A stretch of 62,689 nucleotides of DNA, the filler included, from a bacterium (GTDB lineage Bacteria; JAMORN01): assembly GCA_027063545.1 (NCBI GenBank). It is 11 parts of 11 records of this genome, joined end to end, with 100 filler letters (N's around TTAATTAATTAA, not from the genome) between each part and the next. Parts side by side here need not be neighbours in the genome. Positions count along the whole stretch, not along the records: positions 3,222 to 4,722 come from JAMORN010000113.1; 10 more parts are not named here. One strand, written 5' to 3'. This document shows, one piece after another, positions 1 through 62,689 of this stretch; within the stretch, counting starts at the first letter, position 1; the number at the start of each line of letters is the position of its first letter. The notes below the pieces were generated by a model that saw nothing but the letters and a program-made list of their open reading frames with translations, did no database searches and was not told the DNA's origin. A program made the translations under genes and the position numbers.

Positions 1-982
1 TTGATCTCCATTCAGTTTCACCTTCATATTTTACTTTAGGAACCAATAAGTTTCCATCTTGATCGTATGATATTTTAAATTCTCTATAAGTATTATCATG
101 TAACATTTCTTTAAATATAATATATTGTAGATAATATGCTGTATATTTAATTGTAAAAGTTTGAGTTAACCAGCTACTTTCTAAGGTATTACAATTATAA
201 CTTGCTCCTATACAAACAAATACTTCGGAAGAATCTTGATAAATTTCTGTTGTATCTAGTACTGAGCTATCTTTTTTGGATGTTGCAGAAATTTCAAATA
301 TTTTTAAAAGATTTCTACCAATATCATTTAAAATATCATCATCTATTAATTCATACTCTTCGTCTGATTTTTCTGATATATTAATAGAAGCATTTATTTT
401 TTGATATGTTAAAATAGCATTTATAGTTATAGTCATTGTAAGAGAATCATCAAACATATTCTTTTCAAATATTCCTGTTATACCAATTTCCATATTTGAA
501 GAATCTATATTTACAACCTTTATAGATAAGTTTTCTTCATTTTCAAAAGATGAAAGTAAATTAATTCCATTTTCTGTAATTTTTAAAGAGTCTTCTTCTA
601 CAATTAAGAGAGTATTATCATCAAATAAGATTATCTTATAATAAAAAGATGAATCTATATTAATATATCCTTCAGTTTGATTTAATATAGGTAAAAGTTC
701 TTTTGCGGATGAATCGTCTAAATAAAATGAGGTATCAATATTTAAATTAGATATATTGGCATGTATAAATACTTCAGAAGAGGTTTCTATAAGCTGCCAG
801 TTACCTATAAAATATGAGGTATCTTTAATTTTAGTTTGGGCTAAAGTATCAGTTGTTGAGTCTAATGAGGTTTGAGTTGAGGTTGGATTTGGTTGTTCCT
901 CATCATTAGAGCAAGCCATCATTGATAACATTGTAATCATTATTAGAATGATAAAAAAAATATTTTTATTTTTAGATAACAA
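1..982 (-). CDS. Hypothetical lipoprotein, 3' end runs off the window (absent from the ORF track)
   Basis: AGGAGG RBS followed by TTG at 982. Translates MLSKNKNIFFIILIMITMLSMMAC-SNDEEQPNPTQTQT (lipobox-type Cys, Thr/Gln linker). No stop in the parts of the frame I translated (5' end and ~1-370). Confidence 0.75.
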   Translation of the reverse strand, partial: MLSKNKNIFFIILIMITMLSMMACSNDEEQPNPTSTQTSLDSTTDTLAQTKIKDTSYFIGNWQLIETSSEVFIHANISNLNIDTSFYLDDSSAKELLPILNQTEGYINIDSSFYYKIILFDDNTLLIVEEDSLKITENGINLLSSFENEENLSIKVVNIDSSNMEIGITGIFEKNMFDDSLTMTITINAILTYQKINASINISEKSDEEYELIDDDILNDIGRNLLKIFEISATSKKDSSVLDTTEIYQDSSEVFVCIGASYNCNTLESSWLTQTFTIKYTAYYLQYIIFKEMLHDNTYREFKISYDQDGNLLVPKVKYEGETEWRS

Positions 983-1038
983 TACCTCCTTTTTTATATA
1001 GTTTATTAATAAAATATTAAAAAAAAGGCTATTTTTCA

Positions 1039-1511
1039 ATGAATAAAATTTTTTCAATTCTTTTATCTCTGTTTATAAATATATGGCTATTTTTAATTAT
1101 ATTCTTTCCTTTATATAAGAAGTTTGCTTTTGTAGATAAAGGTGAAGTTAAAAAACTATATTTTCATGTTGTAAAATTAAATAATAAGTCTAAAAAAAAG
1201 ATTTTACCTAAAAAGTTAAAGATTAAAAGAAAAAATTATAAAATAATAAAAACAAAAAAAGATAAAGAAAAAAGTAATATTAAAGATAACTTTGTAAAGA
1301 ATAGCAATAGAAAGTTAACATTAAATAAAAACTTAAAAATCAACAAAAGCTTTTCTTATAAATCTTCAGAAATAGATACAATAGAAGTTAGTTATAATAA
1401 TCTAAAAAGTATGATCATAAAAAAAGTAAATCCTAGTTACCCTCCCAAAGCAAGGCTATTAGAAATAGAAAAGGATATTAATGTGAAGGTTGTTATAGAT
1501 ACCAATGGATA
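1039..1511 (+). CDS. TonB-family energy transducer, truncated at contig end
   Basis: N-terminal TM helix, Lys-rich linker, start of the TonB_C domain KKVNPSYPPKARLLEIEKDINVKVVIDTNG. Confidence 0.75.
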
Positions 1512-1611
1512 NNNNNNNNNNNNNNNNNNNNNNNNNNNNNNNNNNNNNNNNNNNNTTAATTAATTAANNNNNNNNNNNNNNNNNNNNNNNNNNNNNNNNN
1601 NNNNNNNNNNN
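1512..1611. other. Artificial contig linker
   Basis: N44-TTAATTAATTAA-N44, identical at all ten junctions. Confidence 0.98.
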
Positions 1612-1612
1612 A

Positions 1613-2059
1613 TATAAAGTAAATCCTGATAGTATAGAATCTTTTTATTTAGAGAATAGAGAAAAGAATAAAAAAATTGATATAGAGGTAAAAAGAGTTG
1701 GACAAGATAGTGTTATATATAAGGTAACTTATAATGACACATTAATAAAAAATATTAAAGAGGTTAATGTAAAAGCATATCTTACAACAATGTCAAGAAT
1801 TTTAATGTTTGATGTATTAAAAGACCCTCAAGATCCAAAAGAATATGAAGATTATAAGATTTCTTTAATTATAAGAACACCAAATAGGGTACTAGAATAT
1901 AGAATGAAAGAGTCTAAAGATAAAAATGATAATATTTATTATTTAGCAATGGATATGAAAACACACAGAGTTTTTAAGATGTCAAAATGGGTTGTAAATG
2001 GGTGGTTTAAAAAGAGGGATTATTTTGAAGAAGAGAAGAATACCTCCTCTAAAAAATAA
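1613..2059 (+). CDS. Hypothetical protein, C-terminal fragment
   Basis: The frame of ORF 1790..2059 is open back to the contig start (YKVNPDSIESFYLENREK...). No motif recognised. Confidence 0.6.
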   Translation, partial: YKVNPDSIESFYLENREKNKKIDIEVKRVGQDSVIYKVTYNDTLIKNIKEVNVKAYLTTMSRILMFDVLKDPQDPKEYEDYKISLIIRTPNRVLEYRMKESKDKNDNIYYLAMDMKTHRVFKMSKWVVNGWFKKRDYFEEEKNTSSKK

Positions 2060-2595
2060 TCAAGTTCAGAGGGGTTAGAAATAAGGATGTAGAGATTATT
2101 TAAAGAATAATAAGCGAATTTTTCTTTTATCATTTTGTTAAACATTTCTATAATAGGAGAAAAATAGTTTTTGTAATTGTATATAATAATAGGTTTATTT
2201 ATATAATTTAATTGTTTTTGGGCTAAAGCTTCAAATAGTTCATCTATTGTTCCAATACCGCCAGGCATTACAAGAATTATATCACTTTTTTCTATTATTA
2301 CTTTTTTTCTTTGGTAAAGGTCTTTTGTTATGATGTATTCAGATGAAGCTTCTTTATATCCTACTCCAAATTTATCAAGTTTTTCAGTAATAACACTAAT
2401 AATATCCCTTCTATATAAATGAAAAATATCAGCAAAAGCCTTCATAATCCCAATATTTCCACCCCCATATATAAGACTAAAACCTTTTTTAGCAAATATT
2501 TCAGCAACTTTTTGACTTTCAATAAAATAATCTTTTTCAATTTTATTTGAAGATGAGGCAAAAAGGCCTAAAAGTAGTTTTTTGTTTTCTTTCAT
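2020..2595 (-). CDS. LOG-family protein (TIGR00730-like nucleotide phosphoribohydrolase)
   Basis: LIYGGGNIGIM, RKKVIIEKSD and the PGGIGTIDELFE signature. Confidence 0.9.
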   Translation of the reverse strand: MKENKKLLLGLFASSSNKIEKDYFIESQKVAEIFAKKGFSLIYGGGNIGIMKAFADIFHLYRRDIISVITEKLDKFGVGYKEASSEYIITKDLYQRKKVIIEKSDIILVMPGGIGTIDELFEALAQKQLNYINKPIIIYNYKNYFSPIIEMFNKMIKEKFAYYSLNNLYILISNPSELDYFLEEVFFSSSK

Positions 2596-2617
2596 AATTC
2601 TAACCTCAAATTTACCT

Positions 2618-3121
2618 TTAACTATTTTGCATAAGATTAGTTATATGTTTTTTAAAAACTTCAATAGATTTTTTATTATATATTAATTTATTTTCTAAAG
2701 GTGTATTTAAAATCTTTTTAGATAATTCTTTGATTTTTTCTTTGTTTTTTAGAAGTTCTATAGTTTTTTCAATATATTCATCTACAGAGTAAACAACAAG
2801 TTCATTAAGCCCTATTTCCATAAGCGCTGCGCTTCCAGTATTTTGAAAACCACATTTCCCTCTTAAAGATATAAAAGGTGTTCCAACCCATAAACTATCA
2901 ACAACAACATTATATTCACCATAAGGAAATGATCCTAAAGCAATATCACATTGTTTTATAATGTTAAGATATTCTTCATAAGGTTTATATACGTATTGAA
3001 TCATGGATTCGCCGAAAATATTATATAATTCATCTTTGAGGATAGGGAGTTCTTGGGCAACTACACCGCCATATAAAATATGGAATCTAGTATAATATGG
3101 TAATTTATCTTTAATTTTTTT
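2618..3121 (-). CDS. GT41-family (HMW1C/SPINDLY-like) glycosyltransferase, C-terminal fragment
   Basis: PYEEYLNIIKQCDIALGSFPYGEYNVVVDSLWVGTPFISLRG and ELVVYSVDEYIEKTIEL. The frame appears open to the contig end. Confidence 0.7.
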   Translation of the reverse strand, partial: KKIKDKLPYYTRFHILYGGVVAQELPILKDELYNIFGESMIQYVYKPYEEYLNIIKQCDIALGSFPYGEYNVVVDSLWVGTPFISLRGKCGFQNTGSAALMEIGLNELVVYSVDEYIEKTIELLKNKEKIKELSKKILNTPLENKLIYNKKSIEVFKKHITNLMQNS

Positions 3122-3221
3122 NNNNNNNNNNNNNNNNNNNNNNNNNNNNNNNNNNNNNNNNNNNNTTAATTAATTAANNNNNNNNNNNNNNNNNNNNNNN
3201 NNNNNNNNNNNNNNNNNNNNN
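3122..3221. other. Artificial contig linker
   Basis: N44-TTAATTAATTAA-N44. Confidence 0.98.
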
Positions 3222-3877
3222 TCTATTAGGCTTCTTGTCGGCATATAACAGGGAACTATCCCCTCCTTCTCATAGTAAGGCGGAATTGTTCTATATAACG
3301 CTACTTTTTTTGTGTTTACATCAAATCTATCACACGGAAGCGGTTTTGAAGGAGTGGTTTCATCTATCATAAAACTCTTGTCTTTTCCAATTTCTTCAAT
3401 AATGAAATTTTTAATTTTTCCAAATCCCATATTGCCTTTTTTTCCTATAAATCTTACATTTTCTAAAAGATTGTTGATAATATCTTTGTTACCTTTTACA
3501 TAAAAATAAATATTATCAATAATTAATGCTTCCATTCCAAATTTAAAAGCTTTAAATTCCCCTCTTCCTGTATCTATTTTTTTACCTGTAAGCTCATATA
3601 TTCTTTTTTCTTCGGGTTTTTTAGTAATTATCACATTATATGGTAGAACTAAATTATCATCATTTTCTATATACCAAATACTACCACTTAATATTCCTTT
3701 TTGTTTATCAAGCCAATCAATTTTATCAATATAATCTTCCGTTTTTATAAAACCATCTATTTTCTTTTCCTTTCTTAAAAGATTGAAAAAAGAATTTAAC
3801 AGGATATTATCTATTGTTAAATATCTGTTTAGAATAACGGGTGTGGATAAATTAAACGTTATTTTTAAGTTTTCCAT
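3222..3877 (-). CDS. csf3: Type IV CRISPR-associated Csf3 (Cas5-group RAMP), truncated at contig end
   Basis: N-terminal LKITFNLSTPV...LTIDNILL, central IDTGRGEFKAF, FYVKGNKDIINNLL, G-rich loop IGKKGNMGFGKI, then KPLP and RTIPPYY...CYMP, in the order expected for Csf3. AAGGAG RBS. Confidence 0.8.
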
Positions 3878-3886
3878 AAATTCTCC

Positions 3887-4555
3887 TTAAATATTTTTTT
3901 CTTTAAGTTCGCCCCAACCTAATCCTATTTTATAACCTACAAATCTTGGAAGAGAATAATTTGAAGCCAATTTTAGATATACTGCTTGATATTTTTTTAA
4001 ACCTTCCTTATAATCTACTAACCTAATATCGTTTTCTTGAATAATTAAATTCAAATCATCTAAATAATCCAAGTCTATATTAAAATACTCTTTAGCAAAT
4101 AACTTGGTAGAATGAATTATTCTGTGTTGAATATATTTTATTAAGTCTTTTTTGTTTTGAGTATTTGTGGCATATACAATTTTATATTCTACGGGATTTG
4201 TTGATAATATGATAGGTGTTCGTGTTTGATAAAAATATAAACCCGGCTGTGGTATTGTAAAATCTTCGCTTTTTAATTCTATATCTTCTATCTTTATTTT
4301 TTTACCCCCTAAGAATATATTATTTTTTATACTCTCAAGCTTCTTTAATATATGATGCATTAATCTATAATCATTTATATAATTTATTATTTCAAATCCT
4401 TTTTTATAAGGCTTTGCGTAGATAATTTTTGGAGGTTTTCGTTTGTGCCACATTACCTCATCTTTAAATTCATTATCAACGATAGAGCCTAATAAATTTC
4501 TTATATCTCTTGGTTTTACGTTTTTAAGTTCTTTGGTTTTTACAAAAATTTTCAT
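3887..4555 (-). CDS. cas6: Cas6-family crRNA-processing endoribonuclease (Cas6b/Csf5-like)
   Basis: YQTRTPIIL strand and C-terminal G-rich loop LPRFVGYKIGLGWG. Lies between CRISPR repeats and csf3. The likely start is the ATG at 4555 (AAAGGA RBS), not 4588. Confidence 0.75.
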   Translation of the reverse strand: MKIFVKTKELKNVKPRDIRNLLGSIVDNEFKDEVMWHKRKPPKIIYAKPYKKGFEIINYINDYRLMHHILKKLESIKNNIFLGGKKIKIEDIELKSEDFTIPQPGLYFYQTRTPIILSTNPVEYKIVYATNTQNKKDLIKYIQHRIIHSTKLFAKEYFNIDLDYLDDLNLIIQENDIRLVDYKEGLKKYQAVYLKLASNYSLPRFVGYKIGLGWGELKEKNI

Positions 4556-4591
4556 ATCAAATCCTTTCATATTTATAAAATCTGTCATATT

Positions 4592-4689
4592 TTTTTATCC
4601 CATCATATATTTTTTATAAACAGAGAAATGGGTAATCTAGATTGGAGTTTTGAATACAACTTTAAACCAACCATATGTTCTTTATAAAC
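4592..4689 (-). CRISPR. CRISPR array remnant: repeat, 38-nt spacer, degenerate terminal repeat; probably continues beyond the contig end
   Basis: On the minus strand, 4689-4660 is GTTTATAAAGAACATATGGTTGGTTTAAAG, 4659-4622 is the spacer TTGTATTCAAAACTCCAATCTAGATTACCCATTTCTCT, and 4621-4592 is GTTTATAAAAAATATATGATGGGATAAAAA (23/30 identical, no gaps). Adjacent to cas6. A further 33 nt upstream could be a partial spacer. Confidence 0.7.
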
Positions 4690-4722
4690 AACTAACAAGC
4701 CTCTTTTTCAGGTCTGTTTTCT

Positions 4723-4822
4723 NNNNNNNNNNNNNNNNNNNNNNNNNNNNNNNNNNNNNNNNNNNNTTAATTAATTAANNNNNNNNNNNNNNNNNNNNNN
4801 NNNNNNNNNNNNNNNNNNNNNN
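4723..4822. other. Artificial contig linker
   Basis: N44-TTAATTAATTAA-N44. Confidence 0.98.
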
Positions 4823-4961
4823 AAGCAGGCCCTCCATAGTTTATAATAAAATCATTAGCCTTTTTTTTAGAGTTTTGTTCTGGAAAACTATCTATATAAT
4901 AAATCCAGTCAATAAAAACACCACCAAAATTTATAATCTTAAAATCACTTTTTTCTTTCAT
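4823..4961 (-). CDS. PfkB-family carbohydrate kinase, N-terminal fragment
   Basis: IINFGGVFIDWIYYIDSFP...YGGPA matches the PfkB N-terminus. Confidence 0.7.
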
Positions 4962-5532
4962 ATATTCCTTTTTCTGTTATTAAAATATCAAGTTGAAGGT
5001 CAAACTCATCTTCTTTAAAATCTAAATTTATAAAATTCTCCATAATAGGAGAAATTTTTATTGTATTATATTTTTTTATCTTAGAATAAAACCTATCATA
5101 ATAACCACCACCCATTCCAAGCCTAAAAAAATCTTTATTTATCCCAACAGAAGGGACCACCAAAACCTCAGGAATAGTTAAAGGAATGTTAGCCTTTTTT
5201 AAATTTTTTGATATATCAGGCTCTAAAATATTAAATTTTCCTACTTTTAAATTATCAAAGCTAAAAATTCTATAAAAATCCATATTTTTTTTATCAATAA
5301 CCTTTGGTAGATAAACTTCTTTGTCTTCTTTTAAAAGAAATAAAATAAAATCTCTAATATCAACCTCACTACCTACAGGATAATATAAAAAGAATATGGA
5401 AAAATCTTTTAATTTTTGATTGTAAAGATTAACTAGATTTCTATTTATAATAGATGAAATTTCTTTTAATTTTTCTTTTGGAATATCTTTTCTTAACCTT
5501 AAAATCTCTTTTCTTAAATATTTCTTTGTCAT
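4945..5532 (-). CDS. 5-formyltetrahydrofolate cyclo-ligase
   Basis: KKYLRKEIL, YYPVGSEVD, ILEP, VVPSVG, RLGMGGGYYDR. Confidence 0.92.
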   Translation of the reverse strand: MTKKYLRKEILRLRKDIPKEKLKEISSIINRNLVNLYNQKLKDFSIFFLYYPVGSEVDIRDFILFLLKEDKEVYLPKVIDKKNMDFYRIFSFDNLKVGKFNILEPDISKNLKKANIPLTIPEVLVVPSVGINKDFFRLGMGGGYYDRFYSKIKKYNTIKISPIMENFINLDFKEDEFDLQLDILITEKGIYERKK

Positions 5533-5563
5533 ATTTAGAATATAATTAATTATATTTGATTTT

Positions 5564-6715
5564 ATGAAACAAAAAAGGATTTTATATTTTGGAATTTATC
5601 AAAAAGATTACCCAAGAAATTATTTAATAATAGATGCACTAAGAGAAAATTTTTTTGTTGATGAATTAAACTATGATTTTTTTAAACAAACAAAAAATAT
5701 AGTAGGAGCATCAAAAAAAGAGAAAATAAAATTTCTATTTAAAGGCTTCTTTTTACTCTTTTTATATATTCTTTTAACTTTAAAGTTAATTCTTGTCCAA
5801 AGGCGTTACGATATAATATTTACAGGCTATATTGGGAGTTTAGATAATTTTGTTTTATCCCTTTTAAAAAGACTTAAAATAATAAGAAAAAAGGTTGTTG
5901 CAAATCCTTTGGTTTCTTTGTATGATACAATTGTTGAGGATAGAGGAATTATTAAATGTAGGTTTTTTTCTAATTTAATAATATTTTTTGAAGAGTTTAG
6001 TTTTAAGGGGGTAGATTTAATTATAATAGATACTTATGAGAATAAAAGATACTTTATAGAGAAATTTAATTTAGATGAAAATAAGGTTAAAGTAGTATGG
6101 GTTGGTGCTGATGAAAGATTTTTTTATAAAAAAGAGAGAGAAGATGAAAATAAAAATAAAGATAAAGTAAAAGTTTTATTCTTTGGAAAATATATTCCCC
6201 TTCATGGAATAGAGAATATAATAAAGACAATAGAACTTTTAGAGGAAAAAAAAGAGAGTTTTAAGTTTATTTTTATAGGTAGGGGACAATTATTTGAGTA
6301 TTTTCAAAAGGAATTTAAAAAATTAAAAGAAAAAGATTTTGATTTAGAAATAATAGAGTGGGTTGATTATGAAAAACTTAACAATTATATAAACAGTAGT
6401 GATATAGTTTTGGGTATTTTTGGGGTAACTCCCAAAGCAAAAAGGGTTATACCTAATAAAGTTTTTCAAGCAGTAGCAGTAGGTAAGGTTGTATTTACAG
6501 CAAAAACAAAAGCAATTTTAGAGTTTTTTAAAGAAGATGAGATTGTTTTGATAGATGAACCTTTCCCTGAGAATCTAAAAAAGCATTTTTTAGGCTATTT
6601 AGAAAATAAGGATTTTTATAAAAAGATAGGTGAGAAGGGATATTTAAAATTTAAAAAACTTGCTTCAAAAGAAGCGCTTTCTCAAATGTTAAAACAAATT
6701 TTATTGGAGTTGTAA
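5564..6715 (+). CDS. GT4-family glycosyltransferase
   Basis: LFFGKYIPLHGIENI and SDIVLGIFG...IPNKVFQAVAVGK, a GT-B C-terminal domain. Confidence 0.85.
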   Translation: MKQKRILYFGIYQKDYPRNYLIIDALRENFFVDELNYDFFKQTKNIVGASKKEKIKFLFKGFFLLFLYILLTLKLILVQRRYDIIFTGYIGSLDNFVLSLLKRLKIIRKKVVANPLVSLYDTIVEDRGIIKCRFFSNLIIFFEEFSFKGVDLIIIDTYENKRYFIEKFNLDENKVKVVWVGADERFFYKKEREDENKNKDKVKVLFFGKYIPLHGIENIIKTIELLEEKKESFKFIFIGRGQLFEYFQKEFKKLKEKDFDLEIIEWVDYEKLNNYINSSDIVLGIFGVTPKAKRVIPNKVFQAVAVGKVVFTAKTKAILEFFKEDEIVLIDEPFPENLKKHFLGYLENKDFYKKIGEKGYLKFKKLASKEALSQMLKQILLEL

Positions 6716-6760
6716 AAGTTATTATTTAATGATTATTTTTATTATAAATTAAGAATATAA

Positions 6761-9720
<2,960 letters not shown>

Positions 9721-9722
9721 TT

Positions 9723-10076
9723 ATGGTATTTGAAGAGAACTTAATTCAAAACATCAATGTAGAGGTGCCTATAAACAGAATTTTTGCAAGGATGGGATAT
9801 AATAGAAAACTAACCACACTACCAAAAGAAAAAGAGGGGGAGATTTTAAGAGTAATAGATGAGGCTGTTTTATATTGCGATAATAAGGGACTTTATAAAA
9901 TATTTGATTTTGAGTTTTGGGATAAAGGGATAGTTGTAGAGGGAGAGAAGATTGAGAGTTTAAATATTAAAAAACTTTTAGAAAATTCCCATAAGGTTGT
10001 TTTTATGGCTACCACAATAGGGAAGGATTTGGTTGCAGAAAGGGATAGGTTATTTAAGGAAGGTGATTCTTTTAGA
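9723..10076 (+). CDS. Stand-alone methionine synthase activation-domain-like protein, truncated
   Basis: IFARMGY...IESLNIKKLLENSHKVVFMATTIG resembles stand-alone Met_synt_B12 proteins. Confidence 0.6.
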
Positions 10077-10176
10077 NNNNNNNNNNNNNNNNNNNNNNNN
10101 NNNNNNNNNNNNNNNNNNNNTTAATTAATTAANNNNNNNNNNNNNNNNNNNNNNNNNNNNNNNNNNNNNNNNNNNN
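10077..10176. other. Artificial contig linker
   Basis: N44-TTAATTAATTAA-N44. Confidence 0.98.
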
Positions 10177-11019
10177 CTTATAAGCCATTATTAAAGCAGC
10201 AGCTATATCAATCTCAGCATCAGAAGCCGGAACACCCGGCTGTTTTACTACTACTTGCTCATAATCTCTATCATAGTAAGCTATCCAACTATAGAAAAAA
10301 TAATTACTCTGAGCCCATCCTAAATACTTCTCTGCATCTGTCCAAACACTATCAAATATAGGTTTATCACCCATAAGGACTGCTAGCATCATTCCATAAG
10401 CAACACCCTCAGATGTAAAAGCACCATTAGAATTAGCATAAGTATTATAATAATCAAAAACTAACCAGTTATCTCCTTTATAACGGCTAGAATTAGGTAA
10501 AATAAATGTTTTTCTAAAATGTCTCCATAAACTTTGAGCTATTTCCCACCATTGCTCAGAATTTGTTGATTTATAACTTGTTAAAGGTACATTATAATTA
10601 TCTGGAGTATATATTGTTGGGTCAAACTCTGAAGTATTATGCGATGTATTGTCTGAGGTATCATCTTCTGTGGTTGTATTATCAGAAGAGTTATCTTCAT
10701 TTGTAGAAGCATTATCTGTATTGTCTGTGTTATCTGTTGTATTATCATTATTTGTGGTTGTATTATCATCATTAGATGTAGAGTTACTATTATTAGTATT
10801 ATCCTTCTCAGATGTATTATCTGCTGTATTATTATCCTGTTGGTTATCTTCTTCTGTGGTAGAAGTATTGTTATCTGTTGTATCATATTGATTTGATATA
10901 TCAATTACTATAGGGTTATCTTCTGTTTGGGTTGTTGTTTTTTCTTCAGAATCAGAACAACTTAAAAGATAAAATGAAAGTATTATAAACATAATAAACA
11001 CATATAAACTTTTCTTCAT
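10177..11019 (-). CDS. GH8-family glycoside hydrolase lipoprotein, truncated
   Basis: Lipobox LLSC, long D/N/T/S linker, GH8 motifs TSEGVAYGMMLAV and ASDAEIDIAAALIMA. The AGGAGG RBS favours the ATG at 11019. Confidence 0.85.
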
Positions 11020-11104
11020 ACACACCTCCTTTTTTTATATTTGCCTAATCTATTAGAAAAAAATAAATTATTGAAATGATTATAAAAAATTTTTCTATGA
11101 TTTT

Positions 11105-11935
11105 TTATAGATTACGCAGAAACTCTCTGATTTTAAGGTAATATCCCTTATTTTTTATAATATGTTTTTTGGAAAACTTTTTATTATAAATTATGGATAC
11201 TGGTTGGACTAAAATTAAACTATTTGTTAATATAACCTCATCTGCTTGCCTAAGAAATTTCAAAGGAAAACCCCGGCTTTTTTTTATAATTTTCTTAAAA
11301 CCTAAATCTTGATAGTTTTCTATTATTATCTTTTGTATAATTCCTTCTAAATAAGGCTCAAATGGTTCTACATAATATAAATTCTTGTTATAAACTACCA
11401 ATATATTTGTTATTGTTCCTTCTATAATTCTGCCTTTTTTATTGATAAAAAGCACTTCATCTATATTATAATTTTTTTTATATAAATCCCTTAAATAAAC
11501 ATTTTTCATATAGTTCATAGTCTTGTATTTTTTCAAAAAATCCTCTGTAATCTCTTTATGAATAAAACATTTGTAAAATTTATCTTCTCTAATATATGGA
11601 TATATCTGAACTAAAAAATCAACTCTTTTTTTATTAAAAAAATCACCATATATTATTTTTATTTTATGTGAATCTTTCGGCGAATTAACCCTTCTTAAAA
11701 TAAAATCTAAAACTTTATCTTCTGATATATAATCAAAATTATATAAATAATCTGGGTAGAAAGTAGCTATAGTATTTTTCATTCGCTCTAAATGCAAAGC
11801 ATAAAAGTATAACTTACTATTTTCAAATAAAATTGTCTCAAAAAAGCCATATCCATAATTAAACATATATGAATTTAAAAAAGAAGATGTTAAAAATGAT
11901 AAATCTTTATAAATCTTGCCATTAAATAAAAACAT
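11105..11935 (-). CDS. pabC: Aminotransferase class IV, probable 4-amino-4-deoxychorismate lyase
   Basis: YGYGFFET, HLERM, KTMNY, EGTITN, LEGI, LTNSL; lies downstream of pabAB. Confidence 0.8.
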   Translation of the reverse strand: MFLFNGKIYKDLSFLTSSFLNSYMFNYGYGFFETILFENSKLYFYALHLERMKNTIATFYPDYLYNFDYISEDKVLDFILRRVNSPKDSHKIKIIYGDFFNKKRVDFLVQIYPYIREDKFYKCFIHKEITEDFLKKYKTMNYMKNVYLRDLYKKNYNIDEVLFINKKGRIIEGTITNILVVYNKNLYYVEPFEPYLEGIIQKIIIENYQDLGFKKIIKKSRGFPLKFLRQADEVILTNSLILVQPVSIIYNKKFSKKHIIKNKGYYLKIREFLRNL

Positions 11936-13202
11936 TGTTCAACACCTTTTCTATATTTTGTGCTTTATATAAAATCTCTTTATATTCTTCAACGGGATCT
12001 GATAATAAAGTAATACCTCCACCCACTCCATATCTTAAAAATCCTTTGTAAAACTCTATTGTTCTTATTAAAATATTAAAATTTAATTCATTATTAAAAA
12101 AAATATATCCAAAACTTCCTGTATATATACCTCTTGGATATTTTTCTAATTCTTCAATAATTTGCATACTTCGTATTTTAGGGCATCCTGTTATACTTCC
12201 CCCTGGAAATAAAGCTCTAAAAATCTTTTCTATATTAAAATCTTCTATTTCTCCTTCTATATCTGAATATAGATGAATAACATTATTTAGTGTTTTTATT
12301 ATTGGGAAATTTTTTACTACAACCGAGCCAACTATACAAAATCTAGAAATATCGTTTCTTATTAAATCAACAATCATAGCAAGCTCACTTAAATTTTTTT
12401 TTGTCAAAAGATACTTTTTTATGTCTTCCATATTATTTTTGTTCTTTATAGTTCCTTTTATTGGAGAAGAAACTATTTTGTTACTTTTAACATAAAAAAA
12501 TCTCTCTGGAGAAGTAGAAATAATATACTTTTCATCACTAATTTTAGCAATCACACCAAAATCTATAAAATTAGAATTGTACAATTTATAGGAAAGAGTA
12601 AAAAAATCTATATTTGTTTTGTAAATAACCTTTCTTGTTAAGTTAACCTGATAAACATCTCCAGCTCTTATATAATCCTTTATTTTTTTTACATTTTTTA
12701 TAAACTCTTCTTCTGTTTGAGTATGATAAACTAATTCTATCTTATACTTAGATAAATTTATCTTTTTATTATTTGAATTTAAATCTCTTTCAGTGTTAAC
12801 TTTAATTAAAATAGCTGTTTCATCTTCATTTTTGTAAATTATATAATAATTAAATAAAGCAAAATAAAACAACGGAAAAACGTCATCTTCTATCCCATTA
12901 AAAAAATTTTTTCGTTCAATATAATGTTTATAATCATAAGATATATATCCTAATAATCCCCAATAATTATATTTATTTACTTTATGTCTATACTCTAAAA
13001 ATAGATTAAATAGATTATTTAAAAAATCTTTTCTTGTTTGTTCTAAACCATCATCTATAATTTCTAAAAAAGGGGAAATCCCTATAATATTTAAGGAATT
13101 ATACTCGGTATTTGAAAATAAATATATCCCTTTATATTCATTTATCCAAAAAAGTATATCCTCAAAATTAGGCTTTGAAATTTTACGGACTTCTATAAAC
13201 AT
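11922..13202 (-). CDS. pabB: Aminodeoxychorismate synthase component I
   Basis: GDVYQVNLT, SPERF, PIKGT (PabB-type), MIVDLIRND, FPGGSITGCPK. Confidence 0.9.
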   Translation of the reverse strand: MFIEVRKISKPNFEDILFWINEYKGIYLFSNTEYNSLNIIGISPFLEIIDDGLEQTRKDFLNNLFNLFLEYRHKVNKYNYWGLLGYISYDYKHYIERKNFFNGIEDDVFPLFYFALFNYYIIYKNEDETAILIKVNTERDLNSNNKKINLSKYKIELVYHTQTEEEFIKNVKKIKDYIRAGDVYQVNLTRKVIYKTNIDFFTLSYKLYNSNFIDFGVIAKISDEKYIISTSPERFFYVKSNKIVSSPIKGTIKNKNNMEDIKKYLLTKKNLSELAMIVDLIRNDISRFCIVGSVVVKNFPIIKTLNNVIHLYSDIEGEIEDFNIEKIFRALFPGGSITGCPKIRSMQIIEELEKYPRGIYTGSFGYIFFNNELNFNILIRTIEFYKGFLRYGVGGGITLLSDPVEEYKEILYKAQNIEKVLNNVFI

Positions 13203-13803
13203 AATCTTTAAAAAAATTTTTTATTATCTTATCTCCATTTTCTGTTAAAAAACTCTCAGGATGAAATTGTACTCCAAAAAAAGGTTTATTTTTCACCTTT
13301 AATGCCATAGGTATTTTCTCTTCTTTTGAAATAATCTCATAGGCTAAATAGTTTATATAGTTATTTGTTTTAAAAGAAACCTGTAAGGAATTATATCTTG
13401 CTGCTTTAAAAGGTGATGGAAGATTTGAAAATATATATTCACTATTGTGATATATATCTACTTGCTGACCATGTTTAGGATATTTTGACGGATAAATATC
13501 TATTCCAAAAAAATAGGATAAAAATTGGAATCCTAAACATACCCCAAAGGTTGGGATATCTTCTTTTATAACAATTTTTTTAAAAATTTCATTTAAATAT
13601 CCTGTTTCTTTAGGTGTCATAGGGCCTGGAGAGATAAAAAAAGCTGATATTTTTTCTTTTAATATTGTTAGTAAATTAGGATCATCATTTCTTAGTACAA
13701 ATATATTATAGTTTTTTCTATCTTTTTGGAGAATACTTTCTACTTGATGTTTTAAATTAAATGTAAAAGAATCATAATTATCTATTATTAATACCTTTAT
13801 CAT
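13183..13803 (-). CDS. pabA: Aminodeoxychorismate/anthranilate synthase glutamine amidotransferase component II
   Basis: IDNYDSFTFNL, SPGP, GVCLGFQ, GVQFHPES. Confidence 0.9.
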   Translation of the reverse strand: MIKVLIIDNYDSFTFNLKHQVESILQKDRKNYNIFVLRNDDPNLLTILKEKISAFFISPGPMTPKETGYLNEIFKKIVIKEDIPTFGVCLGFQFLSYFFGIDIYPSKYPKHGQQVDIYHNSEYIFSNLPSPFKAARYNSLQVSFKTNNYINYLAYEIISKEEKIPMALKVKNKPFFGVQFHPESFLTENGDKIIKNFFKDYVYRSP

Positions 13804-13899
13804 AATTTTAAGTTTTAATTTATACTTAGATTTTTTATTTTTATTCTAAGACTTTATTATTTTATTTTAAATTTAAAAATAATTTTTTAAAAAATAAAA

Positions 13900-15387
13900 A
13901 TGGTAAAAGAACACACATCTCTAATTAGGAAATTATATATTTTTCTTGATGTAATTATTGTATTTTTAACAGGTTTTTTACTTAATTATATTTTTAGTAT
14001 CTATCACGAAGAAATTATAATAATTCCTAATATAAGGGCTGAATCTTTTTATTATCTTATTTTATTCTTTAATGCTTTTTCTCTTATTTATTTTATGTAT
14101 GATGAAGGTATTTATCATTCAATTAGATACATATCCTACTGGGATATTATAAAAAAAATTGTGTTTACCTTTCTAAAAACTTTCCTTATTATATCTATTT
14201 TTTTAATACTTACAAAGCCTATAGAGTTCCCTCTATCTTATTATATAAAGTATATATTACTTCTTTTTTTTATTATAAACTTAGAAAAAATAGGAATAAA
14301 ATTCTTCCTTTCAAAAATAAGAGAAAAAGGATTTAATTATAAAAGTATTTTACTTTTAGGTAACAAGGAAGGTATAAAAGAAATAGAAGAAGATTTAATA
14401 GCTAAACATAAAGATTGGGGACTAAAAATAATAGATACTGTTTATATAGAAGATGAAAATTCTTTAGATAAACTTGAAAATGTATTAAAAAGCAGAGTCA
14501 TTGATGAGGTTTTTGTAGTTGGTAAAACTGGAGTGCCTCTTTTACAAGATGATTTAAAAAAACATGTATTTCTCATAGAGGAGTTTTGGAAACCTATAAG
14601 ATTTATTTTTACTCCTCATAGCTACATGTCTCTTGCTAAAGCTTCTATTGCTTTTTTAGATGATATTCCAACATTGTATATAAACTTTACTAATATTTCA
14701 GAAGATATGTTAATTATAAAACGAATTATGGATATCATAGGTGGTTTAATTGGTTCAATTATTACTATCTTAATATTCCCAATAGTTGGCATTATGATAA
14801 AATTAGACTCTCCTGGCCCTATTCTTTTTAAACAGAGAAGAATTGGAGAGAATGGAAGAATATTTTATATATATAAATTTAGAACTATGTACGTAGATGC
14901 TGAAGAAAGAAAAAAAGAACTTCTAAAAAATAATGAAATGAAAGGCGCAATATTTAAAATGAAAAATGATCCTAGGGTAACTAAAGTTGGAAGATTTTTA
15001 AGAAAATTTTCTATTGATGAATTTCCTCAATTTTTTAATGTTTTAAAAGGTGATATGAGTTTAGTAGGGACAAGACCTCCAACAGAAGATGAGGTTAGAA
15101 ACTATGAAAACTGGCATCACAGAAGGATTATAATAAAACCAGGNNNNNNNNNNNNNNNNNNNNNNNNNNNNNNNNNNNNNNNNNNNNTTAATTAATTAAN
15201 NNNNNNNNNNNNNNNNNNNNNNNNNNNNNNNNNNNNNNNNNNNCTTTGGCAAGTTTCGGGTAGAAATAAAATAACTGACTTTGATAAAATCGTAGAACTT
15301 GATATGGAGTATATAAAAAATTGGTCAATTTGGCTTGATATAAAAATAATATTTAAAACTATCTTTGCTCTTTTTGAAGGACAATAA
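13900..15387 (+). CDS. Polyprenyl-phosphate sugar phosphotransferase (WcaJ/CpsE-type), split by the linker at 15144-15243
   Basis: [49 protein letters not shown]...KPG. After the linker, 15244-15387 reads [36 protein letters not shown]...stop. Confidence 0.92.
15144..15243. other. Artificial linker replacing a very small real gap
   Basis: Same linker sequence; both flanks belong to the same gene. Confidence 0.9.
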
Positions 15388-15390
15388 AAT

Positions 15391-16695
15391 ATGGGAAAAA
15401 TTTATTATATTTTTTCATATATTATATTAATATCTCTTTTATTTTTAGGTTGTAAAGATAAAAACTCTAAAATAGAAATAACCCATCAAATATCTAAAGA
15501 TACTTTGATCCCCAAAAAAGAGCCAGATACTATTAAAATAATAGGTCAAATAATTCCCAATAAAGGTCTTTGGGATGCTTTACTTGCTATGAGAGTATCT
15601 CGAGAAGATGTTTTAAAAATAATAAACGTATTAAGATTTAATGTTGATTTTTATAAAAATCCTGTAAGAATTACTGATTCTCTATATGGCTTTTTTTCTC
15701 GTGATACAACAAAACTTTATAAAATTGTATATAAACCCAATTTAATAACATATCATATTGTTGAACGAATTACTCTTCCTTCTGGAAAGGATAGTTTTGT
15801 ATATAAAGGCTATACCTTACCATTTAAAAAAAGATTTAAAATCTTAACTGGAGGGTTAACTGATTCTATTAGAACCTTAGATGAAGCTTTAAGAAGAACA
15901 GGATTAAAAAATTCTTTAGTACAAGAAATAAATGATGCTCTCTCTGCTATGATAAGTTTTAGATTCGATGCTAGAGTTGGTGATAGTTTTAAGGTTTTGG
16001 TTGAAGACTATATTTATAAAGATACTATATTTGGTGGGAAGGTATATTATGCAATGTATAAAGGAAAAAGGGTTGGTAAAAAAGAGGCTTTTTGGTATGA
16101 AGACGGGCCTAATTCTTCTTATAACTCTTTTTATACAGAATCTGGGGTTGCTTTAATAAACTCTAAATTAAGATATCCTCTTGATCATATTTTTGTTGTT
16201 TCTAGATTTGGTTGGAGGATTCATCCAGTTTTAGGTATAAGAAAATTTCATAATGGGGTAGATTTTAGAGCAAGAGTAGGAACCCCTGTTTATGCAGCAG
16301 CAACAGGAATAGTAGAAAGAACAGGATATGATAGATATAGCGGTAAAAAGATTATAATCCGACATCCTGATGGGACAAGAACCTATTATCTTCATCTAAG
16401 TAGAATTTTAGTAAGAAAGGGTCAAAGGGTAAGATCAAGACAATTAATTGCATTATCTGGAGCAACTGGAAGGGTTACCGGACCTCATCTTCATTTTGGG
16501 ATAAAAGAACCAAACGGGAGATGGGCTGATCCTTTAAAGAAAAGAATGATTGCTGTAACAAGACTAAAAGGAAAACGATTAAAGAAATTTAAACGTCAAG
16601 TGGAAGTTATAAAAAGCATTCTTGATTCATTAGAGAATAAAAATAATGACGGTGGTGATAACTTTAATAATACCACCGCCTTTATTAATTCTTAA
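15391..16695 (+). CDS. M23-family peptidoglycan endopeptidase, probable lipoprotein
   Basis: LFLGC lipobox, SRFGWRIHPV, HNGVD, YLHL, TGPHLHF. Confidence 0.92.
   Translation: MGKIYYIFSYIILISLLFLGCKDKNSKIEITHQISKDTLIPKKEPDTIKIIGQIIPNKGLWDALLAMRVSREDVLKIINVLRFNVDFYKNPVRITDSLYGFFSRDTTKLYKIVYKPNLITYHIVERITLPSGKDSFVYKGYTLPFKKRFKILTGGLTDSIRTLDEALRRTGLKNSLVQEINDALSAMISFRFDARVGDSFKVLVEDYIYKDTIFGGKVYYAMYKGKRVGKKEAFWYEDGPNSSYNSFYTESGVALINSKLRYPLDHIFVVSRFGWRIHPVLGIRKFHNGVDFRARVGTPVYAAATGIVERTGYDRYSGKKIIIRHPDGTRTYYLHLSRILVRKGQRVRSRQLIALSGATGRVTGPHLHFGIKEPNGRWADPLKKRMIAVTRLKGKRLKKFKRQVEVIKSILDSLENKNNDGGDNFNNTTAFINS
16648..16680 (-). terminator. Probable intrinsic terminator for the GH9 gene, inside the 3' end of the M23 gene
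   Basis: Minus-strand stem GGCGGTGGT/ACCACCGTC (9 bp, one G-U) followed by ATTATTTTT, ~20 nt after the GH9 stop. Confidence 0.55.
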
Positions 16696-16702
16696 ATAAA
16701 TT

Positions 16703-18571
16703 TTATTTCATTAACACAACTTTCTTAACTAAATTAAAATTATTACCTTCTAACTTTATAAAATAAACTCCACTTGATAATTTACTTCCATTTAACTTAT
16801 ACCTATAACTCCCTTCTTTCATCCCCTTATTTTCTATTAAACTCTTTACTAAATTCCCTCCTATATCATATACTTTTAAACTTACCTTTGTTGGTGATGG
16901 TAAATTAAATTCTATATTTACTACTGGATTGAATGGATTTGGATAGGTTTTAAGTGAAAAATCTTTTTCCACTTTAGAATCCTTTATACCTTCCTCTTCT
17001 CCAACAGTATGAACTAAAAACGCTAAAAGAGCTACAAGAGGAGCATTATAATCATCACCACTTTCTGTATATATGTATTGATTTACATCATTTACAAAAT
17101 CATTGTAATCCTGAGGACCTCCGATTAAAGCTCCAGAATTTGGGAAAACATATTCATAACTATTTTTTAAATCATCTGGTGGATTATCATTTGTACCCAT
17201 AGCGTTTCTATGATGTACTTTAAAATAAGAATCTCCTTTAAAACCATGTATAAATGTATGTCCAAACTCATTTACTCCCATAATATAATCGGCTATTCTT
17301 CTTGCATAAAATTTTGCCCCTTCCAATGGATAAGTTCCACTTGCTTGAGAATTCTCTAATGTTACCTTTGTTTGATCTTCAAAAATCACTCCTCTTTTCC
17401 ATAGAGTATATAATAAGCCAGCAGCAAAAGCACTTCCTGCTGCTAGTTTATTTGTACCCCAACGAGAAGCAAAAAATGGAAATCCTTCAGGATGATCTTG
17501 TCCACTCTCCCAACCTAATAAAAATACATTCTTTGCTAAAAAATCTCTTATATAACCCCAATTCTCATTATTTGCATTTGGATCCTCTAAAATCATATAA
17601 TAATATGTGGCATCTGCTACAGTATCCCAACAATAAGGATAATTAGATTCCCATTTATTTTGATAGTAAGAAAAAGCCTCGTCCTTATATGTAGCATCAC
17701 CTGTTACATTATATAAAATCATAGCTGCAAGAGCAAGTTCATCCCACCAGTCTGTATTTGCAACAGGATAATAGGTTGGAATTGTAGCATTATCAGTATG
17801 ATTTTTAGCATAATTATAGGCAAGTTTTGCATAAGTTAGACACTGTTGAGCATAATCAGGATCATATTTTTTATAATGCTTATACATCAAAGCCAATGCT
17901 GTAGCATAATCAGCTGCTTGAGGGCCTCCTTTTGTTCTTGTTGCATATACAGGCCTTGGATCCCCTCCGTCCTCAACTGGTAAAGTGGATTGATAGCTTG
18001 AAGTAACCCAATATTTATGATCATAATCACCATTTCCAACATAATAAACAAAAGTATTCTCATCAGGAAATGACTTCATAAAATAATCTGTAGCAACCTT
18101 AACCTCATTCAATACATCTGGAATACCATCTGGAGGTCCATATTCTTGAGAATAATTATCCTCAAAAGCATCAGGCCATATATCATAAGCAACTAAAAGT
18201 GTTAAAGCTGCCATTCCCATTGTTACAGCAACCTTAATATGATCCCCACAATCATGCCATCCACCTGTTAAATCATGACCTTGATAAGTGTTGTCTTGAA
18301 CATCATCTATATACCATTGGCCTTGTCCATCTTGAGTATGACAATAAGGCCTATCTTGGGTTATTGGGTTTTCATGTAACATCCAATTATAAGTATCTCC
18401 ACATCTTTGAGCACCAAAAAACTTTAAAGCCATTCTTAAAGCTTCTTTATAATCTTCATAGGTAAAATTAGATTTATAACTCATATAATCATATTCTGCT
18501 TTTAAATTATATACCTCTATAATTATGAATATAAATAGCCACAAGATAGATCTTATTGTCTTCTTTTTCAT
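16703..18571 (-). CDS. Secreted GH9 endoglucanase with a T9SS/Por-like C-terminal domain
   Basis: Signal peptide, LTGGWHDCGD, DELALAA, HHR, ALIGGP, YTESGDDYNAPL; C-terminal YPNPFNP...LSSGVYF...KKVVLMK. Confidence 0.92.
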   Translation of the reverse strand: MKKKTIRSILWLFIFIIIEVYNLKAEYDYMSYKSNFTYEDYKEALRMALKFFGAQRCGDTYNWMLHENPITQDRPYCHTQDGQGQWYIDDVQDNTYQGHDLTGGWHDCGDHIKVAVTMGMAALTLLVAYDIWPDAFEDNYSQEYGPPDGIPDVLNEVKVATDYFMKSFPDENTFVYYVGNGDYDHKYWVTSSYQSTLPVEDGGDPRPVYATRTKGGPQAADYATALALMYKHYKKYDPDYAQQCLTYAKLAYNYAKNHTDNATIPTYYPVANTDWWDELALAAMILYNVTGDATYKDEAFSYYQNKWESNYPYCWDTVADATYYYMILEDPNANNENWGYIRDFLAKNVFLLGWESGQDHPEGFPFFASRWGTNKLAAGSAFAAGLLYTLWKRGVIFEDQTKVTLENSQASGTYPLEGAKFYARRIADYIMGVNEFGHTFIHGFKGDSYFKVHHRNAMGTNDNPPDDLKNSYEYVFPNSGALIGGPQDYNDFVNDVNQYIYTESGDDYNAPLVALLAFLVHTVGEEEGIKDSKVEKDFSLKTYPNPFNPVVNIEFNLPSPTKVSLKVYDIGGNLVKSLIENKGMKEGSYRYKLNGSKLSSGVYFIKLEGNNFNLVKKVVLMK

Positions 18572-18588
18572 CCTATAAACACCTCTTT

Positions 18589-19301
18589 TTACTTCATTAA
18601 TATAACCTTTTTACTATAAACAAACGAATTATTGCCTACAACTCTTACAAAATAGATACCACTTGAATATCTACTAGCATTCCATGTAAAACTGTAAGTT
18701 CCTACTTTTAAATCCTTTGCTATTGTTTCAACTAATTTTCCATTTATATCATAAATACTTATACTCTTTATTTTAACGTCTGAAGGTATTTGTATAGAAA
18801 TATTTAATACTGGATTAAATGGATTTGGATATGCATTTAAGCTAAATGTTTTTGGTATTTCTATCTCTTTTACCCCATAAAATAAATCACTAGAAGTATC
18901 AATCGGAGCCTCTTTTGCACAAATATAAGCTAATGCCCCAACTAATCCAGCATTATAATCAATTCCTCCCTCTGAACCTGTATAAGTATCTACATTATCA
19001 TTATAACTTGATGCATTTCTTGAACCACCAATCATAAGTCCAGCATACTTATTTCTATCAGGTATTCTCAATGCATTTTTGTCTGCCACATTATGATCAT
19101 CTAAATATATATTTCTATGATGTGGATGTTGAACATAATTATCCCCAAAACCAACAACAAAAGAAAGATTTGCACTATTATCACCTAAAATATAATCCAC
19201 TTGTCTATATATGAAATTTTCATATTTTGTTTTATCTAAACTCTCTCCTATAATATCTGCTAATTTTAAAAGTAAAGCCACACTAAAAGCAGCTCCTGCA
19301 T
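18589..19301 (-). CDS. Second GH9 glucanase, C-terminal fragment with a T9SS/Por-like C-terminal domain
   Basis: QVDYILGDN, SFVVGFG, PHHR, SEGGIDYNAGLVGAL; YPNPFNP...SSGIYF...KKVILMK. The frame is open to the contig end. Confidence 0.9.
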
Positions 19302-19401
19302 NNNNNNNNNNNNNNNNNNNNNNNNNNNNNNNNNNNNNNNNNNNNTTAATTAATTAANNNNNNNNNNNNNNNNNNNNNNNNNNNNNNNNNNNNNNNNNNN
19401 N
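19302..19401. other. Artificial contig linker
   Basis: N44-TTAATTAATTAA-N44. Confidence 0.98.
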
Positions 19402-19582
19402 CTTCTACATCTCTAGGAGATGCTCCTGGATATACTACTTGTATAAAGGCCCAATGAAAATCTATAGGCGGAATATCTTCTTGTGGTAATGAGAGGACAG
19501 AAAAAATACCAGCTATAATTATAATTACCATTAATAAATTTACAAAAACTTTATTTTTTACAGAAAATTCTGCTATTGACAT
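19402..19582 (-). CDS. RND efflux permease (AcrB family), N-terminal fragment
   Basis: MSIAEFSVKN...LP...P...YPGASPRDVE. Confidence 0.88.
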
Positions 19583-19592
19583 CAGTCTCTCC

Positions 19593-20666
19593 TTATATAC
19601 TATTTATTACCTTAACTTTTACAGGAAGGTTATCTCTCAAATTTTCTATGTTACTAATAATAAGAGTATCTGTATTATTTAAATCGTTAGTTAAATAATA
19701 CTCTCCAATCTTATCTATAATATTTATTTCTTTTTTTATACTCTTTCCATTCTCATATAAAAACACAAAAAACTTCCCATTTTCTTTTAATACATTATCC
19801 TCTTTAATTTTTGCTACATTTTTATAATTTTTTAATTGTATATAAAGAGTCCCACTTACTCCATCAAATAAATTATATTTTCTATTGTCAACCATAACCT
19901 CTACACTATAAGTTAATGTTTGAGGGTCTATTTCTCTTGAATATGAGAAAATCTTCCCTTTTATAGTATCACTATCCAATATAATGAATACTGAATTTAT
20001 ACTCTTTATATACTTTATAACGTCTTCAGAAACATAAACATTTGCTATTAATTTAGATAGATTTACAATTCTAAAAAGAGGCATTCCCATATTTACAAAA
20101 TCACCTTCATTCACATATCTTTTAGTTAAATAACCACTATATAGTGGTTTTACATTGGTATAAGAAAGATTTTTTTCTAGATTTTTTATATTTAAAAGCG
20201 TTGTTTTGTAAAGATTTTTAACTTTTTTATATGTACTTAAACTATTTAAATATTGAAATTTTGAAATTTTTTTCTTTGAGTATAATATTGAGTCATTTTT
20301 ATATTTAAGATAAGACATCTTTAAGTTAACCTCTAACTCCTCTATACTACTTTTAGCCTTTTCAAGATTTATTCTATAATTAAAATCATCTATTTTACAT
20401 ATAGTTTCATCTTTTCTCACATAACTACCCTCGTATTTATATATCTTCAAAACTTGACCAGAAACTTTTGCTTTTATATCATACTTTTTAAAGGCTTCTA
20501 GAATCACAGGATATTTATATTCTTTCACTACATTAGTCTTTTTTATAACATATCCTTCAAAAATTTTTTCTCTATTTTTCCCTTTAGAAGCAGGCTTTTT
20601 ACAGCCGGAAAAAATTAAAACAATCATTAAAATAAAAAGAAAAATATTTAATCTTGATTTTATCAT
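19593..20666 (-). CDS. RND efflux periplasmic adaptor (membrane fusion protein)
   Basis: IFSGC lipobox, IKAKVSGQV...EGSYVRK lipoyl half-motif, helical hairpin, VNEGDFV. Confidence 0.88.
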   Translation of the reverse strand: MIKSRLNIFLFILMIVLIFSGCKKPASKGKNREKIFEGYVIKKTNVVKEYKYPVILEAFKKYDIKAKVSGQVLKIYKYEGSYVRKDETICKIDDFNYRINLEKAKSSIEELEVNLKMSYLKYKNDSILYSKKKISKFQYLNSLSTYKKVKNLYKTTLLNIKNLEKNLSYTNVKPLYSGYLTKRYVNEGDFVNMGMPLFRIVNLSKLIANVYVSEDVIKYIKSINSVFIILDSDTIKGKIFSYSREIDPQTLTYSVEVMVDNRKYNLFDGVSGTLYIQLKNYKNVAKIKEDNVLKENGKFFVFLYENGKSIKKEINIIDKIGEYYLTNDLNNTDTLIISNIENLRDNLPVKVKVINSI

Positions 20667-20667
20667 T

Positions 20668-22017
20668 TTATTTCTCCTTTCTATTTAATAAATAATTTTC
20701 AAATTCATTTATATCTAAATTATTGCTTATATATGTTAAAATTAAACTTACAAGAGTTTTTTCTATTTGTATTTTTCGCTTTTTTACTTCCAAAAATTTT
20801 AAATATGTATCTAAATAATCTTCATAAGAAATAATTGAATCTTGGTATTGACTTTTAGCTACCTCCAAAATATTATTATATTCTTTTTCCATATCCTCAA
20901 TTTGCTTCCAAGATTTTTTCAATTCTTTTATATTTTTTTTCATAGATTCTTCAGTATTTTTTAATGTATTTATATTATAGAGCATGTTATAATAACTTGA
21001 TTTTTTATCATAGTAAGATGAGGTTATGTTGTAATAATAAGAAGGATTAAATAAAGTCCATGTCAATGTAATTCGTAAACTCCATGTATTATAACCATCA
21101 AGCTCTATTGTATTGTTCTCCTGCCATCCATATAAATATGTTAAGTTAACTATAGGTACAAACTGATAATATGAGGCTCTATATGTAAGCTCTTTAATTT
21201 TATGAGAAGATTCCTGAATTTTAATTAAAGTTGACTTTTCTTTCCAATTTTCTTTATCAATATTATAGTTTATAATCCTTTTTATTGTTGAAGAAATATC
21301 ACTATATAATATAGTATCCAACTTTATTTCTATAAATTTATTTTTTAATTGATTTTTTGTGTTCCTTAAATTTATAATAGAATTATTTAAATCTATTTTT
21401 GTTAGATTATAGTTTATTTTTGAAAGATTTAACCTATAATCTTCTATAAGTTGAGTTTCTTTTCCAACTTTTGTTTTTAGATAGCTTAATGAGTCTTTGA
21501 TAAACTTATTATAATTATATTCTACATCCAACTCTTTTAGCAATAAGTCGTAAATATTACTTATAATATCATTATATTCTTTTAATTTATTATATTTGAA
21601 ATTATAACTCTCTATATTCCTTAATATTCTATTTAATTTTATATTAGCATATAATGAAGCATTAAACAAGTTCCATGAAAGCACAAAAGAAGTTTTATAG
21701 GAGTTCTCATATATAGTAGGTTCTATATCTACCCCTGGAATAGGTATTTTATTTGATATATCCATCCTTTCAACAGTTTTTGGATCGTTTCTTGTATAGG
21801 TCTGTTGAAGTGATAAAGTAGGAAAAAGGCTTGATATAGATTTTTTGTATAAAGCGTCTTGTTTTTTATAGCTATAATAGTATTTTTTAACAATAATATT
21901 AGTTTCATCTAAACTTTTATATATATCTATTAAAAAATCATCAGCATAAGAACTATAGAAAAAAATACCAATATACAAAGATATTTTTAAGAAAAAAAGA
22001 ACTTTTCTAATTTTCAT
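20668..22017 (-). CDS. TolC-family outer membrane efflux protein
   Basis: Two LFPTLSL...LSWNLFN / FVPIVNL...LTWTLFN repeats; operon context. Confidence 0.8.
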   Translation of the reverse strand: MKIRKVLFFLKISLYIGIFFYSSYADDFLIDIYKSLDETNIIVKKYYYSYKKQDALYKKSISSLFPTLSLQQTYTRNDPKTVERMDISNKIPIPGVDIEPTIYENSYKTSFVLSWNLFNASLYANIKLNRILRNIESYNFKYNKLKEYNDIISNIYDLLLKELDVEYNYNKFIKDSLSYLKTKVGKETQLIEDYRLNLSKINYNLTKIDLNNSIINLRNTKNQLKNKFIEIKLDTILYSDISSTIKRIINYNIDKENWKEKSTLIKIQESSHKIKELTYRASYYQFVPIVNLTYLYGWQENNTIELDGYNTWSLRITLTWTLFNPSYYYNITSSYYDKKSSYYNMLYNINTLKNTEESMKKNIKELKKSWKQIEDMEKEYNNILEVAKSQYQDSIISYEDYLDTYLKFLEVKKRKIQIEKTLVSLILTYISNNLDINEFENYLLNRKEK

Positions 22018-22630
22018 TTTTTGTTCTCTCCATAATTTTGTTTTTTATAATTTTTAATAGTTTTTCTTTAAAATCTTTGAAATAAGAATTATCAATTTCT
22101 ATCATATGAATTATCTCATCAACTCTTTGTTTCTCTATCTTTACCTGTTCATAGTTATATTTATAATTTAATTCTATATGCTTTAAACTTCTGAACGGAT
22201 TATCTACTTCTTTTTCTTTTTCAATTTTTTGAATTATACTTTCTATTTTATTTCTCCTTTCTTTCAAAATAGTCAAACATTCATCATACTCAAACATAAA
22301 AAGATAATTTAAAGCCCATATAAATTCGAATTGACTATCCATTTTAAAATCAACAATTGCTCTTTTTACTAAATATTTTAGATATTCCTTTCCTTTATCT
22401 GTTATATAATATATAGTTCTATTTGGCTTTGAATATTCTACTATAAATTTAGATTTTACAAATTCCTTATTTGTCAGTCGTTTTAATGAATTGTAAATAG
22501 AAGCTTTAGAAATACTAATATATTTAAAAGGATAATAGTCTTTAAACATAATCTCTATTAAATAACCATGTAAAGGTAAAAAATTCACAATACCCAAAAC
22601 TACTAAATCTGTCTTTTCTTTTGCTTCCAT
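22007..22630 (-). CDS. PadR-family transcriptional regulator
   Basis: LVVLG...PLHGY...SIYNSLKRL...PNRTIYYITDKGKE. Confidence 0.88.
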   Translation of the reverse strand: MEAKEKTDLVVLGIVNFLPLHGYLIEIMFKDYYPFKYISISKASIYNSLKRLTNKEFVKSKFIVEYSKPNRTIYYITDKGKEYLKYLVKRAIVDFKMDSQFEFIWALNYLFMFEYDECLTILKERRNKIESIIQKIEKEKEVDNPFRSLKHIELNYKYNYEQVKIEKQRVDEIIHMIEIDNSYFKDFKEKLLKIIKNKIMERTKNEN

Positions 22631-22637
22631 ATTGTTA

Positions 22638-22669
22638 TAATATAAATTATACTAGTTTAAGTTATATTA
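22638..22669. promoter_or_regulatory. Imperfect palindrome upstream of padR, candidate operator
   Basis: TAATATAAATTAT-ACTAGT-TTAAGTTATATTA, 14 of 16 symmetric pairs, overlapping a minus-strand TATAAT. Confidence 0.4.
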
Positions 22670-22788
22670 ATATAAAATAAATTAAAAAAAATTTTTAATC
22701 AACTTTTTTGTTTATTTTTTTGAAATTAAATAATTTAAATATTATCTTTAATTAATTTAAAAAAAAATTGGGAGAGGGAGTAAAACGT

Positions 22789-25572
22789 ATGGCTCTAGCA
22801 TATTATTATATAAATGAATTTACAACCAAAGAAGAATTAAAATGGCAAATTGAAGAAATTAAAAATAATGGCTATGAAGGGCTTATCATATCAACTGCAA
22901 AAGGGTTAAATATTGGTTTTATATCCTGCGAATGGTTTAATATTACAAACTATATTCTCAAAGTAGCATCAAATTTAAAATTAGATGTATATATTTCAAC
23001 AGAGGGTGCTTACCCTACTAATGTATTAACAGATAAATATCTTAATGATATTATAGATTATAAGATATTTTTATATAATATTGAAGATATAATTTTATTT
23101 TCAACTATTAAAGATCTATCTAAACTGATAAAAGAAAAAAAAGACTATCTAATATATGCTGAAACTGGTAATAATCAATATTTATATATAGATAAAAAAA
23201 ATTCTAAAAATATAGATAAAGAAAAAATTAAAAAAATTTATTTAGTAAAAGAAAAAGCTATTGATTACACGCTATTTAGCTTATATCCTTTTAATTTATT
23301 TATCAAGAATACTGCTGAGGAATTCATAGAACATGTTTATAAAAGAAGTATAGAAGTATTTTCTAAATACAACTCTTTTAAAGGTTTCTTTGAACCGAGA
23401 GTTGTTCCATATCTTCATCAAAAAGATTCTATATATTATCATCCAGATATTGCAAAAAAATTTGAAAAAAAATACAATATAAAATTTAGTGAAATATTAA
23501 TGAATCTACTTCTCCCTCAAACAAAAAACGATCTAGATTTGAGAAAAAAATATATAAATTTTATTGAGGATATTTATTTAAAAAACTTTCTTTTGCCTAT
23601 TATTAACATAATTAATGAAAATAATCTTAAATTAATATTATTCTCTATAAATTATTCAAGAGATTCTGGAGAAAATTTGTATTTACATCCAACAATACTT
23701 CAAATATCGAAAAAGCATGCTCTTATAAAAGACAATATTAGTATTTCCTTTCCTATTATATATAATAGAAGTAATAACATTACAATACTCAATGCATTAA
23801 GCCTTCAAAATCTTTCATCTTTAGGCTTTGTTGATAAACCTATAGCACTAATTACTGATTTTTTCAATAGATATGATTTTTCACCTTCCAAAATGGTAAA
23901 TTTACAAAAAATGGCTATATTATTCAATATAAAGGAACATATTTTCTATTCTCATCTTTACTCTATAAAAGGATTTAGGAAGCACGATATAGCTCCAAAT
24001 ATATTTTATCAAAATTTATATTGGAAATATTTTAAATATAATAATCTTTTTTATCAAAGAATTAACAATATAAAAGATAAAAAACTGGAAAAAACTATAT
24101 ATAACACTATAATAGTTATACCAGATAATGTAAAACATTTACCTGCGGAATACACAAAACATCTTTATACTAATCTACTTCTATTAGTAGAAGAAGCTCT
24201 TGTCCACAATATATCTATATTTATTATTACAGAAGATTATCTTAAAGATATAAAACATAACGAAATAAAAAAAGATGATGATAGAATCTTGTTCTATTAT
24301 AGCCTAAAAGTTAACAAAAAAGAGATTAAATTTAACACATTATTTGTATTACTTCCATATCTAATGGAGGATAAAAATATAGAAATCTCTAAAAACTTGA
24401 AAGCTCACTATCTAAACATTGCAGAAATAGATAATATATTTCTTTCTGATAAATTAAGTTTTAATGAAAAAATTAGCTATATAAATGAATTCTATATTAT
24501 ATTTGATATAATAAAAAATACCCATAATGATCTAGGTTCAAAAATAAAAATACCATTAAATCACAATGATGTTATTGCACAAATTTATAATGAAAATTCT
24601 GAAGATGCAACAATTATAATGTATAATACTTCTGATACAATAGGTGAACTTCCTCTTACATATTCATATAAAAACCATGAATATACTATTTTAATAAAAT
24701 TAACTCCTAGAGAACTAAAAATTCTATCATTAAAAGATTTATTAAATTATAAAAATAAACCTGAGGAATTATCAAAATATAAAATAATTCTTAAAAATAA
24801 ATGGTTATTTCAACCTCAAGGATGTAATATTTTACCTCTAAATGAATGGGAGTTTAAAGTGGGGGGAGGAACTAGTGAAAATTTAGGAAGACTACACTTA
24901 TATAGAACTATATTTTATTCAACTAGTGAGTTTAAAAAATTAAATCTAATACTTGATGGTATATATAAAGAAAAAGATTTTACAGGAAGTACAAAACCTG
25001 TAAAAATAGAAATAAATAAAGAAGATATAAAAGAAGAGTTTAAGCCTTTAGACTTTGCCCATACTCTTTTTACTGTAGATATTTCTAAATATATAAGAAA
25101 AGGATATAATGAAATTGTTATAAAAACAAAGGGAAGTCATTTTACACCTGTAACTTTAAATGAACCTCAATATATTGTTGGAGATTTTATCGTAAAAGGT
25201 AAAGACGATAATAACAAATGGATAATAGACTCATCAACAACTCCTATTATTAACGGAGACTGGACACAATCAGGATACCCTTTCTTCTATGGTATTGCAA
25301 AACTAGAACAATATTTTGAACTACCTCAAAAAGAAGAGTTTAAGAAAGTATATATAGTATTTCAACATATTGAAAAGCCTTTTAGTTTTCAGATAAATGA
25401 AAAAGAAATTGTTGATGTACCTTTTGTAGAGGATAAAATTGAAATAACTGAATATGTGCAACAGGGGATAAACAAAATTACATTATATGTGCCTGCCTCT
25501 ATGTTGAATATATTTATAGGAAAAATGCAGAGTGAAGGGATATTAGGAGATATAAATATTGAAGTTATATAG
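22789..25572 (+). CDS. Divergent GH106 (alpha-L-rhamnosidase)-like large protein
   Basis: EELKWQIEE...G..G...GL...FIS.EWF N-terminal pattern, YSIKGFRKHDIAP...Q..YW, and GDWTQSGYPFFYG. A GAGGGAG RBS favours the ATG at 22789. Confidence 0.6.
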   Translation: MALAYYYINEFTTKEELKWQIEEIKNNGYEGLIISTAKGLNIGFISCEWFNITNYILKVASNLKLDVYISTEGAYPTNVLTDKYLNDIIDYKIFLYNIEDIILFSTIKDLSKLIKEKKDYLIYAETGNNQYLYIDKKNSKNIDKEKIKKIYLVKEKAIDYTLFSLYPFNLFIKNTAEEFIEHVYKRSIEVFSKYNSFKGFFEPRVVPYLHQKDSIYYHPDIAKKFEKKYNIKFSEILMNLLLPQTKNDLDLRKKYINFIEDIYLKNFLLPIINIINENNLKLILFSINYSRDSGENLYLHPTILQISKKHALIKDNISISFPIIYNRSNNITILNALSLQNLSSLGFVDKPIALITDFFNRYDFSPSKMVNLQKMAILFNIKEHIFYSHLYSIKGFRKHDIAPNIFYQNLYWKYFKYNNLFYQRINNIKDKKLEKTIYNTIIVIPDNVKHLPAEYTKHLYTNLLLLVEEALVHNISIFIITEDYLKDIKHNEIKKDDDRILFYYSLKVNKKEIKFNTLFVLLPYLMEDKNIEISKNLKAHYLNIAEIDNIFLSDKLSFNEKISYINEFYIIFDIIKNTHNDLGSKIKIPLNHNDVIAQIYNENSEDATIIMYNTSDTIGELPLTYSYKNHEYTILIKLTPRELKILSLKDLLNYKNKPEELSKYKIILKNKWLFQPQGCNILPLNEWEFKVGGGTSENLGRLHLYRTIFYSTSEFKKLNLILDGIYKEKDFTGSTKPVKIEINKEDIKEEFKPLDFAHTLFTVDISKYIRKGYNEIVIKTKGSHFTPVTLNEPQYIVGDFIVKGKDDNNKWIIDSSTTPIINGDWTQSGYPFFYGIAKLEQYFELPQKEEFKKVYIVFQHIEKPFSFQINEKEIVDVPFVEDKIEITEYVQQGINKITLYVPASMLNIFIGKMQSEGILGDINIEVI

Positions 25573-26749
25573 AGGGTTAGTTGGTTTAATTCTACTTTAT
25601 TTATTATTATGGGAACCCTCGTTTTATTATAATAAAAAAATAACTAAAATAATTAGATATAGATATTTTTTTCTAGAAACACCTTCTACTAAAATAGATA
25701 TAAAATTAAAAACAGTTGATTCGTTATCTAATTTTATTAAAATAGAAAAAATAAAATCATTTAAAGAATTACCGAAAGATCCTTATACAAAGAAGATTAT
25801 AATAACCGATGGATTTTTTAATTTTTATAATATTTTAAAAGACTCAAATATATATTTTTATCCTATAGGTATTCCGTTAGATATAGATTCTATAATCACA
25901 AAAATAAAGATAAATTTAAAAAAGAATAATAAAAAAATTATCATAAACAAAGATACTCTACTAATAAAAAATATAAATATCAATAAAAAAAGAATATCAA
26001 TCTTTATAGAAAAACCCAATTTTAATACTCGAGCTTTTATTTTTCTTTTAAAAGAGGTCTCTCCTGTTAATATTACATATACAAAAAAAATAAAACATGC
26101 AGATATAATTATAGGAAAAAACTCTTTAATTTCCAAATATCGTAAAAACCAAAGAAAGGTTATATTTTATATTCCATATAATAAAGATACTTTATACATT
26201 AAAGATAAGAAAAATTTAATAGTATTTTCTTCTAGTCTATATAAAAAATTATTAAAATCTAAACTTATTGGTAAAAAGGAACCTTTCATTGAAAAACTAA
26301 AAGATTACCTAATAATATTCACTTATCCTATTAACATAACAATTATTGAAGGTAAAATATTTGCAATATTCTATTCTAATAATGCAGATATTTCGTTAGT
26401 CTTTTATAATCATAATAATATATATAAAAATAATGAAATTTATTTTGTAAATAAATTTAATACAGATACTGTATATTTTAATGTATATTACAAAAACTTT
26501 TTAGTATCCTCTGAAAAATATGTTTTGGAAGATAAAAATCAAGAAAATAAAAATATATACTCAAATACAAGTTTTTTTAAAAATATAGAAGATAAAATTA
26601 TTAGAGATATATATAGTACCAAAAATTATAAGAAAAAAATTATAATAAATCAAACAATAAATCTGAAACTATACAACAATATCTTTATACTTCTAACAAT
26701 TTTAATTCTTTTATCCTTTATATGGATAAAAGAAAGGAATAACGGGTAA
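25559..26749 (+). CDS. Hypothetical membrane-anchored protein
   Basis: 396-aa ORF with N- and C-terminal TM helices; IIITDG may be a VWA-like remnant. Confidence 0.6.
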   Translation: MKLYRGLVGLILLYLLLWEPSFYYNKKITKIIRYRYFFLETPSTKIDIKLKTVDSLSNFIKIEKIKSFKELPKDPYTKKIIITDGFFNFYNILKDSNIYFYPIGIPLDIDSIITKIKINLKKNNKKIIINKDTLLIKNININKKRISIFIEKPNFNTRAFIFLLKEVSPVNITYTKKIKHADIIIGKNSLISKYRKNQRKVIFYIPYNKDTLYIKDKKNLIVFSSSLYKKLLKSKLIGKKEPFIEKLKDYLIIFTYPINITIIEGKIFAIFYSNNADISLVFYNHNNIYKNNEIYFVNKFNTDTVYFNVYYKNFLVSSEKYVLEDKNQENKNIYSNTSFFKNIEDKIIRDIYSTKNYKKKIIINQTINLKLYNNIFILLTILILLSFIWIKERNNG

Positions 26750-27425
26750 AAAAATTCAATAGTATGAAATATATTAAAATTATAAAGCTAGTATAATAAT
26801 TAATCTTCTCAATAAAGTTATTTTCTTCATTCATCCAGAAAAAATTTAATAGTACGTATAGAAAGATAATATTAAAAACTGTCATTTTTATAATACTACT
26901 ACCTCCTATGTAAGATAAAATAGAAAAAAACACTATAGAGTTTACTATAAAATAAAAATAACCAATAAACATTCTATTTTTCCATATTTTTATATTAAAT
27001 GTTATAAGAAGAGATCTTATATAATAAATTAAAATAGGAAGAAGTAGTAAGCTATATAAAATATTATCCAAACTAATAGCCAATAACCCTGAAAATATAA
27101 AGTTTAAAAATATAGAAAAAATATATTTTATATTCTTTGTTTCGTTGATATAATCTAATGCTCTAAAATTATCTAAAAAGAAAAAAATTCCTATAGCAAA
27201 ATAAGGATAAGCATCCTTATTTTCTATTATTCTAGACAATAGAAATAAAAATACTATTATCCAAGAAGCATTTACTATACCTATAAAAGTTAATAAATAG
27301 GAATTATTATAAATTATTTCCTTTCTAAAATCATTTTTGGGATAAAAGAAAAACAAAGGATTATAATAAGAAAAAGTTATTAAAAAATCTTGAAAGTAAT
27401 TTTTAATTCCCCTCCATATACCCAT
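26718..27425 (-). CDS. Hypothetical multi-pass membrane protein
   Basis: 235-aa hydrophobic ORF, translationally coupled to the upstream gene. Confidence 0.6.
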   Translation of the reverse strand: MGIWRGIKNYFQDFLITFSYYNPLFFFYPKNDFRKEIIYNNSYLLTFIGIVNASWIIVFLFLLSRIIENKDAYPYFAIGIFFFLDNFRALDYINETKNIKYIFSIFLNFIFSGLLAISLDNILYSLLLLPILIYYIRSLLITFNIKIWKNRMFIGYFYFIVNSIVFFSILSYIGGSSIIKMTVFNIIFLYVLLNFFWMNEENNFIEKINYYTSFIILIYFILLNFFTRYSFLLSI

Positions 27426-27961
27426 TAAATAATCCTTTTTATTAAAAGTTTATCATGATAATTTATATTTTTATCAAAAATTATAGAAAAAGCTTCTTCT
27501 ATAGAAGCTATGAAAGTATTATATAACTTATCATCCTTATCTAATCTCAATAATAATCCTCCATCCACTATCTTTAAATAAGATTCTGGTATAACTATAG
27601 ATTGACTCACTTGAAAACCCATATCAAGTAAAATATTAAATAATATAATAAATATTGGCACCTTTTTATTTACTTTATAAAGAACCCTATCCTCTTCTAA
27701 AAATAATTCTATATTTATTTCGCTATAGCTTATTTCATGATCATAATACAACCTAAATGGAATAAATTCGATATTTTTACCATCAAACTTAAAATAATAT
27801 AATCCTGTATTAAGTTGTTTTGTTTTTATAGAATCCTCTATTTCTTTTAATAAATATTCTGAATTTCTACTATAATACTTCTGAAAAAAATGTTTAAGGG
27901 AAGCAAAATCCCATATATAGAAATATTTATTCTCCCATATATATATAGGATAATAAAACAT
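27425..27961 (-). CDS. Hypothetical protein
   Basis: 178-aa ORF with a GAGG RBS, downstream of coaE. Confidence 0.6.
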   Translation of the reverse strand: MFYYPIYIWENKYFYIWDFASLKHFFQKYYSRNSEYLLKEIEDSIKTKQLNTGLYYFKFDGKNIEFIPFRLYYDHEISYSEINIELFLEEDRVLYKVNKKVPIFIILFNILLDMGFQVSQSIVIPESYLKIVDGGLLLRLDKDDKLYNTFIASIEEAFSIIFDKNINYHDKLLIKRII

Positions 27962-27976
27962 ATAAAACCTCTTAAC

Positions 27977-28388
27977 CTATTTTTTTAAATATTTTTTAGA
28001 TATATATTTTGATAAATTTTTTGCTTTTTCTTTAAAGTCTATTTCTACAAAATTGCTATATATAATAATAGATGAACTTCTCATTTTTTCTATATGGCTA
28101 ACTAAAAATGTTTCTCTTTTTTTATAATTCTCGATATTAACGTTTCTCTTTTCTTGTAATACTTTATAACGTAAGTTATTATCACTATAAATATAAATTA
28201 TTTCATCAAATAAATCACTTATATTCCATTCATATATTAAAGCTGCATCAATAATTAATATATCCCATTTCTTTTCACATAAAGCTATCTTCTCTTTTAA
28301 TTTATCTATCATTAAGGGGGCAATAAAATTTTGATATTTATAATAATTCTCAGAAGAAGAAAAAACCTTATCCCCTAAAATTTTTCTA
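27977..28388 (-). CDS. coaE: Dephospho-CoA kinase, C-terminal fragment
   Basis: The frame is open to the contig end: RKILGDKVFS...IAPL...IIDAALIYEW...FDEIIYI. Confidence 0.75.
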
Positions 28389-28488
28389 NNNNNNNNNNNN
28401 NNNNNNNNNNNNNNNNNNNNNNNNNNNNNNNNTTAATTAATTAANNNNNNNNNNNNNNNNNNNNNNNNNNNNNNNNNNNNNNNNNNNN
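28389..28488. other. Artificial contig linker
   Basis: N44-TTAATTAATTAA-N44. Confidence 0.98.
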
Positions 28489-28489
28489 C

Positions 28490-29329
28490 TCTGATCATGA
28501 TGGTATAGACGATAAACATGATAAATGTCCGTTCCAACCAGAAGATATAGATGGATTCCAAGACAAAGATGGTTGTCCTGATCCTGATAATGACCAAGAT
28601 GGTATTCCTGATGTTAAGGATAAATGTCCAGGTACTGATAAAACTGTAAAAGAAGGAAAAAACACAAGAGAAACATACAATGGTATAGATGATGAAGATG
28701 GTTGTCCTGAAGAGATAGTAGATAAAGATGGTGATGGTATAGATGATAAAGTTGATAAATGTCCATTACAACCAGAAGATATAGATGGATTCCAAGACAA
28801 AGATGGTTGTCCTGATCCTGATAATGACCAAGATGGTATTCCTGATGTGAAAGATAAATGTCCAGGTACTGATAAAACTGTAAAAGAAGGAAAAAATACA
28901 AAAGAAACATATAATGGTTTTGAAGATGAAGATGGTTGCCCTGATCAAAAACCTGTAATTAAAAAGCCACCTAAAAAGAAATTTATACCTCAAAGATTTA
29001 GATTAAAAGTATTTTTCAAAACTGGTAGTGCTAGACTTACACCTGATAGTTATCCTGCATTAAATGACTTATGTGCTAAGTTAAAAGCTAATCCAAAAGT
29101 TAAGATATTAATAGAGGGTCATACAGATAATAGAGGAAGCTTCAAATACAATATGAGACTCTCTAGAAGAAGAGCAATGGCTGTTAAAAGATATCTTGTT
29201 AAAAAATGTGGAATTGATCCTTCAAGAATTAAAACAAAAGGTTATGGACCAACAAAACCAATTGCTGATAACTCTACACCTGAAGGAAGAGAGTTGAATA
29301 GAAGAATTGAAGTTAAGAGACTTAACTAA
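28490..29329 (+). CDS. OmpA-family protein with thrombospondin type-3-like Ca-binding repeats, 5' truncated
   Basis: The frame is open from 28490 with DxDGI.D..DKCP and EDxDGFxDxDGCPD repeats. OmpA_C motifs: FKTGSA, IEGHTD, LSRRRA, NRRIE. Confidence 0.93.
   Translation, partial: SDHDGIDDKHDKCPFQPEDIDGFQDKDGCPDPDNDQDGIPDVKDKCPGTDKTVKEGKNTRETYNGIDDEDGCPEEIVDKDGDGIDDKVDKCPLQPEDIDGFQDKDGCPDPDNDQDGIPDVKDKCPGTDKTVKEGKNTKETYNGFEDEDGCPDQKPVIKKPPKKKFIPQRFRLKVFFKTGSARLTPDSYPALNDLCAKLKANPKVKILIEGHTDNRGSFKYNMRLSRRRAMAVKRYLVKKCGIDPSRIKTKGYGPTKPIADNSTPEGRELNRRIEVKRLN
28499..28944 (+). repeat. Intragenic tandem duplication with a 234-nt (78-aa) period
   Basis: 28499-28710 matches 28733-28944, including an 80-nt identical stretch CAACCAGAAGAT...CCTGATGT. 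Confidence 0.95.
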
Positions 29330-31577
29330 TATAAAACTCCCCTCTTGGCAACAAAAGCTAAGAGGGGAGATTTTTTTTATATTTTTTCTTTTAATCTTTT
29401 TTTACTCTAATGTATTTTCTTATTATAAAGTATGGGTGTTTTTCCATAGAAATTTATCAAGTAATCAGATAAATAATTTTCTTAAATCCCAAAAAATAAA
29501 AACAACATATATATCATATAATTTAAAAATAGCATCATGTTTTCTTAACAAAGATAATCTTAAAAGATTAAAAGAATATAAAAATTTTATAACAGGTTTT
29601 TCTTTAGTTAAATCATATAGATTTGATAATATTGTTCCTTTAAAAAAAAGTTTTTCTTACAATTTAGAGGTTGATGAAAAAAATCTTTGGAGAGAAAAAT
29701 TCTCTTCCCAGTTTTATTATCAATATAAATTTGGTGGAATAATCTCTTTTTTGAATTATTTTGACTTAGATACCTTAAAAAAAGTAAAAATAGGTGTTAT
29801 AGATGCTGGTTTTTTCTCAGATAATAAATCTTTTTCTAAAATAAATATAAAAGAAGTCAAAAACTTAACTCCTGAAGGATTAGATGAAGATGTCTCAGGA
29901 GCATCCCATGGAACCCTTGTTACTTCTTTAATAGGAGGATACTCTCCTTATCAAATCTATACATCTGGCATAGGTTGTGATTTTTATTTAGTGAAAACAG
30001 AAGTTAATAAATATGAGAGAATTATTGAAGAAGATTTTCTTCTTCACGGAATAGAATATCTTGCTGATACCATTGGTATAGATGTTATAAATATATCCTT
30101 AGGATATAATATATTTGATGATACAACTCAACATGATATACAACAATTAACAGGTGATTCTCTTGTTTTAGAAAAGGCTATAAACTACTACTTTTACAAT
30201 AAAGGGATTATTTTTACAATTGCTGCTGGTAATGAATATACTTCTGATTGGAAATATATTATTGTTCCTGCTGATGCTAAAGAGGCAATATCTGTTGGTA
30301 GTGTTAATTCAGATAGTATTCATTCTCTTTTTTCTTCGGTGGGAATTTCTGAGAATAATATTAAACCAAATGTTGTTTATTTGGGCGAAAATGTATCAGG
30401 CTTTAATGGAACAAATGATAATAGTTATATTGAAACAGCTTCTGGAACATCTTTAGCTTCTCCTTTAGTCTTAAATTATATAATACTAGCAAAAAGACTT
30501 CTTAATTTATCCCCTTTTGAAATAAAAGATAAACTATATAGAACTTCATCAAATTGGAATAATCCAAATTTAGTATATGGTTATGGAATACCTAATGCTT
30601 TCAAATTATTAAATGACTCTTCTAATATATTTGGCTTTGTTTTAGATAAAGATACAAAAAATCCTTTATATGGGGTAAAAATAAAATATAATAACAGAGA
30701 AATCCTTTCCTCAAGCGATGGTTTCTTTTATATAGGCGATCTTTCAGAAAAAAATATTTCTATCAAATTATCTTATCCTGGTTTTTATGATACTACCTAT
30801 GTTTTATCTACACTTTCTTTTGATTCTTTACTTTTAAGGAAAAAAATGAATACCTTAACATTATATCTTTACTATAATCAAAATACTCCTCTACTTACTT
30901 ATGCAAAAATTAAATATTTAGATGATAATAATAACACTATTGATTCTAGTTATTCTCTAAATGATTTCTCCTTTTTTATCCCTGAAAAATTTTCTAAAAT
31001 AAAAATAGAATATAATGACCCATTAACCCATTCTGTTATCACAAAAGTAATATCAAAAGACACATTATATAATGGAAAAAAAATATTTCTTATGCAGAAT
31101 ATTAAGATAATAACATTTTTAAATAACCTCAACAATCCTATAGATAATATGGACGTATCTATTATTTCTGGAAAAAAAATTATTAACTTAAAAACTGATC
31201 AAAATGGAAAAGTTATTATATTATATGATGATATAAATTCTTTTAATTTTTCTGTAAAAACAAACTCAAACATATACGAAAATATTATAGTTAATATGTC
31301 ATTTTCTTCTGAAGATACAACAATTTTTTTAAATATAAAACCTTATATTTACCCAAATCCTGCTATAGGAGACCAAAATATTTATATAAGAAGTGAAGAT
31401 AATGATGAAATTTTTATTGTAAATTCTAATGGTAGAATTTTAGATTTAAACCTTGTCTATAATCCTATTGAAAAGAGTTTTATACTAAACTCCTTTGATT
31501 TATCCTCAGGTGTTTATTATATTATAATCAAAAGAGGGGAGAAAAAATTTAGAAAAAAAATTTTAGTAATTAAGTAA
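29307..31577 (+). CDS. Secreted S8 subtilisin-like serine protease with a C-terminal secretion-type domain; start uncertain
   Basis: Catalytic triad IGVIDAGF / SHGT / SGTSLASP, oxyanion motif AAGNE; C-terminal IYPNP...LSSGVYY...KKILVIK. Confidence 0.9.
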   Translation: MKLRDLTNIKLPSWQQKLRGEIFFIFFLLIFFYSNVFSYYKVWVFFHRNLSSNQINNFLKSQKIKTTYISYNLKIASCFLNKDNLKRLKEYKNFITGFSLVKSYRFDNIVPLKKSFSYNLEVDEKNLWREKFSSQFYYQYKFGGIISFLNYFDLDTLKKVKIGVIDAGFFSDNKSFSKINIKEVKNLTPEGLDEDVSGASHGTLVTSLIGGYSPYQIYTSGIGCDFYLVKTEVNKYERIIEEDFLLHGIEYLADTIGIDVINISLGYNIFDDTTQHDIQQLTGDSLVLEKAINYYFYNKGIIFTIAAGNEYTSDWKYIIVPADAKEAISVGSVNSDSIHSLFSSVGISENNIKPNVVYLGENVSGFNGTNDNSYIETASGTSLASPLVLNYIILAKRLLNLSPFEIKDKLYRTSSNWNNPNLVYGYGIPNAFKLLNDSSNIFGFVLDKDTKNPLYGVKIKYNNREILSSSDGFFYIGDLSEKNISIKLSYPGFYDTTYVLSTLSFDSLLLRKKMNTLTLYLYYNQNTPLLTYAKIKYLDDNNNTIDSSYSLNDFSFFIPEKFSKIKIEYNDPLTHSVITKVISKDTLYNGKKIFLMQNIKIITFLNNLNNPIDNMDVSIISGKKIINLKTDQNGKVIILYDDINSFNFSVKTNSNIYENIIVNMSFSSEDTTIFLNIKPYIYPNPAIGDQNIYIRSEDNDEIFIVNSNGRILDLNLVYNPIEKSFILNSFDLSSGVYYIIIKRGEKKFRKKILVIK
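29337..29378 (+). terminator. Rho-independent terminator after ompA
   Basis: CTCCCCTCTTGGC-AACAAAA-GCTAAGAGGGGAG, a 13-bp stem with one G-U, followed by A-T8. Confidence 0.8.
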
Positions 31578-31585
31578 AATATTTT

Positions 31586-33367
31586 ATGGGTATCCAATTC
31601 TGGAGAGTCCCTAGTTTTATTTTATCTATAGAAATTATTTTTATTTTAATTTTAAGTTTTATTATATTATACTTTTTTAAAATAGATTTTTTTTTATTAA
31701 AAAATCCTTTAATATCTTCATTTACAACTCTTTTTATACTTATTGTATCTTATTATCTTAACAAAGAAAAATATTTATCCTCTTACATTTTGAAATTAAT
31801 AAACATAAGTTCTCTTTTTCTCTTTTTTACATCTATATTTTTATTTCATATAAATGAAAAAGAAATAAAAACAACCAAATTTTATATTGTAAAAAAAATT
31901 GGGAAAAATTCTTTTATTATAAAAACAAAGGATAGAAAAACATTTCTTCTAAAAACAAAGAGAAAACTTTCAAAAGAAAGTATATATCTTTCTAAATTAA
32001 AACTCAAACCTATTGATTATCCTTTATCTTTTAAATTTTATCTCTTTTCTAATAAGATTTTTTATTCTGCATATCCTATTTATGTAAAAAAAGTTGGAAA
32101 AAAGCCAGAAACTTTTCAAGAAAAAATAAGAAGTTTTATCTTAAAAAATAGTAAAAAATATCTAAATAAATATGGCTTTATGTTTTTTTCTTCCTTAATT
32201 TTGGGGAAAAGGGAATTTCTAGACAAGGATTATAAGGAAAAAATTAAGTCTTTAGGTATTATGCATCTTTTCGCAATTTCTGGTCTTCATATTGGAATTA
32301 TTACATTTTTAATTCTTTATTTTGTAGAAAAACTTCCTTTTTTCCCTAAAACTAGACTTTTTATTTTTTCTTTCCTTTTAGTATTATATGGCTTTATTGT
32401 TGGGGCTCAAAGCAGTGTTGTAAGAAGTATTATAATGTTTATTCTCCTATTTTCGAAAAAGATGTTAGGAAAAGTCCAGGATTCTTTTAATTTACTATTT
32501 ATAAGTTTTATTATTTCTCTTGTATTTTATCCTTTTTATATCTTTTCAATAGGATTTTATTTTTCATACTTAGCTACATTTGCAATTTTAATATTTATAA
32601 GCTTTGTTAAAGAAGAGAACAAAGAAGAGCAAAAACTTTTTAATAAAATATCAAATTATATATCCGATTCTTTTAGAATATCTACATTTACTATACTCTA
32701 TACATCTATAGTAAGTTTATATTTTTTTAATACATTAAATATATTAACAATTATTACTACTTTTATTTTATCTCCATTAATTTTTATAATAGTTAGTTTA
32801 AGTTTTATATTTTTAATTTTTTTATTTATTCCTTTTTCCAGTTTTTTTCTTAAAATAGTTGCCTTTTTCATAAATATATCATCTTTTTTAACATTAAAAT
32901 TATCAGAAATTTTATATAATATATTTGATTATAATCTTATTTTCCTACCTGTTTTAGATAAAACATTAGTTATATTTATCTTTTTTATTTTAATTTTTTT
33001 TACCCTTTACATAGTCTTAAAAAAATTAATTTTTTTACTATTTAATATTCTTACTTATATTATACTTTTACTATATATCGTTTTTATACTTCCGCATATA
33101 TTCTTTATTTACAAAACTCCGGATTATTTAATAATATCTAATTCTTATAAAACAATAATTCTAAAAGAACATCCTAAAGTCTTTATTCCACCATTCTTCT
33201 CGGGCACATCTACTGAGATTTTTTATATTAATAAAGAAAAAAATATTATTATAGAATCAAAATATATTCCAAAGACTAAAATATTAAATAACTTTTCAAT
33301 AATAGAGATAAAAGGGAAAAAATTTAAATTAGAAAATTTTAAAATTTTAAGATCCTTTATTTTCTAA
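31586..33367 (+). CDS. comEC: ComEC/Rec2 competence protein (no C-terminal MBL domain)
   Basis: GIMHLFAISGLHIG, SVVRSIIM, SIGFYFSYLAT. Confidence 0.88.
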   Translation: MGIQFWRVPSFILSIEIIFILILSFIILYFFKIDFFLLKNPLISSFTTLFILIVSYYLNKEKYLSSYILKLINISSLFLFFTSIFLFHINEKEIKTTKFYIVKKIGKNSFIIKTKDRKTFLLKTKRKLSKESIYLSKLKLKPIDYPLSFKFYLFSNKIFYSAYPIYVKKVGKKPETFQEKIRSFILKNSKKYLNKYGFMFFSSLILGKREFLDKDYKEKIKSLGIMHLFAISGLHIGIITFLILYFVEKLPFFPKTRLFIFSFLLVLYGFIVGAQSSVVRSIIMFILLFSKKMLGKVQDSFNLLFISFIISLVFYPFYIFSIGFYFSYLATFAILIFISFVKEENKEEQKLFNKISNYISDSFRISTFTILYTSIVSLYFFNTLNILTIITTFILSPLIFIIVSLSFIFLIFLFIPFSSFFLKIVAFFINISSFLTLKLSEILYNIFDYNLIFLPVLDKTLVIFIFFILIFFTLYIVLKKLIFLLFNILTYIILLLYIVFILPHIFFIYKTPDYLIISNSYKTIILKEHPKVFIPPFFSGTSTEIFYINKEKNIIIESKYIPKTKILNNFSIIEIKGKKFKLENFKILRSFIF

Positions 33368-33695
33368 CTTTTTATCTAAAGAAAGTTCTTTTAGCATCCC
33401 AATATCACAAAGAACCAATTATTTCTACTTTGACTTATGCTCTATATAATTTTTGTATATATCATCTAACTTTTGTTTAAAGAATATATAAATATCACTC
33501 TGCATATCTTTTTCACTTTTAAAGTCCCATATCCAAAATTATTTAAATTCTATCTCTTTAAAATGTATTCCCTTCAATCTAAAAAGATCAAAAGAAAAAA
33601 AAACACCTCTCCAATTAAAAAATCCCCTTCTCTATATGGATTTGCTTTTAAAAGAAGACTTTTGAAAGCAACATATCCCATCTATTTTATCTCTT
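33368..33695 (-). pseudogene. Possible decayed gene remnant downstream of leuA
   Basis: Purine-rich, coding-like minus-strand frame interrupted by stops (LKGIHFKEIEFK*FWIWDFKSEKDMQSDIYIFFKQKLDDIYKKLYRA*VKVEIIGSL*). No family recognised. Confidence 0.25.
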
Positions 33696-35243
33696 CTATT
33701 TTTCCCTAAAAAGAAGATTCAATCCATTAACAATAGCTTTTATATTTGCCTCTCTAGTATCTGGATCCATACCCCTTGCTATTACTGATTTTCCTGTATT
33801 TAAATTCTTTAATTTTATAGTTGTTAAAGCCTGCGCAGAAGAACCTTTTTGTTCAATATCAAAAGCCTCTTGTGCAAACTCTTCTAACTTTAAATTAAAG
33901 CCATGACTATTTAATAGATTAATAAAAGCATCTATCGGTCCATCACCAACGCATTCATCCTTTATTATCTTATCATTATATTGAAGCTTTAAAAAATAAA
34001 ATTGATTACCATCTTCTTTATGAAGTTCCTTAAATTCTAAAACTTTAAAAGGTCCATCCACATTTAATATATGCTTTTTATACTCTTCTACTATATCATT
34101 AAAATCTAATGCTCCCTTCTCCTCAGCTTTTTTCTTAAGAACTGGTTGTAAATAAGTTGCTTCCTCTATTGTTATTGGCCATTTATGAGATGATAAAATC
34201 TCATATATAGCACTTTTACCTGATTGGCTTGTAAACTCTAATATCTCACCTTTTCTTCCTATAAACTCTGGATCAATAGGTCTATAAGCACCTTTTTTCA
34301 TGTTCTTTGTCTTTATACTACCATCTTGATGAATACCACTTCTATGAGCCAAAGCATCCCTTCCTATCAAAGGAGCCTTCTCACAAATTGGCACACCTGA
34401 TAACTCCTCAACCAATAACGCTGTTTCATAAATCTTTGAAAAATTAAGATCTACAGGAACCCCACAATTATATAAACTTACTGCTACCTCATATAAATTA
34501 GTATTTCCTGCCCTCTCTCCCAATCCATTTAGTGTAACCTCAAGCTGTGTTGCCCCAGCAAAAAAACTTTCCACAGTTGTTGCTGTTGCCTGTCCCAAAT
34601 CATTATGACAATGAACAGAAATTATAGCCTTATCACCTATTCTTTCTACAACCCTTTTAACCATATTAACAAATGTAGAAACCCTGTATCTTTCAACTGT
34701 ATTTGGAAGATTTATAATTGAAGCTCCTGCTTCTATTACCTTCTCAAAAGTTTCTATTACAAAATCAAGATTCTCTAAGCTATCACCAAAATGCTCTGCT
34801 GAAAACTGAACCTCTCCTTTTTCACCTAAAAGACTCTTTGCATAAGCTACCATCTCGACAGCTATCTTTTGAACATCTTTAGGATCCTTCTTTAAAACAT
34901 ATTTCATAGCAAATGGAGATAGAGCTATAAATGTATGAATTCTAGGTTTTTTTGCATCTTTTATAGCCTCATAAGCTTTATTTATATCATATTCCTTTGC
35001 CCTTGCTAAAGTAGAAACAACAACTTTATCATTTGCTAAAGAAGCTAAATGTTTAACAGCATCAAAATCCATATCACTTGCCGCAGCAAATCCCACTTCT
35101 ATTCCCTGAACACCTAACTCTAATAACGCTTTAAAAACAATCTCTTTTTCCTTTATATTCCAAGGCTTCTTTAAAGCCTGATTCCCGTCTCTTAATGTTA
35201 CATCATAAAAGAAAGGCTTTCTAGATACACCTGTTTCATTCAT
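33696..35243 (-). CDS. leuA: 2-isopropylmalate synthase
   Basis: DVTLRDGNQ, SVHCHNDLG, NGLGERAGN, HRSGIHQDG, and regulatory-domain GDGPIDA. The GGAGG RBS favours the ATG at 35243. Confidence 0.92.
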   Translation of the reverse strand: MNETGVSRKPFFYDVTLRDGNQALKKPWNIKEKEIVFKALLELGVQGIEVGFAAASDMDFDAVKHLASLANDKVVVSTLARAKEYDINKAYEAIKDAKKPRIHTFIALSPFAMKYVLKKDPKDVQKIAVEMVAYAKSLLGEKGEVQFSAEHFGDSLENLDFVIETFEKVIEAGASIINLPNTVERYRVSTFVNMVKRVVERIGDKAIISVHCHNDLGQATATTVESFFAGATQLEVTLNGLGERAGNTNLYEVAVSLYNCGVPVDLNFSKIYETALLVEELSGVPICEKAPLIGRDALAHRSGIHQDGSIKTKNMKKGAYRPIDPEFIGRKGEILEFTSQSGKSAIYEILSSHKWPITIEEATYLQPVLKKKAEEKGALDFNDIVEEYKKHILNVDGPFKVLEFKELHKEDGNQFYFLKLQYNDKIIKDECVGDGPIDAFINLLNSHGFNLKLEEFAQEAFDIEQKGSSAQALTTIKLKNLNTGKSVIARGMDPDTREANIKAIVNGLNLLFREK

Positions 35244-35388
35244 TTTTATCCTCCAGATGATTTTCAATTTTGTAATTATTTTAATATTATAATATATATT
35301 ATTATTATATAAAGTCAAATAATTTAGAGTATTAAAAAAATAAAAAAAATTTTAATTAAAATAAAAACTTATTTATTTTAAATAAGGT

Positions 35389-36501
35389 ATGAAAAAGGTT
35401 GGATTTGTTTTTATAAATAGTGTTGAAGGAGGTCCAAGACGTTTTAGTATTGAATTATTAAAAGAATTTGCAAAAAAGAAGTTAGATTTTAATTTAATTA
35501 TTTTTACAGATACAGATAAGGATCTAGATTTTTTAAAACAAAATTTAAATATAAAGTTAAGAATTATAAAAAGATTTTCTAAATATGATCTTTTAATTTG
35601 GGAACAAATTTTAATTCCTTTTTTTGCTAAAAAAGAAAATATAGATGTCCTTCATGGAACAAAAAATTCTATACCTTTTTTAGGAAAATTTAAAAAAATA
35701 GCAACAATTCATGATTTAGCTTACTATATAATGCCTGAAACTTTCTCTTTTCTACAAAGAATTCATCTAAAACTATCTTGCTTTATTATTAAAAAAAAGG
35801 CTAATATTATAACCGCTGTATCAAATAATACAAAGAAAGATATTATTGATATTTTAAATATACCAGAAGAAAAAATTAAGGTAATTTATAATGGTATTAA
35901 TGAAAAATTTTTTAAAAGAGTAAATAAAAAACAAATAAATAAAGTTAAAGAAAAATATAATCTTCCTGATAAATTTATTCTTCATGTAGGGACACTTCAA
36001 CCAAGAAAGAATATAAAAACTATAATAGAAAGTTTTTTTATAGCAAAAAAAGAGATTTATGATTTAAAATTGGTTTTAATTGGAAGAAAAGGATGGTATT
36101 ATAAGGAAATTTTAAAATATATAAAAAAATTTAATTTAAAAAATGATATCTTATTTTTAGGATTTTTAAATGAGAGTGAACTACTTGCTATATATAATAT
36201 GGCATCTATCTTTATATATCTCTCCAATTATGATGGATTTGGTCTTGCACCTCTTGAAGCAATGGCTGCAGGTATTCCCACAATTGTTAGTAATGTTTCC
36301 AGTCTTCCAGAGGTTGTTGAAGATGCTGCTATAAAGGTCAACCCAAAAAATGCCAAAGAAGTTGCAGAAAAAATTATCTTAATTTTAAAGGATAAAGATT
36401 TATATAAACAATTAAAAAAGAAAGGACCCCAACAGGCCCTTAAATTCTCTTGGGAAAAATCTGCTTTAGAATATATCAAATTATATAAACAACACTTCTA
36501 A
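35389..36501 (+). CDS. GT4-family glycosyltransferase
   Basis: TIHDL, VGTLQPRKN, DGFGLAPLEAMAAG, SSLPEV. Confidence 0.92.
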   Translation: MKKVGFVFINSVEGGPRRFSIELLKEFAKKKLDFNLIIFTDTDKDLDFLKQNLNIKLRIIKRFSKYDLLIWEQILIPFFAKKENIDVLHGTKNSIPFLGKFKKIATIHDLAYYIMPETFSFLQRIHLKLSCFIIKKKANIITAVSNNTKKDIIDILNIPEEKIKVIYNGINEKFFKRVNKKQINKVKEKYNLPDKFILHVGTLQPRKNIKTIIESFFIAKKEIYDLKLVLIGRKGWYYKEILKYIKKFNLKNDILFLGFLNESELLAIYNMASIFIYLSNYDGFGLAPLEAMAAGIPTIVSNVSSLPEVVEDAAIKVNPKNAKEVAEKIILILKDKDLYKQLKKKGPQQALKFSWEKSALEYIKLYKQHF

Positions 36502-36507
36502 CTTATT

Positions 36508-37172
36508 CTATTTTATAAAAATAAATCTCTTTGTTATTATATTATTTTTTGTTTTTATGGTATAAAAATAAATTCCTGAAGATAAATCTTTAGCATTAAA
36601 AATATATCTGTGTAATCCTTTATTTATTTTTTTATTATCTATTAAAGTAGAAATATTTCTACCATTAATATCATAAATTGCTAAATTTACAATTTGATTT
36701 TCTGAAAGATAAAATTCTATAGTCGTTGTTGGATTAAAAGGATTTGGATATACTTTTGTATACAGAATTTCATTTTTTTGTACCTTTTGAGTAGTCTGTG
36801 TTGAATATGACAATACTTTATCACTAACATTCCAAAACTCTACTTTTCCATACTCTAAACTAACTAGCTTTCTATTATCTGGGCTTAAAACAACTCTATA
36901 AACAGCTGTGTTTGTAGGTCCATAAGTTTCTATTTCTGTTGAAAAATTATTAAAATCTAAAAAATGAATATATCCATACTGATCTCCTATAACAATAAAC
37001 TTTTCATCATTAGAAATATCAAATTCTGTTACATTTCCTAAATTTGTAGAATCAATTTTTTCTCCTGTTTCTATATCCCATTTTATTAATCTTCCATATG
37101 TATCTGAGGTAATTAAGTACCCTTCTTTTGAAAATCTCATCTCTGTAGGAATACCCGAAAGATTTGAAGAAG
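36508..37172 (-). CDS. WD40-repeat secreted protein with a T9SS/Por-like C-terminal domain, C-terminal fragment
   Basis: GRLIKWDI and GKVEFWNV WD-type repeats; YPNPFNPTT...LSSGIYFY. The frame is open to the contig end. Confidence 0.8.
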
Positions 37173-37272
37173 NNNNNNNNNNNNNNNNNNNNNNNNNNNN
37201 NNNNNNNNNNNNNNNNTTAATTAATTAANNNNNNNNNNNNNNNNNNNNNNNNNNNNNNNNNNNNNNNNNNNN
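37173..37272. other. Artificial contig linker
   Basis: N44-TTAATTAATTAA-N44. Confidence 0.98.
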
Positions 37273-37446
37273 AAATACTCCTATATACAATGAATAATCA
37301 ATCTCACTAAAAGTTAAACAAAGTTTAGAACATTTAGGATAACGGGATTTTTTTAAAAAGAATTTTATTTTTATATCCTCACTATATATCTCTCTACATA
37401 TAAAGATCTATTAAAAAGAAACGTAAACAACAATAAAAAAAACAAT

Positions 37447-37743
37447 TTATCTAGGCTTCCCCCAAATCGGGTCGTCCCCGAATCTTTCATACCACCATCT
37501 CTGTTTATCTACATCTTTTAAATCAATACTAGTAAAATCTATTTTATAATTCTCGCAATAATCCATTATAATTTTGTATGCTTCTGCAATTATTTGAGAT
37601 TTTTCATAACATTCTTCCTGTTTACATTTATCTGGGTGATATTTTGCCATTAAGTCTTTATAAATTTCTTTAATCTCTTTTATACTAGCTTTATCTTTTA
37701 TACCTAAAACTTTTATAGCTTCTCTTAATTTATCATATTCCAT
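37447..37743 (-). CDS. Small J-domain (DnaJ-like) protein
   Basis: VLGI...EIK..Y..L..KYHPDK...I.EAY; C-terminal WWYERFGDDPIW. Confidence 0.88.
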   Translation of the reverse strand: MEYDKLREAIKVLGIKDKASIKEIKEIYKDLMAKYHPDKCKQEECYEKSQIIAEAYKIIMDYCENYKIDFTSIDLKDVDKQRWWYERFGDDPIWGKPR

Positions 37744-37767
37744 TAAATAATTTCCCCTTTTAATTAA

Positions 37768-38571
37768 TTAATCTAAGATAAAATAATATCCTGTATACAG
37801 AAAAACAATCTTTATATTATCTATATTTGAGAGAAAATCAAAGCCTCTTTCCCCAGTACAATGTCCACCAAATACATATTTTACATTAAAATAACTTAAA
37901 GCTTCTTGAGTTAATAGTAAAGTATCATCATCTGCCTTATTTAAATGTAATCCCCCTATTATAGAAATGATTTCTTTATCAGGAAAATATTCTTTTACTT
38001 GAGCAAGTGTTTGAAATACTCCACTATGACAACAACCTGTTATAACATGGAGTCTATTATCTAAGTCTATAACTATAGCTGAATCATCCTCAAATAAATC
38101 AGGAGAATCATCTTTTAATATTAAATTTTTCCACTTGGGTTTGGGTCCTTTAATTTCTCCTAAAAAATAGACATGTTTTGACAATTTTTCTAAATTTTTA
38201 GTAAATATAAACCTATCTTTATACTTAATCTTTATTTCTTCATCTATACCTATATATCTTTTCTTACCTGTAGATGTAGAATATCTGTCCTTAAAAGCTA
38301 AAGGATGGGTATATACCTTCGCTATAAAATTATTTTCAAAGAATATTTTTAACCCTCCAGAATGGTCATAATGACCATGACTTAAAACCCCTATATCTAT
38401 ATTTGAAATATTTATTCCCATTTTTATTGCATTATAAAAAAAGGCATCACTTTGGCCAAAATCAAATATAATTCTTTTATCTTCATCTTCAATAAAAACA
38501 GAAAATCCATGTTCTGAAATAAGAGGATATCCTCCTTTATTGTTATCTATTAATATTACTACTCTTACCAT
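37768..38571 (-). CDS. MBL-fold metallo-hydrolase
   Basis: SEHGFS, FDFGQ, LSHGHYDHSGG, TGCCHSG, GGLHL, HCTG. Confidence 0.9.
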   Translation of the reverse strand: MVRVVILIDNNKGGYPLISEHGFSVFIEDEDKRIIFDFGQSDAFFYNAIKMGINISNIDIGVLSHGHYDHSGGLKIFFENNFIAKVYTHPLAFKDRYSTSTGKKRYIGIDEEIKIKYKDRFIFTKNLEKLSKHVYFLGEIKGPKPKWKNLILKDDSPDLFEDDSAIVIDLDNRLHVITGCCHSGVFQTLAQVKEYFPDKEIISIIGGLHLNKADDDTLLLTQEALSYFNVKYVFGGHCTGERGFDFLSNIDNIKIVFLYTGYYFILD

Positions 38572-39998
38572 AATTTATCCTTTTTTATATTATAAAACAT
38601 TTTCAAATAGGTTGTTAAAGAAACATTTATCCCTTTTATATTATTATTATAAATATTGTCTTTATTATATATGTTCCTATATGCAAATTCCAATTTTAAA
38701 TAGTATAGATACTTTATATAAAAACTATAATTATACACTTCTTCTATAGCCATATTTCCATAGACTAAAGGATATTCTTCTGGATATCCCAACCAATAAT
38801 AATAGTTCTCCATTTTATATAAAATATTATTCCACCCATTTTTTTCTACATAAAAATCAAAATAAAATCTTATTTTTTTATAATCGTAATTTAAATAAAT
38901 TCCATACAATAAACTATTATTTCTAGGAGTTCCTAAAGATAAATTATAATAAGTATATCTCTCCTCCAAATACCACACATTATACATCCAAGGCGTTATT
39001 CTCTTATATCTTACTCCTATAGATAAGTTTCTATTTAAAAAGAAATCAAAAAACATTTCTAATCCATATAAATTTGGCTCTGTATCTCCTATTGTTTTAT
39101 TATCAATCTGCCAATCATCTATTGTAAATGATATATAATAATTGAACAAATTAATGTATTTTAAAAGTAAATCAAAAGATATTATAGCATTTCCCTTATT
39201 TTCCCTATTCATCATGTTTAAAAACCAAAAACTAAAAGGATATAAATCTCTATATTCAACCATATCAGAGGTGCGAGCTACAACAAATCCCTCCTTAAAT
39301 CCTGGGACTAATAAAATTCTATCATATTTCAGTCTTAAATTAATATACTTTCCATAAACTCGTCTATAATAGTATATACTATCCTTAGAATACAAAGGAT
39401 TTAATAAGGCGGTAAAAACTTCAAAGTTAAAAAAATTATTTACATAAGATATAAAAAATCTATCGTAAGAATATGGATTATTTGAAAATAACATAGAATA
39501 TTCTAAAGGATAACCTATATTATAATCCTCTCTTTTTATTCCTATATTAAAATCATTGTACTTTAATACAAATCTAGAATCATACATTCTAGCCCTAACA
39601 GGCCTATCTTTTACCCATGGATAATATCTTTCGTAAAATCGGCTATCTATAATATAACCTAAAGATGCTGAAAATAAAGAATCTTCATACCTAAGAGTAG
39701 AAATATACTTATAATCAATAGAATCCGGATAAAATATATTAATTCCTAAGATATCTAAATATATTCTATTATAATTAGTCAAGTTATTGTAATATTGATA
39801 AAGAGTTTTTTCATAATCACTTAGTGTATTTATATCTATCTGTTTTTTATTAAAAGGTTGATATTTTAAAGAATATCCTAATGTATCTTTTTTTTCTATA
39901 GTATATAAAGAAAAAATATCGTAATAATTTAATGGGAAATATGCAAATATACTCCCAAAAAATGTTAAAATTAAAATACTAATTAAATAAAAATGCAT
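38565..39998 (-). CDS. Outer-membrane protein, capsule assembly Wzi-like
   Basis: Tyr-rich beta-barrel pattern with SMLFSNNP, IDD.Q and PWMY...SLG motifs resembling Wzi-family proteins. Confidence 0.5.
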   Translation of the reverse strand: MHFYLISILILTFFGSIFAYFPLNYYDIFSLYTIEKKDTLGYSLKYQPFNKKQIDINTLSDYEKTLYQYYNNLTNYNRIYLDILGINIFYPDSIDYKYISTLRYEDSLFSASLGYIIDSRFYERYYPWVKDRPVRARMYDSRFVLKYNDFNIGIKREDYNIGYPLEYSMLFSNNPYSYDRFFISYVNNFFNFEVFTALLNPLYSKDSIYYYRRVYGKYINLRLKYDRILLVPGFKEGFVVARTSDMVEYRDLYPFSFWFLNMMNRENKGNAIISFDLLLKYINLFNYYISFTIDDWQIDNKTIGDTEPNLYGLEMFFDFFLNRNLSIGVRYKRITPWMYNVWYLEERYTYYNLSLGTPRNNSLLYGIYLNYDYKKIRFYFDFYVEKNGWNNILYKMENYYYWLGYPEEYPLVYGNMAIEEVYNYSFYIKYLYYLKLEFAYRNIYNKDNIYNNNIKGINVSLTTYLKMFYNIKKDKLW

Positions 39999-40818
39999 AA
40001 TATGTCCCTGTTAAAGCCATAAAATAATGAATAAAAAATCCCCCAACTAAAAATGGTCCATATGGAATTTCTTTATCACCCTTATATTTCATGTATAACA
40101 AACCAAATATAATAGCCAAAAAGGAAGAGTATAATAAAATAAAAGTTATTGAAAATATTCCTCCAAAAAGTCCAAGATAACCTAATAAATAAAGATCACC
40201 CTCACCCATTGCTTCCTTTTTAAAAAATCTATTTCCTAGCAATCTAACTATCCATAAGATAAAAAAACCTAAAAAAGCTCCTAATAAAGCATCTAAAATT
40301 ATAGGAGATAGTATCCATATATAAAACTTTAACCCTATAAACAGTAATATAATTTGAATTATACTACCAACCAACAATACTTGTAATGGTATAAGCTTAT
40401 ATTTAAAATCTATATAAGAAATTATAATACCAGTATACCCTATTGTTAAGAATGATAGAAATTCCCAAAGTCCAAATTGATAATCAGGTAATTTTATATA
40501 AAGGATAAATCCCACTAAAGTATAAAATCCTGTAAATAATTCTATAAATAAATATCTTATAGGAATTTTAGCTCCACAAAATGAACATCTACCCCTTTGA
40601 AATATATAACTAAAAATTGGAATATTATTATACCATTTAAGTTTTCTCTTACATACAGGGCAGAAACTAGGAGGATATATTATTGACAATCCCTCTGGTA
40701 ACCTATAAACAACAACATTAATAAAAGACCCCCAAATAGAACCTATATAAAAAAATATAAAAGAAAAAATAATTTCGTGATCTTTTAAAAGTTGATGATA
40801 GAATTCAATATTTTCCAC
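39979..40818 (-). CDS. pilD: Prepilin peptidase (A24)
   Basis: GSFINVVVYRLP, SFCPVC, NIPIFSY..QRGRCSFC, AMGEGD, IPYGPFL. Confidence 0.93.
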   Translation of the reverse strand: MENIEFYHQLLKDHEIIFSFIFFYIGSIWGSFINVVVYRLPEGLSIIYPPSFCPVCKRKLKWYNNIPIFSYIFQRGRCSFCGAKIPIRYLFIELFTGFYTLVGFILYIKLPDYQFGLWEFLSFLTIGYTGIIISYIDFKYKLIPLQVLLVGSIIQIILLFIGLKFYIWILSPIILDALLGAFLGFFILWIVRLLGNRFFKKEAMGEGDLYLLGYLGLFGGIFSITFILLYSSFLAIIFGLLYMKYKGDKEIPYGPFLVGGFFIHYFMALTGTYYAFLFN

Positions 40819-40829
40819 TATTTTTTAAA

Positions 40830-41342
40830 TTATCTATTTTGTTTATTATATTCCTTTTCTAATTTTTTTAGTTTAGATTTTATTAAAAATTTATCTAATT
40901 GAGATATCCTATCTATAAATAAAATACCATTTAAATGGTCATATTCATGTTGAAATACTCTTGCTGCTAACTCTTTAAGATGTTGCTCTATAACTTCCCC
41001 CTCTCTACTTAAAGCCTTTATCTTTATCTCGGCAGGTCTTTCAACTTTAGCGTATATGCCAGGTAAAGATAAACAACCTTCTTCATATTTTACTTTTTCT
41101 TCACTCATCCATATTATTTCAGGATTTATATAAACAAAAGGCTCTCCCTCATTAGGGTCCATAACAAATAATCTTATATTCTCTCCAACTTGAGGTGCTG
41201 CCAAACCTATACCATCATATTTATACATAGCATCAATCATTTTATCTATAAATTCCTGAAGTTTATCATTAAAAGTTTCTATATTTTTACTTTTATTTCT
41301 TAATATAGGAGATGGATAATAAACAATTTTTAAATCTTCCAT
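40830..41342 (-). CDS. def: Peptide deformylase
   Basis: GIGLAAPQVG, EGCLS, QHEYDHLNG. Confidence 0.97.
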   Translation of the reverse strand: MEDLKIVYYPSPILRNKSKNIETFNDKLQEFIDKMIDAMYKYDGIGLAAPQVGENIRLFVMDPNEGEPFVYINPEIIWMSEEKVKYEEGCLSLPGIYAKVERPAEIKIKALSREGEVIEQHLKELAARVFQHEYDHLNGILFIDRISQLDKFLIKSKLKKLEKEYNKQNR

Positions 41343-41344
41343 AA

Positions 41345-42445
41345 CTACTTGGCACTCCCCTCTGCCTTTTTATATCCTTCTATTAACTCTTGTATTAACT
41401 CTTTTACTGATACTATTTTATCAATTCTATATGCATTAACCCCAGCAAAAGCAAAACCTCTATCTAAATTACCCCTTTGAGCATTAGCTAAAGCTGCTGC
41501 AATACAATAAGGAGCCTTTTTATAATCACACCCCTTTAAACATTGCCAACCACAAGTAAATGGCTTAGTCAAACCTTTTGCTACATCATCTAAAAACTTA
41601 TTTCTTACAACCCTTCCTGGTAATCCTACAGGAGAATCTATTATTATTATATCTTCTTTTTTTGCATTTATATAAGCCTCTTTAAATTTTTCATCAGCAT
41701 CACACTCATGCGTAGCAACAAATCTTGTAGCCATTTGAACCCCATCTGCTCCTATTTCATTGATAAACTTATAGATATCCTCGCCTGTAAATATTCCACC
41801 TGCTGCAATAACAGGTATATGCTTAGAATATTTATCTTCAAAAGGCTTAAGACTCTCTATTATCTTAGGAACAATATTTTCTAATTTATTTTCTTCTTTA
41901 TCCAACTCCTCTCTCTTAAATCCTAAATGTCCCCCAGCTAATGGACCTTCAACTACCACCGCATCAGGTATATTTTTATAGTGTTTATCCCAATATTTAA
42001 ATATAAGAGTAGAAGCCTTAGAAGAAGAAACAATAGGAACTATTTTAGTTTTAGATTCGATTAATTTATAAGCTAAATTCTTATTTGAAATTAGAGGTAA
42101 TCCTGCACCCATTATTACTAAATCAGCTCCTGCATCAATAGAAACATCAAGTAGATCATCAAAATCTGCCAATGCAACCATTATGTTTACACCTATAATC
42201 CCATCTGGAACCTGAGATTTAGCTTTTTCAATATGCTCTCTTAAAGCTCTTTTATTAGCTTCCTGAATAGTTTCTGTTGGTTTTTTATCTAACATACCAA
42301 TTTCTGCAGCAGCAATTACACCAATAGCTCCCTCTTTAGCAACAGCTGACGCTAATCCTGAAAGGGAAATACCAACCCCCATCCCTCCTTGAATTATAGG
42401 TATTTTAGCCTCTATATCTCCAATTCTCAATTTAGGTAAACTCAT
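41345..42445 (-). CDS. Nitronate monooxygenase / FabK / FabX-like flavoprotein
   Basis: PIIQGGMGVGIS, VEGPLAGGHLG, IAAGGI, GVQMATRF, Cys cluster CGWQCLKGC...YCI. Confidence 0.88.
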   Translation of the reverse strand: MSLPKLRIGDIEAKIPIIQGGMGVGISLSGLASAVAKEGAIGVIAAAEIGMLDKKPTETIQEANKRALREHIEKAKSQVPDGIIGVNIMVALADFDDLLDVSIDAGADLVIMGAGLPLISNKNLAYKLIESKTKIVPIVSSSKASTLIFKYWDKHYKNIPDAVVVEGPLAGGHLGFKREELDKEENKLENIVPKIIESLKPFEDKYSKHIPVIAAGGIFTGEDIYKFINEIGADGVQMATRFVATHECDADEKFKEAYINAKKEDIIIIDSPVGLPGRVVRNKFLDDVAKGLTKPFTCGWQCLKGCDYKKAPYCIAAALANAQRGNLDRGFAFAGVNAYRIDKIVSVKELIQELIEGYKKAEGSAK

Positions 42446-42653
42446 ACTAACTCCTGTATTTTTTGGTTTAAAATTATTAAATTAAAAATTAAATATTTCT
42501 AAATCAATTTATTTTTTAATTAAATTCTTTAATGTTTAAAAGAAAATATAAAATTTTGTATTGATATATAAATTTATTTTTTTTATTTTTATTAGACTAT
42601 ATTCAAAGCTTATTAACAATAAAATAATTTTAAAAATAAACTGGAGGCGGAAA

Positions 42654-43406
42654 TTGAGAAAAAGGATAATTGCTGGAAATTGGAAAATGAATACCACTCT
42701 TGATGAAGCTAAAAAATTAGCATCAGAAATTGTTGAGTTAGTTAAAAATGTAGATGATGTAGAGATTGTTATATGTCCTCCATATACTAATTTATATGTC
42801 GTCTATGAAATTATTAAAGATTCTAACGTAAAGTTAGGAGCTCAAGATCTTCACTGGGAAGATAAAGGTGCTTTTACAGGAAAAATTTCTGCTGATATGT
42901 TATTATCTGTTGGTGTAAAATATGTTATAATAGGACATTCAGAACAAAGGACATATTTTTGTGAAACCGATGAAACAGTTAATAAAAAAGTTAAGCAAGC
43001 ATTAAAAAAAGGGTTAAAGCCTATAGTATGTGTTGGAGAAACCCTTGAGCAAAGAGAAAATGGCGAAACAAAAGAAGTTGTAAAAAAGCAAGTTGTAGGT
43101 GCTTTTGAAGGGGTAAGTAAAGAAGATATACTAAAATCAGTTATAGCATATGAACCTGTATGGGCTATAGGAACGGGAAAAACTGCTACTCCAGAGCAAG
43201 CTCAAGAAGTACATGCTTTCATAAGAGAATTATTAAAAGAATTATATGATGAGGAAGTTGCTCAAAGTGTTAGAATCCAATATGGTGGATCAATGAAACC
43301 CAATAATGCAAAGGCTTTATTAGAACAACCAGATATTGATGGTGGATTAATTGGTGGTGCTTCGCTAAAAGCTAAAGATTTTTATGGAATAATCAGACCA
43401 GAATAA
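42654..43406 (+). CDS. tpiA: Triosephosphate isomerase
   Basis: AGNWKMN, IGHSE, AYEPVWAIGTG, YGGS, LIGGASL. The GGAGG RBS favours the TTG at 42654. Confidence 0.98.
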   Translation: MRKRIIAGNWKMNTTLDEAKKLASEIVELVKNVDDVEIVICPPYTNLYVVYEIIKDSNVKLGAQDLHWEDKGAFTGKISADMLLSVGVKYVIIGHSEQRTYFCETDETVNKKVKQALKKGLKPIVCVGETLEQRENGETKEVVKKQVVGAFEGVSKEDILKSVIAYEPVWAIGTGKTATPEQAQEVHAFIRELLKELYDEEVAQSVRIQYGGSMKPNNAKALLEQPDIDGGLIGGASLKAKDFYGIIRPE

Positions 43407-43422
43407 AATAGGAGAAAATTAG

Positions 43423-43848
43423 ATGATATATGTATTACTTGTGTTGCTTATTTTAGTGTCAATTTTATTGATAATGTTAGTACTAATGCAATCTGGGGAA
43501 GGTGGGTTATCTAGTGCCTTTGGAGGAACAGGTTATCAACTTACATCTCTCTTTGGTGCCCATACACCTTCAATTTTGATAAAAGCAACAACAACTTTAG
43601 CTACAATATTTGGAATATTAACTATCTTAATTAATATAATTGCTTTGTTCCATTCTAAACAAACTTATAAAAGTAAATTACAAGAGTATGTTGAAACTCA
43701 AAAAATAACACAGGTTAATATCTACAATAAAGAAAATAGTAAAGCAGCCCCTGCAAATACTATCCCTATAAAAAAAGCAACTTCTCAGGAAAATAAAGAG
43801 GCAAACACTATTCCTATAAAACAAACAACTAGCGATACTAATAAGTAA
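43423..43848 (+). CDS. secG: Preprotein translocase subunit SecG with a C-terminal extension
   Basis: VLMQSGEGGLSSAFGG, two TM helices, conserved tpiA-secG-tRNA-Leu order. Confidence 0.9.
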   Translation: MIYVLLVLLILVSILLIMLVLMQSGEGGLSSAFGGTGYQLTSLFGAHTPSILIKATTTLATIFGILTILINIIALFHSKQTYKSKLQEYVETQKITQVNIYNKENSKAAPANTIPIKKATSQENKEANTIPIKQTTSDTNK

Positions 43849-43858
43849 AGATATAAAT

Positions 43859-43946
43859 GCGGGTGTGGCGGAATTGGTAGACGCGTTGGATTGAGGGTCC
43901 AATGGGTACAAAAACGCCCGTGTCGGTTCGAGTCCGACCACCCGCA
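43859..43946 (+). tRNA. tRNA-Leu(GAG), CCA not encoded
   Basis: Acceptor stem GCGGGTG/CACCCGC with discriminator A, D-loop GGAATTGGTAGAC, anticodon arm TTGGA-TTGAGGG-TCCAA, long variable arm, T-loop GGTTCGAGTCC. Confidence 0.96.
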
Positions 43947-43994
43947 TAAATTTTTTCCTTCTTTTTTTCTTTTATCTTTTTTATTTTTCATTGT

Positions 43995-45350
43995 ATGTTA
44001 AAAAAGATAGATGGATATATTATAAAGGAATATTTTCCTCCTTTTATATTAACATTAATTTCTATCATATTTATATTATCATTGGATTTTATCATAAAAA
44101 TCTTAGATTCAATTCTTCAAAAAGGTATAGAACCTAATATTGTTTTTAAATATTTCTTTCTCAACCTAGCATGGATTGTAGCCTTAGCTGTTCCTATGTC
44201 TTTTTTGGTAAGCTCTATTATGGTTTTTGGTCGCCTAGCCAGTGATAATGAAATTATTGCATTTATGAGTGTTGGAGTACATCCTTTAAGAATTATGTTA
44301 ACACCTATTCTCTTAGGTATTTTAGCTTTTGGATATATGAGTTATTTTAATAGCAGGATACTTCCTGAAGCTAACCATAAAGCAGCTGAAATTGGGGTAG
44401 CAATAAAAAAAGCCAAGCCTGCTTCTATTTTAATTCCTAACTTTATTATAGGAGATATACCAGAATATAAAATAGTTGTAGGAAGTATTGATTACAATAA
44501 AAATCTATTAAAAGAGATTAAAATATTTAATGAAAAAGAAAACTATATACTTATAGCAGAAAGAGGAAAATTATATGTAAAAGATGATTTTCTATTTCTA
44601 GTTTTATCTGATGGAGAAATTATTCAATATAAATATAATAAACTAAATACTGAAGTTTTGAGACTTAAATTCTCTAAAAATCAAATGGGAATACAACTTC
44701 CAGAAACATTTAAGAAAAGAAAGCGTACCTATAGAACAGATAGAGAAATGACTGATAAAATGCTAAGAGAAAATATTAATAAAGCTGAAAAAAAATTAAA
44801 AAATACCAATAATTGTATAGTTAAACTAATAAAAAATGAATATCCTTTTCTTGTAGATTCTTCATATAACAAAAAAATTATTAAAGAAATACCTAGAAAA
44901 TTAACTAAAACTACATTATATAATATTCAATTCAACAAAATGAAAAAGCTTAATATGGCTTTACAGCAAGAAAAAAGAAAAATAATAAAGTATAAAAAAT
45001 ATATAAGTAGTTTGAAAGTAGAATTATACAAAAAATTTTCTATAGCTTTTGCCAGTATAATATTTATTTTAATAGGTGTCCCATTAGGTAGTATAATAAG
45101 GAAAGGTGGTATTGGAGTTAGTATTGCTGTTAGTTTTGTAATTTTCATGTTATATTGGGCATATTTAATTGTTGGTGAAAGACTTGCCGATAGATTAGTA
45201 ATAGATCCTTTCATTGCAATGTGGGGTATGAATATAATACTTCTTATATTGAGTATAATTTTATTAAGACTACTCATATATGTTGATTATTCTATAAATT
45301 ATAATATTGATAAAATTTTTTTAAAATTTTTCAAAAAAGAAAAAAAATGA
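43995..45350 (+). CDS. lptF: LPS export permease, LptF/LptG family (LptF position)
   Basis: LAVPMSFL...FGRLASDNEIIA...G, ELYKKFSIAFA...GVPLG, AMW..N. Confidence 0.88.
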   Translation: MLKKIDGYIIKEYFPPFILTLISIIFILSLDFIIKILDSILQKGIEPNIVFKYFFLNLAWIVALAVPMSFLVSSIMVFGRLASDNEIIAFMSVGVHPLRIMLTPILLGILAFGYMSYFNSRILPEANHKAAEIGVAIKKAKPASILIPNFIIGDIPEYKIVVGSIDYNKNLLKEIKIFNEKENYILIAERGKLYVKDDFLFLVLSDGEIIQYKYNKLNTEVLRLKFSKNQMGIQLPETFKKRKRTYRTDREMTDKMLRENINKAEKKLKNTNNCIVKLIKNEYPFLVDSSYNKKIIKEIPRKLTKTTLYNIQFNKMKKLNMALQQEKRKIIKYKKYISSLKVELYKKFSIAFASIIFILIGVPLGSIIRKGGIGVSIAVSFVIFMLYWAYLIVGERLADRLVIDPFIAMWGMNIILLILSIILLRLLIYVDYSINYNIDKIFLKFFKKEKK

Positions 45351-45829
45351 AACGCTCTAGTATATTAGAAAATTATATACTAACTAAATTTGCATTAATA
45401 TTTATCTCCACTTTATTTATATTATGGGGAATATCTATTTTTGTCGACTTTGTTGGATTTTTTTCTAGATTTATAGAACATTCATTTAAAGATGTTACTT
45501 ATTACTATTTTTTATATTCTCCTTATATTATATCCCTTCTTATTCCAATGTCAATATTAGGAGCATCTCTTTTTGCTTTTAGTGATTTTGCTAAAAATAA
45601 TGAAATTATAGCTATGAAATCTTCAGGTATGAGTCTTTTAGAAATCCTATATCCTGTAATAAGATTCACTATATTAATATCTATTTTTTTATTTATCTTT
45701 TCAGAATTTATTGTGCCTAAGGCTGAGTATAAAAGAGTTAAAATGTGGAAGGCAAAATTTAGTAGACATTCTAAAAAAATATTAACTAAATATGATAATA
45801 TCTGGTATATGGGGGAAGATAACAATATT
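45347..45829 (+). CDS. lptG: LPS export permease, LptF/LptG family (LptG position), truncated
   Basis: LIPMSILGA...KNNEIIAMKSSGMSL; follows lptF. Confidence 0.85.
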
Positions 45830-45929
45830 NNNNNNNNNNNNNNNNNNNNNNNNNNNNNNNNNNNNNNNNNNNNTTAATTAATTAANNNNNNNNNNNNNNN
45901 NNNNNNNNNNNNNNNNNNNNNNNNNNNNN
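45830..45929. other. Artificial contig linker
   Basis: N44-TTAATTAATTAA-N44. Confidence 0.98.
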
Positions 45930-46445
45930 TTCTAAAGATTCCATAGCTATCTTTTTCTGTTTTTCTTTAGGTAAGCTCTCTATGGTTCTTAGATTATGTA
46001 ATCTATCTGCTAATTTCACAAAGATTACTCTTATATCCTCAGTTACAGCAATTATTAACTTTCTAAAATACGTTAGTTTTTTATGGGATTTATATTTGTC
46101 TATATTCTGAGTATTTATATTGGAAGTCTTAGTTAGACTATCAACTATATAAGCTAACTCCTTACCAAACTCCTTTTCTATATTCTCTCTAGTTATATAA
46201 GTGTCTTCTATTACATCATGCAAAAGTCCTGCTGCTATAGTAATAACATCAAGTCCCCAAAAGGATAATATTAAAGCTGTTTCTGCTGGATGGGTTATAA
46301 ATGGATCTCCTGATTTTCTTTTCTGATTTATATGGGCTTTAAAAGCAAAGGAATAAACCTTATCTAAAAATTCTAAATCTTTTTCTGAAAAATTTCTATT
46401 TTTTGTAAGTTTTTTAAAAAATTTTTCTTTACATTCTTTTAACAT
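45930..46445 (-). CDS. RelA/SpoT (p)ppGpp synthetase/hydrolase, N-terminal HD domain fragment
   Basis: AH..QKRKSGDPFITHP, LLHDVIEDT, VKLADRLHNLRT. Confidence 0.93.
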
Positions 46446-46459
46446 ATCAAAAAAATAGA

Positions 46460-48826
46460 TTAATCTTGAATTTTCATACTTATTTTATTCCATAGGCTTT
46501 TTAAATCTTTTAATAAAACTTCAGATTTTTGAAGAATGTTCTCTTGATTCATTAGATATTCTATACTATTTCTTAACCCTCCAATGTTCTTTACAATAGT
46601 ATCTGCTTGTAATTGAATCTCCTGTAATTCTGCTTTTAATTGTTCTATATTTAATAAACTGGCCTTTAATAATTCTGTTTTTCTATTTATTTTTTCTATT
46701 TCCTTCTCTTTATCTTCAATTTCTTTTACCTTATACTCTATTGTATCTAATTTAGCTTTAAATCTATCTATATTTAGATTTAAACTATTGTACTTTTCCT
46801 CTATTTGATGTATAAAATCACTTAATCTTTCAAAAGAAATTCTAAACTCATTAGAACTTTCATATAAACTTTTTAATTTTTCTCGATAACTATTTATTTC
46901 TTCTATAACTTGTTGAAGTCCTTTTAAATATTCTCCTAGTGAACCTATATCTTTTTCTATATTGTCTTTATTACTTAAAAATCTATTAATCTTATCTAAC
47001 ATTTCATTTAATTCTTTAACCTTATTTTCTATTAATTCCTTTATATTTGTATAGGTATATGATACCTCTACTTTATATTTCTTTATCTCTTCAGGTAAAT
47101 TCTTTAAATATTCAATATCACTTTTTAAATTATTATATATGTTATATATTTCATTTTTAATACTCTTCCACTCTGTTAAGCTTCCTTTTATTTCTATTAT
47201 ATCTGTTTCCTTAGATTTTATCTCATCATAGGAATTAATAATATTATATACCAAGGCTTCTAATCTATTGAGATTATTTTTTAAGCCCTCTAAATTACTA
47301 AATTGGTTTTGAATTTCATTTATTGTTTGATTTATATTTTCTATTATAATACTTTTTCTTTCTAGATTCTCTAATTTTTCATTAAATTCTTCATAGGTTT
47401 TATTAAGAAAAGTAAATTTTTCTTCTATTTTATTTATAAATTCTACTATTTCCTTTAACTTAAAATAATCCTGTTTAATAAATTCTAAATCATTTATAAC
47501 ATCATAAACAATATTCTTTTCCTCCTCTATTTTACTATAATTTTCTTTCCATGAATCAATTATATATTCTATACTCTTTATTTTATTATCAATATCTACT
47601 AATTCATTTTCTAATCCTTTTTGTTTATCTTTAATATTGTCTACCTCTTTGGATATTATATCAAGTTCCTTTATTTTTTTCTCTATTGTATCTACATTTT
47701 TAAATAATTGTTGTAACTTTACAGATAATTCTTGTAAACTATTATACTTTTCTTCTAACTTACCTATCTCATTATGAACATTTTCTATATTCTCTTTAAT
47801 TCTAACTAACTCTTCATATTTGTCTTCGCTCTTTTTTATATTATCATTTATATATTCCAATAAGGTGTTATAATAAATAAGACTATTTTTCTTTTCCTCT
47901 AATATTTTTAATTCTTGTTCTATATTACTAATATTTCCTTGAGCCTCTATTATATAATCTATCTGGGACTTTATACTATTTAGAGACAATTTTAATTCTT
48001 CTATCTGCTTTTTATATTTATCAATATCTTTAAATTTTTTATTAATTATTGCTTTCTCTTCTATAAAACGACCCTCTATAGATTTTATTTCATTATATTT
48101 TTCTTTAATCTTCCATAGGGTTTTCTCTACTTCATAATAATCATCTAATACTTTATCTATAATATTTCTTTGTTTATCTATATGTTGAGTCTTTATTTCT
48201 ATGTATTCTATATCATCCTTTATTGAATCCACAACTCCTTTTATAGAAAAAACATCTTCTTGAATATATTCTAATAATGAATTTAAATTATCAATTTCCT
48301 TAATTTTTGTTTTCACCTCTTTTAGTTTAGTATCTAATAAATTTATATTATCCGAAATTTCTTTATACTCTTTCATTTTATTTTCAACCTCTATCTTAAA
48401 ATCTAGAAAAGTATCATATAACGAGGATATTTTTTCTATATACTTCCCTAAATTTGCTCCATCAGGTCCAGATAGATTTATAACATCCTCTAAAAGCATT
48501 CTAAATAACTGTGATTTTTCATCTATTCTAGCCTCAAATACTTTCATGCTATTTTCTATATTTTCTATATCCTGTTGAAGTTTATCTATATTTGATGCTA
48601 AATTAGTAAATTCTTTTAATTGTTCTCTTAAATTGTTTATATCCTCTATTGATTTTCTATAATTATCTAATTTTTCTTTTACTTTAATAAATTCCTTAAA
48701 ATTTTTGTTAAATTCTATTATCTCATTAGAGTATTTCTCTATCTTTTCCAATAAATATTCATATTTTTCTAAATTTAATCTTTTATCCTCTTTTTTCTTA
48801 AAAAATGATATTATAGCCTTAAGCAT
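46460..48826 (-). CDS. Long coiled-coil protein (788 aa) with no catalytic motif seen
   Basis: Continuous E/K/I/L-rich heptad pattern; no Walker A motif; start overlaps the stop of the upstream gene. Confidence 0.75.
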   Translation of the reverse strand: MLKAIISFFKKKEDKRLNLEKYEYLLEKIEKYSNEIIEFNKNFKEFIKVKEKLDNYRKSIEDINNLREQLKEFTNLASNIDKLQQDIENIENSMKVFEARIDEKSQLFRMLLEDVINLSGPDGANLGKYIEKISSLYDTFLDFKIEVENKMKEYKEISDNINLLDTKLKEVKTKIKEIDNLNSLLEYIQEDVFSIKGVVDSIKDDIEYIEIKTQHIDKQRNIIDKVLDDYYEVEKTLWKIKEKYNEIKSIEGRFIEEKAIINKKFKDIDKYKKQIEELKLSLNSIKSQIDYIIEAQGNISNIEQELKILEEKKNSLIYYNTLLEYINDNIKKSEDKYEELVRIKENIENVHNEIGKLEEKYNSLQELSVKLQQLFKNVDTIEKKIKELDIISKEVDNIKDKQKGLENELVDIDNKIKSIEYIIDSWKENYSKIEEEKNIVYDVINDLEFIKQDYFKLKEIVEFINKIEEKFTFLNKTYEEFNEKLENLERKSIIIENINQTINEIQNQFSNLEGLKNNLNRLEALVYNIINSYDEIKSKETDIIEIKGSLTEWKSIKNEIYNIYNNLKSDIEYLKNLPEEIKKYKVEVSYTYTNIKELIENKVKELNEMLDKINRFLSNKDNIEKDIGSLGEYLKGLQQVIEEINSYREKLKSLYESSNEFRISFERLSDFIHQIEEKYNSLNLNIDRFKAKLDTIEYKVKEIEDKEKEIEKINRKTELLKASLLNIEQLKAELQEIQLQADTIVKNIGGLRNSIEYLMNQENILQKSEVLLKDLKSLWNKISMKIQD

Positions 48827-50196
48827 TATGAGCCTCCCACTAATTCTCTATATATTTTCCATTTACCATCTTCCTTTTTCAAAATCAATTTTTTTATACT
48901 AACAGAATTTAATTTATTTGATTTATATTTCTGAATAAACTGAACCATAGAAGATAAGGAATCATATTTAAGTAAAACAATATCATCTAAATTCAACTCT
49001 ATCCACTTTGTATTTTCAAATACTCTCTTTTTATATTCTCTCCATTGTTCTACATTCATTCCTTTTCCTACAAAATCCTTAGAATAAAAGGAAATATAAG
49101 AATCTATATTTTTATTCTGCCAAGAATCTCGCCATGCCTCTATCATTGATAAAATATTATTATAAAAATCATGAAATTCCTTTTTTACCCAATATTCTTC
49201 CTGATTTATGAAATTTGTATCTATAACCTCTGAAATCTTCATATCTAAATCTGGTAAAATTAAAACAGGTGTTAAGGTATCCACTAAAGAATATAATTCT
49301 TCTATCTCTTTATTTGATAACGCTATACATCCATTGGTATTTCTTACACCAGAATCTATCTCAACACCATGTATCCAAATACCATAACCTGTTCTTCCCT
49401 CTTTTCTATCCCATCTATTAGGATAATTTAAAACAAGGGCCCTTTTACCATATATGTTTGAAAATTTACTTGGATTATCTATTTTTTGTATTATAAAATA
49501 AATTCCCTCAGGGGTCTTTTTATCTCCCACCCTTTGCTTCTTACCCTCTATTTCTCCATAACCTATATTAAAATGCCTATATATCTTCCATTTCTTTTGA
49601 CTTTCATCAAAAAATACAAGATATAACTGTCTATGCTTTTTTACAGCGATTATAATTCTTTTTGACTTTTTTACTATTTCCGGATAAACTCCTGGAGTAT
49701 ACAAATTTTTCTTTAAAAATCTATCAACTATTATAGCAGTCTTTTGAAATACACTATCAGGTATCCACCTACCATTTATTATAGTTATTGTATCCGTTTT
49801 ATCATCCGATAGTAAAGAATCTAAAATAGTTTTTTTCTCTTCTTTTTCTATCTTTTTTAAAGTCTCAATATTAAGCTTATTTTCTCTTATAGCTGTTACT
49901 AAAGTATCTTTAATATGTTTTTTATCAGGTAATACTTTTTTTACGGTTTTTAATTTAGTAGTCTTTAATTTATTAGTATAGTTAGAATAATAAACAATAA
50001 TATTATTTATTCTTGGTGTTACATATAAAAAAAATCCTCTTATCGCATAAACACCTGTCACTATTAAGGATATAAGTAAAAATAAGGTAATAAAATATAC
50101 CTTTACCAAAAAAAAATTAATAAAAGCAAAAAATAATTCTATTTTCCTTAACTTTCTTTTTAAATTTAATTTAATCCAAAAAGCTATATATCTCAT
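48826..50196 (-). CDS. Membrane-anchored L,D-transpeptidase/carboxypeptidase (YkuD) with an NTF2-like C-terminal domain (Csd6-like)
   Basis: GDKKTPEGIY, LNYPN..D, GIWIHG...TNGCIAL; C-terminal WRDSWQNKNIDSYISFYS...WKIYRE. Confidence 0.88.
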   Translation of the reverse strand: MRYIAFWIKLNLKRKLRKIELFFAFINFFLVKVYFITLFLLISLIVTGVYAIRGFFLYVTPRINNIIVYYSNYTNKLKTTKLKTVKKVLPDKKHIKDTLVTAIRENKLNIETLKKIEKEEKKTILDSLLSDDKTDTITIINGRWIPDSVFQKTAIIVDRFLKKNLYTPGVYPEIVKKSKRIIIAVKKHRQLYLVFFDESQKKWKIYRHFNIGYGEIEGKKQRVGDKKTPEGIYFIIQKIDNPSKFSNIYGKRALVLNYPNRWDRKEGRTGYGIWIHGVEIDSGVRNTNGCIALSNKEIEELYSLVDTLTPVLILPDLDMKISEVIDTNFINQEEYWVKKEFHDFYNNILSMIEAWRDSWQNKNIDSYISFYSKDFVGKGMNVEQWREYKKRVFENTKWIELNLDDIVLLKYDSLSSMVQFIQKYKSNKLNSVSIKKLILKKEDGKWKIYRELVGGS

Positions 50197-50202
50197 ATAT
50201 TA

Positions 50203-51456
50203 CTACTCATACATGGGGAATTTCTTAGCAAATTCAACTACTTCATTATATATATTCTTTATTTCCTCCTCATTATTTATATTATCAACAACTCTCTTAA
50301 TAAAATCTGCTACCTGAATCATCTCCTCTGGTCCCATTCCTCTAGTTGTCAAGGAAGGTGTTCCAAGTCTTATACCACTTGTAATAAAAGGTTTTTGCTT
50401 ATCATATGGTATTGTATTTCTATTTGCGTTAATACCAGCCATATCTAGAGCTTTTTCAACCTCTTTTCCTGTTAGTCCTAACTTTGATACATCTACTAAC
50501 ATTAAATGATTATCAGTTCCTCCAGTTAAAACTGTAAATCCTCTATCAATTAAGGCTTGAGCCAATGTTTTAGCATTTTCAACTACTCTCTTTGCATACT
50601 CCTTAAACTCTGGCTGTAAAGCTTCCTTTAAAGCTACTGCTTTTGCTGCAATTATATGCATTAAAGGTCCACCTTGAATACCAGGGAAAACTATTTTATC
50701 TAATTTTTTTGCTATCTCCTCATCATTTGTTAATACCATACCACCTCTTGGACCTCTCAATGTCTTATGGGTAGTTGTAGTTGTTATATGTGCATAAGGA
50801 ATTGGAGAAGGATGAAGACCTGCAGCCACAAGACCGGCAATATGAGCCATATCCACTACTAAATAGGCCCCTACTTCATCTGCTATTTCTCTAAATTTTT
50901 TAAAATCAATAACTCTTGGATATGCAGATGCTCCTGCTATTATAAGTTTTGGTTTATGTTTCTTTGCTAAATCCCTTATCATATCATAATCTAACATATA
51001 AGTCTCTGGATGAACCTGATATGATACTACTTTATATAATTTCCCAGAAAAACTCATAGGATGGCCATGTGTCAAATGTCCTCCATGGCTTAAATCCATA
51101 CCCATTATTGTATCCCCAGGCTCAATTAATGCCATATATGCAGCCATATTTGCCTGAGAACCAGAATGAGCCTGAACATTAACAAATTTAGCCCCAAATA
51201 ATTCTTTTGCCCTTTCAATAGCCAACTCTTCTGCAATATCAACCCATTCACATCCACCATAGTACCTTTTTTTAGGATAACCCTCTGCATATTTATTAGT
51301 TAAAACACTACCCATAGCCTCTAAAACAGCCTTTGATACATTATTTTCTGAAGCTATTAATTCTAAATGATTATTCTGACGAGATTTTTCTTTTTCTATA
51401 GCGTCATATATTTCTGGATCAACTTCTCTTAAAGAACTTTTGAAAAAATTATACAT
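50203..51456 (-). CDS. glyA: Serine hydroxymethyltransferase
   Basis: [36 protein letters not shown]. Confidence 0.99.
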
Positions 51457-51499
51457 ATCTATCCTCCTGTATTTTATATTTATGTTTATCGTTATTTTT

Positions 51500-51943
51500 T
51501 TATTCTACTAACTCATCAATCATATCTATTCTTATTTGATGTCTACCTCCTTCAAACTCTCCATCTAAAAATGTATCTACTATACTTTTAGCAAGTTCTG
51601 GTCCTACAACTCTACCACCCATTACTAAAACATTAGCATTATTGTGGGCTCTAGCCATTTTTGCTGTATATTCATTATAGCATAATGCTGCCCTTATTCC
51701 TTTATATCTGTTTATAGATATACTCATACCTATACCGGTTCCACACATTAAAATACCCAATGCTTCTTCATCGCTCAATATTTTTTGAGCTAACTTTTTA
51801 GCATATTCTGGATAATGAACACTATCCTTTGTATCTGTACCTAAATTTATAACTTCTATACCTTTTGATTTAAGATAATCAACTAAGATATTTTTTAAAT
51901 CAACAGCTGCATGGTCATTAGCTATATATATTTTTTTTACCAT
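51500..51943 (-). CDS. rpiB: Ribose-5-phosphate isomerase B
   Basis: [28 protein letters not shown]. Confidence 0.97.
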
Positions 51944-52131
51944 TTTCTTTTCTCCTCTTTTTTAATTTTTTTATTTTAATTTTTTGATATTATTCCATTA
52001 TTTTTTAGTTATTTTTTAGTGTAATTCTCAATTTTTTATCCATATTAATGATTAAAAAATAAAATAACATTTTATATAATTCAATAACTTAGTTTAAAAT
52101 AGTTAAATTAATATCAAAAATTCTTGATTTA

Positions 52132-52160
52132 TTGAAAAATACATTTTATTTTATTATACT
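52132..52160 (+). promoter_or_regulatory. Candidate sigma70 promoter for fba-gap
   Basis: TTGAAA-N17-TATACT about 50 nt upstream of the fba start. The AT-rich background lowers specificity. Confidence 0.5.
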
Positions 52161-52211
52161 TTAAATAAACTTTCAAACAAACAAATGAACACCTAAACGG
52201 AGGTTCGAAAA

Positions 52212-53258
52212 GTGATATCATATAAAGATTTAGGACTTGTTAATACTAAAGAAATGTTCAAAAAAGCTATGGCTGAAGGATATGCAGTACCAGCTTATAA
52301 TTTCAACAACATGGAACAGCTTCAAGCTATAATTACAGCTTGTGTAGAAACTAGATCACCTGTAATACTTCAAGTATCAAAAGGTGCTAGAAATTATGCT
52401 AATCAAACATTATTAAGATATATGGCTGAAGGTGCTGTGAAAATGGCAAGAGAAATGGAAGAAAAATTGGGCTGTGATGAACCTATACCTATAGCACTAC
52501 ACTTAGACCATGGAGATTCTTTCGAACTTGCTAAGTCTTGTATTGATATGGGATTTTCATCTGTAATGATTGATGGATCTCACTTACCATATGAAGAAAA
52601 TGTAGAATTAACTGCAAGAGTTGTTGAATATGCTCATAAATATGATGTAACTGTAGAAGGAGAATTAGGAGTTCTTGCTGGAATAGAAGATGATGTAGAA
52701 GCTGCAAAATCTATATATACTGACCCTGAACAAGTTGAAGATTTTGTTTCTAAAACAGGTGTTGATAGCTTAGCTATCTCTATAGGAACAAGTCATGGGG
52801 CTTATAAATTTAAACCAGAACAATGTGAGCTTATTGATGGGGTTTATGTACCACCTCCATTAAGATTTGATATCTTAGAAGAAATTGAAAAAAGACTTTC
52901 AGGATTTCCAATTGTACTTCATGGAGCTTCTTCTGTATTGAAGAAATATGTTGATATGATTAATCAATATGGAGGAAAATTAGAAGCAGCCATTGGAGTT
53001 CCAGAAGATCAATTAAGAAAAGCAGCTAAAAGTGCTGTTTGTAAAATAAACATAGATAGCGATGGAAGACTTGTTATGACAGGTATTATTAGAAAAATAT
53101 TAGCTGAAAAACCACAAGAGTTTGATCCTAGAAAATATTTAGGGCCAGCTAGAGAAGAATTAATAAAAATGTATAAACATAAAAATATTAATGTATTAGG
53201 TTCTGCATGGAGATATGGAAATTGTAAAAATTTAGAAAAAGAAGATATTAAACTATAA
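52212..53258 (+). CDS. fba: Class II fructose-bisphosphate aldolase
   Basis: ALHLDHG, SVMIDGS, VEGELG, GTSHGAYK, VLHGAS, KINID, FDPRKY. Confidence 0.97.
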   Translation: MISYKDLGLVNTKEMFKKAMAEGYAVPAYNFNNMEQLQAIITACVETRSPVILQVSKGARNYANQTLLRYMAEGAVKMAREMEEKLGCDEPIPIALHLDHGDSFELAKSCIDMGFSSVMIDGSHLPYEENVELTARVVEYAHKYDVTVEGELGVLAGIEDDVEAAKSIYTDPEQVEDFVSKTGVDSLAISIGTSHGAYKFKPEQCELIDGVYVPPPLRFDILEEIEKRLSGFPIVLHGASSVLKKYVDMINQYGGKLEAAIGVPEDQLRKAAKSAVCKINIDSDGRLVMTGIIRKILAEKPQEFDPRKYLGPAREELIKMYKHKNINVLGSAWRYGNCKNLEKEDIKL

Positions 53259-54273
<1,015 letters not shown>

Positions 54274-54373
54274 NNNNNNNNNNNNNNNNNNNNNNNNNNN
54301 NNNNNNNNNNNNNNNNNTTAATTAATTAANNNNNNNNNNNNNNNNNNNNNNNNNNNNNNNNNNNNNNNNNNNN
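54274..54373. other. Artificial contig linker
   Basis: N44-TTAATTAATTAA-N44. Confidence 0.98.
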
Positions 54374-55276
54374 CTTTGCTCTATAAACTTTTAGATTATT
54401 TTCTGAAGCAATAAAATCAGAAAGCATTGATGTTGAAAGATTAACAACTATATCACTTCTCTTCTTATTTAAAAAGCCTAAATAAGCTAAAGGAAGTGTG
54501 TACTCCTCACTTAAAACCCCAAGTTTTTTATCTACCAAAACAAGCCTATCACCATCTGGATCTAAAGCAAAACCTATATCAAGATCTTTTTCCCTTACTA
54601 AATTCTCTAAATCCCTTAATGAATCCTTTGTAGGCTCTGCCACTCTCCCAAAAAATCCTGTAATTTCAGTATTAACCTCAAAAATACTCCAATCTAAATA
54701 ATCCTCAAAAAACTCTCTCAAAAGAAAAACTCCTGAAGAATTTACTGTATCAATCCCTACTTTTAATTTTAGTTCTTTAATTTTTTCTATATCAATAATT
54801 TTTGTTTTTATTATATTCTCTATATGATTCTTATTTGCCAAATTATACTTTTTATACCTCCCAAAACTATCATATCTTTTGTACGAAATAGAAAACTCTT
54901 TATTCAACATTAAATTAATCTCATCTTGAGATAAAAACTCCCCATTTTTATTTAAAAACTTTAATGCATTCCATTCTATTGGATTATGACTTGATGTTAT
55001 TATTATCCCTCCATCTGCCTTTAGTTTTTTTACATTAATCTCAACCGTTGGTGTAGTAACAAGGTCTAAATCAATTACATCAATGCCATAAAAATTTAAT
55101 ATAGAAATAACTAAATTCTTTATTGCCTCTCCTGTAATTCTAGAATCTCTACCTATAACAACAGTTTTTGGCTGAATATAGTTTATATACTTCTTTAAAT
55201 AATCTATTAAAACCTCTGGGGTTAAACTCTCTCCAACAATACCTCTCAATCCTGATACAGAAAACTTTAAACTCAA
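54374..55276 (-). CDS. Phosphohexomutase (phosphoglucosamine/phosphomannomutase family), truncated
   Basis: SVSGLRGIVG, GRDSR, TSSHNP, DPDGDR. Confidence 0.92.
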
Positions 55277-55287
55277 AAAACTCTCCT

Positions 55288-56538
55288 TTATTCTAAAAAT
55301 TTATCCATATTTTCAACAATCTTTTTAGCAAACTCAGATGTCTTTACAGTTGTTGCCCCCTCCATTTGTCTTGCTAAATCATAAGTTACATACTTAGATT
55401 TTATTGTATCTTCCATTGCCTTATATATAAGATTAGCAGCCTCATACCATCCAATATGCTCAAGCATCATAACACCTGAGAGTATCAAAGAACCAGGATT
55501 TACCTTATCCTGCCCTGCATATTTTGGAGCCGTTCCATGGGTTGCCTCAAATAAGGCTACCTCATCTGAGATATTAGAACCTGGTGCCATTCCAAGACCA
55601 CCAACCTGTGCTGCTAAAGCATCAGAAATATAATCCCCATTTAAGTTGGTTGTTATAATTATATCGTATTCATCAGGTCTTATAAGTATTTGCTGAAACA
55701 TAGCATCTGCTATTCTATTTTTTATTAAAATTTTTCCTTCTGGAACTTCTGCTCCGTTTAAATCTTCTTCAAAAACAACTACATCAGAAAACTCATCTCT
55801 TGCAACCTCATAACACCAATTTTTAAAATATCCTTCTGTATATTTCATTATATTACCTTTATGCATAACTGTTATTGAACGCCTTTTATTCTTGATAGCA
55901 TACTTTATTGCCATTCTCATAAGCCTTTTGGTCGCAAACTCAGATATTGGCTTTAATCCCAAGGAAGCATCTTCTCTTAATTCTATATTAAACTCCTTCT
56001 TTAAAAACTCTTTTATCTTTTTTAAATCCTCATCATCTTTATCCCACTCAATTCCTGCATAAACATCCTCTGTATTTTCTCTGAAAACTACCATATTAAC
56101 CTTTTCTGGATGCTTTACCGGTGCTCCAACACCTTCAAAATATCTTACAGGTCTTATACAGGCGTATAAATCAAGAACCTGTCTTAGTGTTACATTTAGC
56201 GATCTAATTCCTCCGCCAACTGGGGTTGTTAAAGGTCCTTTTATTGCTACTTTGAAATATCTTATTGCTTCAAAAGTTTCATCTAAAATCCATTCTCCTG
56301 TTTTATTATAACACTTCTCTCCCGCAAAAATCTCCATCCATTTGATACCTTTTTTCCCTCCATAGGCCTTTTCAACAGCACTATCTAATACTAACTTTGT
56401 TGCTCTCCATATATCTGGACCAATACCATCTCCTTCTATAAAAGGAATTATAGGCTTATCAGGAACCTTTAACTCTCCGTTTTCTACCTCTATTACTTCT
56501 CCATCATTTGGAATCTGAGAATATTTTAACTCTATCAT
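55288..56538 (-). CDS. icd: NADP-dependent isocitrate dehydrogenase
   Basis: [49 protein letters not shown]. The GAGAGG RBS favours the ATG at 56538. Confidence 0.97.
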
Positions 56539-56539
56539 A

Positions 56540-59164
56540 CTATACCTCTCCATTTTTTATTTTATTTAATACATAAACCAAAATTCCACCTGCTTTATAA
56601 TACTCTACCTCTACTTCTGTATCAAGCCTTGCTTTTACATTAAATACTATTTCTCTTCCGTCTTTCTTTACCCCTCTAACTTTTAAAATCTTTCCTGGCT
56701 CTATATCTTCTATTCCTTCTATATAATACTCCTCTTTACCGTCTAAACCTAAACTTCCATAATTCTCTCCATTAATAAACTCAAGTGGAAGAACACCCAT
56801 TCCTATTAAATTACTTCTATGAATCCTTTCAAAAGACTCTGCAATCACTGCCTTTATTCCCAATAACATTGTACCTTTTGCTGCCCAATCACGAGAAGAA
56901 CCTGTTCCGTATTCCTTTCCTGCTAAAACTATTAAAGGAATACCCTCTTTTTGATACTCTACTGCAGCCTCATAAACTGTCATCTCTTTACCTTCTGGTA
57001 GTTTTAGAGTATATCCCCCTTCCTTTGGAGCAACAAGTTTATTCTTTATTCTTACATTTGCAAATGTACCCCTTACCATTACCTCATGATTTCCTCTTCG
57101 TGATCCATAAGAATTAAAATCTTTAGGATCAACACCATTTTCTATTAAATATCTTCCTGCTGGAGAATCTTTAGGTATAGCCCCTGCTGGAGATATATGA
57201 TCTGTTGTTACACTATCACCTAATACTAATAACACTCTTGCCTTTTTTATATTCTTTACGTTATAATCTCTATCCATTATGTCAAAAAATGGAACCCTCT
57301 TTATATAGGTAGATTTCTTATCCCAATCATAGGTATCACCCTCTGGGACATCAAGTTCTTGCCAATGATGTGTTCCTTCTAAAATCTTTTCATACTTCTC
57401 TTTGAAATACTCTTTTTTCAATGCTAAAGAAAGATACTCTTTTATCTCCTCCATTGAAGGCCATATATCCTTTAAATAGACAGGGTTTCCATCTTTATCC
57501 TCTCCTATCGGTTCACTATCAAAATCAATATTAATTCTTCCTGCTAAGGCAAAAGCCACAACAAGAATAGGCGAGGCTAAAAAGTTTGTTTTTACCTTGG
57601 AATGAATTCTTGCTTCAAAATTTCTATTTCCAGAAAGAACAGAACTTACTACCAATGAATTCTCATCTATTGCTTTTTCTATATCCTCTGCTATTGGCCC
57701 ACTATTTCCTATACATGTTAAACAACCATAACCTACAATATTAAATCCTAACTTCTCTAAGTAAGAAAGAAGATTTGCCTCTTTTAAATATTTTTCAACA
57801 ACCCTAGAACCAGGTCCAAGTGATGTTTTTACATAACTTTTTACCTTAAGTCCCTTTTCTACAGCCTTCTTTGCTAAAATACCTGCGCCTATCAATAAGG
57901 TTGGATTTGATGTATTTGTACATGATGTGATTGATGCAATAACAATAGAACCATCTTTTAAAGTCTCTCTCCTTCTCTCTAACTTCACCTCTCTTATCTT
58001 TTCCACATTAAACTTTTTTAATATTTCCTTCTCAAACTTTTCCTTTAAATTCTTTAAAACAATTCTATCCTGGGGCCTTGATGGTCCTGCAACTGCTGGT
58101 TCAATTCTGCTTAAATCAACCTCTATCACCTTATTATATTCCCTTTTCTCATCATTACCATCATAAAATAGACCATTCTGCTTAGTATAAGCCTCAACAA
58201 TCTCAGCAATATCATCTCTTGCAGTTAATCTCAAGAAATTAATTGTCTCTTCATCAACTGGACAATAACCTGCTGTTGCTCCATATTCTGGAGCCATATT
58301 TGCTAAAATTGCTCTATCTGGTAAAGAGAGTTTTTTATAACCCTCTCCAAAATACTCAACAAACTTCTCAACAACACCCTCTTTTCTTAAAAGTTCAACT
58401 ATATATAAAACTAAATCTGTTGGGGTAACCCCTTCTTTTAACTCTCCAACAAGTTTTACACCAACAACCTGAGGAAGTTTCATATAATAAGGCTGGCCTA
58501 ACATAACAGCTTCTGCCTCAATTCCACCAACACCCCAACCTAAAACACCTATACCATTTATCATTGTGGTATGAGAATCTGTCCCTATTACTGTATCTGG
58601 ATATAATACCCCATCCTTTTCTCTAACAACCTTTGCAATATATTCAAGGTTAATCTGGTGTATAATACCAGAGCCTGGTGGAAAAATTCTCATATTATTA
58701 AAGGCTTTTTGTGCCCATTTTAGAAGTCTATATCTTTCACTATTTCTCTCAAACTCTTTATCCATGTTCTTTTCTAAGGCATCATTTGTCCCGTAGAAAT
58801 CAACCTGAACAGAGTGATCTATTATTAAATCAACATCAACTAGAGGATTTACTTTTTTAGGATCTCCTCCTAACTCTTTAATTTTATCACGAGCAGAAGC
58901 CAAATCAACAACTGCTGGCACACCTGTAAAATCCTGCATTATTACCCTTGCTGGATAAAATGGGATCTCAACAACCTTATTAAAATTTTTATCAAAACCT
59001 AAAACCTCATTTATATGCTCTTTTTTTACAATTCTATCATCATACTTTCTCAATAAATTTTCCAATAAAACCCTAATTGAAAATGGAAGTTTTTCTATAT
59101 TATAGTCCTTTATGGAATAATAAGTATAACTTTTATTACCTATTGAAATATTCTTTTTCTTCAT
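56540..59164 (-). CDS. acnA: Aconitate hydratase A
   Basis: [65 protein letters not shown]. Confidence 0.98.
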
Positions 59165-59186
59165 ATCAATCTAGCCTCCCTGTATA

Positions 59187-60323
59187 TTATAAATTCTTAA
59201 CATAATTATAAACTGGCAATTCTGTTTTAATATATGCTTTTAAAATTCCATTTAAATCAAAAATATATATACCGCTGTTACCTTCGCTATCTGTACCACC
59301 TGTAATAATATAAGAATCAAAAAGTTTTAAACTAGTAATACTATAATCTAAACTTGTGATAACATTAAGTTTCCCATCAGAAATTTTGGCAATTCTACCA
59401 GAAAAGCCTGTAGATGTCCAATTACCAACAATTGTATATATATTCCCTTCAGCATCTATATCCAAAAATTTTACATTTATACTATTATTTTCATCATCTT
59501 TATACACAATCTCAACACTATCTGTTTGAGGATCAAATCTTAAAATACCTCCATCACCTCCTAAAAGATAACTTCCTACACAAATAAAGTAGTATTTATT
59601 ATCATACTCAATAAAATCACTTACAGGATTGTTTATTGGTAATTGTATGGTATCTACTACTTTCAACGTTTTTAAATCTATTTTTAATATTTCACTAGGC
59701 TTTTCTGATACCCATGTAGTATCATTTAAATTTTGTAATGTAATATAATAATAATCACCATACACAAATCCATGATCTGGATCTGGATTGAAATTATATA
59801 CTAAAGAAATAGTATCCATTAAAGACATATCATCCATTCTATAAAAAGCAATTTCTCCTTTATTATACATAGGTATAATTAAAGTATTATTATAAATATC
59901 TAAATCATAAGGATTATTATAATTAGATAAAGATAACTCTTCTATCTCAGAAAGTGTGTCTCCTTTAATTTTAAACTTCATTAATGTTGCTGGTGATTCC
60001 ATATTTCTATTTAGAATAATAAGTAAAGAATCTATTCTGTACCCTATAGGATCTCCAGATAACTTTATTCCATAACTAAAACCTGATAAAGAAGTATCTT
60101 CTATTATTTTAAACAAAAGCCCTGTTGAATAATCTGTTAAAACAACATATAATTCCTTTTTTTTAACATTATCTAAATCTTGCATATTTAGATTTACGGT
60201 ATCTAAGGTAGAATCTTCTCCCGCTACTGGATTTGTATTATCTTCTGAAGATGAACACGAAAATATAGTAGAGTTTATTAAATATAAAATTAATATAAAT
60301 AAAACCCAACTAAATCTTTTCAT
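59187..60323 (-). CDS. Hypothetical lipoprotein, probable beta-propeller
   Basis: IFSC lipobox; repeated short beta-blade motifs (NPYDL, ILKIDLKTLKVVDTI, GGILRFD). Confidence 0.65.
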   Translation of the reverse strand: MKRFSWVLFILILYLINSTIFSCSSSEDNTNPVAGEDSTLDTVNLNMQDLDNVKKKELYVVLTDYSTGLLFKIIEDTSLSGFSYGIKLSGDPIGYRIDSLLIILNRNMESPATLMKFKIKGDTLSEIEELSLSNYNNPYDLDIYNNTLIIPMYNKGEIAFYRMDDMSLMDTISLVYNFNPDPDHGFVYGDYYYITLQNLNDTTWVSEKPSEILKIDLKTLKVVDTIQLPINNPVSDFIEYDNKYYFICVGSYLLGGDGGILRFDPQTDSVEIVYKDDENNSINVKFLDIDAEGNIYTIVGNWTSTGFSGRIAKISDGKLNVITSLDYSITSLKLFDSYIITGGTDSEGNSGIYIFDLNGILKAYIKTELPVYNYVKNL

Positions 60324-60376
60324 ATATACCTCCTTATTTGTTTTATTTTTTTAACTTTTTTCAAAAAAAAATAAAT

Positions 60377-61324
60377 TTAATAACCTATAATCTCAAATAT
60401 CTTTTCTACTATTTGAGAAATACTATAACTATCAAAACATCTATAATCTCCATATTTACAACTTTTTTCTCCATGTAAGGAGCAAGGTGAACATTTTAAA
60501 TTACTATAAAAATTATATCCATTTAATACTTTAAAACCTAAATCCGGATGCGTCGGACCCCATAATGTTATTGTATAAATTCCTAAAGCTTCAGATAAAT
60601 GTTTTACCCCACTATCAGAGGTAATAACTATTTTTGCTGAAGAAATCACTTGTGAAAAATCTAAAATATCCTTTATAATATATTTCTTTTCGTTTTTAAA
60701 GTAGCAATCTTCTACTATTTTTATTTCTGTTTCTATACCTGATATTAAAATATTCTTTATTTCTCTATTTTTTAACTCCTTTATTATTCTTTCCCAATAG
60801 AAAAATGGATAGGTCTTTTGTCTTTTACTAGCAAATGGATGAATTAATACATCAATAGTTTTTAATATATTATTATCTTTTAGTTGTAAATAAGGTCTTT
60901 TATATTTTTCTATATCATTATAATCAAATAAAATAAATCTTAAACTTTCAAAATATTTTTCTATAAGATGTTTATTATCTGGATTCTTTTTAAATATATG
61001 TCTATATAATCTATTTGAATTATAAGTATAATATTTTAGAGGATATTTTAACCTAAATAAATATGTTTTTAACTTCTTCTGTAAATCTATTATATAATCA
61101 TATTGTTGAGTATGAATAATTTTAAAAAAAATTTTAAAAAAATCTTTTGTATCTTTAAAGTAAAAAACTTGGTTAATAAAATCTTGAATTTCAAATATTT
61201 TATAGTATTGCTTCTTAGTTAAAAAATCTACAATAAATCCTTTATCTGATAAATATTTCAGTAGAGAACTACTTAAAATCACATCTCCTAGGGCAGAATA
61301 CCTTATAATTAGAACTTTTTTCAT
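60377..61324 (-). CDS. GT9-family (LPS heptosyltransferase-like) glycosyltransferase
   Basis: IIRYSALGDVIL, IDLQ, TSDSGVKHL, LWGPT, CSPCSLHG..C...C. Confidence 0.9.
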   Translation of the reverse strand: MKKVLIIRYSALGDVILSSSLLKYLSDKGFIVDFLTKKQYYKIFEIQDFINQVFYFKDTKDFFKIFFKIIHTQQYDYIIDLQKKLKTYLFRLKYPLKYYTYNSNRLYRHIFKKNPDNKHLIEKYFESLRFILFDYNDIEKYKRPYLQLKDNNILKTIDVLIHPFASKRQKTYPFFYWERIIKELKNREIKNILISGIETEIKIVEDCYFKNEKKYIIKDILDFSQVISSAKIVITSDSGVKHLSEALGIYTITLWGPTHPDLGFKVLNGYNFYSNLKCSPCSLHGEKSCKYGDYRCFDSYSISQIVEKIFEIIGY

Positions 61325-61376
61325 ATTTTTAAAATATCTTTTTTTTTTAATGTAAAATAGTTTATTTTATAGTTGT

Positions 61377-62072
61377 ATGAAAGAAAAAAGAGAATATCAA
61401 GTATATATTGTAGGTACTCCAATAGGAAATATCGAAGATATTTCTATTAGAGCTGTTAATATATTAAAAAACGTTGATGAAATTTATTGTGAAGATACTA
61501 GGGTATCTAAAAAACTACTATCTTATTATGGAATAAATAAAAAATTATTCTCATATAATGACTTTAATGAAGATAAAAAAAGTGAAGAAATTATAAAAAA
61601 AGTGAAATTAGGTAAAAAAATAGCTCTTATTTCAGATGCCGGAATGCCTGTTATATCAGACCCAGGATATAAATTAGTAAAAAAAATGATTAAAGAAAAT
61701 ATTGAATATACAGTTGTTGGAAGTACTTCAGCACTTATTAATGCTTTAATCCTTTCAGGATTACCTCCAAATAACTTTATGTTTGTAGGCTTTCTACCCA
61801 AGAAAAAAGGAAAAAGATTTGAAAAATTGAGTTACCTTTTATCTCTAAATACTACTATTATAATATATGAATCACCTTATAGACTAGATTTATTAATAAA
61901 AGAATTGTATAACTTAAATAAAAATATTATTTTAGTAGTGGTAAAAGAGACAACAAAATTATTTGAAAAAGTTTATAGAGGCAAGGTTGTTGATTTTTTT
62001 GAAGGAAATATAAAAATAAAAAAAAAGGGAGAGTTTGTAGTTTTATTTAATCCTGAAATAGATGAAATATAA
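61377..62072 (+). CDS. rsmI: 16S rRNA (cytidine1402-2'-O)-methyltransferase
   Basis: VGTPIGNIEDIS.RA, CEDTR, SDAGMPVISDPG, YESPYR, KGEFV. Confidence 0.95.
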   Translation: MKEKREYQVYIVGTPIGNIEDISIRAVNILKNVDEIYCEDTRVSKKLLSYYGINKKLFSYNDFNEDKKSEEIIKKVKLGKKIALISDAGMPVISDPGYKLVKKMIKENIEYTVVGSTSALINALILSGLPPNNFMFVGFLPKKKGKRFEKLSYLLSLNTTIIIYESPYRLDLLIKELYNLNKNIILVVVKETTKLFEKVYRGKVVDFFEGNIKIKKKGEFVVLFNPEIDEI

Positions 62073-62075
62073 ACT

Positions 62076-62663
62076 ATGGAAAGAAAAACAAAATTAGAGA
62101 GAAAAACTAGAGAAACAAATATTTCTGTTGAAGTTAATCTTGATGGTAAAGGTAATTATAATATAGATACACCTATAGGTTTTTTAAATCATATGTTAGA
62201 ATTATTTTCTAAGCATTCTTTGATAGATTTAAACATAAAGGCAGAAGGTGATATTCATGTTGACTATCATCATCTAGTAGAAGATTTAGCTATTGTAATG
62301 GGAAAAGCTATAAACGAGGCTTTAGGAAAAAAGGAAAAAATAGAGAGATATGGTTTTTTTATCTTACCTATGGATGAAAGCTTAGTAGAAGTAGTTGTTG
62401 ATTTAAGTGGAAGGCCTTATCTAGTATATAATGTAAAAGTTAGTAGAGAAAAAATAGGAGATTTTGATACAGAACTTTTTAAAGAATTCTTTATTGCTTT
62501 TACTCATAATATAAAGGCAAATATACATATAAATTTGAAATATGGTGAAAATACTCACCATATATTTGAAGCTGTATTTAAAGGTTTAGCAAAAGCTTTA
62601 AGAATGGCAATAACAATAAATCCAAATATAGAAGGTATAAATTCAACAAAAGGTATTTTATAA
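62076..62663 (+). CDS. hisB: Imidazoleglycerol-phosphate dehydratase
   Basis: RKTRET, FLNHML, DYHHLVED, PMDES, NTHHIFEAVFK, STKG. Confidence 0.97.
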   Translation: MERKTKLERKTRETNISVEVNLDGKGNYNIDTPIGFLNHMLELFSKHSLIDLNIKAEGDIHVDYHHLVEDLAIVMGKAINEALGKKEKIERYGFFILPMDESLVEVVVDLSGRPYLVYNVKVSREKIGDFDTELFKEFFIAFTHNIKANIHINLKYGENTHHIFEAVFKGLAKALRMAITINPNIEGINSTKGIL

Positions 62664-62676
62664 GGGGGATAAAGAT

Positions 62677-62689
62677 ATGAAAATAGCAA
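62677..62689 (+). CDS. Start of next gene (MKIA...), probably hisH
   Basis: GGGGG RBS then ATG AAA ATA GCA. hisB-hisH is a common order, but only 4 codons are visible. Confidence 0.45.

Follow-up and report, generated by a model that had tools for sequence, protein, structure and literature searches.

A probable fragment of a subtype IV-E CRISPR-Cas locus on a 1.5-kb contig from an AT-rich hydrothermal-vent lineage

To our knowledge, type IV-E is the least studied of the type IV CRISPR-Cas subtypes. It was defined by Pinilla-Redondo et al. (2020; PMC7038947), who found, in Campylobacter and Bacteroides, only 'a few examples'. Here, we asked what kind of CRISPR-Cas locus is carried by a short contig from an AT-rich lineage labeled as hydrothermal vent. 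The stretch of DNA analyzed (the window, 62,689 nt) consists of 11 contigs joined by N linkers, one of which holds the locus: positions 3222-4722, a separate contig of 1501 nt with 26% G+C and N/TTAATTAATTAA linkers on both sides. On its minus strand lie, in order, two CRISPR repeats with 1.5 spacers, cas6 and the 5' half of a csf3-csf1 fusion gene. A preliminary description had read this as a type IV locus fragment (array end, cas6 and csf3); PADLOC places both proteins in type IV, and the assignment could be sharpened to IV-E. The contig is very probably the middle of a subtype IV-E locus, comprising the trailer end of the array, cas6 and the Csf3 half of the fusion, and the locus is a new, divergent and incomplete member of this rare but already known subtype.

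Cas6 and the Csf3 part of the fusion gene

The two ORFs are co-oriented on the minus strand and 9 nt apart (gap 3878-3886), and each contains the glycine-rich loop noted earlier, VGYKIGLGWG in the first and IGKKGNMGFG in the second. The first ORF was listed as 3887-4588 (233 aa). However, cas6 almost certainly begins with the ATG at position 4555 (MKIFVKT...), which gives a gene at 3887..4555 of 222 aa plus stop. MK stands at the start column in 22 of 22 aligned relatives (P0002 and P0005 are listed with N-terminal extensions before MK), and AAAGGA is found 6 nt upstream of this ATG. In the PADLOC search, the product matched the typeIV_Cas6 model Cas6_1_IVE alone (E 3.8e-33, residues 21-230), that is, a Cas6 of the IV-E type that belongs to the definition of the subtype. 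The predicted structure (pLDDT 91.4, pTM 0.86) had 47 PDB matches at E ≤ 0.001 in Foldseek. The top ones were Cas6 endoribonucleases, with Cas6b first (4z7k_A, E 1.8e-9, TM 0.71/0.73), and type IV-A Cas6 (7xfz_H, 8rfj_M) and Csf5 (6h9h_A, 6njy_A) were also included. On the basis of this model, the protein appears to have the double ferredoxin-like (RRM) fold and, near the C terminus, the glycine-rich loop that characterize the Cas6 family. Eight residues were invariant in 23 sequences (H37, R19, K48, Y109, R112, G211, G213 and G215 in the 222-aa numbering); the three glycines sit in the C-terminal loop GYKIGLGWGE, and His37 is the putative catalytic residue.

The second ORF (3222..3877, minus strand) has 218 codons and runs without a stop to the contig end. 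Its product matched seven type IV Cas5 models, the best of which was Csf3-Csf1_0_IVE (E 1.4e-60, positions 1-217 of 479). It also matched the NCBIfam family TIGR03116 (cas5_csf3) at E 4.2e-15 with 56 bits, which is below the 140-bit curated cut-off of that family. Thus, the homolog of Csf3, the type IV Cas5, by which type IV is recognized could be identified. A search of Pfam-A with Cas6 and the Csf3 fragment gave only noise. It should be noted that relatives carry the precomputed tags PF27781/PF27782, neither of which was matched in the Pfam copy searched.

The contig end at 3222 falls at the Csf3/Csf1 junction, where the ORF is still open. The fusion itself is therefore not visible in the window, and the fragment also matches the generic Csf3_0_IV and the IV-A/IV-C Cas5 models. 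Both facts would fit another type IV subtype with a separate csf1, such as IV-A, or a type I/III system, with the IV-E label as an artefact of the profile library. We consider this highly improbable. The fusion model scored 203 bits against 122 for Csf3_0_IV (E 6.2e-36) and at most 40 for the IV-A Cas5 models, and no stop is present at the junction. In addition, a 481-aa protein from another assembly (P0037) is 100% identical over 100% of the 218-residue fragment and is a full fusion, covering positions 1-475 of 479 of the fusion profile (E 4.5e-103) and matching Csf1_0_IV over residues 265-428. All 8 relatives with the complete gene have fusions of 476-517 aa, including the only IV-E system found on a reference plasmid, Campylobacter concisus pICON (NZ_CP021643.1). 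The fragment shares 47-59% identity with the N-terminal halves of eight relatives' fusions, seven of them complete (476-517 aa) and one (L001) cut at 280 aa by a contig end. As for types I and III, neither protein matched any of their models at E ≤ 1 in PADLOC, and the reading of the two proteins as type I/III RAMPs was rejected; best matches were to type IV for both proteins, rather than to type I/III or non-Cas profiles. Returning to IV-E, csf1 would be the 3' half of the same ORF, an indirect reading from sequence that agrees with the csf3-csf1 fusion typical of the subtype. The earlier expectation that csf1 lies beyond the contig end holds for a csf1 part past 3222 and fails for a separate gene; by synteny, this part is probably all that remains of the operon on that side. 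Longer contigs exist, of 3124 nt (encoding P0001) and 1696 nt (encoding P0037); run records extend 183 and 436 nt past 3222, and on the other side contigs with repeats and spacers go on beyond 4722.

CRISPR array, spacers and candidate target DNA

Two repeats lie upstream of cas6 on the minus strand, 68 nt apart. Repeat A (4689..4661) is a 29-nt sequence, GTTTATAAAGAACATATGGTTGGTTTAAA on the minus strand, and the terminal repeat B (4621..4593) is a degenerate copy identical to A at 23 of 29 positions (80% over 30 nt). This similarity alone is weak evidence, because in this 26% G+C DNA 13 direct-repeat families of similar quality occur in the same 1.5-kb contig. With only two copies at 80% identity, and no Rfam match on the contig (3222-4722) at E ≤ 1, the two repeats could be regarded as chance similarity in AT-rich DNA, with the genes lacking an array. 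Two independent tests refuted this reading, whose probability we put close to nil. First, in Logan contigs of four public runs (X1-X4), repeat A was rejoined to itself across 32-36 other letters; three different inserts, that is, other spacers, were found between its copies, which are undecayed there. Second, we scanned 122,762 29-mers of the window with repeats from the CRISPR arrays of L009 and L008, the two closest relatives. Repeat A was the best window-wide match to both (24/29 and 23/29, respectively, over background means of 9.5 and 8.8, sd 2.5), and repeat B reached 21/29 with both, which placed it second alone for L008 and, for L009, in joint second place with two unrelated sites. The position of the repeats and their 68-nt period also agree with relatives. 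Thus, the repeats previously described upstream of the ORFs are not a chance occurrence, and the array at 4593-4722 is real, with further spacers in the population. With 29-nt repeats and spacers of approximately 36-39 nt, it provides the association with a CRISPR array expected of a IV-E locus.

The degeneration of repeat B beside cas6 implies that the array is old at this end and may not be processed there. No stable hairpin was found in the repeats (MFE -0.9 and 0 kcal/mol, not below the values of shuffled sequences), so Cas6 binding is not readable from structure. The gap between the last repeat and cas6 (4556..4592, minus strand, 37 nt) contains two tandem units of 18-19 nt and the AAAGGA ribosome-binding site; TRF reported 4555-4592 with a period of 18 and 2.1 copies. 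The tandem units resemble the repeat core (ATATGA..G.AT), which hints, weakly, at a tie to the repeat. A third, strongly decayed repeat copy at 4556-4592 is not claimed, as only a 10-nt core agrees with the decayed copies of L008 and the spacing is irregular. A promoter scan of the contig was uninformative (14 sites against 10.6 ± 3.5 expected), no terminator-like site was found on 3222-4722, and the runs listed for the locus include no RNA dataset.

The last spacer of the array lies between repeats A and B (4622..4660, minus strand, approximately 38-39 nt). The other (4691..4722, minus strand) is cut by the contig end after 32 nt; a junction in run X4 from 4722 to 4660 with TAT between indicates that three more nucleotides complete this spacer and reach the next repeat. 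The 34 nt at 4689-4722 were matched without mismatch, and in mid-record, in Logan contigs of three runs (X1#8, 914 nt, depth 47.5; X2#15, 1357 nt, depth 14.1; X3#23, 1386 nt, depth 161), where what precedes 4689 does not resemble the repeat. The depth of these protospacer records was 14-161, compared with 2.8-6.7 for the pieces of the locus in the same three runs, although Logan depth is one number per contig and a poor gauge of abundance. An exact match of a spacer to more abundant, co-occurring DNA of the same samples suggests that the system is in use. It also supplies a natural target from which the PAM and the type of element attacked may be studied. In PLSDB and INPHARED, only partial matches to 4689-4722 were found, at chance level (best E 0.9 and 0.4, respectively), and spacer 4622..4660 was matched neither there nor in the fetched loci or the remaining contigs of the window. 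With both spacers, nothing longer than 14 nt was observed in the other ten contigs and in related loci L001-L013 (L007 left out).

A degenerate repeat (23/29) next to cas6, on a fragment with no other cas gene in the remaining 61 kb of the window, might also point to a decaying, non-functional IV-E remnant composed of an old array end and leftover genes. We regard this as quite unlikely. Both ORFs are intact to the contig end, an identical full-length fusion of 481 aa occurs in another assembly, and Cas6 retains its catalytic-type residues and its glycine-rich loop. In the run assemblies, three or more additional spacers adjoin copies of repeat A that show no decay, and an exact target for one spacer comes from the same samples. 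Moreover, repeat decay towards cas6 is equally present in complete relatives; among all relatives, it was observed in L009, L008, L010 and L001.

Gene order and setting of related loci

Searching 5.8 billion proteins yielded 36 Cas6 and 37 fusion proteins, the window's own and an identical copy counted in. Scanning genome contigs with a single Cas6 sequence gave 280 pattern matches, none of them confirmed, and six loci were found with a Cas6 alignment; of seven pattern matches to this alignment among viral contigs, none was confirmed. The ten other contigs of the window have 56 ORFs, none of which matched a Cas model, those for csf2 and dinG included.

The relatives share the order dinG, csf2, array, cas6, csf3-csf1. 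Csf2 homologs adjoin the homologous genes in all six related loci tested (PADLOC), and Csf4_3_IVE was the best DinG model in all four tested for it (L003, L004, L009 and L005); no DinG was found among the ORFs of L012 tested. The IV-E DinG has been described as significantly diverged (PMC7038947). Directly upstream of cas6, an array with a period of 65-68 is present in L001, L003, L004, L009 and L010; in these five loci and in the window, the last repeat ends approximately 19-37 nt before the cas6 start codon. By synteny, dinG (csf4) and csf2 (cas7) would thus be located upstream of the window array, beyond 4722. Of the two helicases proposed before, DinG or RecD, DinG of the IV-E type is the one that the relatives point to, and RecD could be dropped.

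Among the relatives' ORFs flanking the cas genes, none was best matched by a Cas3 or Cas10 model; the sole Cas3 row was a weak, lower-ranked match (E 4e-6) of the L003 DinG. Two loci (L005 and L012) carry cas4 and cas2 behind csf3-csf1, and L012 also carries cas1. Genes of plasmid type adjoin several loci: TrwC relaxases and the TrwB coupling protein in L003; ParA, ParB, a MobA-type relaxase and SSB in L004; Rep3 in L010; ArdC and a primase in L009; and MobC in L005. Judged from this synteny, the whole window locus probably resides on a plasmid-like element. Together with its relatives, the fragment extends IV-E to AT-rich, uncultured lineages on conjugative or mobilizable plasmid-like DNA; beyond this the window itself adds little, being a 1.5-kb part of a system of known type that had been read correctly.

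Proposed mechanism and comparison with known systems

In the table of a 2024 review, both target and mechanism of IV-E are given as unknown (PMC11127173), and every mechanistic step is accordingly an analogy, taken from type IV-A as treated in the same review (PMC11127173). By this analogy, Cas6 would cut the pre-crRNA within each repeat and stay attached to the 3' portion of the repeat, the 5' handle would be capped by the Csf3 part of the fusion and Csf2 subunits would line the guide. The zinc-finger Csf1 part would read the PAM and open the target DNA, and the resulting R-loop would recruit the DinG helicase, which, with no nuclease belonging to the system, may then act against the target, most likely a competing plasmid.

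The gene order also allows a more speculative reading. In pICON, dinG (on the opposite strand) is followed by csf3-csf1, cas6, csf2 and the array. In contrast, the window clade (the window, L001, L003, L004, L009 and L010) has the order dinG, csf2, array, cas6, csf3-csf1, in which cas genes stand on both sides of the array. It is conceivable, albeit with a low probability, that the clade represents an architectural variant of IV-E with the array inside the effector operon, in which cleavage by Cas6 feeds back on its own mRNA. With the array between csf2 and cas6, the template for translating cas6 and csf3-csf1 would be the 3' tail of the pre-crRNA transcript. By cutting at the last repeats, Cas6 would define where its own mRNA begins and might also affect how stable that mRNA is; the processing of crRNA would thereby be coupled to effector expression in a built-in feedback. 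The decayed terminal repeats and a ribosome-binding site within repeat-like sequence would fit such a role.

Among known systems, Cas6b and other type I-B/III Cas6 proteins (4Z7K, 6FJW and 3PKM) were the best structural matches of the window Cas6, with which they have the double ferredoxin-like fold and the glycine-rich loop in common. However, their sequence identity is only 9-15%, and those enzymes serve type I/III effector complexes. Type IV-A (PDB 7XFZ and 8RFJ) resembles IV-E in having a Class 1 effector of Cas6, Cas5 (Csf3), Cas7 (Csf2) and a small Cas8-like Csf1, as well as a DinG helicase and, on the proposed reading of IV-E, no nuclease and plasmids as targets, and the window Cas6 model matches 7xfz_H (E 7.4e-7, TM 0.65). 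On the other hand, Csf1 and Csf3 are separate proteins in IV-A, no IV-A Cas6 model matched the window Cas6 in PADLOC, and IV-A, unlike IV-E, has been experimentally tested. The closest resemblance is to IV-E as found on pICON, four proteins of which match the same four PADLOC models: the Csf3-Csf1 fusion, the IV-E-type Cas6, the IV-E-type DinG (in the window's relatives), probable carriage on a plasmid, and an array with repeats of approximately 29-30 nt and a period of approximately 63-68 nt are shared. Even so, the window Cas6 and its pICON counterpart share only 33.9% identity, so its earlier description as a possible divergent variant was fair, and its source, an AT-rich hydrothermal-vent lineage, differs from the known IV-E hosts, Campylobacter and Bacteroides.

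Cas6 and csf3-csf1 genes of the contig

The window comprises 11 contigs of 1.5-9 kb (22-31% G+C), joined by N runs with TTAATTAATTAA linkers, and is not a single molecule; the CRISPR finding covers solely the contig at 3222-4722 (1501 nt, 26% G+C). No Cas-model match was observed among 56 ORFs of the other ten contigs, and a search for a further CRISPR-like array elsewhere in the window found none. These ten contigs carry Gram-negative housekeeping genes (NAD-dependent ligase, LptF/G, GAPDH, aconitase, SHMT and others), and several of their proteins contain a Por_Secre_tail sorting domain. On the basis of these Por_Secre_tail (type IX secretion) proteins, we infer that the source organism belongs to the Fibrobacteres-Chlorobi-Bacteroidetes group or is similar to its members. 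The domain is C-terminal in two GH9 glycoside hydrolases, an S8 subtilase and a WD40-like protein (16706-19299, 29307-31574 and 36511-37170). In addition, one contig begins with a 234-nt tandem repeat (28498-28944; 1.9 copies, 93% matches) that falls inside the coding region of an OmpA-domain protein bearing thrombospondin type 3 repeats, and a 788-aa coiled-coil protein without clear family (46463-48826) had weak matches to LmuB and JetC (SMC-like defence), which are probably coiled-coil noise.

The two co-oriented ORFs described previously were present as claimed; they lie on the minus strand with 9 nt between them: an upstream ORF listed at 3887-4588 (233 aa, with VGYKIGLGWG close to the C-terminus) and a downstream one running from 3877 to the contig end (218 codons, no stop, with IGKKGNMGFG). 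The preliminary description had taken the first for a RAMP-like Cas6, which is now substantiated: its sole PADLOC match was the typeIV_Cas6 model 'Cas6_1_IVE' (E 3.8e-33), and its ColabFold model (23-sequence input; pLDDT 91.4, pTM 0.86) matched Cas6 endoribonucleases in a Foldseek search against PDB. The best of these was Cas6b 4z7k_A (E 1.8e-9, TM 0.71), followed by Cas6 of S. thermophilus and P. furiosus, Cas6 chains of type IV-A complexes (7xfz_H, 8rfj_M) and Csf5 (6h9h, 6njy). His37, Arg19, Lys48, Tyr109, Arg112 and the C-terminal loop glycines were invariant in the family alignment, and His37 is the putative catalytic residue. The start was taken as the ATG at 4555, giving 222 aa, because MK occupies one common column in the window protein and 22 relatives (two of them listed with N-terminal extensions) and AAAGGA lies 6 nt ahead of this ATG.

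The second protein matched NCBIfam TIGR03116 cas5_csf3 with an E of 4e-15, under the curated cut-off, and the PADLOC model 'Csf3-Csf1_0_IVE' with an E of 1.4e-60 (203 bits, positions 1-217 of the 479-position profile). It also matched the generic Csf3_0_IV model at 122 bits, whereas its matches to IV-A/IV-C Cas5 models were weak. A Pfam-A search returned nothing for either protein, and neither product matched a type I or III PADLOC model. The PADLOC models are decisive for the identity of both proteins; the proposed type IV assignment was thus borne out and could be refined to subtype IV-E.

The contig end (...CYMPTRSLI) coincides exactly with the end of the Csf3 part in the 476-517-aa fusions of relatives; therefore, a fusion is not demonstrable from the window alone. 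Among longer proteins, P0037 (a 481-aa database protein from another assembly) was 100% identical over all 218 residues of the fragment; it covers positions 1-475 of the 479 in the fusion profile (E 4.5e-103), and its residues 265-428 match the Csf1_0_IV model. In public runs X2 and X4, Logan contigs also reach beyond position 3222, by 436 and 183 nt, respectively. We take it as established, indirectly, that the downstream gene is a csf3-csf1 fusion: csf1 had been expected beyond the contig end, and it does lie outside the contig, fused to csf3 rather than as a separate gene.

CRISPR array and possible target

Two units of 29-30 nt lie on the minus strand upstream of cas6: repeat A at 4689..4661 and repeat B, on the cas6 side, at 4621..4593, which ends 37 nt before the cas6 start. 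They are 68 nt apart and 80% alike, a weak similarity by itself because the same AT-rich contig contains 13 direct-repeat families of similar quality. Two independent tests settled that the repeats directly upstream of the ORFs, first noted as 30-nt units, are real. First, Logan contigs from four public runs linked one copy of repeat A to another through inserts of 32-36 letters, three of which were distinct. Second, CRISPR repeats from the two loci most closely related were compared with each of the 122,762 29-mers in the window: repeat A had the top score with both (24/29 and 23/29, against background means of 9.5 and 8.8, sd 2.5), and repeat B reached 21/29 with both, ranking second by itself in one case and sharing second place in the other. 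A further Logan joint showed the spacer at 4691-4722 running into the next repeat after three more bases, so the contig broke inside a longer array. The repeats were predicted by folding to be unstructured.

The sequence at 4689-4722 (the spacer plus one or two bases) matched mid-record, without mismatches, in three runs (records of 914, 1357 and 1386 nt), in which the repeat-side sequence was unlike the repeat. By the crude measure of Logan depth, these records reached 47.5, 14.1 and 161, compared with 2.8-6.7 for locus pieces. The simplest reading of these sequences is that they represent a protospacer on more abundant co-occurring DNA, which suggests that the system is in use. This DNA may belong to a plasmid, to a virus, to a different organism or even to the chromosome of the host (∼60 kb of the host checked). 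Only chance-level partial matches to the spacer were found in PLSDB and INPHARED. The PAM side of the spacer lies beyond the contig end.

Related loci and their genomic setting

Among 5.8 billion proteins, the Cas6 search gave 36 matches, one being the window's own and the others 42-63% identical; the only names given by the sources were 'hypothetical protein'. The Csf3 fragment matched 37 longer proteins (454-533 aa), two of which a source had named Csf1 or Csf3. Scans of public contigs yielded six loci in genomes and seven in metagenomes; one of the latter was the 1501-nt contig itself, and a short locus turned up in both sets. PADLOC identified the Csf3-Csf1 fusion in all seven related loci tested, Csf2 in six of six (L003, L004, L005, L009, L008 and L012) and the Csf4_3_IVE DinG in four of four (L003, L004, L005 and L009). 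In L001, L003, L004, L009 and L010 the order was dinG, csf2, CRISPR array (period 65-68 nt), cas6 and csf3-csf1, with repeats decaying towards cas6 and the last one ∼19-30 nt before its start; the window has the same layout. In L008 the array is upstream of csf2. The expectation that csf2 and a helicase lie beyond the contig end agrees with L001, L003, L004, L009 and L010, in which both are upstream of the array, and the helicase would be DinG, not the suggested alternative RecD.

Several loci showed additional features. L003 (12237-12620) and L004 (12250-12811) carry a second array behind csf3-csf1 whose repeat differs from that of the csf2-cas6 array, that is, two arrays of distinct repeats per one Cas6. 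Small additional ORFs without family match occur between cas6 and csf3-csf1 in L008 (184 aa; 2998-3549) and between csf2 and the array in L003 (112 aa; 9441-9776). A second Cas6 of the family, 44% identical to that of the window, is encoded on the 1309-nt metagenome contig L011 (346-1307), followed by an unrelated hydrophobic-looking ORF, not csf3. In L005 (2822-5214) the IV-E DinG appears split into two adjoining ORFs of 566 aa (N-terminal part of the profile) and 238 aa (Helicase_C_2), which may reflect a frameshift or assembly error. Two loci of the Campylobacterota kind have adaptation genes directly behind csf3-csf1: cas4, cas2 and cas1, then a 13-repeat array, in L012 (8835-15031), and cas4 and cas2, with no cas1 identified, in L005 (5348-9513). 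According to PMC7038947, type IV loci almost exclusively lack such genes. The tested ORFs of L012 included no DinG match; ∼2 kb upstream of its IV-E genes, roughly at the dinG position of other loci, sits an IS200/IS605-type pair (5078-6686) of a Y1 transposase and a 383-aa TnpB/Cas12f-like gene (PADLOC Cas12f, E 1.4e-79).

The related loci sit among plasmid genes: two TrwC relaxase genes and a TrwB-type coupling protein in L003; ParA, two ParB, a MobA/VirD2 relaxase and SSB in L004; a Rep3 initiator in L010; ArdC and primase in L009; and MobC in L005. No relatives were found in IMG/VR. The interest lies mainly in an expanded, plasmid-borne IV-E clade with an operon-embedded array, not in the 1.5-kb fragment.

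Proposed mechanism and comparison with known IV-E systems

By analogy with type IV-A, as outlined in PMC11127173, the array would be transcribed the same way as the cas genes, the repeats on that strand reading GTTT...TTAAA; its trailer is the cas6 end, where the repeats decay. Cas6 would cut within each repeat, Csf3 would cap the 5' handle and Csf2 would form the backbone, while the zinc-finger part of Csf1 might read the PAM and stabilise the R-loop. DinG could then be recruited to unwind DNA 5'->3', so that plasmids might be lost or silenced with no dedicated nuclease involved.

PMC7038947, which defined the subtype, treats IV-E as an outgroup of IV-A whose DinG has diverged and whose Csf1 and Csf3 form one fused protein; a few examples are known, from Campylobacter and Bacteroides, and some of them lie on plasmid-like elements. 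The only PLSDB match was the Campylobacter concisus plasmid pICON, which bears a IV-E locus. Its four proteins score very high on the same PADLOC models, whereas its order is dinG (opposite strand), csf3-csf1, cas6, csf2 and a 21-repeat array. Because the pICON Cas6 is only 33.9% identical and its gene order different, the clade of the window forms a divergent branch of IV-E in which the operon is rearranged, in line with the divergent variant previously considered possible, and the locus in the window is a new, divergent member of IV-E.

Follow-up and report, generated by a model that had tools for sequence, protein, structure and literature searches.

Features of the locus

A 1501-nt piece of the window (3222-4722) carries two adjoining cas genes and, upstream of them, a pair of repeat-like sequences with unique DNA around them (Table 1). 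On the minus strand, the order from 4722 is 33 nt of unique sequence, a 30-nt repeat, 38 nt of unique sequence, a degenerate copy of the repeat, an ORF of 233 codons and a second, open-ended ORF. The original prediction described this region as the end of a CRISPR array, and its coordinates and counts (repeat at 4689-4660, 38 nt, a 23/30 copy at 4621-4592 and 33 nt beyond) are all correct.

The window, i.e. the whole stretch of DNA that was analysed (62,689 nt), consists of 11 contig pieces joined by artificial linkers of the form N44-TTAATTAATTAA-N44. Adjacent pieces may not be neighbours in the genome. Overall, the window has 61,689 non-N bases and 26% G+C. Since it is made of joined contigs, the contig end at 4722 is internal to the window and takes the form of an N-linker. 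ORFs that enter a linker are cut genes, for example 3170-3877, which includes a run of X, and 1039-1563. The piece with the repeats is identical to a 1501-nt metagenome contig (L012) and was grouped with the other pieces of the window by binning.

Table 1. Features in and around the array. L016 is a related locus and X1-X4 are public sequencing runs (see text).
Feature	Position	Strand	Basis or remark
Artificial linkers, non-biological	1512-1611, 3122-3221, 4723-4822 and 7 more places	.	
Truncated spacer, 33 of 36 nt	4690..4722	-	Cut by contig end; remainder from X4 run contig
Canonical 30-nt CRISPR repeat GTTTATAAAGAACATATGGTTGGTTTAAAG	4660..4689	-	Sequence; run contigs of X1-X4; homology to related arrays
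Last (probably oldest) spacer, 38 nt	4622..4659	-	Sequence; unchanged in one X1 and one X4 contig
Degenerate terminal repeat GTTTATAAAAAATATATGATGGGATAAAAA	4592..4621	-	23/30 ungapped against the canonical copy; 26/30 against the L016 terminal copy
Tandem duplication of 18 nt, 2.1 copies	4555..4592	-	TRF score 55; between terminal repeat and cas6
cas6, type IV-E	3887..4555	-	PADLOC; ORF of 233 codons open from 4588, likely start 4555
Csf3 (Cas5) part of probable csf3-csf1 fusion	3222..3877	-	PADLOC; cut by contig end after 218 codons

Neighbouring cas genes

The ORF next to the repeats matches the PADLOC model Cas6_1_IVE with an E-value of 3.8e-33 over residues 21-230, and no I-B Cas6 model or IV-A Cas6 profile in PADLOC matches it at E <= 1. 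The gene is named by PADLOC only; Pfam, NCBIfam and PHROGs give no family for this ORF. A large protein collection contains 21 relatives, whose source names, where given, read 'hypothetical protein'. The start that is invariant across the 21 aligned sequences corresponds to M12 of the long ORF, so the start codon is probably at 4555-4553. This is 36 nt after the last repeat, so that the array is directly followed by cas6 and then by csf3(-csf1).

The second ORF matches the model Csf3-Csf1_0_IVE with an E-value of 1.3e-59, its first 216 residues falling on profile positions 1-214 of 479. Models of stand-alone Csf3 are weaker (9.4e-36), and the TIGR03116 csf3 match (4e-15) is under the cutoff of that family. 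The ORF is still open at 3222, and the Csf1 half would lie beyond the contig. The corresponding gene is fused in the relatives L004 (483 aa) and L013 (480 aa). There are no further cas genes among the 41 other ORFs of at least 150 aa in the window, which lacks cas7 and dinG, and type I models have no match to these ORFs at E <= 1e-5. Since the Csf1 half, cas7 and dinG are outside the window, the assignment to type IV-E rests on the two profile matches and on the relatives.

The first protein has the features of a Cas6 endoribonuclease, namely two RRM-like domains, a glycine-rich loop and a conserved histidine, and is predicted to be one from its structural model. G222, G224, G226 and H48 are invariant in the 21 sequences, and the C-terminal end has an invariant G-x-G-x-G-E loop. 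The AlphaFold (AF2) model, which was built on the alignment of the relatives, has a pLDDT of 89.1. In Foldseek it matches 52 Cas6 chains at E <= 0.001 over about 225-265 aligned columns, and the top matches are all Cas6. A search of the Cas6 profile against the sequences of solved structures gave no meaningful match, the best being a coat protein at E 1.2, and the 5 pattern matches to Cas6 relatives in viral contigs gave 0 confirmed cases.

The original prediction attributed the repeat to an I-B-like system, and some of the evidence would fit an array of type I-B or a similar type that is processed by an I-B Cas6. The best fold matches of the model are Cas6b (4z7k_A, E 1.5e-9, TM 0.67/0.71) and the Pyrococcus furiosus Cas6 (3pkm, E 1.1e-8), both of which are enzymes of unstructured repeats. 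The window repeat is likewise unstructured (MFE -0.9 kcal/mol, z 0.33) and has a GTTT...AAAG outline. According to Pinilla-Redondo et al. (NAR 2020; PMC7038947), type IV repeats are similar to those of type I systems that occur alongside them, and the window array could accordingly be served in trans by a I-B adaptation module. However, the Cas6 chains of type IV-A are nearly equal in the fold search (7xfz, 8rc3 and 8rfj, TM 0.63-0.67; 7xfz_H has 0.64 and 8rfj_M 0.67), and the sequence identity to Cas6b and to the P. furiosus enzyme is only 13%. The sequence of the protein matches the IV-E model and no I-B model, and the next gene is a type IV csf3(-csf1). The I-B effector genes (Cas8b, Cas7, Cas5 and Cas3) do not adjoin the array, and the relatives carry csf2 and a IV-E dinG without cas3 or cas8b, so the genomic context is that of type IV and not of I-B or III. 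It is therefore very unlikely that this is a I-B array. The likeness to I-B holds for the fold, which is slightly closer to Cas6b and the P. furiosus Cas6 than to the type IV-A chains, and not for the sequence. Judging from the sequence matches, the system is very probably type IV-E and not type I-B.

Continuation of the array in public sequencing runs

Taken by itself, the pair of copies is at chance level inside the window. Pairs of 30-mers with at least 23/30 identity at a spacing of 58-80 occur at 4 places in the non-N bases, although the other three are pure A/T runs. A repeat search of 423 nt gave two further pairs of similar quality. There is no second copy of the exact repeat in the window when up to 3 mismatches are allowed. 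TRF reports no repeat with a period of 68, and Rfam gives no match to a CRISPR-DR family, only two chance miRNA matches with E > 2. The array is thus missed by general repeat tools, as had been expected, and its significance comes only from evidence outside the window, i.e. from run contigs and related loci.

These window results would also be expected if two A/T-rich 30-mers before a gene were similar by chance and no array existed. This explanation is contradicted by contigs from four public runs, in which the repeat is followed by a new spacer and again by the repeat. Moreover, orthologous cas6 genes elsewhere are accompanied by arrays in which homologous repeats occur in 3-11 copies, and the genes that adjoin the window pair are cas genes. 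Chance similarity is therefore almost certainly not the cause of the pair.

Six listed public runs contain the contig 3222-4722 wholly or partly, five of them with at least half of its words. Those that have an organism label are hydrothermal-vent metagenomes, and none of the six is recorded as RNA. Contigs of four public runs (X1-X4) were aligned to 3222-4722. One of these runs is possibly the source sample of the contig and would therefore not be independent support.

Short contigs in all four runs show the repeat, another spacer and the repeat again. At a joint from 4690 to 4658, the repeats are 32 letters apart in X1, X2 and X4, and these letters are identical in the three runs. A joint from 4689 to 4658 has 34 letters between the repeats in X3, and one from 4689 to 4660 has 36 letters in X4. 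One X4 contig also has a joint from 4722 to 4660, in which 3 letters are followed by the repeat from 4660. With repeat bounds of 4660-4689, the run contigs give three new spacers of 35, 36 and 36 nt, and the truncated spacer is complete at 36 nt in X4 and is followed by another repeat. Together with the run contigs there are at least three repeats with unique spacers of similar length, as expected of a CRISPR array, compared with two copies in the window alone.

Because of these joints, the repeat bounds of 4660-4689 are right, the array is longer than the contig, and the assembly broke within it. The search for further copies thus bears out the original prediction, which had placed an assembly break inside a longer array and had given the same repeat bounds. 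A division into 36-nt repeats and 31-nt spacers, as in L002-L005, was also considered and was rejected since the run contigs bound the repeat at 4660-4689.

The last unit of the array varies between samples. A 202-nt contig of X4 matches 4602-4722, then diverges inside the degenerate copy and continues for about 80 more letters. The letters at the divergence would give the degenerate copy a canonical-looking 3' end of the GTTAAAAG kind. The X4 population looks like a strain variant in which the last repeat is less decayed and the tail of the array is possibly longer.

Related loci and direction of the array

Profile-guided scans found 10 related loci in species genomes and, not counting the contig of the window, 8 in metagenomes. 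The Campylobacter concisus plasmid pICON (NZ_CP021643.1) was found in addition. Eight of the loci have a Cas6 that is at least 46% identical to that of the window. Seven of these eight (L002, L003, L004, L005, L011, L014 and L016; copy counts include degenerate copies) have an array on the same strand that ends 0-33 nt before the cas6 start. The eighth, L013, has a Cas6 with 61% identity, and its array precedes cas7 and cas6. The most degenerate copy is nearest to cas6 in seven of the eight closest loci and also in the window.

The arrangement is more variable in the 11 more distant loci. The array is 57 nt upstream in L007 and L008 and 183 nt upstream in L009. Six of the 11 (L001, L010, L015, L017, L018 and L019) have one or more arrays 2-3.4 kb downstream of the cas6 start, and no array was seen at the remaining two (L006 and L020).

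The relatives also show the genes that would be expected outside the contig. L004 has a complete row, which consists of dinG (Csf4_3_IVE, 4.4e-81), csf2/cas7, a small ORF, a three-repeat array, cas6, the csf3-csf1 gene and a second array. In L016 the row is cas7, array and cas6. L013 has a leader, the array, cas7, cas6, two small ORFs and the fusion gene.

Second arrays downstream of csf3-csf1 are present in L004 (10241-10604), L005 (10268-10980) and L003 (7423-7786). The repeat of these second arrays has the same GGTTAAAA-type 3' end but a different 5' part, so one cas6 may serve two repeat variants. In L016, the C-terminal fragment of a TnpB/Cas12f-like protein is found at 1-186 (PADLOC E about 1e-7). 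Two repeat-like copies 59 nt apart occur in the same locus at 224-320, directly upstream of cas7, and may be the decayed remains of a mini-array. In L004, the stretch at 10744-13505 downstream of the IV-E locus encodes two candidate defence proteins of the PDC-S09 kind and a mad8-like protein (6.7e-11), which may indicate a defence island.

Compared with the canonical repeat of the window, the repeats of L013 are identical at 23/30 positions and those of L016, L007 and L008 at 22/30; these matches occur only on the cas6 strand. The repeats of the related arrays share the 3' end GGTT-N-AAA-G/C. The repeat homology and the conserved arrangement suggest that the repeat and Cas6 belong together and that the array reads toward cas6.

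The opposite direction would require a real array that is transcribed from the plus strand, away from cas6. In that case, the leader would be the region from cas6 to the first repeat, with the degenerate copy at the leader end of the array. One plus-strand promoter-like site at 4582-4611 agrees with this. However, repeat decay is usual at the trailer end of arrays, and the position of the decayed copy next to cas6 in seven related loci does not fit a leader on that side. In L013, about 180 nt of non-coding DNA adjoin the array at its far end, and the degenerate copies are on the cas side. In pICON the array is downstream of the cas genes, reads in their direction and has its decayed copies at the far end. 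The cas-strand repeats end in GGTT-N-AAA-G/C, and this end resembles known 8-nt handles. Transcription away from cas6 is therefore unlikely. Judging by the related loci, the array very probably ends with the trailer repeat at 4621-4592, and its oldest spacer would be the one of 38 nt, in agreement with the original prediction.

Junction between the array and cas6

The tandem duplication between the terminal repeat and cas6 has AAAGGA in its second copy, 6 nt upstream of the conserved start codon, and an in-frame upstream ATG at 4588-4586 in its first copy. It makes two ATATGA-type boxes and two possible start codons in the same frame. The resulting 11-residue N-terminal extension is absent in 18 of 20 aligned relatives; P0002 and P0003 also carry N-terminal extensions. 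No minus-strand promoter-like or terminator-like site was found between the array and cas6, where the consensus test is weak because the DNA is 74% A+T. Since the decayed last repeat runs into the region of cas6 translation start, at least part of the expression of cas6 probably comes from read-through of the array.

It is possible, though doubtful, that the terminal unit (the 38-nt 'spacer' and the degenerate repeat) is a functional regulatory element of cas6, i.e. a repeat-like site for Cas6 binding or cleavage. This would be compatible with a IV-E array in the remaining DNA. The terminal copies of the window and L016 are 26/30 identical, compared with 22/30 for the canonical repeats of these two loci. 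The L016 copy extends to the cas6 ATG and includes AAAGGA as a Shine-Dalgarno sequence, and the window, L013 and L016 share a ATATGAAAGGAT motif ahead of cas6. However, the three loci compared are all A/T-rich and related, so shared ancestry of the 5' UTR explains the similarity equally well. In addition, the group of L002-L005 and L014 has its Shine-Dalgarno sequence after the last repeat and not inside it.

A related and similarly tentative suggestion is that a conserved variant of the repeat stands at the end of the array and also serves as the ribosome-binding region of cas6. Read-through of the array would in that case be the source of both cas6 and the fusion gene, and the action of Cas6 at this last repeat would form a feedback loop. 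If this is true, Cas6 binding or cutting at the last repeat would couple the synthesis of Cas6 to crRNA processing.

Candidate spacer target

The 34 nt at 4689-4722, which include the truncated spacer, have an exact match in the middle of contigs of 914, 1357 and 1386 nt in X1, X2 and X3. The depths of these contigs are 47.5, 14.1 and 161.1, respectively, compared with about 2-7 for the contigs over the cas genes. The flank before 4689 is not repeat-like in the matching contigs of X1 and X3. In the simplest interpretation, these contigs represent an abundant co-occurring element that carries a candidate protospacer.

Searches of the collections gave no target. The 38-nt and 33-nt spacers had only chance matches to plasmids and phages (best E 0.3), and the whole 131-nt region had only chance matches to plasmids. 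An exact search of viral contigs with both spacers gave 0 and 0 matches, and among the 20 loci both spacers matched only the window's own contig. The proposed spacer search was thus negative in the phage, plasmid and viral collections and gave a candidate for the truncated spacer in three of the four runs. A candidate natural target that is abundant in the same samples could yield the first PAM and target type for IV-E.

Proposed function and comparison with known systems

The region 4592-4722 is very likely the promoter-distal (trailer) end of a genuine type IV-E CRISPR array, located upstream of cas6 and csf3(-csf1) on the same strand and broken by the assembly. The repeat of this array is 30 nt long, A/T-rich and unstructured, and the spacers are 35-38 nt. 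Transcription would start from a leader in the upstream DNA that is missing here and proceed toward cas6. The IV-E Cas6 would cut each repeat near its 3' end; the cut is expected 8 nt from the end, which would leave a GUUUAAAG-type 5' handle. The crRNAs may then be loaded into a Csf complex with a Csf2/Cas7 backbone and the Csf3-Csf1 fusion. By analogy with type IV-A, this complex and a DinG-type helicase could act against plasmids or other mobile elements by interference that needs no nuclease.

Type IV-E is described in PMC7038947 as a putative subtype with few examples from Campylobacter and Bacteroides. It is related to IV-A and associated with arrays, has a diverged DinG, and has Csf1 fused to Csf3. 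A 2024 review (PMC11127173) includes IV-E only as an entry in a list, and a term search of a 2021 review of type IV (PMC8175902) found no mention of it. Literature searches found no experimental work on IV-E. The window locus resembles the IV-E of PMC7038947 in the cas6 and csf3(-csf1) profile matches and in the association with an array. It differs in its source, which is a hydrothermal-vent metagenome and not a Campylobacter or Bacteroides isolate. The gene maps of that paper may already show arrays upstream of cas6.

The pICON plasmid has 30-nt A/T-rich repeats with a GTTT start and a GTTT-A-R-AA-S-type 3' end, which are similar to those of the window. However, the window Cas6 is only 34% identical to that of pICON. 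The order in pICON is fusion gene, cas6, cas7 and array with a divergent dinG, whereas in the window and its closest relatives the array is directly upstream of cas6 and within the row of genes.

Type IV-A (7xfz, 8rc3 and 8rfj) has the same kinds of parts, namely Cas6, Csf2, Csf3, Csf1 and DinG, of which Csf2, Csf1 and DinG are known here from the relatives. The Cas6 fold is similar, and IV-A offers a working model for interference without a nuclease. According to PMC11519345 and PMC12714560, IV-A acts without a nuclease via CasDinG, and the Csf-crRNA complex represses its targets. The two types differ in that Csf1 and Csf3 are separate in IV-A and the DinG of IV-E is diverged.

The locus is a further member of a known, rare subtype. 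Taken alone, it is an ordinary assembly break in an ordinary array. Together with its relatives, it adds members from vents and other environments to IV-E, and it gives a repeat family with a conserved 3' end and an array directly before cas6. It also offers a lesson for annotation, since contigs of public runs can serve to validate an array stub with two copies at the end of a contig.

Other genes in the window

The neighbouring 1.5-kb piece has a gene of the LOG family, annotated as 'possible lysine decarboxylase' (2020-2595, PF03641, 1.9e-26), and a 128-aa ORF (2618-3004) that matches only the C-terminal end of Glyco_transf_41. Elsewhere in the window, NCBIfam identifies a LeuA2 of the 'IPMS_Lepto' kind at 33696-35318 (584 bits compared with a cutoff of 500) and a coiled-coil protein with SpiroCoCo and LA_3659 matches at 46460-48826. 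The NCBIfam matches hint at a spirochaete-like bacterium with low G+C.
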